Shown here in pieces: positions 1 through 64,000 of a DNA stretch of 64,000 bases (within the stretch, counting starts at the first letter, position 1; each line of letters starts with the position of its first letter). The translations under genes were made by a program, and so were the position numbers. The notes under the pieces were generated by a model. It saw only the letters and a list, made by a program, of their open reading frames with translations. It was not told the DNA's origin and searched no databases. Source of the DNA: Anolis carolinensis (taxonomy: Eukaryota); the NCBI RefSeq assembly GCF_035594765.1, contig NC_085841.1:302817402-302881401 (forward strand). Direction: 5' to 3'.

Positions 1-429
1 AGCTGCCATGGGCAGAATTATGAAGTTAAGCTCAGTTTTGACAGTTCAGTGGAACAGATATACAGCATAAGCAACTGATACTTCCTTGCAACTCCAAGCA
101 TGTGTGAAATTATCCTTATAAGCGGAATAAACTCAAATGGGATGGAAAGAAAAGTTGTACATATACCTCTTATACTACCATTAAAACATAACATATATTA
201 GACCTTCTCCATGACCTAATAAAACAAATTATTTATTGAATGACATTGTAGAAACAGAAGGACTGCTAGCAAATCTAACCCAACAAAGTCTATGGAAAAA
301 TAATAGAGAAAAATGGATGATACCTGCCAGGTCCCTTGTGAAGTTTAAATGTCTTTTAAGTAAGATATTTTCTAACCTTTGATAGTCTAGGATGGCATGG
401 ATCATCCTCAAGAAGTCATTAGTAGTATA

Positions 430-852
430 CCGTGTTTCCCCGAAAATAAGACAGTGTCTTATATTATTTTTTGCTCCCAAAGATGTGCTAGGTCTTATTT
501 TCAGGGGATCTTATTTTTCCATCAAGAAGAATTCACATTTATTGTTGAACAAAACAATGAACATTTATTATATACTGTACAGTAGTTTTCATCACAAACC
601 AACATAACCAAACCAGACAAACTGTGACTCCGGTCAAGAATTTCTTGTTATTACCATTATTTCTATTTACAACCCGTATGTACATTTACCAATTCTGCAT
701 TCTCTGGTGTTTTGTTTGGCGGGTGCCAAGCATGCTTCCAAACAAAAACTTTGCCAGGTCTTACTTTCGGGGGAGGCCTTATATTTAGCAATTCAGTAAA
801 ACCTCTGCTAGGTCTTATTTTTTGGGGATGTCTTATTTTTGGAGAAACAGGG
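430..852. mobile_element. Tc1/mariner-superfamily (Tigger/pogo-like) MITE
   Basis: TIRs ccgtgtttccccgaaaataagac...tcttatttttggagaaacaggg, flanked by TA on both sides; inverted second copy at 46489-46910. Confidence 0.85.
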
Positions 853-934
853 TATGTAGATATATTCCTTTTGGAATGTTTTCCTAGCCAGTATTCAGGG
901 GGGTTTCTTTTGCTACTGGCATACATTCTCTTAC

Positions 935-1128
935 CTTCCGTAGTCCCTGAAGCAGAACCCCCTGGTTCTTGAACCTCCCTCTCCGTTTGTGTTTCTGCAT
1001 TCTGCAGCTGAGGAGCCAGGGTCTGCGTGCCCTGTGATGTCACAGAGGTGGTTGGGTTTCGTGGCTGTAAGCCTATGGCATTCATTAGGCCCATGTCCCT
1101 GTCTGTCCTCCATGTGGCCCTGCTAGTT
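935..1128 (-). CDS. AMBRA1: AMBRA1 coding exon ([64 protein letters not shown])
   Basis: ctctttag acceptor (AG at 1130-1129), gtaag donor at 934-930; peptide matches recalled AMBRA1 C-terminal region including the TQT motifs; in frame with the upstream exon. Confidence 0.95.
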
Positions 1129-1652
1129 CTAAAGAGAGACAAAAAGAAAAAGAAAAAAGAAAAGAAATAAAAACATTAGAAATGGAAAGAAAAATATACT
1201 AATCCTTTATGTCCCACAATTTTATCAGGAACACATTAGAATCCTAATGGAGAATTATCTAGATGGTATTTAGTTATCTTCTGTTTTTCTACTTGTATAT
1301 TTGTCTTTGATTAAAGATATGACCATTAGTCTAACTCCTGTAGTTATTATGACTGCTGGATCCCATAACTGTTTTAGACTGAAACAAATCCATAGTTATA
1401 AACTTATTAATTATCTTGATTTCATGTAATGTTTTTATACAAACAGCAGGTATGGTTTTCAAACGTAGTGAGAGAGGTATTTTAAAATTTCAAGATACGC
1501 TGGGCATTGAACGAATAGAACCACCAGTACTATGCCATCTAGTGATAGTCACATGCCACTGGGAGAATAACACTGAATTACACTGAAAATGTAATGGGAA
1601 CATAAATACACAACAAATGATTGCTTCAATACTCTTCCTCTGTGAGACTTAC

Positions 1653-1745
1653 CCAGGCCGCTCGGTGCTCCTACTGTTGGAATGCACAGTGAAGACGGTC
1701 TCATTCAGCTGGTCCCAGTAGTATTCAACTCCAGAGTTTAAGGCC
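1653..1745 (-). CDS. AMBRA1: AMBRA1 coding exon ([30 protein letters not shown])
   Basis: ttacag acceptor, gtaag donor, 93 bp, phase-compatible with both neighbours. Confidence 0.95.
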
Positions 1746-2142
1746 CTGTAACCCAAAAGGCATAAGGAAATTAGTGCAGTTAAAAATTTAAAAGAATAAT
1801 ATTTATTTACTTATATTGAATTTACAACCCACTTTCCTCCCATGAGAGAATACAATTAAACCATACAAAAGTAAACATTATGACATAATTACATTACTCA
1901 CGGTATTAAAATAATTCAAACCTCAAGTTAAAAAATAAGATGAATTTAAAAAGATAAAACATCCATGTAGCCAACACTATTAAACTAAAAAACCCATTGC
2001 AGCAGATGTTATCATTGGCTATACGTTAGTTATATGGTCAATACCAATATACTAAAGAATATAAAAACCTGCAGCAGTTGTTATCAATATTTGCTATAAA
2101 GACTCATTCCCACAAAAGTATTAAATGTCTGTACATTTTTAA

Positions 2143-2302
2143 GATCATAGAATCATAGAATAGTAGAGTTGGAAGAGACCTCATGGGCCATCTAGTCCAA
2201 CCCCCTGCCAAGAAGCAGGAAATCGCATTTAAAGTACCCCCGACATATGGCCATCCAGCCTCTGCTTAAAAGCCTCCAAAGAAGGAGCCTCCACCACAGT
2301 CA
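2143..2302 (-). mobile_element. CR1 LINE 3' end fragment
   Basis: catagaatcatagaat tail (reverse complement of ATTCTATG repeats) followed by typical CR1 3' UTR (gagttggaagagacc...tctagtccaacccc). Confidence 0.8.
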
Positions 2303-2945
2303 GAACAAATCTAAAAATTAGCCTGGTGACATTCCCTTTGGTCTTACAAGTACATGTAACTACAACATAACATATGTCTTCAGGAAAGCCACACACACTA
2401 AGACATTTTATTCCACAAATGTGCTGAAGTCACAACAGATCGTCACAATGCAATAAAACATTTGTCTATTCTTGGCACATGAGATGTCTGACATCAGATA
2501 AGGCTGCAAGACAAACGCCTATGTTCTCGCAACTCTATTCACACTTTTAGAACTGTTCCGGCACAACGCAACTGATACAAGAGGTCTGTTACGTGGCACA
2601 AATAACACTTTCCAAAAACATCATTAAACTGCAAGTTTTTCATGTTCACTGAATTATCAAGTTTAAAGGAAAGATATCCCAGGCTTTCTAACTGGAAACC
2701 ATCTCAAGTTATATGGTGGTGCACCAGTTAGCATTTGTCTTGGAAAAGACCTACATGTATAAGCCCTCTTCAGTCTCAAAATGAAGCAAAGGTAGAAAAC
2801 ACGCACTCAAATTGACTAGCAAAAATGGTAAGTTTGTCAGACGTTTATCCTATATGTCTGCATTCTTCAATGTGGAGGACTGTTTAAATTACTCCCACTG
2901 GTGATGCCTGCTGCCACTCCAAGTCCTCTTGGGGAAAGGGGTGGG

Positions 2946-3080
2946 NNNNNNNNNNNNNNNNNNNNNNNNNNNNNNNNNNNNNNNNNNNNNNNNNNNNNNN
3001 NNNNNNNNNNNNNNNNNNNNNNNNNNNNNNNNNNNNNNNNNNNNNNNNNNNNNNNNNNNNNNNNNNNNNNNNNNNNNNNN
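2946..3080. other. assembly gap (135 N)
   Basis: run of N. Confidence 1.
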
Positions 3081-3469
3081 ATTACCGAGTTTTCCACCTC
3101 AACTGTGCCATCTTCACATTAAGACAAATGTCCCAAAGTAGCAAGATGAAACTCTAATGTACAGGAGGAGCTTATGGAAACTAAAGAACAAGTTCCATTT
3201 CATAGCTATAATAAATAAACAAACCCGGTCAAAAAAGAGTCAGTGGCAGAGTCCCCTATAGAGCCTAATGAAAGCTGACCGGCTTCTCAAAGAATCGGGT
3301 AGTAATAAATAATGCAAGCACCACTAAAGATACATAAAGAGAAACATGCATCAGGCTACAGCTGAGACAAGATAATATGTCTACTTTAACATTACTTTAA
3401 ATATTCTGAATATGTACTTCTTTTTCAGTATGCTTTCATGGTGACCCCAAATATATTTTTCCATCCAAG

Positions 3470-4645
3470 TGTCACAGACAGAACGCCACCAAATAAAGTT
3501 CAACACAGTTTATTAAAGTTACAGAACTAAAAAAAATGCCCGTAAGAAACAAAGGACTAGGCAAACACTTGCCTTCAATGTGAAAAGATACAAAAAGACT
3601 CCGCTAGTTTTAAAAACGGTTCAAAAGATAAACCGGATTAAACAGGAGTTTAATCCGGGTTAAATCAAAAATGCTTACTTCAGCCTGGCAATTTAAACAA
3701 ACAAAAGTTGATAAACAGGGATTCAATATAACACAAATAACTGGCAGCAGATTCCTCTCTGCTACTCAAAAGCTACGATTGAGTAACTAAGTTGTTACTC
3801 CTCCGTGCAACGAGCGAAATCCGGGTCCAGGCACATCAATCAGGGTAGCAACGGTCAGCAGGGTCCCAATCCGGTCCAAGGTCGAAAGCCAGGTACAGAC
3901 GTCTTTAGTTCACAAGTTCCACCGATAGCCACAGAAGGGATAGTCCGAGGTCGTAGTCAGTCAGTCAGTCCAGCGTCAATCCAGAGTAGGCAATTAATGT
4001 CCGCCAAAAAGACGACGGAGGTCCAAGCTATCAAGATTAAACACAAGTTGCACAGAAAAACCCCACACAGTTCCTCCCGCCGTCTATGCCCAGTGTCCTT
4101 AGTAACTTACGTATTCAGCAACGAATCACACCCGTCTTCAGGAAGTTCCCCAACAAGAGCCCAAGCGTTCATCCAGATTACCTTGCCCAACGCAATTAGC
4201 CATTGATTCTAGACCCCATTTTATGCCAGTTCATAACTCATCGCTGTCAGCTGCTATCCTAATTCCAGGTGCCTCCTCATCATCATCCTCATCAGAGCTA
4301 AAACACCTTTGACTACGCCCCACAGCATCCCCAGCTGTGGATCCCGTTCCATCCCTCCAGCCCGTCCACGGGTCCGATCCTGCAACCCGCCAGTCGCCTC
4401 CCATGCTATCATTGCCGGTGACACCCAAATCCTCCCTCACACGAGTCCATTCCATGTCATCCTCCTCTGAGCTAACCATCTCTTCCTCCATTCCCTCGGT
4501 AAAACCCTCAAAGGAGTCTTCGTCTGTTGGTTCTGCAAATAAGTCCCGGAGCCGTTTCCTTTCGCGCTCCTCAAGAGAGTCTGACTCTCGAGGAGTCTTA
4601 CGACCTCGTCTCCTAGTATCGGAGCCAGAAGGCTCAACCATAACA
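3470..4645 (-). mobile_element. solo LTR, family A (Gypsy-like), 1176 bp
   Basis: TGT...ACA termini, perfect 5-bp TSD CCAAG (3465-3469 / 4646-4650), minus-strand AATAAA at 3514-3509, TATA-like CATAAAA near 4220. Confidence 0.92.
4231..4641 (-). CDS. U3-encoded ORF of LTR A, 136 aa basic/acidic peptide (MVEPSGSDTRRRGRK...DLFAEPTDEDSFEGF...)
   Basis: ATG at LTR base 5, uninterrupted to a stop just upstream of the TATA-like box; N-terminal part homologous to the ORFs of the LTRs at 18429 and 26793. Confidence 0.6.
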   Translation of the reverse strand: MVEPSGSDTRRRGRKTPRESDSLEERERKRLRDLFAEPTDEDSFEGFTEGMEEEMVSSEEDDMEWTRVREDLGVTGNDSMGGDWRVAGSDPWTGWRDGTGSTAGDAVGRSQRCFSSDEDDDEEAPGIRIAADSDEL

Positions 4646-7220
4646 CCAAGTGAACTCACACAGAGCTCTATCAAGTCTGCTTCTAAGTTATAAGAATTTG
4701 TGCAGAGATCCCTAGATAATGCCCCAAGGGAAACACCCAACTGGTGAAACCAAGAAAGCTATGCAATTAATTATGAAATTAACCTGTTGTAATTAGTAAT
4801 GTTATCTGGCATTACAGAGCTAAAACTATAAAATACTACAGTACATAATTTCTTGAAAACATATAGTTGGAAAGAATACCACACTGTAATCTCTTACTGC
4901 AACAGTAGGGCTTACATATATGTGCCTTCAAGTCACCTGTGAATTTACAGAGACCACATGAATTTATTTTTTCTTTTTTTTCTTTTTTGAATTCAGTGGT
5001 GTTTATTTTCAGTTTGCATCTTCATAAAAAAGCAATGAAATGGATCTATATACATGTATATATCCATGAACCAATAGAATACTACCTAACATCTATACAA
5101 TATTCATATTGGGTTACACCCCCTCCTCCCACCCCTCCCATTTTAGTGACTTTCATAGGGCTCCTTAGGCAAGGAATACTCATAGGTAGTTTTTGCAGTT
5201 CCTGGCTCTGAAATAGAGCCTATAGCACTTGGATGCAAGAGTACCAATGAAAACCCAAGTACTAACCGGTGCTGGCCCTGCCTAGTTTCAAGATCTGACA
5301 GGATCTAGTGCTTCTAGGGTGTTTTGGCTTATGCAGGGATTAGAGAGAAAATATTAATAATTTAAGCTAAGTCAGAACGTACAGAGGCTCCAGTGAATAA
5401 AATAAATATATACTATATTAAGATGACACTGTATGCATGCTAAGGAATTCTAAAAATGTTGAAAATTTCTTACAAAATGTATTTGAATATAACAAAAATG
5501 TGAAAACTGTTGTCAGATGTGATGCTCACACATTTTATTCTGTGCCTTATACATAACGAGGACTAAGCAAGACCCTTGCATATTTACAGATGTGTAAGTT
5601 ATTTTTGTCTGACCACTGACACAATGTTCTTACACCATCTCCCAGCAAATGGCTTGCAATGTACAAAACAAATAACGTTTGAAACTATTTTTTAAATAGT
5701 GTTTAAATGCTTATGCTTTAAAAAATAACATCTGAAGCAAACCTAATGGCACATGTCTAGGTTCAGCTAGGACAGCAAGAGGTCTTAAGGTCAAGGTTTC
5801 TTGAGAAGCTTTCATTACTAATTCTGAAATTTTCCCTTGTAGATTCTTTGGCATAACTGCAGTCTCAGTATAACAGGCTGAGTAATGAGGTGATCTGGCA
5901 GGATGCTAGGAATTACCATCTGTCAATTACATCAGGGAGGGGATGACGTGAATCAAGATCTCTCTGGTTATCAGAACTTAGATAAAAGTAAATAACAGTA
6001 AGCTATGAAATTAGTTTGTAAAGTAGCTTCATATCATCCATTTGTTTTTAATATTGGGCTACAGTGCACCTGTTCTGTAGTTCTATCCTCTAAGTACTGC
6101 AACAAGGTTCTATCTTTACACAAAATACTGACAGCAGTGAGGTTTCAAACTCATTATACGAATTCATATTTTCTAGGAGAAATTTTGAAATACATGCCAA
6201 TAATTAAAGTAACTTTGACAAAGAATTATAACTTAAAGACCGAAATGCCAAGGGATTCTTGTCCTTCGACTCTTAACCCGTGGCTAAAAATCTGGACCCT
6301 CAAATACCAGTATCAGTGGACAATAAAAAGCTAAGGGAAAGAAATTTCTAATAGTAACACAAACACATACACATACACCCCTTTGCTGTGATATCCAAGA
6401 GATTACCGAGTTTACTAATGAGTTACCCAGACCATCACTTGCATTTCTCTCCCTCTTCCAGGCGAATTTATAACATTATATTGGTGCGTAGTGATCTCAG
6501 GTCAGGGCTTCTCAATCTTTGATCTTTCAGATGATTTTTTGACATCAGCACCCAGAAATCTCAGACAGCATGGAGTTAGAGTCCCCAAAATCTCAAGAAA
6601 CAGTCTTTAAAAAGCACTGCCTTAGACAACTGAATGAACCTCTGAAGAGATGAGATTATAGGTGAGAGAGATGTCACATTCTGTTTCTGATGACAGCCTA
6701 AATGTAACATCACAGTCTCAAATAGATCAGATCCACTGAATTCTAAATTCAAACTCATGTAAAATGGTTTCAGACCCCTTACACCTTTTCTCTTTTCTGG
6801 CCATTTTCTGAACTAAAAGTTTTTGGCTGACTTTCTCACTTCTCTGTAGGACTATTAGTGTTGATTCTGAAAAACAAGTCTTTCAAAAATAAAATCGTAA
6901 AGTATATACCAACTTCTTTCATTTCAAATGAACCTGGAAACTTAGGCATACGTACAAAAAATAGTATGCAGGTGAAGTTTGTTACACTGAGCATTTAATC
7001 TACAGAAGAAGAGCAATGATCAGAACAAAGATACATCTAGAATACTCTGGAGATATGAGGCAACATAAACAGACTTGGAATTGCCATAAGAAAGATACAC
7101 TCTCCTTTCTGAGAGAAATTATTAGGAATCAGAAAGATGCCATCTCTTTGCATTTGTTGGGAAACAGTAATAAATTGAGTTTGCAATGGAGAGAGTTCAA
7201 GCTATAAGATAATGGAATCC

Positions 7221-7651
7221 ATTCACAAGCTTTAGGAAAGAATATCCCCTGATGGCACAGCGTGTTAAAGAGCTGAGCTGCTGAACTTCTGGACTGAAAG
7301 GTTGCAGGTTTGAATTGGGTGTGTGGAGAGAGACCCCACTGTTAGCCCCAGCTTCTGCCAACCCTAAAGTTCAAAAACATTGAAATGAGAGTAGATGAAT
7401 AGGTACTGCTCCGGTGGGAAGGTAACGGCGCTCCATGCAGTCATACCACATGACCCTGGAGGAGTCTACGGACAACGCCAGCTCTTCGGCTTAGAAATGG
7501 AGATAACCACAAACCCCCAGAGTCAGACACGACTGGACCTAATATCAGGGAAAAACCTTTACCCTTTAACTTAACTACCACCAATTCCTCAATACTTTAT
7601 TTCCCATACCACCATACTTCGCCACAGCAACACGTGGCCGGGCACAGCTAG
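7221..7651 (+). mobile_element. 5'-truncated Helitron 3' end carrying a Sauria SINE
   Basis: ends with hairpin gccac-agcaacac-gtggc then CTAG|T; near-identical to 15411-15841. Confidence 0.8.
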
Positions 7652-8274
7652 TAATTTTATATACATGATGTTTATTAATGCATTTAATAACAAAAAAGAG
7701 ATGATGAATGTACAGCTCTCAGATGCAATGTAAAAAGCTATGTGCTCACCTGTATGAAACATTCTGTTTCTACTACCACTTTCTAAAGACATAAAGAGGT
7801 GGTGCTAGCTAAGCTTGTCCTCTTCCTCAAACACTAAACTGTCTTGAGCAATGGGGGGGAGGGAGGGTGATGGTAGGATGAGGCTGTCTTCAGAATGCAA
7901 TATTCGATTTACATTAATATCGCAAGTGTACACTGGTGTACGTCCTGTTAAGTTCAGCAGGACTTACTCTTCAAAGTGTATAGAAGTGTAACTAAAATGA
8001 ACTATACGAATCAGTTGAATGCTTTCATTTAAAAAAAACAATACTTTGGGTTTTTTTCATAACTATATATTTTAAAAATAATTCAATTCCATTTGTCCTC
8101 CAGAGCTAAAGTCATTTTGCATGATTCTCCCCACCTCTACACAGCCACAGTTTTATCCTAATAACATCCCTGTGAAGGAATTAGGTTGAGGTTAATTTGC
8201 GATTTATGAGATTTACAGGGAAACTGAACTTGATATATATACACCATCTTGTTCCTTTAATTTGTCCCTGTGGG

Positions 8275-8425
8275 TGAAGGATTCTCCATCTTTGGAAGTT
8301 TTAAAACAAAGGTGGAATGGGCAATTTTCAGGAGCACTTTGATCATATATTTCTGTATAGTCAGGTGTTGGACTAGCTGGATCTTGTGATCCCTTCCAAC
8401 TCCAAGATTCTATGACTCTATGATC
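8275..8425 (+). mobile_element. CR1 LINE 3' end, diverged
   Basis: tctccatctttggaagtttt...cccttccaactccaagattctatgactctatg. Confidence 0.65.
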
Positions 8426-8901
8426 TAGTCAAATCCATATTTTTTTTTTTGCAAATAGAGTGGATCTAATGAATCAAAGGGAGTTTAGTGATTCTTGAGT
8501 TCCCTTATTGTGTAACTTTAGTTGAGAATAAACCATTAACTTTTTCTAATCCCAATAAACAACCCCCAGTGTTTGATGTATGAGAGGACATACATGTTTC
8601 CAGGAGTAGTGGGTGGAAGAGTTGAAGATCAGAAATAAACTGTAAATGATAGGTTGATAGTTGTTACTTTAAGAAACCATTCTCTAAAATGGCAATTTCT
8701 AGCTATGTTAAAGACTACAAATCCCATCACCCCCAGATAGCAACTGAACATGAGGTTATAGTCCAAGCATCTAGAAAGCACCAGGATAAGAAAGGCAACA
8801 AGATAAAAAGAGTCAATGTAAAGGTGTAAACAATAAATTGTGCCATTTGAGGGATGCTGTCAACCTCTGTGACATATATAATCTTCTTTTAAAGTTAATT
8901 A

Positions 8902-9217
8902 CAGTAGAGTCTCATCCAACATAAACGGGCCGGCAGAATGTTGGATAAGTGAATATGTTGGATAATAAGGAGAGATTAAGGAAAAGCCTATTAAACATCA
9001 CATTGGGGTGTGATTTTACAAATTAAGCACCAAAACATCATGTTATACCACAAATTTGACAGAAGTAGTTCAATACGCAGTAATGCTATGTAGTAATTTC
9101 TGTATTTACGAGTTTAGCACCAAAATATCATGATATATTGAAAACATTGACTACAAAAATGCGTTGGATAATCCAGAACGTTGGATAAGCGAGTGTTGGA
9201 TAAGTGAGACTCTACTG
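8902..9217. mobile_element. Tc1/mariner-type MITE (TIR cagtagagtctcacttatccaac)
   Basis: TIRs with TA flanks; same family at 14203-14848, 14403-14724, 30583-30903. Confidence 0.88.
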
Positions 9218-10012
9218 TAAGTCTGACCTTGGAAGCTAAGCAATTAGAACTTGTGGGAGACCACAAATAAATATGAGGAAGGAACTAGCAAAACTACTTC
9301 TGGATATTCCTTGCTTACGAAAATCTTATGAAATGAACAGAGTTGGCTTAAGTTGACAGAAGCATATGCGAGCACATACATCCAAACAGCTAGCATCAAA
9401 CAATACCTTTTAAAAATCCCCAATATTGATAAGATAAACAGAATTTGACCTTTGGACCCCATAACTAATAGCTCTATGTACTATTTATTTTGTAATAATC
9501 TTCCTCTTCTGTACATGGTCCTGGGGGACAGCCTTGTCCATAAATAAAAACATCTGCAAGAAGAAGGTTGCTATGTGAAGAAATGAACTATCTTCTAGCA
9601 GAAGAAATTTCTTATTCTCCATTTAGGCAAGGAAAAGTGAAATTTATAAGCCTGACAGAAAGCAGCTTTGCTCTACAGAATCTCACTCTGAATAGAAAGT
9701 TAAAACATTTTTGACACCACTGAGCAGAGAGCTTTTTAACAGACAAATGTGAGCTTACCTTTTACAAATACTTTAAAGTTACAATTTTAAAACTGCTCGG
9801 GCCATGTTATGTATGATGTTCTTTACTTGTACTATCAAATAAATACATTATAATATTTATTACGCCTATTACATCAGTGCTAGACCTGCTCCTGGAAGCT
9901 TGGTTTAGCTTTCTGTCAACTACAATAGAAAACTGCAAACCATGACTATATTTATTTTTGAATGTGCAGGTACTGTTAGATACTGTGCACTGGTCCCCCA
10001 AATCGGTAAAAA

Positions 10013-10107
10013 TACTATCTGAACAGAACCAATATTGATTTAATTTGAGGTATTCCAGAAAGCTACTATCTGAACATGATCAATATTGATTTAATTCAAA
10101 GTATTCA
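10013..10107. repeat. diverged ~51-bp tandem duplication
   Basis: tactatctgaaca...caatattgatttaatt...gtattc occurs twice in tandem. Confidence 0.75.
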
Positions 10108-13100
10108 TGTTTTTTGAATTGTTCAAAGAAGTTCACATGTAAAAATTAGCAAAAAAAAGATGTTTCAGTCTGGCATTAGCAGTTACTATGTTATCCAAAG
10201 GTAATATGACAGACAGACATTTCATTTTATTATGTCAGCTCTGCTGGTAAAAGAGTAGACAAGCTTTAAGCTTGTCTACAGGGTGCACTGTTTTTGCATA
10301 GCACCTGCCATTTTAAGGCAGTATTAAATGGTTTTCAGTCAAAAAAAGTACTTTATTATTTGTCTTAACATATCTGTCTGTTACACTGCCTAGGATTCTT
10401 GCACAAAATATACAGTGTCTCAGTTCACCAGGTAATGTGTAATAATCAGACTCTACAACTGAATAAACCATGCCAAAACAGAGAAATGCTAAGTAAGGTG
10501 ATAACAGCCTTAGTCTTCTATCCCTTAATATGTTAGATCCCTTGGAATAACTTAAGCTCTTTAGGTCCTGTCAAAACCAAAGGTGACTTAAAATCCCTAA
10601 GCAGCTTGAACGACACTGAAACCTCACAGCATTTTAAATTATGTGAGTCCTTACATCAGCTTAAAGTTCAGTCCACTCTTTAAGCTAGGTATAGTGATTG
10701 GCCTATTTTAAACCCCAGCTGTGGTCAAGCAATCATTATCAAATGATATTCAGGCTTTCAAACATTTAGAAAAAAAATTGTAGAAAGATGATTCTCAATT
10801 CATTAAACTATATACTGTAAAAATAAGCCTATGCTTGAACTGAATATCAAAACATTGTGCTAAGTTGTCAGCCTACAGTAGGCTTAAGCTTAAAGCTACC
10901 AGTTTTCTCATCCTAAAATTTAATGGCTAGCCAATTTGCAGAGCAAAACTACTTTGATATTTTAATTGTCTTCACGTGGCTTCTCTTCTCTTGCTCTCAG
11001 AAGGTAACAGAGGAAGGAGATGCGTGGGTAGGAAGGAGAGACAGAAACAGATGAAATGGCATTTGTGGCAGGGTTTTGGTAGTGGTAAAATCCATTCCCC
11101 CTGCTCAGTGACAGAAAGAAATTTCTGTCATTTCATTTTGTAACAAAGGCAGAGGCAAGAGATATAGTTGTTTCTTTCATGGCTCCTCCTGGGCTTGAGC
11201 TGTGCCATCTGTCTCATCTCTTCATTTCCACTCAAGGCTTCTTCAACCCAAATTCCTCTCCTAACTCAGTTTCTTGCACTTCTCTCAGCAAATGGGAAAA
11301 CTACCTGGTCTCTTCTTCCCCCTTTATCCCTGCTGGAGATTGAGAACTAAAGTCTCCCTCCAATTACTTATCCATCCTGCTTTCTTGACCCAACTTCGGG
11401 ATCTCTTAAGAAGTCAGCAAGTGCCCTATTTCACTCCTCTACTTAAAAAGGAAACGGTGTGTGGGGTGGGGTTAAGAGGCAAAAGGAAGCCAACATTTAG
11501 CTAGGCAGACAAGACTATGCCTGTATTGGTTTTCTTCATAGGTTTCATTTATCTTTATAGATAACACACGTTAAAAATTATCTCAAAATCTGGAAGAAAG
11601 GAACAGTCAGTTTTGGTTAAGAGAATAAAAAAAGAAAAACTGAAAAGCCTCTTTACTGTCAGCTAGCTAATCAAATATGGGCTGGAGTACATATACGAGT
11701 ACATCAGTAAGAGCAGGAAAGCGCAGGAAAGAAAGCTTACCCACTATCACTTTTTGCATACTGTTATCCAGAAAAACCGTTCTACGAAGACCTGGTTCCA
11801 TTAAAATCAAGAGAAAACAGAAGAGTCCTAAGCAGCCTACTGTGACCAATTTGTAAAACTCATTGTGCATTTTAAATGCTTTATTTCATAGAACAGATTC
11901 AAAATTAATTACAGAATGTTCTGGATTTTCCCATTGCTTCTATTTGTCATATTCAAATGGATTTTTTTTTAGTTTGTGATGCCTGAAGATATAGACAGAA
12001 CACATGGAGAGACAATCTAACTCTCCTGACCCTGCTCCATTGTGGCTTATTTGATTTGCTGGGTAGTGGGTAGCAAGAATACTTAATATCCCACAGATTT
12101 TCTATTAATGTAGTCTTCAAAGCATCTGTGATGAGGTTATTACTAAAAGAAACTAACTTTATACATGCTGATGTCACTATTGGCCAATCTCAAATGTATC
12201 ATTTGAGGATATAAGTTAGAGGCAGATAATGTTGTCTAGCTCCCAATATTCTGAGTCTGCAACTGCCTTGGTCAGCCTGGTAGATAATTTATACTCCCAA
12301 ATTATCTTCCCAAACTACTTGCTCTGTTTCTTCATCAGTTATTCATTATAAGGTAGTGGAAGCAGCCCTGAGTCCCTTTGGGGAGAGCAAGTGGGTTAGA
12401 AATAAAATTTTATTATTATTATTAAGTAGCCCTATAGTATGATTGATCCAGATTTACATTCCACCATTGCAAACATAAATGGTGGTATTTCTCCACCTTA
12501 TATTGTGAAAAACAAACTGATCTGAAATCTGGCACTGTAGAAATAGTCTACGTGAGAATGGTCCATGATGATTTAGTGGTGAAAGAGTTAAGAAATACCT
12601 TCTAGAAACTTAATTTGATTAGTAGCCATGTTCATTCTGCTGTGGTTCAGCTTGCCGGCCAATTTTTCATTTGTATTTATTTATTTAAAACATTTATATT
12701 CCACTCTTCTCACCCCAAAGGGGACTCAGGGCGGAGCACAACAAATATACGCCAAGCACTCCATTTGTACAATGTCTTTTGAAAAGCTGCTCTGATTAAA
12801 GAGAAGGTCTCCCATATGCCATGTTTCTAGAAATAGCACAAGTTTGTAACATTTTTATTTAACAGTTATTTTTCATTCCATTTTAGATTATGAAGCTCAT
12901 AATGTACATTAATCCACATGCTCAGAACTCATGGTCCATCTAGCAAACTATGTATGACGGAAGCCAGGGAAAATATAGAATGGGAATGTGTATGGTTGGC
13001 TAATAGGGAGACAAAAGACTATGCACAGAAGGGAGTACAATCTCCAACATCAGGAAGAAAATTCCAGTTTATATATGAGCCAATAATCAGAACATTTTTT

Positions 13101-13708
13101 AGAAATGGAAATAGTTTTCATTGTCATCTAATGTAATCCCCAGGCCAATCTTTTGAAGGGATCTTTTTGTTCAGCCAATTAAAATAAGAAAGGCTATCAC
13201 TGTCCCAAGTGCCAGCATAACGTAACGTAATACATGGAGTTAAATTATGAACCAAGGAATATTACCTATTCAGAACAAAGTTGTAGCATTTGTGAAACCC
13301 TGAAACCTATATCTGTAAGGAACTCTCAACACATTCCTTTGTACTACCAGGCAAAAAAAAGTATTTAAATCACACACCCTGAGAATCCACAACCATGCCA
13401 GTTTATGACAGTAGACAATCTGAAGAACAAATATCCCAGTCAGAATGTTTTTAGATAACATATTCAAGATCCATCAGGTGAAAGCAGAGCTAATGATAAT
13501 CTTTGTTCATTGATGAAGGGGGAAAAAAAAGTCAAAGGGACAGGCCTAGGCTCTAAAATCACTATACATAAAAAAGAACCAAAAACTTGACAATGAGAGA
13601 AGGAATTTTATGAAAAAATAGTCATCAATAGGAGATACATTCAAAAAAGCAAAACTGGTTGAAAACCTATGTACTTATAACATGAAGAGGGGCATTAAAA
13701 TGATGTAA

Positions 13709-15841
13709 TCTAAATACATAAATGAGTGATGGCATCATGGCGACCAACAAAACAACAAAACTACAGGCCCCCCAACCTCGAAATTTGACAACACAACCCA
13801 TCATCCACGCCTTTAGGTTGATACAACAAAAAGAAAAGAAAAATAAAGTCCTAATTTAAAGGGAAAGGAATAATTGTTTTTATGCAATTGCTGCCAGTTA
13901 GAGGACTAATGTCTGCCCACTTGGTCTCCTAGCAACCCACTCAGCCCAGGAGAAAGGCAGACATAGGCCTCAGGCCTCTTCCACAGATTATCTAATTTGC
14001 ACTGGATTATATGACAGTGTAGACTCAAGGCCCTTCCACACAGCTATATAACCAATTTATAATCTTATATTATATGCTTTGCACTGGATTATCTTGACTT
14101 CACACTACCATATAATCCACTTCAGTGTGCATTTTAAACAGCTGTGAAGAAGGGGCCTCATATAATCCAGTTCTAAGCAGATAATATAAGATTATCAATA
14201 TATAGTACAGTCTCACTTATCCAACATAAACAGGCCGGCAGGATAAGTGAATATGTTGGATAATAAGAAGGGATTCAGGAAAAGCCGACTAAACATCAAC
14301 ATGTAGGTAATCGTTATACAAATTAAGCACCAAAACATCATATTATACAACAAATTTGACAGAAAAAGTAGTTCCATGCGCAGTAATGCTATGTAGTAAT
14401 TACAGTAGAGTCTCACTCATCCAAGATTCGCTTATCCAACATTCTGGATTATCCAACGCATTTTTGTAGTCAATGTTTGCAATATATCGTGATATTTTGG
14501 TGCTAAATTCATAAATACAGTAATTACTACATAGCATTACTGCATACTGAACTACTTTTTCTGCCAAATTTGTTGTCTAACATGATGTTTTGGTGCTTCA
14601 TTTGTAAAATCTTAACCTAATTTAATGTTTAATAGGCTTTTCCTTAATGCCTCTTTTTATCCAACATATTCGCTTATCCAACATTCTGCCGGCCCGTTTA
14701 TGTTGGATAAGTGAGACTCTACTGTACTGTATTTACAATTTTACCACTAAAATATCACAATGAATTTAAAACACTGACTATAAAAACATTGACTACGAAA
14801 AGGCAGACTGCGTTGGATAAGGGAATGTTGGATAAGTGAGATTCTACTTTAATATGAAATAATTACTGGGATAGAATAATGCAGAACAATATAATCTCTA
14901 AAACCAGGACAGTAAATAAAGAGCAACAGTCTGAAAGCAGGGAAATTGAAAATTCCACAAAAGAAACAATCAGGGCCAGCTAACACCTCCCAAGAAAGGA
15001 TTCTTCCAGAAAGGAGTGAAGCACTGTGTATTACCAAAGTCATTATTATTACTATTATTACTATCATCATCATTATTATTATTATTATTATTATTCCTAT
15101 TATTATTATTATTCCTATTATTATCCCAACAAAGTATTTCCATCATCAAAGTCTGGCAAGTCCTCTGTTTTCTCAGAACCACAGACAGTAGAAGCACATA
15201 AAATATCACAAAGAACACCACTCTGAAAGCAAGGGAATTCCAGACAGGCAACAATCAGGGCCAGCTAACACCTCCCAACAAAAAATTCACTCAGGGAGGA
15301 AACAGCCAAGCTTTAAAGCTGCAAGGCCATTACATGCTAATCATTTCCCCTAATTGCACCATTCATACTTGCCTCCAACAGACAAAAAAAAACAATCAGA
15401 AATATTGTATATTCACAACCTTTAGGAAATAATATCCCCTGATGGCGCAGCGTGTTAAAGCGCTGAGCTGCTGAACTTCTGGACCTAAAGGCCACAGGTT
15501 TGAATCGGGGGACCAGAGTGAGCCCTCACTGTTTGCCCCAGCTTCTGCCAACCCAGAAGTTCAAAAAAATTGAAATGAGAGTAGATGAATAGGTACTGCT
15601 CCGGCGGGAAGGTATCGCCACTCCATGCAGTCATCCCACATGACCTTGGAGGAGTCTATGGACAATGTTGGCGCTTCAACTTAGAAATGGAGATGAGCAC
15701 CAACTCCGTGAGTCAGACACAACTGGACTTAACGTCAGGGGAAAACCTTTACCCTTTATCTTAACTACCACCAATTCCTCAATACTTTATTTCTCATACC
15801 ACCATACTTCGCCACAGCAACACGTGGCCGGGCACAACTAG
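13709..15841 (+). mobile_element. full-length non-autonomous composite Helitron (~2.1 kb)
   Basis: A|TC 5' start (tctaaatacataaatgagtgatgg), 3' hairpin + CTAG|T, no TSD; carries MITEs, a Penelope-like fragment and a Sauria SINE. Confidence 0.8.
14403..14724. mobile_element. Tc1/mariner MITE inserted in inverted orientation into a related MITE (14203-14848)
   Basis: own TIRs and TA duplication; host sequence gtagtaat-TA-ctgtatttac resumes after it. Confidence 0.85.
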
Positions 15842-16222
15842 TTATGAAATAAAGTTTATTGGACTTAGTGACCGTTGCAGATGCTCTCTTAAATTTGGCT
15901 ATAGGTGCATCCCAAATGTGAACCCCTCTCCCAAGAAAATTCAGACTGGTTCTTCACCCCCTTTCAGTGGGCATCAAAGACATGCTCCTTCAGTGCTTAA
16001 AATATGGCTCATCTAGCTGTTTAACCATCTGTGATTTGAAAATGAGTTTAAAAAAATATTGCAGACTATGTTTTTATTTCTGGACCTAATGTTTTCAATA
16101 TTTATATCTGTTGCACATCAGCTTGAGCGATCTAGCGGGCAGGGAGGCAATAGATAAATGTTATAACCATCTCAGTAATCAACCAGGCAGGCAGACAGAA
16201 AATGGACAAGCACTCAAGGCTA

Positions 16223-16538
16223 AAGGTAAAGGTAAAGGTTTCCCCTGACGTTAAGTCCAGTCATGTCTGACTCTGGGGGTTGGTGCTCATCTCCACTTCT
16301 AAGCCGAAGAGTCGGCGTTGTCCGTCGACACCTCCAAGGTCATGTGGCTGGCATGACTGCATGGAGCGCCGTTACCTTCCCGCCGGAGCAGTATCTACTC
16401 ACATTGGCATGTTTTCGAACTGCTAGGTTGGCAGAAGCTGGAGCTAACAGCAGGCGCTCACTCTGCTCCCGGGATTTGAACCTGGGACCTTTCGGTCTGC
16501 AAGTTCAGCAGCTCAGTGCTTTAACACACTTCGCCACC
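16223..16538 (-). mobile_element. Sauria SINE
   Basis: tRNA-like head, (ACCTTT)n tail, 8-bp TSD caaggcta. Confidence 0.9.
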
Positions 16539-17875
16539 CAAGGCTACAAGTAAGTATAATCCCAAACTACATTTTAAAAGCAACACAGAGAATTTGATAA
16601 TTGTCATCCACTGAATCTTTTATGAAAAGTAACAAAATGAAAGGAACAAAAATATCTCTTATCTTGAATAAGTAAGCTGTGACTTAAAAAAGTAATATGT
16701 TAACAATACTTACACTTGTAAATGCCAAGCAGTCAGAAAAATGTTTGGTGTGCTCAGGGAAAAAGCTGCTCAAAATGTGTTATTGTATCTGGTTGCTCTT
16801 CAGTACACTGGGATGATTTAAATCTGCAGAAGCCCAAGGGTTGTATGTGCAACATGACAAGCAGACTGGATTGCTAAGTTGCCCATTTACTTCTGTACTG
16901 ACATATCAGAGCTGTCTAGCTGCAAGCAACTACCATCACATTAGTCAATGTTTTAGCATTTCTCAGGGGACGGAAAACAGCAAGCAAAATAATTCACATA
17001 CACAGGGTACAAGAAGCTAGAGGCTATTAAGTAAGCTGATCCTCAATGTGGCCAAAACATGTGGTATTGCAAAAACACTGGAAGAGCACAGACACAAATT
17101 CCTTCTGCTAGTCACATTATTAGCAAGACTACCTTCAGAAATAAGTAAGCCACAAAAATATTCCACTCTCTGCCTTTACTGCACTGGATACAAACAACCC
17201 TCGAAGACAGCATTGCCTTACCAGGGAATGTTACAAGTTCTTGGGTCAATTATTATCATTAGACCTGTGGAAATAAGTTCTAGATAGATAGCTATGTCAG
17301 CCTGCTACAGCACAGTCTTGTGGTACCTAAAAGACAATTCACTTTATCATGGCATAAGCCAGACCCTCCATCCTTGTGGCTTTCAGCTATTTTGAGCTTT
17401 CATCATCCCAAAATGACTTTACTGGCAAGGGAGCTGTAATCCAAAATTTCAGAAAGCTATGGAAGACAGGTATATACTTTCACGCAATCTCTGGGTGGCT
17501 GGTTTTGATTAAACTGAGGAAGTACAAGAATGAGATCACTACAGTATCCACTCATCTTTCACTAGTCACCAGGGGCCAAGGATTATTGCTATAAATGCAA
17601 ACCATCTATCAGGGCATTTGTTGCTCAGAGGCATTACCACTAATGATTGAATAGTTTGTAAAGAAATGGGGTCAGCTACCAGATAAAAATAATACACATA
17701 AGAACACTGGATGACTTATGGATATGTCCTTACTAGTACAAGATGAAACCCAAGTTCACAGAAGTCCCAATGATTGGTTGAAAAGAGATGTATTGCATCC
17801 AGACAGCAAAAAAACTGAAACAAAAAGCCTTCTCAGGCATGCAGTATGAAAAATGCACTATAAGAGTCCTTCTGA

Positions 17876-17879
<4 letters not shown>

Positions 17880-17947
<68 letters not shown>

Positions 17948-18428
17948 TAATGGTGCCCCCCCCCCGCCACTAAACAACAAAAGTACAAGCCCCAGAACCT
18001 AGAAATTTGGCAGCACAATCCACCATCCTTGCCCCTAGGTTCCGACAACAAAGGGAAAAGAAAAATAAAGTCCTAATTAGAGGGAGAGGAATAATTGTTT
18101 TTAGCCAACTGCTGCCAGTTAGAAGGCTAAGCTCCGCCCACTTGGTCTCCTAGCAACCCACTCAGCCCAGGGGACAGAGTTAGGCCTCACTTATGCCTCT
18201 TCCACACTGCCTATAAAATACAGATTATCAGATTTAACTGGCAGTGTAGACTCAAGGCCCTTCCACACAGCTATATAACCCATTTATAATCTTATATTAT
18301 CTGCTTTGAACTAGATTTTCTTGACTCCACACTGCCATATAATCAACTTCAGTGTTCATTTTATACAGCTGTGTAGAAGGGGCCTCATATAATCCAGTTC
18401 TAAGCAGATAATATAAGATTATAAATAT
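17880..18428 (+). mobile_element. Helitron 5' portion with (CT)n(AT)n expansion, ending at an LTR
   Basis: homologous to 13709-14200. Confidence 0.75.
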
Positions 18429-19701
18429 TGTCAAGAGTCAGACGCCAGTTAACAAACAAAACAGAGTTTATTCACAAGATAAGCCAAAAGTAACATAAAC
18501 ACAGAAGGTGTCCTTGAAACACTTCACTTATCAGTGTTTCAAGAGTAGTTCGAACAAAAATATAACTCAAAAACAAGCCAAGCTATTTTTCCACGCTGGC
18601 ATTCAATAAAAACTAAAAGACGCTTCAATTCAGCTTTGGAGAACAAATTGAGTTAACTGCTAGAAAATAAGCAAAATAAACGAAGACTTGAAACCTTCCA
18701 GAAGCTGCAGAGTATAACTGAAAGTGCAAAAGCCTCTTTTGGCTCCAAACCGTTTCTGAAAACAGCCAGCCGGCTCTGCGGATTTAAAGGGACAGTTCCC
18801 AAAAGAAAAACAGCAAACTGATTTGAAAACAAAACAAACTAGAAGTGCAGTAAACTGCTTCCATGGTGCAGATAAAGCCGAGAGCTTCAAAGGGATGATG
18901 AATAGCCGTCGTCAGGAGAATCCAAGGTCAGGTCAGGAGGCAGCAGCAAATTCCAAAAGGCAAACCAGTAGTCAGAAGCCGGGAGTAGTCGTCAGTCAGA
19001 GGGCGAAGACAGAAGCCAGGTCAAATTCCAATCCAGAGTCCGAAGAGGGTGCAGTCATCCAAACCAGGTCCACAATAAGACACAGAGAGCCAAGTAACGA
19101 TGGTATCAGCAGATCCGAATCACAGTCCAAGTCCAGTCTTCACGGAAACACAGAGATCGCAATGGCGCCTCAGCAACACCTTGCCACACGCAAAGTGCAG
19201 TGGCCAAACATTCCCATTTTATTCCCCTTTCTCCTGGGTGACCAAACACTCACGCCCTAACACCAGGTGTCCCAAATCTACTCAGAGTCCGAACTCCACA
19301 CAGCTAGAGCTCGTGGATCCGGAGTACCTAGCAATTCGTCGGAGTTCCAATCATCCTGCCCACACTTAGCCCCATGAACACTTAAAGAACCATCCTCCCT
19401 TCTCCAAGCATCCCAAGTGGGATCAGCTCCTGCAGAAACCCCAGGTTCAGTAGTATCCATAGGCCCCAAATCCTCAGACATCTCCGGTGGCTGTGCCCAT
19501 TCAGTGCCCACTTCCCCAGCCACCACCTCAGCATCAATTTCCCCAAACTCCCCATCTGAATCTTCCTCAGTAGATCCCCCATATAGCTCTCTAAATCGCT
19601 TCCTGCGCAACTCCTCCAGTGAACCCTCATCATGAGGGTTTTTTCTTCCTCTTCGAATCCCATCACCATCAACCATAATCCCCAAAGGCGCAGTCACAAC
19701 A
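18429..19701 (-). mobile_element. solo LTR, family B copy 1
   Basis: TGT...ACA termini, same ends as 26793-27956, minus-strand AATAAA near 18470; TSD imperfect (aatat vs gaata). Confidence 0.88.
19278..19700 (-). CDS. U3-encoded ORF of LTR B1 (VVTAPLGIMVDGDGIRRGRKNPHDEGSLEELRRKRFRELYGGSTEEDS...)
   Basis: open from LTR base 2 for 141 codons including stop; first ATG at 19676; conserved with B2. Confidence 0.6.
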   Translation of the reverse strand, partial: VVTAPLGIMVDGDGIRRGRKNPHDEGSLEELRRKRFRELYGGSTEEDSDGEFGEIDAEVVAGEVGTEWAQPPEMSEDLGPMDTTEPGVSAGADPTWDAWRREDGSLSVHGAKCGQDDWNSDELLGTPDPRALAVWSSDSE

Positions 19702-21290
19702 GAATATGTGACTGACTAATCTAATTTCTTGGGTAGTATAGTTGAGGTACTGCTACAGTGAAACCCTGTTACATATATCCACCAACCTAACTTCACAAAA
19801 TGTTGGGGCACACAAGACCTCTGAAGATTAAGTAAGTAAATAAATAAATTTAAAAGAAATAAAACACAACATTGTGGTTACAGTGTACCACAGATTTGTG
19901 AATTGAAGTCACAATGTGGCTGATATTTTCCTGAAATAAATTGCAACATTTCAGGGAAGAAAGGATCAGCAATAACGGGGAATCTTTTATCACTGATATA
20001 TGTTGCCACAGTGCTAAACACAGAATCTCCAATAAATTCCTGTCAGACCTTGTACACAACCTCTTTTTTTAGAAGACAAAGTATGAAGGGATGTGCTATG
20101 CTTAACTTCTTCTTGAACAACAGGGAAGAACTGATCATTAAGATTAAAGTAGCAGGAAGTAGCATGTATATGAGGATGACTATATAATGCTGAGAGAGAC
20201 AGCTAGGTGTGGGAAAGGCTGAATACATACCACAAAAAGTGTTTAAGAAACTTAGATAAATGTGAAGATTTCGGGTCCAATCATTTACAGAGATTCCTGA
20301 ATAAGAAATCACTAAAAGTACATATACAAATAATTCCAGTAAGAAAATTTTTTAAATGTGTGAGAAAGGGCAAGTACAATATCAACAATTAATACAGATG
20401 AACAAATGAACCTTGTAGAAATTATGTAAAGTATGGTGAGGAATGCTAAGAACAACAGCTCTTGAAGCCTCTATTGTGTTGTTTTTTCCCCCCTCAACCC
20501 TCAAAGGAGAAACAGGTTCAAAGAGAAACATTTGTTTGATTTATATTCTGCATTTCCCTCTATATTTTCTCTCAGATTATAAGCAGTGACAGATCAGAAT
20601 TGTAGTTAAAAAGAGAACACCTACTACTAATTAATTACTATAAATGAATTCAAGTTTTAAAAACTAGGTAAACTGAATCCTAGAATACTAAAAGAACTTG
20701 CTGAGCTGCCTGTGAGAAATTTTGAGAAATGAGTGATGTGGAAGTGATGTTATTAAAATATGTTGCAACTCATCCAATTTGTTTAATAATAATCCAGTGA
20801 TTGGCAGAAGTCAGGATCACTGTAACAAGAGACTGTCCCAGAATTATATTTTATCTAAGAAAACTGAAGAAATATAGGATTAATTTCTTTCCATTGGTAA
20901 AATATCTGGCAAATAACCCTATGATATTATGGTAAGAAAGTTGGTACACTAGACTCACAATTTATCTGAACTCAAGCAATCAGAACTCTAAAGCAATCAA
21001 CAAAAAAAATCAATAAAATAATTAAAACAAAATAAACATTTAGCAGAAATGTAAAGCTGTATTACATTAAATTAAATTTGCCTTTGTCTTAATTTGCTTT
21101 TAATTACTGTATTTCAATATTAAAAGTCAATACAGAGTTTTAATATATGGGGTAGTGTATTACCTGGGCCTATATTAAAAAGGCCACCAGAAACTACAAG
21201 CCACCAGAAACTAGATTTATCCAGAATCTACCAATCCTCATGGGTGCAAGTTAACTGAGAGTCTACTGTACATGGAGGAAGATGTTATTA

Positions 21291-21827
21291 CAGTGGACCC
21301 TTGGTATCTACTGGGATTTGTTTTCAAGACTTTTGCAGATAACAAAATCCATGGATGTCCAAGTCCCATTATATAAATTGGTGTCATTTATATAAATTGG
21401 TGTCATTTATATAAAATGGTAACATTCAGGGGGGCTTTTTGGCTTTAAAAAATAGTTTCAAGCCATGGATACAGTATTCACTCACTTATTGCTGGGGTTA
21501 GGTTCCAGGACCACCCGCAATAAGTGAAAATCCGCCAAGTAGGGATACTATATTTATTTTAATATTTATACATTATTTTAGTAGTTACGTATATACTACC
21601 AATTGTGTATTGATAAATCACCTTCTTCTCCTCCTGTTGCCGCTTGGGCTCCTTTTCTCTCCCTTTGGGCTCCTTTTCTTCCTCCCTTCCTTAGGCTGTA
21701 AATTGTATTTTTTATGATTTATAATAGTCTTTTAGAGTTTATTGAAAAACCGCAAAACAGCGAATCCGCAAAAAGTGATCCGCGAAGTAGTGAGGGAACA
21801 CTGTAGTTGAATATGGAGGACAGACTA
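21291..21827. mobile_element. Tigger-like MITE with a second Tigger-like MITE (21472-21803) nested in it
   Basis: cagtggaccc/cagtattcac starts after TA; inner element ends gagggaacactg|TA. Confidence 0.7.
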
Positions 21828-22309
21828 TACACTCATTCAGGTTAAGAACGATTTAGAAAAATAAAATTCATAAACTGTTCATTAAACATTTTCTATCAAA
21901 CTGGAGGGAGGGTTTTATTCCGGTATTGCAGAGCGCTGTCATGAACCTACTACCGTATTATCATTTTTAAAAATCCAGTTATTTACATTAAACAATAGAA
22001 GAAATCCTTATCAAAGCTGTAGTTAACACAAAACTGGAGATAAAAAGCAGAACTAGATCAAATGGGTTTAAATTAGGGGGTGGGGGTAGGGGGAGATTTT
22101 AATTTGATATAAAAGAACCCTTTATGTAGACTTTAACAACAAAACCAGTTACTGAAAGTAGGGGGAGCTATCCCTTGCAGAAAGTCTTAAAACTAGACAG
22201 AAGTTGGAGAATGCTTTTATCCTGGATTTCCCACAATAAAGAACAAGTTGGACTTGATAGCCCTTCAAACTATGATTTTAAGAGACTAGAAACCTTCCAG
22301 ACCAGTGAT

Positions 22310-22797
22310 TGTTGGAAATTACAACCTTCTTCAAGCCTCCCCTAGCAATCTGTTTATCTATAATCCTGTTGCTTATTGTATGTATGTTCTGGATTGCAGC
22401 ATTCTTTCCTTGCTCTATGTTTTCTTGAGAAGTTGTGGGAGGGGCTTGAGGCCACATGATCCACTCTGACACGAGCACAGACTTCTTTTAGACTTTGGGC
22501 TGCTCAGATTGCAGACTTGAAAACACTTGCCTGCTGTTTATTGTAAGAAAGATGTTCTGACCGGATGGCACAGAAACATATCAGTAACTGACTGATACAT
22601 TGTGTATCTGGGTATGCTGAACACATGAAGGTCGTGAGTAAATATGTTATTTTTACCTAAGTCTACTTTATTTTGTCTCTTGAGTGCATAATATAAAACA
22701 AGTTGTTTTATGGGGAAATAGATATATTTTGGGCACTGAAAAACACTTCTGAAGAACTGATATTTTCATGCACTGGCATATTCTCTGTTTCCTAACA
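22310..22797. mobile_element. possible old LTR-like element
   Basis: tgttggaaa...tttcctaaca imperfect inverted termini; no convincing TSD, orientation not determined. Confidence 0.3.
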
Positions 22798-23550
22798 TAT
22801 CAGAGACATAATCTGAGATTGTTCAGTCTAACAGCTGAAGCCAACTGTCTTTCATATTTACATTTGATTGAATACCACTTGAGAAGATTCTACTCAAATG
22901 AGTTTTTGGCTCTTCTCTAAAAGGTTATGATCTCTAAAAGGTAATGCTTTTCTAAAAATAATTCCCAAAATTTAGATCTCCAAATGTTTTGGACTTCAAC
23001 TTTCAGATACTCAGGGCTTCTGGGAGCTAAAATTGAGAATACCTGGAAGAAACACCAATTTAGATAGGTACCACTGATGTGTAACCATGTAATGGCCTAC
23101 CAGGAAGGGGATACAAGAATGGGAAAGAGATGTGGTTTTTTTTTTTAATTATTCTAACTTTTTCCTGTTGTGTCATATTTATGCCTATATAGATGGTATT
23201 CAGGTCTGAACACTGAATATAGTGCAGAAACAAAATGTTTTATCATTTTTGCTTGTATTCTCCAATAACACTTCTTCCAAGAGATTTAACCAGGAGACTG
23301 AGCAGATCAAATGCCAATCTCCTCTTATCTTTAAATCTCCCATTTTTAATTTACTGGCCTTTTTGTTCCAAAGATATCAACTAAAGCAGAAACAAATATG
23401 CTCAAAAAGAATACAATTATGTTCAAAAATAAAATTAAAACTATTAATCAGAAAAAGGCTAAGTCCTTCCAAATTTCAATATAAATCACAACAAAATATT
23501 AGTTTTGTTAAAGAATGAAGGCTAAGATGTTCTTCAGGTTCACAACTTAC

Positions 23551-23690
23551 TCTGGTCGGCAAATCACCAGGTCTCCCTTATTAGTGCCATATGCCAATCC
23601 CAAACCTGGTTCAGGCAGCCAACGAGCAGAATTTATACTGACATGTCTCCTTTGGTCAGCAGGCATTGGGTACAAGACGTTGAACACTCT
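23551..23690 (-). CDS. AMBRA1: AMBRA1 coding exon ([46 protein letters not shown])
   Basis: ttccttacag acceptor, gtaag donor, 140 bp, WD40 blade sequence matching recalled AMBRA1. Confidence 0.95.
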
Positions 23691-24946
23691 CTGTAAGGAA
23701 AAGAAACACACACAATCAGTAAATCAAGCAGGGATGGTTAAATTTGTGAAACAAACCAGTCTTTATCACGCATATCAATTAAAAGGCAACTCAGCTATAA
23801 GGAACAATGAACATTAATCAACTTGAACAGAATCCAATTGTATAGCAGTGTCGCTCAGAAACAGCTTAAAAAGCTACCGTGGGAATATGCAGTTTTCTAC
23901 TAGTTATTACCAGGCTCTCTGTGTAGATAATACCACAATGCAAATGCTAGAGTGTATCAGGAAATGCTATAGGGCAAAAACAAGGAGTAGGGGGAAAAGA
24001 CAGCATCAAAATAACAGCTTCTTGCACTATATTAGTTAAGACATTTGTTTTCCAACTCTGCTTCTACTTCGACGTATTTTTTAAATGCCCTAATTTTGTG
24101 TGCATACACACAAATTATCTTTCTTCTGATCTTTAAGTCTGGAGACCTCTTTTGCTGTGTGCCTGGTAAACTGAGCTTGTAGTCAAATATTTAATGGTTA
24201 CAGCAATGCAGGAGCCAAGAATGATGCCTCAATACTGCTGTGCCTTACAATAACACTAGCCGAATATTTAATTATTCTTCCTTGATTTTTTTTTAATGCA
24301 ATTCATTGCTCTTTGGCATTTTACTTTCCTCAGCAAAGTTAAATGACGTCCAGATGCATTCAGTGTCAACTGAGGTTGTCATGTCCCTTGTGTTATCTTC
24401 AGTACTTACAATCTCTTAGCATATTTGTCCTATTGTCTTCATCTTTTGACTAGGTAGCAAAAAAATCCTATGTGCAATGATAGCATCTGTTGCCATGGAG
24501 ATTCTGATATCATTTTCAATTTTAATGGGGTTGTGATAACAGGAAGATGCTTAAAAGAACAAAGCAGCATTTATTGGTAAAATAAGTGTTGTTTGAAGTG
24601 TAACGAAATGAAAATAATACCCTAGTTATTAAACTGCAAACTTATTTCATGAGTCAACAATTTCACCTGGTCAATTAACTTCTGGTAAAGAACTATGGAT
24701 AGCAAAACAGGTTTCCTGGCCTTGCTTCTAGTTCTTCCAATCACTGTAATATACTCACTGTTAAAAACTATCTCTAAGGCTCTGATTTGACACTATAAAT
24801 CAGAAGATCTCCTCAGCAAGTAGCCATCCCTAACCAGTTGCTTACAACTCCCAATAATGAGTAAATATGTACTAAGCTTCATAGATCTGATAAAATTTGA
24901 ATTCCAAAATATTTGGAAGACCTCAAACTATGGGCATCTCCTAGAC

Positions 24947-25339
24947 CAGGGATTCCCCAAACTTAGGCCCACGGGCCAGATGTGACTCTCCAAGATCATT
25001 TACCTGCCACCTGCCCTAAACTTTAGACTTAGGGTCGCCCTGGGTCTGAAACAACTTGGAATTGTTGTTTTGGAGGCACACAAAAATAACAATTCCAATT
25101 AACTTGACAATCTCATCAGCCAAAAGCAGGCCCACACTTTCCACTGAAATACTGGTAAGTTTATGTTGCTTCAAGTTGTTCTTCATTTTAAATATTGTAT
25201 TGTTCTTTTTTTTTGCACTAGAAATAAAATATGTGCAGTGTACATAGGAATTTGTTCATTTTATTTTCCAAACTATAATCCGGCACCCAAACAGTCTGAG
25301 GGACCATGAACCTCTGTTTAGAAAGTCTGAGGAATCCTG
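24947..25339. mobile_element. hAT-type non-autonomous element
   Basis: cagggattccccaaact...agtctgaggaatcctg TIRs, degenerate 8-bp TSD tcctagac/tcctatat. Confidence 0.7.
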
Positions 25340-25923
25340 TCCTATATAGTTTCATACTCATCAGAAATATACCAAGATATGGACAGTTTTTAAAAATCAC
25401 GTTATGTTCATTTTATCCATCCAGATCACCCCCCTTCTCCCCCTATTTAACAAATTGTACAGAAATAAGCTGTTACATGTTACTAAGAGTTGATTGTGAC
25501 TACAGTTGTGAAATTATCAGATGAAACCAATAATATCTCTTTTGGCACAATGAACACTGTCAACAGCGGCTGAGACATAGTTTAATTGGTCTGGTGCATT
25601 TGTTTAGATGCACTGACTCTAGTCATGACCACTCAAAATCTTTTCAAAGGAAATCACGCTTTTTTGAAAAATAAATGTGCTGTTCTTGCAAGAAATCCAT
25701 ATGGTCTTCCTTGGAAGAAGGATTTATATCAGAAAGCAATCACATTTTGCAGCATAATTTTGTGTCACTGGGAATTATTTTAATTCCCACAACCATAACT
25801 ATTTGTGGGACTCTGACTGCAACAGAAGGCATGGTCAGTTTCATATGGTCTGTATGTTCTGCTTAATACATATATACGGTATGTTCTATGAATAATGTAT
25901 AATAACTATAAGTTACTATAGAT

Positions 25924-26040
25924 CAGAGGTGTTGAGATGTTTGGGCCTCCAACTCCCAGAAACCCTAGTCAGCTTGTCCAATGGAGGAATTCTGGAAGAG
26001 GAAGTCCAAAACACCTGGAGGGCCAAGTTTGACACCACTG
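25924..26040. mobile_element. short palindromic hAT-derived MITE
   Basis: cagaggtgt...acaccactg, 8-bp TSD ctatagat/ctatagag. Confidence 0.7.
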
Positions 26041-26792
26041 CTATAGAGGATAATTGATTGATTGATTGAGGATAACTCATCTCTCCTTCCAAGTTGGTTG
26101 TGAAAGTTTGGCTACATTGAAAAAAGAAAAGCTTTCTGAACAAATACATACTTCTTCCCCTTAAGGAAAAAACAAACGAATGCAAAGGTGGAAGTCTGTT
26201 TTGCACTTCCCCTCTGATACTAAGCTACTAATATTGAATCGAGGAACATAACTGTTGAGTGCCGGACATAATATATTCTTCTATGTTGAGAAAAAAACCA
26301 TGAAGTACTAAGCACAAAGATTAAAGGGGGAGAAATACTCACTAATTTGTACTTCAATTCATACCCAAGTCTAAGTATAAGAAGGTTCTGAACTCACACT
26401 ATTAAATGCAGCTACCTTGTTCATCCATGTTAGCAAGTTCAGATACTTCAAAAAAAAAAAAAAACAAGCTCCACCTGCAGAATTCCAATTCCACATCTGT
26501 AGAGACCATCCCATTGAGTCAGAAACTGGGATAATAAAACAGTACATTTGCTGAGAGAATCAACTTTCTTTAGGTATAGAATATTCATTATTGAATCCTT
26601 TCAGTAGAGACAGGCTTTCACCAATAGATTTGTGCTAATCAAAACACTGCATTCCAATATGGTAATACAAAAAAAAAATCTATAAAACTTCACTTTTCTC
26701 TACGCTGATTCCATTTAATTATCTATACAATCCCATTATACCTGCCTCTATGTAGATTATTCTTTCATCACACATGCATATCTGACACATAA

Positions 26793-27956
26793 TGTCAAGA
26801 GTCAGACGCCAATTAGCGAACAAAAATAGAGTTTATTCAGCAGATAAGCCAAAAAGTAATGCTAACACAGAAAAAACCTTGAAACACTTCACTATCAGTG
26901 CTTCAAGAGCAGTTCAAACAAAAATATAATTCAGCAACACAAGCAGGAAAAAACAAAGCTAAACAAACTTAGTGCAAACTGCACTTTCTGAGTCCAAGCC
27001 CTGCCAGCCGGCTCTGTAGTTTTCAAAGGAACAGTTCCCAAAAGAAAACACCAAATTGGTCAGGAAACAAACAAACAAACTAAGAATGCAGTAGACTGCT
27101 TCCACAATGTGGATAAAGCCGAAGGCTCCAAAAGGATGGTGAAAAGACGTCGTCCGGGATTCCAAGGTCAGGTCAGGAGATAACAGAGCAAGCCAAAGGA
27201 GTCAAAAGCCCAAAGAGCAAGCCAGGAGTCAAAAGCCGATAGTAGTCATCAATCACAGGGCGAAGGCAGTAGCAAGGTCAAATTCCGATCCAAGGTCTGA
27301 AGAAGGTGCAGTCATCAAAAACAGGTCCACGATAAGACACAGCGAGAGCCAAGCTAGGTGATAACAGCAGATTCAAATCATAGTCCAAGTCCAGTCTTCA
27401 AGGAAACACAGAGATCCCAATGGCGCCTCAGCAACACCTTGCCACACGCAAAGTGCAGTGGCCAAACATTCCCATTTTATTCCCCTTCCTCCTGGGTGAC
27501 CAAACACTCACACCCAAACACCAGGTGTCCCAAATCTACTCAGAGTCTGAGCTCCACACAGCTAGAGCTCGTGGATCTGGAGTACCTAGCAATTCGTCGG
27601 AGTCCCAATCATCCTGCCCACACTTAGCCCCATGAACACTTAAAGAACCATCCTCCCTTCTCCAAGCATCCCAATTGGGATCAGCTCCTGCAGAAACCCC
27701 AGGTTCAGAAGTATCCATAGACCCCAAATCCCCAGACATCTCCGGTGGCTGTGCCCATTCAGTGCCCGCTTCCCCAGCCACCACCTCTTCCTCAGCATCC
27801 ATCTCCCCATCTGAATCTTCCTCAGAAGATCCCCCATATAGCTCTCTAAGTCGCTTCCTGCGCAACTCCTCCAGTGAACCCTCATCACGAGGGTTTTTTC
27901 TTCCTCTTCGAATTCCATCCCCATCAACCATAATCCCCGAAGGCGCAGTCACAACA
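26793..27956 (-). mobile_element. solo LTR, family B copy 2
   Basis: TGT...ACA termini, perfect 5-bp TSD CATAA. Confidence 0.93.
27536..27955 (-). CDS. U3-encoded ORF of LTR B2
   Basis: open from LTR base 2 for 140 codons including stop; net 3-bp length difference from B1. Confidence 0.6.
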   Translation of the reverse strand, partial: VVTAPSGIMVDGDGIRRGRKNPRDEGSLEELRRKRLRELYGGSSEEDSDGEMDAEEEVVAGEAGTEWAQPPEMSGDLGSMDTSEPGVSAGADPNWDAWRREDGSLSVHGAKCGQDDWDSDELLGTPDPRALAVWSSDSE

Positions 27957-28269
27957 CATAAAAAAGCTTCCTCAACAGTTGCATAACTCAAAACGAAAGA
28001 AAAACCTTATATCATGGGCATGTTTAACCATATATATGGGCACATACTTAAAAGTTAGTGGCCGGCTGGCAACACAGCCAGCATAGCCTAAAGTAGAGTG
28101 CTATAGGATTGTAGTCTAGTTGTGTCTACAAATGTTTTGTAATTAATGAAGGTACCTTCATTACTATCTCTGCACAAGGTACCTTATTTGTATGAATACA
28201 AAAGTTGCAAAGAAGTGATTTGTGCAGAGATAGTTGAAGGAGCTCCAGTTTTCCATTTTGCTTTTGTCA

Positions 28270-28950
28270 AAAGCTGTTTATAAGCTCAAAGACCAGAGAC
28301 AGCAATCCACTTTATCAAATACTTTAATTCCCTTTCCAAATTTTCTGTTGACATTACTTGGTTACTGTGTAGCAACATTCGTAGTTCTTTGCCCCAGCTA
28401 GGATTTAGTAAGGAGTCCCACCGCTCTGGCCTACAGTCAATATTGGTAATAACAAAGATCTCTACTACCATCTGCAACCTACCTTGTTTAGGCTTATAGC
28501 ATGATTGCATACTCAACTCTCACTTTATCAAGATAGAGATTACAAGACAATACAGAAGAAAATTGTCTTATGATCATATTAACTGTTTTAGGCATCCAAA
28601 TCTCTAAATCTGTCCACTGTCCGTTCATGACATGATTTATTCTGCCCCTTCCTTTTCTGAACCAGCTTAGAGAGCTGGCATTTTTTTTTACTCTATACAT
28701 CATTAGTTCTTCTTGGAAAGCTTTGAGCATCAGTTCAATAGTTTGATGTTGATTACAGACCCTGGTGTCCTCTTTCTTGCAGAATGAAATTTATAATTAG
28801 TCTTTCTGGACCACTATTTTGTTTTCCATATTCATTGGCAGATTTTTGTTAGAACCTGAATGAATTTTATCTCTCAGTTTGAAAAACTTCCATTGGTAAG
28901 CATTCTAAACCTGATTATTCATCTCTCCCAAGTGCCTACAGGACCCTTTC
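28270..28950 (-). mobile_element. possible highly decayed L1/Tx1-like LINE fragment
   Basis: broken peptides such as WTDLEIWMPK and KWIAVSGL reminiscent of LINE RT; weak. Confidence 0.3.
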
Positions 28951-30582
28951 CACTTCAATTTCCATTATCATGGGTTGAGTGTCACATCATTCTTCCTTGA
29001 AGGAATCTGTCATCCTTTCATTTCTTTTCTACAGTTTCTGCATTGCTTCCATTATCTTTATTTTATATTGATTACATACTGTGTTTTTATTGGTCATGTA
29101 ATGTCTTTGCTCTTGGTTTGAATTTTTATTTCTCAGTTCTTGTGGAAGGGGTCGTCTGGTTAGTTTTCTTTTTCTGTTTCTTTACATTGATTTTTATAAC
29201 AGTTTTATAATAGTTATAATAGACTCTACCTTCAGCAAGGCTACTGTCAGCATAGTCTCTTACTTCACTGGAGGACACAATCCCACCAGCATAGATCAGA
29301 AAAAATTATGGAGCCAGCTTAATAAACCAACCACTCTAGTTGCCAAAATAGTTTCAGCAGACAGGCATCAAACCTTGTGAAGACATGAAGGCAAAAAGAC
29401 ATTGTTTTATAAAGGCATTCCATTTGTCCCACACAGGAACGTTTTGAAAGCATAAAGCCTAAGTGTTATTTTACTGTATAGATTCTAAGGCTATTGCAAT
29501 TTTAAACAATTCAGTAATAAAACTAGAGCATAAGGGCAAGATTGACAGTGTTTTTTGTATGTGACTATAATTAGACATTATATTTCTCTACAAAGGAGAC
29601 TATGCTGGCCTCCCTGTTCTCTTTCAACCAAAAGGCAAAAAAACCCCAACTGTTAATTTTTAGGTAGGGCTTGATTTTGTGACACCACCCCTCACCCCGC
29701 CCTCAAAATTATTTTTATTGTAAGATATATAAATTATCGATTTGATTCCCCTCCTATGAACAGCAAAGAGACCTGGGAATGAAATATATCTCAAAGTTAT
29801 TATCTTAGGTGTCGATTGACAGACTCCCAGTTTAGTCAAGCTTTACATGTGTAATTTGTATGATAACTTTACTTTTGATTCAAATTGTAACACTATACAG
29901 GCTTTTAAAAATGATCCATCTGATTCCAGAATGTATAGGCTAGTTAGTTTCCAGACATGACATATAAATTTAATTCTCAGCATCAGTGTCATAAAACACT
30001 CAATAGGGATTGAGAACATGTTTTAAAAACTCTTTCTCTTTACATTGTGAAATGAAGGAAATGTGGAGGGACATCTATTGCAATTTCCTTCTATATATCA
30101 CATTCCGTTTATGTTTGGACTGGCCCAGAGAGGGCTACAAGTGAAGCTATACATCTCAGAAGAGGTTTGCAACAACGACACAGATTTGGTCTTCAAAGGT
30201 TAAATATTTTCAGCTTTTTTCTCCATTTATATAGCCCTGCCAAAAGCTTCTGACCAGATGAACGCACATCACTATGTCGTCAGCATATCATTGACATTTG
30301 GTCTTGTATATTACTCTACTGAGGCCCAGCTGGCTGGGAGGAAAGGAAGAAGTGACAGCTGTAAGCATATCTTTTGTCTCTGTAAAGCTTGGCCACAATT
30401 TTACCATGCTAAATTTGTGCTGTTGTTTTCATAACTTGGCAGTTAAGCAAGGAATTCAAAGGTCTAGCTCAAATGCAGCTAAAGGCCAAAAACTAGGATA
30501 TAATAACATTTTTGGTCAGTAAAATTACCTTTGTTTTGTTCTGAATTGTGTATTCAACACTGGTGACTGCAAGAACAATTTA

Positions 30583-30903
30583 CAGTAGTCTCACTTATCC
30601 AACATAAATGGGCCGGCAGAATGTTGGATAAGCGAATATGTTGGATAATAAGGAGGGATTAAGGAAAAGCCTATTAAACATCAAATTAGGTTATGATTTT
30701 ACAAATTAAGCACCAAAACATCATGTTATACAACAAATTTAACAGAAAAAGTAGTTCTATACGCAGTAATGCTATGTAGTAATTACTGTATTTACGAATT
30801 TAGCATCAAAATATCACAATGTATTGAAAACATTGACTACAAAAATGTGTTGGATAATCCAGAACATTGGATAATCAAGTCTTGGATGAGTGAGACTCTA
30901 TTG
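30583..30903. mobile_element. Tc1/mariner MITE (same family as 8902-9217)
   Basis: cagtagtctcacttatccaac...ggatgagtgagactctattg, TA flanks. Confidence 0.85.
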
Positions 30904-31208
30904 TACTAGAGATCAGCAAGTGCTTGGGGCAAAGTCCTGTTAGGCTGTATTCCCATTCCTATCTGAGCTGCCAAAAATCCATCTACTGTCATCTGATAGC
31001 CATTATCTACTGCTTTTTAACTATACTTTTCCCTCAATGGGTAATGCATGCTTTATAGATAAGCAAATATGTAAAATAGACTCCTTTTTCTGATTTTCAG
31101 TTCTATGGTTTGCCCAGTGTTCATTAATTTGTGGTAAAAGGCCACTGGGAGAAAAGGACAGGAAAACAGTTCTGACCTGTCCTCAGAAAAGTTAGCTGTC
31201 CTCAGAAA

Positions 31209-31620
31209 GGGGCTGCGGTGGCACAATGGGTTAAACCCTTGTGCTGCTGAACTGCTGACTTGGAGGTTGGCAATTCAAATCTGCGGAATGGGGTGAGCTC
31301 CCACTGTTAGCTCTAGTTCCTGCCGATCTAGCAATTCGATAATATGCAAATGTGAGTAGATCAAAAGGTACAACCTCAGCAGTCATGCCAGCCACACAAC
31401 CAGAAGGTGTCTATGGACAATGCAGGCTCCTCAGCTTGGAAATGGAAATGAGCACCGCCTCCAGAGCCAGAAATGAAAGGAGAAGCCTTTGTCTTTATCT
31501 GTGTATTTGTGTTTCATTGTATTTCATTGTAACAAGGCATTGAATATTTGCCTGTGTCTGTTTATATGCTGTAATCTGCTCTGAATCCCCTCAGGGAGGA
31601 GGGCAGAATATAAATAAAGT
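31209..31620 (+). mobile_element. SINE with Sauria-like head/core and L2-like tail
   Basis: ggtggcacaatgggttaaac head; tail ctgaatcccctcagggaggagggcagaatataaat. Confidence 0.65.
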
Positions 31621-33227
31621 GTTGCTATTACTACTACTAGTACTAGTAGTAGTTATTTTCCTTTAGTACTTCCTTACAGGTAACTTAAGAAGACTCATCA
31701 GTTGACAAGTCCATAACAAACTCTACTCCAGGTTCCCAAATGGAGACAAAGTGCACACATATAAACACAATATAACTCTCTTTCAGTCTCCTCCCCAAAC
31801 CCCACTTTTTACTGCTGCAACTCACCCAATATGGCCCATTTCCTGGCGAATGGAAAATTAACACTGTTTTCAGGAGCCTCTGGAGCCCCCCCCCCCCCCC
31901 CCCCCCAGTTAGTCCAGAGGGTGCCTGTTACTGTGTGTATATATACAACTAGAGGAAAATGGCTAAAAGCTTCTCTGCTGTTCCCCTTCCTCTCTATCAG
32001 CCAAGATATGACTGTGTTGGGAGGACTGCTGCAGAGAAAAGATAAATGTGTGTGTATATATATATTGGTTACTAACTGATTTGGACCCATACTCAGTAAC
32101 AGATTGTGAGCCAGTCAGCAACTACTAAGAGAAGGCAGTGCTTTAGTTGCATTTCTGCAGAGACTCCCAATATATATACCATTTTCAAGATCGTTGTAAC
32201 ACCTGTGGGTCTTATGCTGTCATTTCAAAATCAGAACTCAAATTCTGGTAACTTGCTTCCTTTTTTAAAATGCTCTGCACTATTTTAGATCACCCCTTCT
32301 TTTCAAACAGCATTTAAAAATAAACTTCATTGACATTTTTCAGTTGAAAACCGGTGGTTTTTCAGCCATGTTTTTTTCCCCTCATTGGTCTACTTTCACT
32401 TATGTTGCTCAAACAATGTAGACATCAATTTTAGATTTGAAGTTGGTTTTGCCTCCTCATTTTATTGGAATTCCCAAGATCAAATTTCAGCTTCAAGTCT
32501 ATTTTATTCAAAACATAGTTCCTGAGAACCAAATTAATATTCATTATATTACAAGTCTCAGTCTAGTTACAACTCCATTGCTCATCTGAACAAATTTCTT
32601 AGTAAGCCCAGAATCTAACTCCCTCTGCAGGAATTAGGACTGGCAGTAAACTTGTGCCTCCAGATGTCCAGTCTCCTTATAAATAAGCCTAATGTCTTTG
32701 AAAGATACCCAGTGGAATACTTTGAAAACCTCGGTACCTTTATCCTTTTTCAATATTTAGCTACCATATTATTGTGTACATAGGAGTGAGCATGCACTGG
32801 AGGTCAGGGGATCACTTTCAGCACCTCTATACCTCATTCAGCCTGCAATATGGCACCAGTTGGAAGATACATTTCTTCTAGGCTGGCCCCTACCCCAACC
32901 CAAATTCACAATGCAAAATAGCGGTTTAGCAAAAAAAAAATTACCTTCCTACTTTTTTGGCAAAACATTATGTAACATTTTTAAGGTTTAGAAATGGCCT
33001 GAGAGCCATGTACAATCCTACCCCAGCTACAAGAAATAAATTAAGTCATAAATGTGGATGGGGAGAAAAATCTTTCTTTGTCACTCTTAAGATTTCATGC
33101 TTAAGATGTGACTCTCCAGATGTTGTATTTCATCATCCACAAATCTTCACTACTGGTTCTCTTGAGTAAGGGTGATTGGACATGCAATCCAACTACACTT
33201 GCCCACACTTACTTAGCAGTTTCATGG

Positions 33228-33832
33228 TGTTGTAGGCACCTCAAAACCACACTGGAGCCCCAGAATATAAGCAAACAAGTTGTTTATTGAAGGTTATAAG
33301 CACAAGCAAATACAATTCAGAGTCAATAAAATGGGTTTAAATCCACAAGAGCAATGTACTTGAAAATCTTAAAGCAAAAGTCTAAGAAAGTCACTCAAAG
33401 AATATAGTCCACACCAGATATAGAACTCAGTCCCACAAAAGGCATCAAGAATAGTCCAAACAAGATTCAATTCGAAGACATGAGACAAACTGGAACCACA
33501 GAAAACAAGACTACACTGCAGAATCAAACTCCAAGGTAATCCAAGGTAATAGAAATCCAAAGAGCAAAGTTACTGGAAATTCAACTGGATTCAAAGGCAA
33601 AACAAGACTGGAACTAGAATGTCCATCTGGCACCTGGAGATCTGGCCTTGACTGCAGGGAGGAATGTGGTTCACAATGCCTGCTTGCAACCATCCGGTCT
33701 CTGGTCCCAGAATCCACTGGGACAAACTCTGGCTGCATGTCAGGCCCAAACCCAGAGTCATCTGGCAAAGTAGGTGTAGGGACAATTACTGGCTGAATAG
33801 GCCCAATCTCAAGATCAGGCTGAGCTACAACA
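33228..33832 (-). mobile_element. solo LTR, family C, 605 bp
   Basis: perfect 8-bp inverted termini tgttgtag/ctacaaca, 5-bp TSD CATGG, minus-strand AATAAA at 33288-33283; ORF 33831-33511 from base 2. Confidence 0.9.
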
Positions 33833-36800
33833 CATGGAGCATTGTCTTGCCATTCTCCTTTATGAGGTAGAGCATGTAACAAATGCATGGAAGCTCTTCC
33901 AGAAAGCTGAATTAGATAAAACCAGACTGTGTGTCCATCTAGGCAAACACTAGCAGTGACCTAAACAGAGCTTTTCAGAGCATATGCCCATCCTTTTTAA
34001 AAATGGATTTGAAATGTCAGAGATCAAGCTTTCCATGTGCAAAGCAAGTGTTTCAAAATAGTCCTTTTGTGTAAGAGCAAACACATTTAATTCTTTTTGT
34101 GATAGGAGTATCTTTTCTGTTTTTGCTGACATAGAAACTGTCGTACTTTTAAAAGCCCACTGGATTTATGTCACATAATATCAGCATGGAATGGGGAGCC
34201 CGCATGGTACAGAGGTTTCAATATTGGACCAAGGCTCTGGAGAACAGGGTTCTCATTCAGCATTGGAAAGCCTGAGAAAAAGACGAAGGCACCTCCCCCA
34301 AAAGTGTTGCCACAAGTCAGGAAAAAAACTGAAGGCACACAACAATGCTATCTTATATTGAGTTACACTATTTCATCCAGTTCCCTTCTATTGATTCAGA
34401 CCAGAGTATTCAAAAGTGGGAACTGTACAACCTGAGGGCTTGATTCAGTCAAGGCCCCCAGTGTGATCCTTCAGCCCTAGATCACGGGGGGGGGGGGGGG
34501 GGGGGTTAGTCACCAAAAGGTGCCCAGTGCAGTCCTAAGCTCCTAATGACTCCTCAGTAGAGAGTCACAGTCCTGCAAAAGGGTGTTCATTTTATATTGG
34601 AGAGGGCAAGCAAACCTTCTGAGGGCCTGAAATAATTCCCCTCCCCAAAAGTGAATATGACAATTTTATCACTTCTGATTTTGACATAAAATAGGGGATC
34701 TGAGGGGAATTAAAATATGGCAGAGGTAACTTCCAGATCCAATTTAACCAACCACCCCCTATCTAATCCACACTAACTAGCACCAGCTCATTTGGAGCTT
34801 AGGCAGAAGCATTTCTTGCTCTATTCTCTCATCGTTCAATAGAAGAATGAAACTAGCTCTGCATGTCAAGCAGGAGTGGGACATATGTGACTCTTCAGTT
34901 CCTGTAAGCTGCATCAAGCCTAGCTAACTGTAGCTCACAACATCTGCAGGGCCACATATTCCCCATCTGTGAAGCTGAGCAGGAATTCTTCAGTTCAGTT
35001 AAACTCCTTTTCAAATGCATAGGTAGGAATGTACTTCATAAGATGGACAAAAAAGGACATCACATGGGAAGCTGGCCCTTCCCTCCTCTTCTCTCTTTGC
35101 CTTTCTTTTTTTATCTCCTGACCTTAGTGACATTGTGAATGTTTTATGAATCTACACATACTGTCCAATTCTGATTTATTGTATAAGTCAGAACCAAATT
35201 ATTAACTTTCTAACTTGAGGTTTTTTTAGTCACTGAGGAAAAATGTACTTGCTGACCAAGAAGAAAGATAAGACACTTATCACTTATCACTTCCTAACTT
35301 ATCAATATAAACTGGAGTGGTTCCTATCACATCAAATGCTTTGAGCATTTGGTTACACTGATGACTGAGTATCTCAATGACTGAAGTGTCAGCATGTATT
35401 TGTGTGCCTTCAAGTCACTTCTTGATTTATGGTAACTCCATGAGTTATCTCAAAAAGGAACTTTTGGAGTATAGAGGTTGGACAAATTGATGGCTATTAC
35501 TATGTTACCAGATTGATTTTAATACTCTTTTTTGAACTACCATAGGAATGATCTGCATGGTGACACAGAGCTTCTATTTGGTCTCAAAACATATTGGCCA
35601 TTTCAGTATTTGTTGGTTCTTAAGGTGGCCTGTAACAGCAAAATGAAACTGTGCTACTAATGTTTTTATTAAAACAAATAAATTGCTGAAAGACCGTATC
35701 TAGCAGGGAGGGGCTTAGCAGAAACAGACCCCTCAGTCCTGATAGAGAAAGTTGGTGCATGTGCATGTATGTGAAAATCTCCCTTCCATATCCATAGGGG
35801 GACCAAGAATGCACAATTATGCTCCAAATAATTTTAAGAACAGACAGCAACAGAAGAATAAATCCGAAGTCAGCCAGAGATGAGAAGCTGTAGGGAAAAA
35901 ATAACCAGTCATTTACTCTTCACCTTGTACTCTAAAACGGGATATAAAGGTTTACATGTTGGAGGACATAATCTTTTTCAAACAGAAACATGCCAACTAG
36001 GAGAAAATGGCTGCCCCAAACTCTGTATTAACCAACTCCAAAAAGGTTCTTTTTTGGTGTAAAATCAAGTTTGATGTAAAAGCACGTGCACAACTACTAA
36101 GACATGCCAATTTGTGTTTAAACAATGAGACAAAGTATTGCATGAACATATCAGCTTTGTGTAAATGGTGAAGCAATCAAAACTACTTATCTTTTAACCT
36201 GAGTTGAAACATATCCAGCCCTTTCTTAAGTAAACCAGATGCTGACACTCACATGCAAGACACATAATTATAATCAATCATGTTAGTCAAATTAAGAGAA
36301 CAAAAATACTTTAAAATCTTGCTGAGCTACAGCTCTGATGAAGCCAATCCACAGTGCCACTGATTTACAGATTTTAACTAAGTGACAGATACTGTGGAAT
36401 TAATGCAATTTGAAACCATTTTAATGCTTGTGGTGTGGAGAGACATCATCACTCTTTGCCAGAGAAGGCTAAAGACCTTGTAAAACTACAAATTCCATGA
36501 TTCCACAGCATTAAGCCATGGCTGTTAAAGTGGTGTCAAAATGCATTAATTCTATAGCGTAGGTGCACCCTGTGTTACAGGAAAAGACTTTTTACCTTGG
36601 AGACACAATTCTTGCAGTTTAACTTGTCTTGTCAAGATTATTACTTAGTAAACAACTTCCAATTTAATTTTATATACCACCCAAAGCTTGGCCCTGGTAA
36701 CAATTTTAAGTTTATTAATATCACTGCCATTGGTGGCTCAAGACTTAAAGGCCTCCATGGTAATTATGCATCTATTCCAATTGGTACCAAGGCACGCGCA

Positions 36801-38326
36801 TTCTGCAAGGCACACTCTTAACTTGGTTTTCCATACTTGAAGGGATGACAGTTATCTGGGAAAGCAAGAACTATCTATAATTCTGTTTTTATGAATAGAT
36901 CACTTCCTGGTGTTGTTCAGATTTACTGGATCTCACAAACTCTTCAACTACAGGGAGCTGATGAACCTAAATAATATTCTGGCAGGTCTTGGCAATTTCT
37001 TTGTGGTCTCAGCAGGTAATCCTGTCAAACTCCTGGCTGAATTACAAAATGGCCTGAGAGTCCTCTTCCACTGATTAAAGCTAAACAGGCTCCCTGTTAT
37101 TCTTGAAAGTCTGAGGCAACAAAAGGAGTGAGAAAGTTATGCTGGTAGAAAACTTGAGATTTAAATCTGACAGAACAAAGTCAAGCTTGGAGCTAATTTG
37201 ACTTGAAAACAAGCAAGTGCCCTTCTGAAGACCTATTCCACAGACGTAATGCTGTAGCTCCACAAAGTCAGGCAACTGAACGCTTTCAAAGTAATATTGG
37301 AATCAGGTCTATGAACAGATATAGAGCACTAAAAAGCCTACTGTGATCAATCTGCAAAACATTTTACAAAACAAAAATGTTTGAATACATTCTGAATTAC
37401 ATCATTCGGTATGTGATTATACTCTGATGGATTTCTTTTCCCCTTACCCTTCTTTTTTTTATCCTGACATATTTGCCTGAAACTCCTTTCAAGTCCTTTA
37501 TGTAAGCATCTCCCTATTCTCCAGCACATTTTCCTTAGGCCCAAGCACTCTTCCTAGCATCCTCTAAACAGAACATATGACTTTACCTGTCTCCATATAC
37601 TGGGAGAGATTCCAGCCACTACATGGGCCCCGGGACTGTACCTCTTTTATCAAGTGGCATAGCCACTTGTACTCCAAGAGTCCTGACTTCACACGACAGC
37701 TTCTGTCCATATTCTGTCTCAAGTACATTAATTTCTCTTTGCTGCAGTAATCCTCCAGTACAATATCTCTCAGCCAAACATTTTTCAGAGTTTTTTGGAA
37801 AAGCCTACATTTTAATCATAAGAGCTGTTAATTCTCTGTATGGGTAAAATCAAATGAATTAAAAATATTATAGATGAGTGCAGCAAACTGGAAAAAGAGG
37901 AATGGAATGATATAGGACCTCACTTGCAACCCAATATGATCTAAAAGCAGCAGCTTTGCCATCTGAGGATTTAGTACGGACTATGAACTGAAGTTCCCTC
38001 ATTCCTAATCAGCATGGAAGTCTGGCAAACTTTGGAAGAGGCAGGGATAACACCACAACCCTTCATCATCCCTTTCCATTTCAATTCTGGACTTGCACAT
38101 AGGATGTTTATTACAAAGTCATCAAAGACACTATGCAGGTTGGGGAGGAAAACTGCTCTGTGGGTCCTTGAAGTATAGCTGTGCTTTACTTTCTCTGCAG
38201 CCAGCTTAGAAATCAAGTGAACAGGCAAAATAATTTTCTGCCCCTCTTCCACCAATGTGGTCACTTGCCAATATGACATTCCATATATTTACCATTATGA
38301 CCAGACAAGCTCACAAATGTTATGGC

Positions 38327-38327
<1 letters not shown>

Positions 38328-38390
<63 letters not shown>

Positions 38391-38968
38391 CTTTATTTAT
38401 ATACCGCCCTATCTCCTGGATGGGACTCAGGGCGGTTTACAGTCATAAAAGCAACACAAACATTACATAACAACATAATACACATTATTAAACAAAGTAA
38501 AATAATACAATTATAACAATAAATCACACTTACATGACCAGATCAAGGGGACGGGAACCATAAACCCAATATATTAAAATGTATCATTTTAGGCTAGGGA
38601 AATCTTGTGCAATATATTCAGGCTCAGAAATCGGCGGTAATCCAATATAATTACTCAAAAACGTGCCGACACCACCAGGTCTTCAGTTCCTTACGGAAAT
38701 TGGATAATGTAGGGGATTGCCTGATCTCTTTTGGCAGTGTATTCCAGAGCCGGGGAGCCACTGCCGAGAAGGCTCGTTCCCTTGTCCCCACCAGCCGCAC
38801 TTGAGACGGTGGTGGGAGCGTGAGAAGAGCCTCCCCGGAAGATCTCAAGGTCCGCACTGGCTCATAGGGGGAGATGCGATCACGGAGATAGGTAGGGCCC
38901 GAGCCGTATAGGGCTTTATAGGTCAAAACCTGCACCTTGAATTGGGCCCAGCAGTTTATCGGCAGCCA
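38328..38968 (-). mobile_element. L2 LINE 3' fragment (ORF2 C-terminus, 3' UTR, (TTA)n tail)
   Basis: WLPINCWAQFKVQVLTYKALYG...RAFSAVAPRLWNTLP is a typical L2 ORF2 end; tail at 38328-38386. Confidence 0.9.
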
Positions 38969-41601
38969 TATTTTAATCCTAACTTATATACAACTGAAAG
39001 CAACACCAGTCATAGCTCTAAAGGACCCCAAATTCTCTTACGTGCACAAACATATGTCCTCGATGGTACATCTCATCTATCCAGACTATAATTTATCAGT
39101 ACCGCATGATGATTTGGAAAAATCTGTTTGCAAATAACACACACACCTCATCATTTGAGAAGATATACAAAGTATCAGTTTACTCATTTATTTTCATGCT
39201 GTAAAGCTATCATTAAAAACAAACTACAATTTTACAGTGTTCTCATTTTGACAGGTCTTTTGATTACAAAATAAGCGATTAAACAGAAGAAGGTTAATGA
39301 AGCAGAGCAAAATTTCAGAGTAACACTTGACACCATGACACATGAAATCTGGAAAAGTCATTCAAATTTGCCCAAACTTGACACTGTCACAGACTAGACG
39401 CTTGACAGGAACAAAACACTAAGAGATTTTAATAGACAAATCGGTCAACAGAAACAGAGGACACCGAGCTTTCTACCAATTGTTTAACATTCGTTAATCA
39501 TCTGAAAAGTGGGAAAGCATGAGCATATTAATGAAAGTAAATATATTCTTCATGTTTTAAAGGGTAGAAATCAGAATATGAAAAATTGGAAGTCAAAGAT
39601 AATTCTATGGGTAAAGGCCCTATGTAGCCTTATAGCTGAGACAGGGAAGAGATCAAGGCCAAATCCAAACTGAAATTTGGCATAAACGTATATATATTAC
39701 TGAAAAAGTATGATTCCCTGCAGTGCAATAATACATGACAGAATGTTGAATTAAGTTCCACAAGTAAAATCTGAATATAATACTGTTCAGTGAGATTTGA
39801 AGCAACGTCAACTATTCACTTTCCACAGTTAACATTAAACTAATGTGTATTTTACACATTAAACCTTGTGAATGTAAGAAAAAAACTCATAGAATTACAC
39901 ATAAAAGTGGGTGCTAAATTAATAATAAAATGAAGTAAGATTAATCTAAATTAGAAATAATTTTAAAAAGAAACAGGCTATAATAATTTATCTAAATAAT
40001 TAATCTATGGTGCTAGTAATTTTTTTCCAGAGATTACCTATAAATGGAGCAATTCACACTAAGGCCTCTGAGAAAAGATTTTAATGAACAGACACAATTT
40101 CAAGGGAAACGTTTAACTACAAATTGTACTAATGAATCTCTAAAATCATTATACAGCACAGTAAGTTGTAAGCTGGAACGAGGGGGTCATATTTATCCTT
40201 ACCAGGATAACATGAACAAATTAGCAAAATCAAATAGCTGCAATCAAAAATCTACTGCTGGAAATAAAGAAAGGTCACAAGGAACAATTTATTGGCTGGT
40301 GACACTGAAACTACTGCAAATACTTTCAAATCATTAAGTAAGCAGTTCCGAGGTACTAATTCCTCTGCATTACGAACAGTTTGCAGACTAACAATAGACT
40401 CCCAAGTGACATATAGGTAGTCAACCAGAACTTAAGAAAGTGATATGTTCCGTTCATTTCCCAAAGTGATGTGAACAATGTTGCCTGAGTAGATGAGACA
40501 TTCAAAAGAGACTATGGTTGGAAGGAAAAGTAGTTTTTAATCTTTGTTTTATCACTAACCGGCCATACTTCTTGAAACTATTCCAAAGTGACTAGCATCC
40601 TATTACTGATCCCTGTGCACAGAATCAAGAATTTGAATAAATCTAACCTAAAATAGTGGTAATAACATGTAAAATCAATTAAATGTTTTTGCTCTTTTTG
40701 TCAATGGTTTGGCAACTATGTAAGACTGCTATAACAAATGAACAAAAGGCTCTCTCTCTACTTCCATTGAATACTGTTATGGCTATCTAGGCAGCACTAT
40801 CCTAGTTTTAAATTAAATCTTTGTCTGCAATTTCATCACCACACAGTCAGATTTGACTGGCTGCAAAGCACTGTGACGTCAAATTCCATACTAGCCAAGA
40901 TTAACCCAAACAATAATGGGGGAACAGAGTCTTGCTCAAACCAAGATGAAGATGAAAGCAATCAGAATTAATAAAGAAAATAATAAAATCTGAATAAGAA
41001 TTCTTAAGTTACAGATGAATGGAATTAAACATCAATAACTGTGTTAGAACTAAATTCACTAGCAAAGAAAATCAAAGCTTTGATAACAGAAGCATGGATT
41101 GAAGTGTTATGGTAACCCCATATATACCTTATACACATAGTCTGAAGCTAATTTCATACAATATTTTTAAAATATTTGTCCCCATGAAGCAAAGTCTGTG
41201 TACATTGAACCATCAACAAAGCAAAGATGCAACTATCTCAGCCACCCATGTGAAACAATTTTGGATTGTGGAGTATTTCAGATTTTGGAATTTCAGATAA
41301 GGATTGTTCAAACTATATTCTAATTAATAATATGGCAGCTATTAACTATTTTCCATTATGGTATCTGCCATTCATAAAGCTTTCTAACACCTTCCATGAA
41401 CCCAAGACACTAAATGGGGAAAAACAAGAAGAAAATCAAGATTATTCTTTTTTGGATACCTTCATGAATATGCTCCACTAAGCATAACAGTATTACTTTC
41501 AAATAAACACAAGAAGATAACACTGTAAGCCAATTGAAGCAGATTAGGCATCAAAAGAAAGGGCTAGTGAAACTAAAAATACCGGAAAGAATACCACTTA
41601 C

Positions 41602-41756
41602 TCTCATTGAGGTTTCTCCTCCATGTGGCTGCTGCAGCCGGAAGACCTGAGCCACCATATGCTCTGTTGAAGGGTGCAACAGGATGCGCCGGGATGCCAA
41701 TCCTACCATGACATATCTGCCCATTGGGGACAGGCTTACAGAAATGGCATTGGGAC
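41602..41756 (-). CDS. AMBRA1: AMBRA1 coding exon ([51 protein letters not shown])
   Basis: tctctag acceptor, gtaag donor, 155 bp, in frame. Confidence 0.96.
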
Positions 41757-41986
41757 CTAGAGATGAAACACAAACATGCATTTACATTCCTCATAAAATA
41801 TCTTGGCATTGTGAACCGCCCTGAATCCCCTTCGGGGTTGAGAAGGGCAATATATAAATACCACAAATAAATAAATAAATAAATAAATACTTTCTAATCT
41901 CTTTCTTGCCAATAGCAGTTCAAGGTATAACAATCTTACTCTGTCTCTCATTTAAAAAAAAAAAAACAAGCTTGACTGTGCACAGC

Positions 41987-42125
41987 CACTAAGTTAGAAA
42001 TATGTAGGAAAAAGTTTGGCCTGTTTTCAACTTAGGCCCCATCTACACTGTGATATAAAGCACTAGTTAGAAATATATAAGGAAATGTTTTGCCTGTTTT
42101 CAGCTTAGGCCCCATCTACACTGCA
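41987..42125. repeat. ~73-bp tandem duplication
   Basis: cacta(a)gttagaaatat...cttaggccccatctacactg occurs twice. Confidence 0.75.
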
Positions 42126-42742
42126 ATAAAATTCAGTTTGAAACTGCATCATATGTTTAATGTAGACTCATATAATGCAGGTGGTACTGCATTATATGGC
42201 AAGCTCACTCAACTAATCACAGTGCTACTACTGCATAGTTACATTTAGTTGAGTGAGCATATAAGGGAGACCATATGAATTGTCTGTACTCTTATGTCAG
42301 CACAACATATTCTCACATTCCAAACTGGTATAGGGCCAGAGTTCTCCAGACATTTTCCTTACAGATATGACATAGTGAATCAGATTAAATATCTACAATG
42401 GATGGCGTGATTTTAGTAACTATTTTTAAATTGTGTTGTTTATCGGTGGGTTTTAATAGAAATGTTATTGTATTATTGATATTTAATTTTATGCTTTATG
42501 TTTCTGTTTTAATTTGGTTAATTTATAGTAAAATGTTATTGTTTTGCCAATATCTTTTAGTTTTCACATGCATGTATGGCACTGAATTATGCCAGTTTGA
42601 GTTCCCTTAGGGGGAGAAAAGCAGTATATAAATGTAGTAAGTAAATAAATAATAAATACAATGCTACTCTTCCATTTATATGGTGACATTACAAGTTTGG
42701 AGCTTTCCTTCAACCAGCTGACCCAACAATAGGCTCTCTTAC

Positions 42743-42931
42743 CAAATCGCTTTGTGTAAAGCATTTCACCCAAGTTGTGTGGTGCTAGGGAATATACAGC
42801 CAATATTCCCTCATCAGGGAAGCCCCGCTGACTGCTAGGAATGAAGGCTGCCAGAAGCTGTCCATCTGCAGAAATATCACAACTGGCATCGTTGTATATC
42901 TTGCAATTCTGAACGAGCACATTCACAGAGG
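42743..42931 (-). CDS. AMBRA1: AMBRA1 coding exon ([62 protein letters not shown])
   Basis: ccttgcag acceptor, gtaag donor, 189 bp, in frame. Confidence 0.96.
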
Positions 42932-44441
42932 CTGCAAGGAAGGGGGGGGGGGGGGGAACAAGAACGTAAACCAGAAAGCAGATAAAACAAGAAGGGGAAC
43001 TGTAAAAATTTTAATGTTCCTCAAGCTGTTCCAAAGCATTCATTGTTTTGCTGAATTACAATCTATTATACTCTGACAAGACCTAATGACTGGAAACCCA
43101 TACAGATTTTGGAATCAAGCATGACCGACACACTGACAAATAGCTGTTTAATAGGTATACGATTTTAATCATTTGCTAAACAATACAAAAAGGTATTTAT
43201 TTCACCCTGTTACTCTTATATTATTGTTCCAAGTCACCAATTGTTCTTGTTGCTATGGCAATACTTTACATTCATGAATGAGACGATCTGGAACCCAGGG
43301 GGTGCCAAATTCTACAAAAAATGTTCTTTACAAGCATTAGAATCCTTGTTTTAGAAGAAAGAAAGCAATATTAACTATATAAAATTAGTAACTTAAAATA
43401 CTAATCTACGTGACTACAAATAAGCACATCCAACTTGCTGCCAGTCTGCACAGACATACACAGTCCTATTTTCAAATTAAACGCTTCTCTTTCTTTTTGC
43501 TCACATGTCCTGCCCAGTGACGTCTGCACACTTCTCTTAAGTTTTGTCTCAGAAAAAGTGAAGTACTTGCAATACTTGAAAAGAAGAAAGCTTTACAAAT
43601 TGATGAATTCATAACAACCTTCACCTTTCTCCAAAATATAGTCTTTCTTCGTTCTCTTACAAGTCATGATGAAGGCAAATGTAGAGGAGACAGGGGAAGA
43701 AAGGGGTCAGTTTTTTGTCTTTCCTTCCCTACCTCTCCTTTGCCATGATTATCATTTTAGTCACACACTGGGATGCAAAGGAAATTATGAGGGATGGTGT
43801 TTTCTCAAAGACAATGTAAACTTGGTTCAGCAAGCTACTCTTCTGCTTTCTATGTCCACAGCAACAGAAATAAGGGCAAGACAGGAAAGAAGGGAGGAGC
43901 ATGGTGAATTGCATGGTGAGTTGCATGACCAACGTGAAAACTACAAATGAAGGCAAAGAAATATTTTGTGAAGCTGAGCAGTATAGTGACAAAGACATTA
44001 AGATATGTTACCAAATGTGTGGAGGAGAGAGGTTTGGATCTTTCACAAAACCCATTTGCACTCATTCTTTTCTTTAAAGGCACAAATCTTTTTGTTTGCG
44101 CAAAAGCTATTCTCACCATAACCCTCTATGTTCTTCATGTCTATAACTAGTTTATAAAGCATGAATTCAGCAACTTGATTAGCTCTGTTAAGCAAATCAA
44201 CTTTTAAGTCCAGCCTTTGATTCTTCTGACAGTCTTCCTTATTAAATAGATACTGTGACATATGCTAATTTTTCATCCAGATTACTGCTATCAACGCATG
44301 TGTGTCCATTGAGGCAAACTCTGTATTTCCATTCCATAACCACTACTTTTAGTATAATTATGAAGCAGATCATATATTAGGTGTAGGCCACCTCTTTTCC
44401 AGACAGTGAAGGGTCCCCAGGGAAAATAAATTATTTGTTTT

Positions 44442-44472
<31 letters not shown>

Positions 44473-45284
44473 ATTCCAAGGACACTTAACATTGATAAAA
44501 ATCAATTGCTTAAAAAAATCATCTTTAACATCTTTTTAAAATCAATGGTAAGAATATATTTAAATAATTGTTTAATCGTTTTTGAAAATTCAGACAATTT
44601 CAAAATTTTCTTGAAACAACTGGTAAAAATAAGAAACTACATCAAAGTTCTAAGGCTGGATTTACACTGTCATATAATCTAGTACCTGATCCCAGATTGT
44701 CTGCTTTGAACTGGATGATATGAGTCTACACTGCCATATAGTCCAGTTCAAAAGCAAATAATCTGAATTTTATATGGCAATGAATATTATATAGTCAGGT
44801 GGATTTTGTAGGAGACCATAAGAAAGAGCTTTTGGTGTGAGTAATATCTTCACTAATAAAAAAAATTAGCAGTGACATTTGTTTGTGAGAAATCACATGA
44901 GGCGAGGAAGAGGCTCCAAAGTACAAGAAAGAAAGCATTCTACTTAATAGTTTGACCCCCAGCACCTAGTCCCTAGTGGATCTATGCAATTGTCATGCAG
45001 CACTGGACTTCATCCCATGTCCTTTTCCCATGGTTACAGCTTTGCGCTATCCGATTACCTTTTCAACTATTTACAGCCTGGCCATGTTTTTCAATAGCTT
45101 ACAGCCATTGGTTGATGACCACTGTTTTAATTGAGTTTTTAGCTGTTATTTTATATGCCTATAGGTTTTATTTAATTGTATTTTAAACTGTGTTTCATTT
45201 ATGTTCTGTTTTTAGGCACCTTGTGCCATGTGTAAGCCACCCCAAGTCCCTTCGGGGAAATGGTGGCGGGATACAAGAATAAAG

Positions 45285-45342
<58 letters not shown>

Positions 45343-45569
45343 AATATCTATTAACTATATTGTTTACATGCAGAGACATTATACTTGCAAGACACAGAAT
45401 AGATCTGAACAAGGGGGAGGGGTCCGGATATAAATGTAAGATATCTTTTTTAATGAATCAAAAATTAATCTGAAAACATTTAAGAATAATTTTTAGCATG
45501 AATCTACCTCCTAAGGAAATCTACATTTTATATATATTAAGATTATATTTCATAATAATATGTTTCTAC

Positions 45570-46080
45570 TTATTTATTTCGTGTCAAAAGCACTGCATGA
45601 TAAATACATTTTAAAATGATGGGGGGGGGGGGGGGGGGAGGAAATCACAAGCACCTAAATAGTTTTAGACAGCAACCGCACTGTCCGTAGCTTTAAACAA
45701 CTCCTCCTCTGTACATGAGGCAGGACACTTTGGGCAAGCATACATATGCGGAGTTGTTTGTTCAGCTCCACAGTCACACGAGGTGGAGGATTCCTCCAGG
45801 TAGTGCCACCTTGCCAAGTTGTCTTTAGATCTGCCCACTCCACTTCTGAGTCTGTTTAGGGACTTCCAAGTTGCCCATTCTTGGTTTGTCCCTGGAGAAG
45901 GACCCTCATGAGGGGCCATCCAGTTAGAATTGCCAGGTTTAGCTGCCCAGAGGGACACCCTTGCTGCTGCTGGAGGAACATCAAGAGGAGTGGTGGTTCT
46001 CATGAAGCCCTTCCTTGATTTGAGTCTTTAACATCTGATAGTCATGCAGTGGATGGCTTTCACAATGTTTGACCTTGCTG
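45570..46080 (-). mobile_element. Vingi/Ingi-like LINE 3' fragment
   Basis: WKSLNRLRSGVGR...CDCGAEQTTPHMYACP C-terminal Cys/His motif; short (TAAA)n-type tail. Confidence 0.8.
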
Positions 46081-46488
46081 TTAACCCCAAAAGCATTGGA
46101 TGAATGTTTCTACTAAACACAATGATTAACTAGAAATTTTCTTACTAATAATTTAAACTTTTGATTTAAATCAGTGTTACTCAAAGTGGTGCCAATCCAT
46201 AAACTACTACCGTAGCTGTGATAGAAACGGTTGTAGTCAATGGGAATCAATACAGTGTGGATCCCTGACACATGGGGGATCCTACTTGTACCCCACATCA
46301 GATAGCTTAAGAAGCAATGCTTTAAATAATTACAACTAAGCCCTTCAAATAATCAATTTAAATCATAATTCAAACTGATTTAAATCAAATCAGCCCTGCT
46401 TATGACTGGTGATTATGGTCACATATGCCCTATATACCTTCCTAGTAATAAATTTCTTGTGATATGTTAACAGCAACTTAAACTAATA

Positions 46489-46910
46489 CCCTGTTTCCCT
46501 GAAAATACGACATCCTCAGAAAATAAGACCTACTAGAGGTTTTGCTAAATTGCTAAATATAAGGCCTCCCCCAAAAGTAAGGCCTAGCAAAGTTTTTATT
46601 TGGAAGCATGCCCGGCACCAAACAGAACACCAGAGCATGCAGGATTGGTAAATGTACATACCAGTTGTACATGGAAATAATGGTAGTAACAAGAAATTCT
46701 TTATAGGATTCATAGTTTGTCTAGTTATGTTGGTTTGTGATGACAACTACTGTACACTACAGTATATAAGAAATGTTCAATTTTTTTGTTCAGCAATAAA
46801 TGTGAACTATTATTTGTTGAAAAATAAGACATCCCCTGAAAATAAGACCTAGCACATCTTTGGGAGCAAAAATTAATATAAGACACTGTCTTATTTTCGG
46901 GGAAACACGG
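46489..46910. mobile_element. Tigger/pogo-like MITE, inverted copy of 430-852
   Basis: same TIRs, TA flanks. Confidence 0.85.
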
Positions 46911-49132
46911 TATATTTTCCTTCCAAGACCCTCACCACCTTTTACTGAGCTAGTAAGCACTCCTGAAATGACATACAGTTCGTCTTCAGTGCAAAAAAGA
47001 TTATGTATCCAAATGTTCAGCTAAGAATGAGAATGTGTACATAACCCTGTAGTAGTTGATGTCAAATAAACACAATGTGCACAGAACTCTAACAATACTA
47101 CTACTGATCAAGCAGATTGGCCTAAATCTAGAAGTCCCATTTAGAACAGATCCACTGCATCAATGGAACTTACGTAAGTGCTGACTTGCCAAGTGCCCAT
47201 TGATTCAATTTGTCTATTATAGTCAAGACTAACAATTGAGTTTGGCCAGCTCATGTGGGCTTCTCTATTCAGCATATTTTGGTTAGTTTAATGGACAGAA
47301 TGAAGCCATTAGCCTAATATGCTTTGGGGGATTTTTCTCTGTTTTATGTAAGCTTTTAGGCGTATTTTTAAATTTAGTGCTATCTCCCATAGCCTTTGAA
47401 ATGGGCTAAGCATGAATAATTAGAAAACCATTTTAACTGCTTTAATTCTACTACCGTAGCAATATCACTTGGTTGCACAAAAATCTGCAAGATAAAGCTA
47501 CTATCAATGATGGCTTATATATGAGAGGCAGTGTGTTTCTGAATACCCAATTGCTAGGAAATACTAGTGTGAGAGTCCTGCAGCACTCATGTCCTGCTTA
47601 TGGGCCTTTGATGGACATCTGACTAGTCACAATGGAACAGAACAAGATAAGCCTTTAATCTGACCTAACATGGCTCCCATAGCACACCCAATCACTCCAC
47701 AGACTGAATGCAAGAATACAAAACTCATTTAGGAGCAAAAGGAGTTTAGTAGCCTACAAATCTCTTTCTTTCCTGTTCTAGTCCCTTCTAACCTTATGTT
47801 TGATCTGCCTTCCACCTTGAAAGCACGAGATAACAAATTCTACTACCTCGTTTCCAGAAAGGTAATGCAGCCTTAATTGATCACTCCAAGAGACAATCTA
47901 GTTCACATTCATATTCCCAAATTGATTAGCAAGATTCTTCTGGGAAGCTCACAAGTGGGATACACGCAACGACAATGTGCATTGCTTGCCATGCAGCACC
48001 TGGTATGCAACTCTTAACAAGGTGATCAAATTTTGCTGTCATAGCTACAATTAATTTCTCTGATTCTGCTTTAAAGGCTATTTAAGCCAGTGACCAATCT
48101 AAAGTGATTGGACTGTGGGAAGTGGTATTATTTTTATCTACTGCCATTCTAGGGGACGAAGTGAAACAAACCCTGGAAATCCAGACACTTAAGGGCCTTA
48201 AGCAACTTTGCAGTTCAGACAGCAGCCATTTGTCTTTTCCCTGTTCACAACGAAGTCTCACTGAATATATTTTAAATAACCTGAGAACCCACTTAACTCT
48301 TACCACACTTTAAAACTTACCATCTCTATAAGCTAGCAAGAAAGCAATAATTGTACAGTTTACTTTGATGTAACATATAAGTCTTACACCTGACATCTGA
48401 TTTTCTGACAACTGCACTACCTATAGGAAATGTGACATGGGATAAGATACAAAACAAATTTAATACTTAAGTGACAGAAAAGGATACAGGCTTAAAAACA
48501 GGCAATTCATGAACAAGGCTAAACTCCTTTGATTTGTAAACTTTACAAAGAGAAGTTTCCTAGAGAATTTTGTGACTGTTTAAGACTGACCCATTAATTG
48601 TGTCCCCTGTGCTATCATTCACCCATTTTTAAAACTAAGGAATACACTTGCGAAATTTGTTTTCAAATGCCATCAGTTATAGATGTAACATATTGTTGGC
48701 TATGAGTAGAATATTATGTACAGATCAAAACTATCAAAATATATGAAATCGCTTCTGTGCAGGACCTAGAAAATTGCATTTAACAGCAAAAAAATACATA
48801 TCATCAGCAAGTTTTTTTTCAATTCCTGTAAAAACTGTTCCGTTTGGTATCGTTTGGAAACAACTTCCACAATTTCAAACAATATTTGCACAGTCATGTG
48901 TTTAATTCAGTAGTATAATTCAACTAATCTATAATATCACCAGGTACATGATATAGGTTGTTATAAACCTACTACTATGCAGTATCAGCCATAAATTATT
49001 CTTAATAGAGAAGTCTGACAGTCTAGAAGGACAGGTTGCTTACCTGCAACTGAATTTCTTTGAGTGGTCACTGTGAATTTACACAACTGGGGAATCTGCG
49101 CAGGCGCAGATTAATTTAGGAACTCCCTAGAA

Positions 49133-49267
49133 AAGTGGTTCTCAATCTGTGGGTCCCCAGCTGTTTTGGCCTTCAACTCCCAGAAATCCTAACAGCTGGT
49201 AAACTGGCTGGGATTTCTGGAAGTTGTAGGCCAAAACACCCAGGGACCCACAAGTTGAGAACCACTG
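49133..49267. mobile_element. palindromic hAT-derived MITE
   Basis: agtggttctcaatctgtgggtccc...gggacccacaagttgagaaccact near-perfect fold-back; degenerate 8-bp TSD. Confidence 0.85.
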
Positions 49268-49327
49268 CTCTAGATTCATTAGGCAGAAAAAGGTTTAGGT
49301 ATAATCCCACCCACCATCCCAAGACTA

Positions 49328-50876
49328 CGAAGGCTGAATGAAAAGTAATGCCTCCACCTTTGTTACTTGGGTTAGGATGGGAATATTTTAATAAATCAGA
49401 TGCAGAAATAATCCTTAGAATGTGCTCTTTAACTACCACTATTCACTTTTCCTCATAATCACCAGACAATGGGATACATTTCTTCCAACGATGAACGGGG
49501 CCGGACTGTGGCGTAGGCTGGTTAACAGCCAGCTGCAACAAATCACTCTGACCAAGAGGTCATGAGTTCGAGGCCAGCCCAGTGCCTGCGTCTGTCTCTG
49601 TCTCTGTTCTATGTTGTGGCATTGAATGTTTGCCATATATGTGTAATGTGATCCGCCATGAGTCCCCTTCGGGGTGAGAAGGGCGGAATATAAATACTGT
49701 AAATAAATAAATAAATAAACAAGTTTTATGAAGCCGTCACGGAAGAAGTCGACACTCTGTTGCCGCAACCAGTGTCTCACAGTTCTTTCAACGTCTTCAT
49801 CAGAAGCATAATGATGTCCCCGCAGATCTTCTTTCATTATCGGGAACAGATGGAATTCAGGCGGTACTAAATCTGGACTGTATGGAGGATGCCAGTGGTG
49901 AGATCCAGTCTCTGAAGTTCTCCTGTGGTGGCATGTGAAGTATGTGGTCTGGCATTGTCATGCTGCAGGATGACATTTCCCTTTTCCTTTTGGACCCTTG
50001 TTAGCCGTCGTTTCAAAGTTCGCAGCTTTGTGATGTAATGCTCTGAATTTACTGTTGTTCCACGTTCAAGGAAATCAACATGGATAACACCATCTGCATC
50101 CCAGAACACTGTTGCCAAGTTTTTTTCCAGTTGAGGGCTGTGTTTTGAATTTCTTTTCCTGGGGTGAGTCTTTGTGGCGATATTCCATAGACTTACGCTT
50201 CGTCTCCGGGTCGTAATGGTGTAGCCACGTTTCATCTCCTGTCACAATTGAATGGAGAAAGGCGTCACCTTCATTCCCGTGAGAGGAGCTCCTGGCAAAT
50301 TTCAAATCTGTGCGCTTTCATTTCAGGCATCATCATCTTGGGTACCCATCGTGCACAGATCTTCCGATAGCCAAGCAAAGCAATAATGTGACCCACAAGT
50401 TCTTGTGAAATGCCGATTATGCTTGAAATTTCTCTCTGAGTGATACGATGATCATCCTGAATCAATCTGTCAACCTTTTACTTGTGAAACTCGATGGTTG
50501 TCACAGGATGTCCAACTCTTTGTCACGCAAGTCAGATGTTCCCATCTCAATCTCTTTAAACTTACTCGTCCAACGACGCACAGTACTCACATCAACACAA
50601 TCACCATAAGCAGCTTGCATTCTCTGATGAATCTCCTTTGGGGTGATACCTTCTGCTGTCAAGAATTCAATGACTGCACGTTGCTTAAGTCGCATTGACC
50701 GACCGTCTGTGCAGGGTTCCATACTTCGCACTTTAACAACACAACCATTCAATGCTAAGGCTTCCTGCCAAATGGAATTGTAGAGGAGTCTACTGAACAA
50801 GCCAGTACCTGCCGCATACCAGTACATCTGTTGAGGAGTTATGAAGGTGGAGGCATTACTTTTCATTCAACTCTCG
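49328..50876 (-). mobile_element. full-length mariner with frameshifted transposase
   Basis: ~33-bp TIRs (tgaatgaaaagtaatgcctccacctt core), TA TSD; motifs WVPK, IVTGDETW, QHDNARPH, PYSPDL spread over several frames. Confidence 0.93.
49497..49717 (+). mobile_element. tRNA-head SINE with L2-type tail inserted in the mariner
   Basis: A/B-box-like tgtggcgtaggctgg / gagttcgaggcc, tail gagtccccttcggggtgagaagggcgg followed by (TAAA)n. Confidence 0.85.
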
Positions 50877-52358
50877 TATATAAGGCCCAGTTGCCAGTGA
50901 AACCCCTAAGTTCCTAGGCTGTAGCTGCAGCCCATATTGAGATCTTAGGTGGCATGATCCCTGGGTGGGGAGGATAGGTGTGAATTCATAGATGACCACT
51001 TGAAAAAATACAGTTACAGATAAGCAACTTGTCCTCCCTCTTCATGCTCTCTGTAAATCACACAACTGAGTGACTAGCAAGAAAAGGTTATTGAAGACAT
51101 GAGTCATGACACACAATAGACCATTGCCTTTAGTACAAAGTTCAAAAAGTTTTATTCACCATGAATGATGTACCCATAAAAAGAAACTTATGCAAACAGC
51201 CCATTGAAAAAATGTGAAATGTATCATATAGCACATGTACAACCATCAAGGTTTGATTCCAATGTAATTTTGCAGAATAGTACAAAAAAACTTTTGAAAA
51301 GTATTATCCGACTCTTTCCAGTCATTGGTGCATGCAACCGCACATAAAGTGCCCAATGAGCATCACACAAAGCATGACCATACATTCATATAAAATAAAC
51401 TTGTACTGGAGAGGTTGAGTTCAGAAACAGGTTGGGTAAAACAATGTCCTGATTCAAATGAAAGTAAGATATCGCCTTTGGTAAAAAGGTACTATCAGGC
51501 CTAAGAATGACCCTATTGGGCTGAACAGACAGATATGGATGATCAAAGCACAAAGCTCTCCAGTTCAGAGCACTGAAGTAATCACCACCAAGAAGGCGGT
51601 TTTCCATGTTTGTGATGTGTGGCCAAGGGTTCGAAGGACTTGTCCATAGGTTTGGAGAGTACCAGTTCAAGTCTCCAGTCCAAGACTGGATGTAACACAA
51701 GTGGGTGCAGATTCCTGTAACCCTTCAAAAAAAACTCTGAAGCCATTTTTGTAAATGCCAAGAAATAGTAGACAAATAAACTTTAACAGAATATAAAGGC
51801 CATCTGAGCCAGGGTGAAAACCCCTTGCCTTCCAAGAAGGCAATAAAATAACTCCACTTCCCCTTTATGACTTTTTGGTGTTAGGCTTGTGGCAAGCCTC
51901 TAGTAAGCGGTAGGACCATTGGTTCAAAGGGACTAGAACCCGATCCTCCATGATGTTAGGTGCAGGGCTTTGATGTCGGGATAATGGATCTGACCTCCCG
52001 CCTGACACTGAGAGGAGCTCAGCACGGGAAGGAAAACTGAAATATCTGCGTTTACACATCAGAAGTAGTTGGCCAAACCAACAAACCAATGTCACTTAAC
52101 TACCATGGGGCAATCAGGATGTACCGAGTGGCATTGGTCTGAAGCTACTCCAGGACCTTTGAGATCCATGATATTGGTGGAAAGGCCAGGAAGAGATGAT
52201 GTTTCCATTCTAAGAGGAAGGTATCCCCCAGGCACCCCGTGGACAGGTTCAGAGGGGCCCTGGCGCAGAACCACCGGCATTGAGGATTGGTGCCTGTAGT
52301 GAAGAGATTGATGTCTGAGTAGCTCTAGTGTCAGATATGCAGAGCAGAGGGGGCCAAT

Positions 52359-52359
<1 letters not shown>

Positions 52360-52394
<35 letters not shown>

Positions 52395-52680
52395 CTTTAT
52401 TTATACCCCGCCACCATCTCCCCAACGGGGACTCGGGGCGGCTTACATGGGGCCATGCCCAGAGCAAAACAATATAACAAAATATAAATACAACATAACA
52501 TAGAGCAATTAAACAGTACAATAAGTAATAATATACAATATACACTACAACGCAAATCAAAGAAACAGTAAAAAACAGGGCCGGCCGCATGAATACAAAG
52601 ATAAAAACTCGGGTGGGAAAGATAAAGGGAATGGAGACCATGGGGAGCAGGGACATACGAAAGTGGTCAGTCACCACTCG
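52360..52680 (-). mobile_element. L2 3' UTR fragment inserted in the DIRS element
   Basis: (TTA)n tail and ccgccccgagtcccc stem as at 38390-38440. Confidence 0.75.
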
Positions 52681-55600
52681 TGGCATGCAAACAGAGTCTT
52701 ACTCAAGAAGTCTACCTGCAGACTATACTCCCTCAGAAGGTGGATAGCAATCAGGAAGATACTTCATCAAGTACACGACTCCCACAGCTTCAATGTCAGT
52801 TGAAGCAATGAATGGCATCAAGTCCCACCTTGTTTGTTCACATAAAACATGACAGTAGTGTTCTCCGTCAATATTTGTATTGTGGAACCTGTCATATGCT
52901 CCTTGAAACATCTCAGGGCATTGAAAACCATTAGCAGTTCCAGGTAGTTGATGTAATGCGCAGTTTCCATAGCTGACCAAGGCTGATTCATGGAGATATC
53001 TCCAGTGGGCCCCCCAACCCACTTTTGACAATGTCTAGAACTCACACATCTAAGGTTATGGTGGTCCAGATGGGGGTGGAAGGGTGCAAGACGGTCCCTG
53101 AAGAAAGGTGTGGGTTGGTATGATACTGAGTAGGAGTAGGTGTCGGTGGCAGTGTCAAAAGATGAATCAGAGTTGGCTGCCATGGCATTACTCTTTGTCA
53201 TGCCTGACCAGTGTTGCCATTATGTTGGCATCGCTAGGGGATCGTTGGTGTTGCTGTTGGGGTGGCTGGATGGGCTGAGAATGGTAAGGTTGGGAGTGCC
53301 ACGAAAGCAGAAAAGACCACTGGTGTTGACTCTGATAGGGTAGGCCATATTTCTTTGCTGTAGGATGGAATTCTTGATCAGACTTCCGATTTTTCGTCAG
53401 TCCCTACATTGAAAAGTCCGATCTCATTGAACAGAAGGTCCTCTATGTTCTTTCTGGCTTCCATACACAGGCCAGTGGTTCTGAATCAAGCATACCTTCT
53501 GATGACTACTGAAGGAGCAATTTTCCAGCTGAGTCTGCTGTATGTTTTGCCATCTGCATTTAGTGGTGTGCGAGCAAAATGGTCTCTTAACTTAATGTAG
53601 AGAGGGCTGAGCAGTCCTTGTCTGAAAGCTTTGCAAAGAAGGGAGCTGCTTTTTCTCAAATGTGTATCTGACCAACTCCCATACAACCCCATAGTTGGCT
53701 ATATGGATTAGGAGTAAGGCAGTGAAGTACAGTTTTCTCCCAATGGAGTCAAACTTTTAACCTTTCTTGTCATTCAGGGTGGAGCAGGAGCCAGAGGCTT
53801 GTAATGTCTTGAGCACCAATAACTTTTATTGGGGGTGTTTGGATAGCCACCCAGGGTCAGTGTCATTCACCCTGTATCAGGTCTCAATTTTCTTTGAAGT
53901 CAGTGGGATGGATGATGGTGTTTGCCATGAAGCCTTCAGGACCTTGAGTATGTATGGAAGGGTAGCAAAGTATGGGTCATCCACTGCATCCAAGGATTGC
54001 TTCACTTCCGAGTACAAGGGCAGCCATGATCCAGAAGACTTGGTCCATGAAGCCTTTGTGAATGGTCAACCACATGTAAAATTATCTGGGCCAGCTGAAT
54101 GGTTTGGTGCCCCTTCTGAAGAGTGCCCTCAGTCGAAGCATTCCTGCAGAATCTGGAACGACTGGTGACAACACAACATGGATGGCACCTCTGCTGTCGC
54201 TAGTGAGGGTCTGGCTACTGTATCTACTGAGCGGTGAGAGAAGTCAAGGACTTCATCTTCCAAAAGTTCCAAGGATAGAAATGGTAAAGAGGATGGCTGT
54301 GCCACCAGTGGTGATTTGTTGGTTCAGGAAGCTCGAGAGGAGGCAACTGATGCTGGAGGATAAGACTTGTCATCACAGGATAATATAGGTGGCTAAGGAG
54401 GAGTATCCTTTCTCCTCCCTTTTGCCTCCTTTTTTTTTCTCAATTTCACTTCGTATCCCTTTCCTGGGGTAGGGGGGGGTCAGTGAAGGAGAATGTCTTG
54501 GAGTATTTCTCCCCGAGCTGGCTCTAGAGACTTCTTGAAGCCCTTTAAGGCAATGCACATCGAGGAACATGGTGACCCCCCAGAAGTAGATGGTGTTGGA
54601 GATGAAACTGACAACATTGATGGAGCTGGTGGGGTAGGTCTCAAATTCAACTAACAGGATTTTGACTTCACCTTTGATGCAGATGAAGGTTCTCTCAAAG
54701 TTGAAGGCTGTGCTGAAGGCTCCAGTGCTGACTGATATAGAAGGGAGCGGAATGGTGCCTCCTTGTTCTTTCTCGTCTGAAACATGAAGACCTGGCAATG
54801 GAACAAGAGCCTACTACGTGGCCTTTTCCAGACATTTGGAAGGTCCACCTGAGTGAGTGTTCACAGAGGACACGAAGAAGAATATATATCATCCCGGCCA
54901 AAAAGTCTTCACTTTCAAAACATCTATCCTAATTAATCCAGCCAATCTCTTTGGGTTTTGCAATACTGATATAGGGCCAAACATTCTGAAAAACCTTCCT
55001 AAAAGTAAGAACCCATTCATCTACTCAGATGGACATCTCTTTCATAGTGGCTTAATTAACTCTTTCAGATCAGAGATATGCTAGCTTACATCTTAAGGCA
55101 TTTTATAGAAACATTCATTCAAAACTCTACATGCAACATGATTCAAGTTTATGAAGTAAAATAATATATTCAGAATATTTTCATTGTAAATTATAAGTAA
55201 ACTGAAACAACGGGGCTTAGGTTGTGCTCCTTTCAGGAGCAGTAGAAATACCTTATAGAAAGGCAAGGAAAGGCTTAGTCCAGTCCAGGAGTACTTAAAA
55301 GTTAATACCCATCCGCTGTTCTACTCTTTCCATTGTGGCACCTCTTGGGATGCCTGTTTGGAAAATTGTAGTGACTGGCCCCCCATTGGTGCTTTCCCAT
55401 CTCTATGGCATGATCTGTGATCTATCCATGGGTCATATCAAAATCCATAATTTTGGCCTCAAAACCTTCCCTAGATTTATATATGAGGTCAACTTGTACA
55501 CCAGTATACACCATATGTTTCTGTTTGTTACTGCATAAATTATGAATAGCTGGTCAAATTTTCCCCAAATTCTGAAGGGATGATTAAAATGGCCTACTGT

Positions 55601-56196
55601 AACCTATATGCTAACTGGCACAGACAACTTCTACTGGGGGAAGTTGCTTAAGGTGCTACCTTTTTAATTATTCATAGTAGTGCATTTCACATTTTACTGG
55701 GAGAAGCATGTTATCTCAAGGGCAACTATGAATGATACACAACCTGAGGAAAGTTTCAGCACTTAAAAAAGTGTGCATTCATCCTCCAGAACAGCCAAAA
55801 CTAATTATTTTCCTGGACCATGCTGGATACTGTTAGTAGTTGTCTCAAAACATTTTTAGCTTATTTGAATTTTAATGTTTTGATTTTTAATAACTATTTA
55901 AATTATAAGCCCTTGGAGATTATCATGTGGAGAGGGATAAAAATATGTGAATTTAAAAATGCTTACATTGATGTTATTTTTATACTGCCCTGAGAGCTTA
56001 TCATATGTAGACGGATAACAATATCTCAATAAAAATAAATATTCGTCAACGTCCAATTAATGTCTGAGATTCAGAAGAAATATGCATACTATCTCTCCAT
56101 GAACAATAGCACAGCAATTTCCTCTGCCTGCATCTCTTTCACATCACAAACAGCTTTTAAAATGAATAAGAGGTAGCAATTTCTCTTCCCCCTTAC

Positions 56197-56307
56197 CATT
56201 GCTTATTTCAGGCAAGTCAAATTTGGTGAAATCCCACCACTGAAGCCGGTAGGTGGTGTTGGCAATATTACTGGCCACAGCAGACTGTCCATCTCCGATC
56301 ACAGCCC
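56197..56307 (-). CDS. AMBRA1: AMBRA1 coding exon ([36 protein letters not shown])
   Basis: ttttttcttctcag acceptor, gtaag donor, 111 bp, phase 1/1. Confidence 0.96.
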
Positions 56308-56476
56308 CTGAGAAGAAAAAAAGAAAGAAAACATTACTATCTTACTCTCTGAAATTCAAAGACACAGATAAATGATGAAATATTTCCTGATTCCCCAGCA
56401 AAATGAAAGACTTAAGACAGAGGATGCATAAAAGTTAAGGAAAAAGGCAGGCACAACTAAAAATGTTGTCAAATAT

Positions 56477-57348
56477 TATGACGTCCCTGGCTGCGAGAGC
56501 ACTGGAAACCAATACACCGAGGCCAATAAACAATCTAATATCTTTATTAAGGAATTAAGAAATTAAAACGAAAACAAGCAGAAGGTATAGTTCATCAATA
56601 GACCTTCCAGGAAAGGTCAAATATAGTCCAGTAATATATTGTCCAATATATAATATTAGAGTTTAAAGTTTGTAATCCAAAAAACCGAAACGCACTCAAA
56701 CTTCCAAGCAGTTTGAGTGGGGAAATGTCCAAGTCTTTTTTCTAAAGTTCAAAGCAAGTCCAAGACAAGGAATTGGAAACAAGGCTGGATACACGGCACG
56801 ACAAGGCAAGGCTGGATTCATGGCAAGACAAGACAAGGAACACAGCCAGGTAAGGCACAGCAAGGCTGGAAGGTAGTGGACTTAAACGCAGTCCACACTT
56901 GGCTGGAAGTGAAGTTAATCCACCAAACTGGCACGTTGACTCCGCGCTGGCTAGCCAGCGCACAGAACTTTTAAGAACTTTGAATCTTTTCTCGGAACAG
57001 GTGTCTCAACTGCTAGAACAACATCTTGACCAGACGCAATCCTCCCTTAGAATTCTCAGGGGAAAATAGGTTAATCAGCAGATTCCCTTGCTGCTAATCG
57101 CGCGCTTCGTCTCCTGCCAGCTTTCTCCTGTCTTTCAGTTTCCACAAACATCCTTCGATCAAAGGGAGGAGAACTGGGAAGAGAAGACTCCGTTTCAAGG
57201 CCCTTTTTAATGAGCACTGAACTAGAATTGTCAATAGGGAACATCTGGAATGGGGCAGTTTTGCTGAATTGGCAAAAAACCTGTTTCCTCATCACTGTTG
57301 TCCACAATGGAGTCAGGTACACAGCCCAAGGGTCCATGGGACATCACA
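56477..57348 (-). mobile_element. solo LTR, family D, 872 bp
   Basis: 11-bp imperfect inverted termini tatgacgtccc/gggacatcaca, 5-bp TSD AATAT, minus-strand AATAAA at 56548-56543. Confidence 0.88.
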
Positions 57349-57636
57349 AATATTAATGTCAGTTAAAGACAGGATAAGAGAAGTGAACAATAATAAATCA
57401 ACAGGACTACTACACACCAGCATTCACGCTGGAATTCTGACAAAATTGGGTAACTAACTAACCATTATAATACAAAATTCTGAAATTTAACATTTTGGAT
57501 TGTGTGGGATAAGCAGCCAAGAGGTGAAACAAGACTGTGCCAATCATCCCCACTCCTGCATATACTGACAAGCCCTTACCTACTCCTTTCTGCAGGCATC
57601 TGAATCAAAGGTACTGGATCACCAGAAGGAGGGGGT

Positions 57637-57780
57637 CACAGAATCACAGACTTGGAAGAGACCACAGGCCACCCAGCCCAACTCCCTCCCATACAGGAAA
57701 AGCACAACCAAAGCACCCCTGACAGGTGGCCATCCAGCCTCTGTTTAAAAGCCTCCAGAGAAGGATCCCCTGCCACCTAC
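57637..57780 (-). mobile_element. CR1 3' end fragment
   Basis: homologous to 2143-2302. Confidence 0.7.
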
Positions 57781-59973
57781 AACTCTGGGGTAAGGCTACT
57801 CCATCCAGCCCTATTCCCCACTTCTATTTTCATTAAATGTACAAATAATGCTTCAAAAACTAATCTTGCACTAAAATGAAAAAGGCCAGGATAACTAATG
57901 CAGTGTTGTGTTGGGCTTATTTTCAATAAAAAGGATTTGTTCCTGTTCCAGAAGCCATTTAACAATCTCTGCTCCTCTTTCACCAAAAATTATCAATTAA
58001 CCAGTTGCTTAGTTTACAGATTAACATCTTCTGAATAATCTAGCTTCATTCACAGTAAAACACAGAACGATTCATTTGGGAAAAAATAACCTGACTGAAA
58101 TTATGAAGAAATTCTATGTTTGAAGGGACAGTATTGCCGCCTGAGCCTGCAAAGAAGGAAGGATCCAACATCGGGCAAAGGGAGGAGGCAAGAATGTCAG
58201 TGATGATCCTTCCTTCCTTGTCTGGTATTGAAGCTGCTGCTGACAAACCCTCATTTTCAAGCCCAGGTGGCAGGGACCTGGGTTGCAAGGAGGAGAGTGC
58301 AAATGTGGCTCTGGAAGAAGCCTCCTAAGAGTAGGTAAGCTCCATCACTGGCTCCTCATAAGGAGGGATGGGAATGGGAGCACATGGGTGCTCAGTGGAG
58401 AGAGGGGTTGGTTGATCTTGATGGTCCACAATGTATTGGATTTTTTCCCCTCAGTGGTCTCCAAAAGGTTGGGAACCACTGCTCTAAGGGGATGATAGGC
58501 CAGACCAGTCAGCTACTAACCCCTAATAGGACAAGACCAGATGTAATTAGCTTTTTACAGGTATTCTTCTCTGACTCTCCTCTAGAACTTTGAACAAGAG
58601 GGTGCTGCTGAAACACATCCCTTCAAAGCCTCACTGTCCCTAGCACACTGTTGACCACTCAAAAAGCTCTACTGTGAGAAATATGCAGACACAATGGTTG
58701 CAGAGGATGATTTTTCTGTTACTTCCACTATACAGAAAAGGCCTTTTGTTTCAGCTCCAGCCATGTTAAGTCAGACCTGCTTCCATCTCTCTCATTTTAA
58801 CTAATGCCAGCTCAATGGTAAACTGAGGGCCAGCTTTCATCTGCTGGAAGGAGCACTTAGGGAAGAAATTGCTTAATTTTCCTGGCCATTTTCCCATGAT
58901 AGAGGTTAACAGGATCATGGGTCACAGCAACAGGAAACTACCCAAGAATGCCTTGTTATACATTGGATGCAGTTACATTTCTTTCATATGGAATGAGATT
59001 AAGGAAATAAAGTTGACAAACCAATGGAAACATAGGCTTTAAGGAGCAAAAGGGAAATGACACCATTTACCAACACTGGTAAATTAATATTTAAGCTAAG
59101 TATTCTTAGGGAATGTGAATGTTTTATTAGAATGAATATTCTCTGAAGGATGATAGGGAAGACATCAGATCAACAGGACTAAATAAAAACATTCCAGGCA
59201 ATTTGGGCTGTGTCATATCCCAGACGGTCATATTGTTCTAGCAGATGATGCAATGCCAACTGCACTCCACTTGTGTATTGCTATAGGTATATAACTTTCA
59301 GCTGCACCTTATAACAGCAAACATGTCAAACCTCTACTGTATATTTAAAAACTGTCTGGATTTGAACAGAAGTGAAAATGACAGAATATTAACTGCTAAT
59401 ATTTTGAAAGCGGCTAGAAGGAATACTTCAACACCGAAGAGCAAGAGATAATAGTAACATTATGGGAAAAAGTGTGTGCAGACTCCTCTAGGCCTTCGAG
59501 TGCAATTCTGTGGAATATTTGTGGCCAAGTATAGCGAAAACATAGTGTTTGCTATTATCCACCGTTTCAGATATCCACTGGGAGTTTAGACGGTATCCTA
59601 GTCAGATACAAGGATTATACTGTGGGTTGAGTCTCCATGTCCTAGTCTCTGGAACAGCAGAAAAACAAGCTCAGCCATCTCCCATACGACATCATTTCAA
59701 ACATTTAAATATGGCTACGAAGCCACCAAGAACTAGACACAGTATGAATCTGACCAAAACATAATAAAGTGGTACTATTACTTTCTTCGAGCTAGACTTA
59801 CTTATTCATCAGAAATGCAGCTTAAATTTACATTGACTTTTTAAGCTGCTGCTTCACACTGTTTACTCATGATCAGCTCATGGTCTACTAAGACTCCTAG
59901 ACTTTTTCCAGATGTACTTTTGTCAAGCCAAGTAATTAAAAAAAAATCTCAATGCTTTCTATAAGGTAATGCT

Positions 59974-60026
<53 letters not shown>

Positions 60027-60030
60027 TTAT
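59974..60030. repeat. (CTAT)n microsatellite
   Basis: direct observation. Confidence 0.95.
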
Positions 60031-60890
60031 TTGGGGAGGATATCTTTTCAATCTCCAGCCTAGGCCTCTATGGAACGGTTTGAAAACAAACCAGGAATCT
60101 GAGGAAAATATATGCTTTGACCATGATAAAGTTGTTTAAGACAGAGAGCTTAATTTTGGTCAGCCCTTTTGTCATTTATGGAAATTACAAATTGTGTTAT
60201 AATTTCAACTGATTAATTGAGCAGGATTTTATTAATTAAAACTCTAAGATATTTGAATTCTGAAAAACCAAGACGAAATATATATAAGATTTTAAGTTCC
60301 CTTTGAAATGCCAGTGGTAGTTTTATACAAAATAATTTAGGTTTGTTATAATTGATTTTTAATTCAATATATATCTGAAATATATTTAGAATGTTTTTGA
60401 GTGGGGTGATGCAATTCACAAGATTGTTAAAAAGAGAAACATGTATAAATTAATGTTATAATGAGTACTTTTTACTTAGTGTCTTTTAATATCTACATGT
60501 TTTCTAATTGCACCTGCTAGAGTAACCGTGAAAGATGACAACCTTGTCAGGTTTCTTAACAGAAATTGAATTTCTGCACATTACAATCATTAACTAATAC
60601 AAGCTGAGGATGCCTTAACAAAATGCTTGGGTGTTTTGGATTTTTGGCTAAAGACAATCTTATACACCAAGTTTTTAATAATGTCTTCATTACTAAGGCA
60701 TCCACCTCACTCCAAATAAAAATTAGACAAAATACCAAGATGCAGAGAGGCTTAAAGAAAATTCACTGAAAAATCAGAATGGAAAATTATTACTAGAAAG
60801 AGGGAGAGTTTGGGATTTTAGGTTGACATGATTGAATTGTCTCTGTTTATACTTACGACAACCCAAAGCATTAATCACTTTTTAGTCAAC

Positions 60891-61255
60891 TGTCAGGCTC
60901 ACTTCAAAGGACCAGTCTGAACGCAGATCAAAGATAGCTGCTCTCAAATCCAATCTTTATTGAAGAATACATGACTTTGGAAAAGTCGAGAATGACCTAA
61001 TGTTTACATACATTCAATTTTATCACTTCTGATGCAACGTAATACCACACGCAAATATCATCATCAAATCCCACCCTCTGGATCACATTACTACCATTCC
61101 CACACTATATCAATTATAATTGTTTATACTTCCAACCCTGAGTTCCCAGGCTCATTTTATCTTCTCCCGCCAGGTGCTTGCAGGGTTATTTATGTTATGT
61201 TATGAAGCCAGATTCAGGGCTTGGAAATTCAGCCCTGGGATTTGGCTCCATGACA
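60891..61255 (-). mobile_element. 3' LTR (365 bp, family E) of the Gypsy element
   Basis: TGTCA...TGACA termini, directly follows the PPT, AATAAA at 60961-60956. Confidence 0.92.
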
Positions 61256-61290
61256 TGGCGCCCTCGTTTTCTTCGTCCTCCTCTTCGGTT
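61256..61290 (-). promoter_or_regulatory. polypurine tract
   Basis: gaagaggaggacgaagaaaacgagggcgcca abutting the LTR TG. Confidence 0.75.
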
Positions 61291-61330
61291 CTTCTTTCAT
61301 CATAATCCTGAAACAAATCAAACAATAACT

Positions 61331-64000
61331 CTATGTGTCCATTTTGTCCAAAGTCCCCATGTATTTTTTCAGCAAGCTGCGATGGAATACTGGGTGTATT
61401 TTCCCTAAACTTTTTGGCAATGCCAACTGGAAAGTTACTTCATTGATAACACCCTGTATTCTGAATGGTCCAATATATTTGGGGCCCAATTTTCTCGAAG
61501 GTAGCCCCAATTTGATGTTTTGGGTACTTAACCACACTAGATCTCCTTTATCCAGTTTATCGCCTTCCACCCTCTTTCTGTCTGCGAACGCTTTATACTT
61601 TTTGTGTGCTTCCTTTAAGGATGCAGTCACTTGACTCCAGCATTCTAGCATTTGCGTTTTCCATTTCCCTGCCTCTGTTTCCTCATTCTCTGTCCATCTT
61701 GGCAACTGGGGCAAAGGCTGTATTTCATACCCGTAAACCACTTCAAAGGGGGTTTTATTTGTTGCTGAATGTATAGTCGAATTAAAAGCTAGTTCTGCAA
61801 AAGCCAACCACCTAGACCAGTCATTTTGTCTCATGTTAGAGTACATTCGAAGGAACTGCCCAAGTGTCTGCTGAGTACGTTCTACTGCCCCGTTTGTCAT
61901 GGGGTGAAAAGCAGAACTTAGACTCCTTTCTGCTCCTAGCATTTCCAAGAATTTTTCCCAAAATTTTGCTGTGAATTGTACTCCTCTGTCACTGACCACT
62001 CTACTGGGACATCCATGCAGTTTGTAAATGTGGTTTATGTACAATTCAGCTAGTTTCTCGGCTGATGGTAGTTTCGTCAGTGCTATAAAGTGGGCCTGTT
62101 TAGAAAACAGGTCTAATACTGTCCAAATATAACGATGTCCTTTGCTAACCGGTAGTTCCCCCACAAAGTCCATAGCTACACATTCCCAAGGTCTGGTAGG
62201 TTCTGCTACTGTTTGTAGTAATCCCATTGGCTTCCCTCCTCTCGATTTATTTCTGGCACAATCATCACATTGAACAACATGATTCTTTATGTCCTTCCTC
62301 ATCCCTGGCCACCAGCAATGTTTTGCTATTGCCTTTGTTGTTTTTGTAATTCCTGTATGACCAGCGCTCTGGTTATTGTGAAAACGATGCAAAATCTTAA
62401 TCCTTAATGTTGCTGGGATATACAGTTTCTTGTTCACAAACCAAAATCCCCCCTTCTGCTCCCCCTTTTCTGCGTTGGATGCGATCCACTGATCTCCATC
62501 ATAAGACTGTTTCAGTTCGTTTCCCCAATTATCTTCCCCGTCGAGTTCAACAATAGCAGTGTTCTCCTTTTGGGTTTGCGCTCTTGTCCTGACAGCTAAG
62601 CCCCATTGTTTATCAGAGAATATTGTTCCCTCTTTTGCTGTGGTTATGCCTCCGTGTTGAGGCATGCGTGAAAGAGCATCTGCCAAGACATTCTGCTTCC
62701 CTTGAAAAAACTTTAATTGGAAATCGAACCTGCTGAAGTATTGCGCCCATCTAATTTGTTTGGGGGACAATTTTCGAGGAGACTTTAAATACTGGAGGTT
62801 CTTATGGTCAGACCAAATTTCAAATGGGATTCCGCTTCCTTCGAGGAAGTGTCGCCAGCATTCTAAGGCTTTTAATATGGCTAATGCCTCTTTTTCCCAT
62901 ATTGGCCAACATTTTTCAGTTTCGCTGAACTTCCGGGACAAATATCCGCAGGGTTTTAAGTTCCCATTTTGATCTTTTTGCAATAGTACTGCCCCGTACG
63001 CGCAGTCTGAGGCATCGCAATGGATTATGAAAGGGCTCCTGATATCGGGGTGTTTTAGGATGGGTCCTTCTGTGAAGCATTCTTTTAGGGTTTCAAATGC
63101 CTTTTGGCATTCTGGCGTCCAACCCAGTTTGGCGCCAGGAGCTTTTACTTTTGCTGTCTCCCCTTTCCCTTTTGTTTTTAAAAGTTCAGTAAGGGGTGCG
63201 GTTATTTGCGCGAAGCCTTTTATGAAGGATCTATAAAAATTTGCAAACCCCAGAAATGATTGCAATTGCCTCCTTGTTTGAGGCACTCCCCATTCTTTCA
63301 CATCTGATACTTTAGCTGGATCCATAGCTAACCCTTCTGGAGATATCCGATACCCCAGAAAGTCAATTTGAGTTTTATTGAATTCACATTTGGACAGTTT
63401 TGCGTACAGCTTTGCTTCTCTTAGTCTCTGCAAAACTTCCCGGACCAATTTTACGTGCTTTTCCTTATCTTCGCTCACAATCAAGATATCATCAAGAAAT
63501 ATGAATACCCCTCTGTACAACAATGGGTGTAGTATTTCATTTATAAGCTGCATAAAGCAACCGCCTCCATTTTTTAATCCGAAAGGTAAAATTTTATATT
63601 CAAAATGGCCGAATGCGCAGGAAAATGCAGTTTTCCAAGTATCCTCCGGTTTAATTCTTAATTTATGATATGCTTCAATTAAATCCAGTTTGGTAAATAT
63701 GCTCCCTTTCTTCAATACGGTAATTAAATCCTTTACTAAGGGCATAGGGTATTTATTGTCCTTAGTAATTGCATTTAAATTTCGATAATCAATGCACAAT
63801 CTTAGGGAGTTGTCTTTCTTTCTCCTAAATAACACTGGGGCCCCGAGAGGAGAATTGGATGGCTTAATGAAGCCTCGCGCCAGGTTTTTATCAATATATT
63901 TCCTCAATTCCTCCTTCTCCTGCACAGACATGGGATACACTTTTGGTTTTGGTAAGTTTGCTCCTGGGGTTATTTCAATTTCTACTTCTATATTCCTTTT
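61331..64000 (-). CDS. pol: Ty3/Gypsy Pol (RT, RNase H, integrase), 5'-partial, intact frame
   Basis: RLCIDYRNLN, LPFGL, FLDD; RNase H DASD/EKEALA/SDHKNL/ADALSR; integrase HHCC, MDF/SDRG/AVER, GPKYIGPF; open to the window edge. Confidence 0.97.
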   Translation of the reverse strand, partial: KRNIEVEIEITPGANLPKPKVYPMSVQEKEELRKYIDKNLARGFIKPSNSPLGAPVLFRRKKDNSLRLCIDYRNLNAITKDNKYPMPLVKDLITVLKKGSIFTKLDLIEAYHKLRIKPEDTWKTAFSCAFGHFEYKILPFGLKNGGGCFMQLINEILHPLLYRGVFIFLDDILIVSEDKEKHVKLVREVLQRLREAKLYAKLSKCEFNKTQIDFLGYRISPEGLAMDPAKVSDVKEWGVPQTRRQLQSFLGFANFYRSFIKGFAQITAPLTELLKTKGKGETAKVKAPGAKLGWTPECQKAFETLKECFTEGPILKHPDIRSPFIIHCDASDCAYGAVLLQKDQNGNLKPCGYLSRKFSETEKCWPIWEKEALAILKALECWRHFLEGSGIPFEIWSDHKNLQYLKSPRKLSPKQIRWAQYFSRFDFQLKFFQGKQNVLADALSRMPQHGGITTAKEGTIFSDKQWGLAVRTRAQTQKENTAIVELDGEDNWGNELKQSYDGDQWIASNAEKGEQKGGFWFVNKKLYIPATLRIKILHRFHNNQSAGHTGITKTTKAIAKHCWWPGMRKDIKNHVVQCDDCARNKSRGGKPMGLLQTVAEPTRPWECVAMDFVGELPVSKGHRYIWTVLDLFSKQAHFIALTKLPSAEKLAELYINHIYKLHGCPSRVVSDRGVQFTAKFWEKFLEMLGAERSLSSAFHPMTNGAVERTQQTLGQFLRMYSNMRQNDWSRWLAFAELAFNSTIHSATNKTPFEVVYGYEIQPLPQLPRWTENEETEAGKWKTQMLECWSQVTASLKEAHKKYKAFADRKRVEGDKLDKGDLVWLSTQNIKLGLPSRKLGPKYIGPFRIQGVINEVTFQLALPKSLGKIHPVFHRSLLKKYMGTLDKMDT

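Follow-up and report, generated by a model that had tools for sequence, protein, structure and literature searches.

The analysed window comprises 64,000 nucleotides of the Anolis carolinensis genome (contig NC_085841.1). At positions 56477-57348 its minus strand carries a solo long terminal repeat (LTR) of 872 nt with TG...TA ends and short inverted termini, which belongs to a family of chromodomain Ty3/gypsy elements, referred to here as family D. One copy of the target-site duplication lies on the 5' side of the LTR (57349-57353, ATATT on the minus strand), and the second ATATT copy on the 3' side (56472-56476). Contigs from three of four public sequencing runs cross the LTR-flank junction on the 5' side, and the insertion is therefore not peculiar to this assembly. 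An AATAAA at 56543-56548 (-) is the likely polyadenylation signal of the LTR, and its position would place the reading frame described below within the transcript of the element.

The LTR resides within an intron of AMBRA1, on the same strand as the gene and just upstream of an exon at 56197-56307 (-), which matches the human chain with E 4e-12. The AATAAA of the LTR lies approximately 240 bases ahead of the splice acceptor of this exon, and premature polyadenylation of AMBRA1 from this signal is possible.

Both peptides named in the preliminary description of this DNA were found on the minus strand at the positions given there, at the 5' end of the LTR. The first (VMSHGPLG...DVPY*; 57347-57234 plus stop, i.e. 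57231-57347) forms an acidic spacer with an early stop. The second (SSPPFDRR...RRSARLAARESAD*; 57175-57074, stop codon at 57073-57071) contains an SPPF.R element and a basic end, within which RRSARLA was confirmed at 57112-57092; the complete HMGN-like motif, RRSARLAA, occupies 57089-57112 and is the most conserved part of the frame. In the window copy the family frame is lost at about 57260-57255; no contig from the four sequencing runs bridges this break. Since it lacks pol and is frameshifted, the window copy most likely makes nothing and is silent debris.

A genome search with the LTR gave 41 matches (40 of 3758 candidates were scored), and the 30 best LTR copies, including the window copy and the two LTRs of one element, were fetched. 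Full-length copies across the genome are 87-94% identical. An open frame of at least 91 codons was present in 24 of the 30 copies, while the remaining six had a broken frame, with breaks that were either peculiar to the copy or located at a common unstable spot. The frameshift of the window copy, for which a check across the family had been proposed, is thus specific to this copy. RRSARL is constant only in part: 19 of the 24 open copies carry RRSxRL, but the motif is altered in the other five, and its fourth position varies.

Duplications of 5 bp with at most one mismatch border 28 of the 30 copies, the other two being the LTRs of the single element. The window copy ends in TA; the family as a whole displays the TG...CA ends and the short duplication of Ty3/gypsy elements. 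The two-LTR copy of family D is a 6.6-kb element, in which Pfam detected gag (with a zinc knuckle), protease, reverse transcriptase, integrase, SH3 and chromodomain. It is itself broken elsewhere, its LTRs are 94% identical, and there is no env-sized frame between its integrase and 3' LTR. RNase H was annotated by Pfam in a relative (P0008), and the order is gag followed by PR-RT-RH-IN, without env. The chromodomain (PF00385) is situated at the C-terminal end of the integrase, both in the two-LTR copy (E 4e-10) and in P0008 (E 1e-8), and, as judged by eye, its three aromatic cage positions are occupied by F, W and Y/F. Family D is therefore a chromovirus-type Ty3/gypsy element.

The relation of the LTR frame to pol was analysed at loci chosen by similarity of the integrase end and not by the tail. 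We read 70 of 150 listed places, of which 64 had a scorable junction (six without an anchor or junction were dropped); in 50 of these no stop interrupts the frame between the chromodomain and the LTR. Overall, the LTR frame is in frame with pol at 56 of 79 unique 3' junctions. In most full-length relatives the fused frame passes, with no intervening stop, from the SH3 domain and the chromodomain across the polypurine tract and on into the 3' LTR, and two UniRef clusters of Anolis Pol proteins (1211 and 1212 aa, with 94 and 366 members) already contain the tail. It is encoded in the first 280 bases of the LTR and has a length of 83-97 residues in the anole. The ATG of this frame belongs to the end sequence of the LTR itself. 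It is missing from one subfamily, with LTRs beginning TGTAGTG, in which the frame is nevertheless maintained (24 open copies carry GTG). Stand-alone genes encoded in LTRs, of the type of MMTV sag and HIV nef, do exist. However, the fused junctions of both surveys, the presence of the tail in the UniRef Pol clusters and the frame kept by the ATG-less subfamily argue that the separate U3 peptide of the preliminary description is most probably the C-terminal tail of Pol, i.e. of the integrase, located behind the chromodomain.

Two pairs of identical 3' junctions (L037/L038 and L109/L110), each approximately 5.4 kb apart, suggest tandem elements with a common LTR, or a local duplication.

Family D itself requires separate consideration. 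Only three of its 3' junctions occur in this assembly and none is in frame with pol, in contrast to the wider family, in which the tail does not appear as a separate frame with its own start codon. With the same pattern search, none of eight junctions of D-like copies was in frame, compared with six of seven in the sister group, and in several D-like copies pol ends at a TGA overlapping the ATG (TGATG). The tail could have become a separate small protein in family D and its closest relatives, translated by stop-restart at this overlap, and the selection that persists inside family D (pN/pS 0.35) would agree with this. We nevertheless consider it improbable. Seven of the eight D-like junctions carry G runs of 7-10, and the off-frame state tracks the length of the G run in the purine-rich linker in all groups: 16 of 27 junctions with G runs of at least 7 are out of frame, compared with 7 of 52 with shorter runs (Fisher p = 5e-5). 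Slippage or errors of assembly would produce such a pattern, and in family D slippage at the G run is the likely cause. Furthermore, in the tree the D-like copies form a grade between in-frame groups and not a clade (three rows have long branches and an unsure place), two ATG-less copies are likewise off frame, and the D copy with two LTRs has breaks at other places as well.

Selection was analysed on 118 unique natural open tails, which fell into 26 groups, 16 of them with at least two copies; natural medoid copies were used as representatives, and three singleton tails, whose frame shifted late or whose ends were aberrant, were left out. On the remaining 23 tails, all picked for being open, a codon model gave a maximum likelihood omega of 0.33, and omega = 1 was rejected (2dlnL = 181). 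The pairwise omega of the tail among the 16 subfamily representatives was 0.35 (bootstrap 0.26-0.45), whereas the other sense frames gave 1.00 and 1.05, and the antisense frames 0.99, 0.55 and 1.29. Within single groups, pN/pS was 0.44 in the ATG-less subfamily, beside the value for family D quoted above. For ten copies containing both parts, omega was 0.19 in the SH3-chromodomain region and 0.32 in the tail. The nine motif codons gave an omega of about 0.10, which is approximate since dS of the motif is near saturation, and the rest of the tail gave about 0.37; this part is also constrained, and the motif is therefore not the only job of the tail. The tail is thus under purifying selection at the protein level across 16 subfamilies, most strongly at the motif, and the joined frame of about 90 codons, proposed from the window copy, is real and selected.

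U3 regions contain promoter and enhancer elements, and the LTR DNA past the tail stop also has an apparent omega below 1 (0.64-0.79 by the same simple pairwise method). Both points would favour a frame that is open by accident, or conserved for promoter elements at the DNA level. The codon data largely refute this, and we assign it only a very small probability: five codons are used at each invariant arginine, the omega of the tail is far from that of the two other sense frames, and the tail is fused to pol. In addition, gaps are biased towards multiples of three in the tail (164 of 305, compared with 167 of 713 after the stop, in pairs that are not independent).

The motif has the form R-R-S-x-R-[LI], with three conserved arginines. 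R1, S3 and R5 are fixed in all 16 subfamily representatives, position 2 is R in 14 and K in two, and position 6 is L or I in all 16; conservation within the tail is indeed highest at the RRSxR core, to which the preliminary description had drawn attention. Position 4 varies, RRSARL being common, and several anole subfamilies read RRSARIAA. In the 110 of 115 open tails with a residue at R5, this was R in 101; each of the other nine can be reached from a CGN codon by one transition, as is typical when a copy decays once inserted. At position 7, where HMGN has S, 107 of 110 tails have A, and the tail thus departs from the invariant RRSARLSA core of the HMGN family. When the window was resampled 100 times by dinucleotides, exact RRSARL never appeared, whereas the looser R[RK]SxR[LI] appeared in 38 of the resamplings (about 0.5 chance occurrences per 64-kb window). 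A motif in a single copy is consequently weak evidence, and the real signal is its conservation across subfamilies.

We also considered whether the tail could be a captured host HMGN gene. This was rejected, as only the core matches: the host HMGN exon, found at one of three host loci compared, continues KPAPPKPEPKPKK. The proline/lysine continuation of HMGN was not found in the tail, and Pfam HMG14_17 (PF01101) gave no match in tail-bearing sequences at E up to 1.

Several proteins carry comparable motifs. In cryo-EM, the RRSAR of HMGN2 and the RRSSRL of Dsup are seen bound to the acidic patch, anchored by their last arginine (PMC12487698). Yeast Dot5 (RRSARIAT) depends on its three arginines (PMC13347269), and binding is also described for a loop of APC3 that shares five of the seven HMGN residues (PMC11910654). 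The anole tail resembles them in having an RRSxR[LI] core within a segment that is probably disordered, and in some anole subfamilies the agreement with Dot5 extends to seven residues (RRSARIA). The likeness ends at the core, and the tail belongs to a retrotransposon enzyme with only putative binding. Arginine anchors on the acidic patch are also used by the CBS of foamy virus Gag, KSHV LANA and HCMV IE1, and the foamy virus anchor steers integration sites, as a review relates (PMC9040877). These cases resemble the tail in that an arginine anchor is proposed to tether a mobile genome to the patch; they differ in that their motifs are not HMGN-like and reside on Gag or episome proteins, whereas the anole motif lies on the integrase of an env-less element.

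Outside the anole, 112 Pol proteins with a chromodomain, mostly of carp and catfish kin, were compared; they come from the best 120 of 131 matches. The fish and frog proteins, which we take to be vertebrate Sushi-like chromoviruses, have the same domain order and a very similar chromodomain, followed by a GG(G/D)SV linker and a short tail; judged from the linker, this tail too probably lies within the LTR. An RGRP segment follows the chromodomain in 104 of the 112 proteins and at none of the 64 anole junctions, whereas R[RK]SxR[LI]A was found in none of the 112. The anole tail, by comparison, has 83-97 residues. Forty-nine of the 112 proteins (within P0010-P0122) end in an SPEY/F-like word, 15-25 residues past the GGSV linker, which is possibly another LTR-encoded motif of fish chromoviruses.

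A different assignment of the motif is that the tail does belong to the integrase, with a motif that is a basic signal for nuclear import, DNA binding or kinase control and not a ligand of the acidic patch. The body of the tail is acidic (net -4 to -10), and its last 26 residues carry a net charge of +1 to +4, as a basic signal would. The RGRP segment of the relatives, mostly fish, presumably resembles an AT-hook and suggests a DNA-binding role behind the chromodomain. Ty1 integrase reportedly has a C-terminal nuclear localisation signal, and since RRxS and RxS are common kinase sites, the motif also fits a nuclear-localisation or a basophilic-kinase site. However, import signals usually take or prefer lysine, while R1, S3 and R5 are fixed in the 16 subfamilies and lysine is admitted only at position 2, which is the pattern of HMGN, Dsup and Dot5. 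For this reason we regard a role in import, DNA binding or kinase control as unlikely, although less so than either of the alternatives discussed above.

Structural predictions and profile searches gave little. A complex of lizard H2A and H2B with the last 35 residues of the tail scored 0.02 (predicted with no alignment, and with peptides outside the calibration); AlphaFold 3 likewise fails for HMGN2, according to the cryo-EM paper (PMC12487698). A single-sequence fold of the chromodomain with the tail had a mean pLDDT of 43. The tail profile met only noise at E 1.5 among solved structures, and a homologue's tail had no usable match in the ESM Atlas. Among 1.84 billion representatives of annotated proteins the profile found two matches, apparently gene models that had swallowed this LTR. 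No annotated protein of 49-160 aa matched the tail, and among longer annotated proteins there was one anole model. No clear peak of nucleosome-like 10-bp periodicity was seen around 43 insertion sites, an underpowered sample.

The predicted anole PDZD9 model XP_008122630 starts with about 57 residues of the tail, and represents either an exonised LTR or a gene-model artefact.

The reading that we favour, and hold to be reasonably probable, is that the stretch in the window is a frameshifted relic of a selected integrase tail of about 90 residues of an anole chromovirus, whose terminal RRSxR[LI] likely anchors the integration complex on the H2A-H2B acidic patch. Binding of the patch is suggested by the identity of the tail motif with the motifs of published binders. 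Pol would be read through into the 3' LTR, and the mature integrase would retain the tail, and thus possess a chromodomain, an acidic leash and an arginine anchor. The acidic spacer would serve as the flexible leash; the arginines at positions 1 and 2 would act as variant arginines and that at position 5 as the anchor, as in HMGN2 and Dsup. The anchor would dock on H2A-H2B and keep the integration complex attached to nucleosomes, in the manner of foamy virus Gag, and chromodomain and anchor together may provide a two-point capture of the nucleosome or retention on chromatin.

The closest precedent is group A of the plant CRM elements, whose coding region continues into the 3' LTR, where it specifies the CR motif, a putative targeting motif of the integrase (PMC3059260, PMC3605345); the same sources describe beet Reina elements with a frame reaching past the chromodomain into the LTR. 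An LTR-encoded integrase tail is common to CRM group A and the anole element. In the former the CR motif, located downstream of the polypurine tract, replaces the chromodomain, an arrangement not found in the anole element, which keeps the chromodomain upstream of the polypurine tract. Moreover, the anole LTR, in a vertebrate host, adds an acidic spacer and an HMGN-like motif, whereas the plant LTR encodes the CR motif. The layout as such is known from plants. In searches of open-access literature we found no retrotransposon integrase with an HMGN-like motif and no report of this tail, and the word 'retrotransposon' is absent from the acidic-patch review PMC9040877.

The window contains further LTRs. 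A young solo LTR at 4234-4645 (-) belongs to a family with at least 150 matches at 96-100% identity. In full-length copies of this family a U3 frame is likewise fused to pol (1182 aa in L198), Pfam detected no chromodomain, and the tail carries RRRGRK and EDSFEGF (an FxGF word), the latter presumably resembling ligands of LEDGF/TFIIS-N-domains. The suggestion of a second, different solution in the same U3 slot is borne out to the extent that a chromodomain-less family has a different, pol-fused tail there. Two related LTR-like copies, at about 18700-19700 (-) and 26950-27950 (-), have a similar open U3 frame (RRGRK...LEELRRKR...) without the FEGF word, and a third family, at 61331-64000 (-), has an open Gypsy pol frame (RT, RH, IN, SH3) and no chromodomain.

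It is quite possible, and we propose it tentatively, that the start of anole gypsy LTRs is a swappable chromatin-targeting cassette for the integrase. The chromodomain lineage would carry a convergent HMGN-type anchor in place of RGRP, and the chromodomain-less lineage an FxGF tail like the ligands of LEDGF/TFIIS domains. If so, the anole element would provide the first case of an HMGN-type nucleosome anchor carried by a retrotransposon integrase itself, and thousands of solo LTRs would scatter a coding piece through the genome. Open frames at the starts of solo LTRs in the anole genome should be treated with caution, as pol tails and not as new genes. Little is known of how vertebrate LTR retrotransposons choose or capture chromatin beyond the chromodomain, and the motif offers a short, strongly selected candidate. 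Should it bind, mimicry at the acidic patch would extend from herpesviruses and foamy virus Gag to the integrases of retrotransposons, and the layout of the plant CRM elements, an LTR-encoded targeting module, would have arisen again in a reptile.
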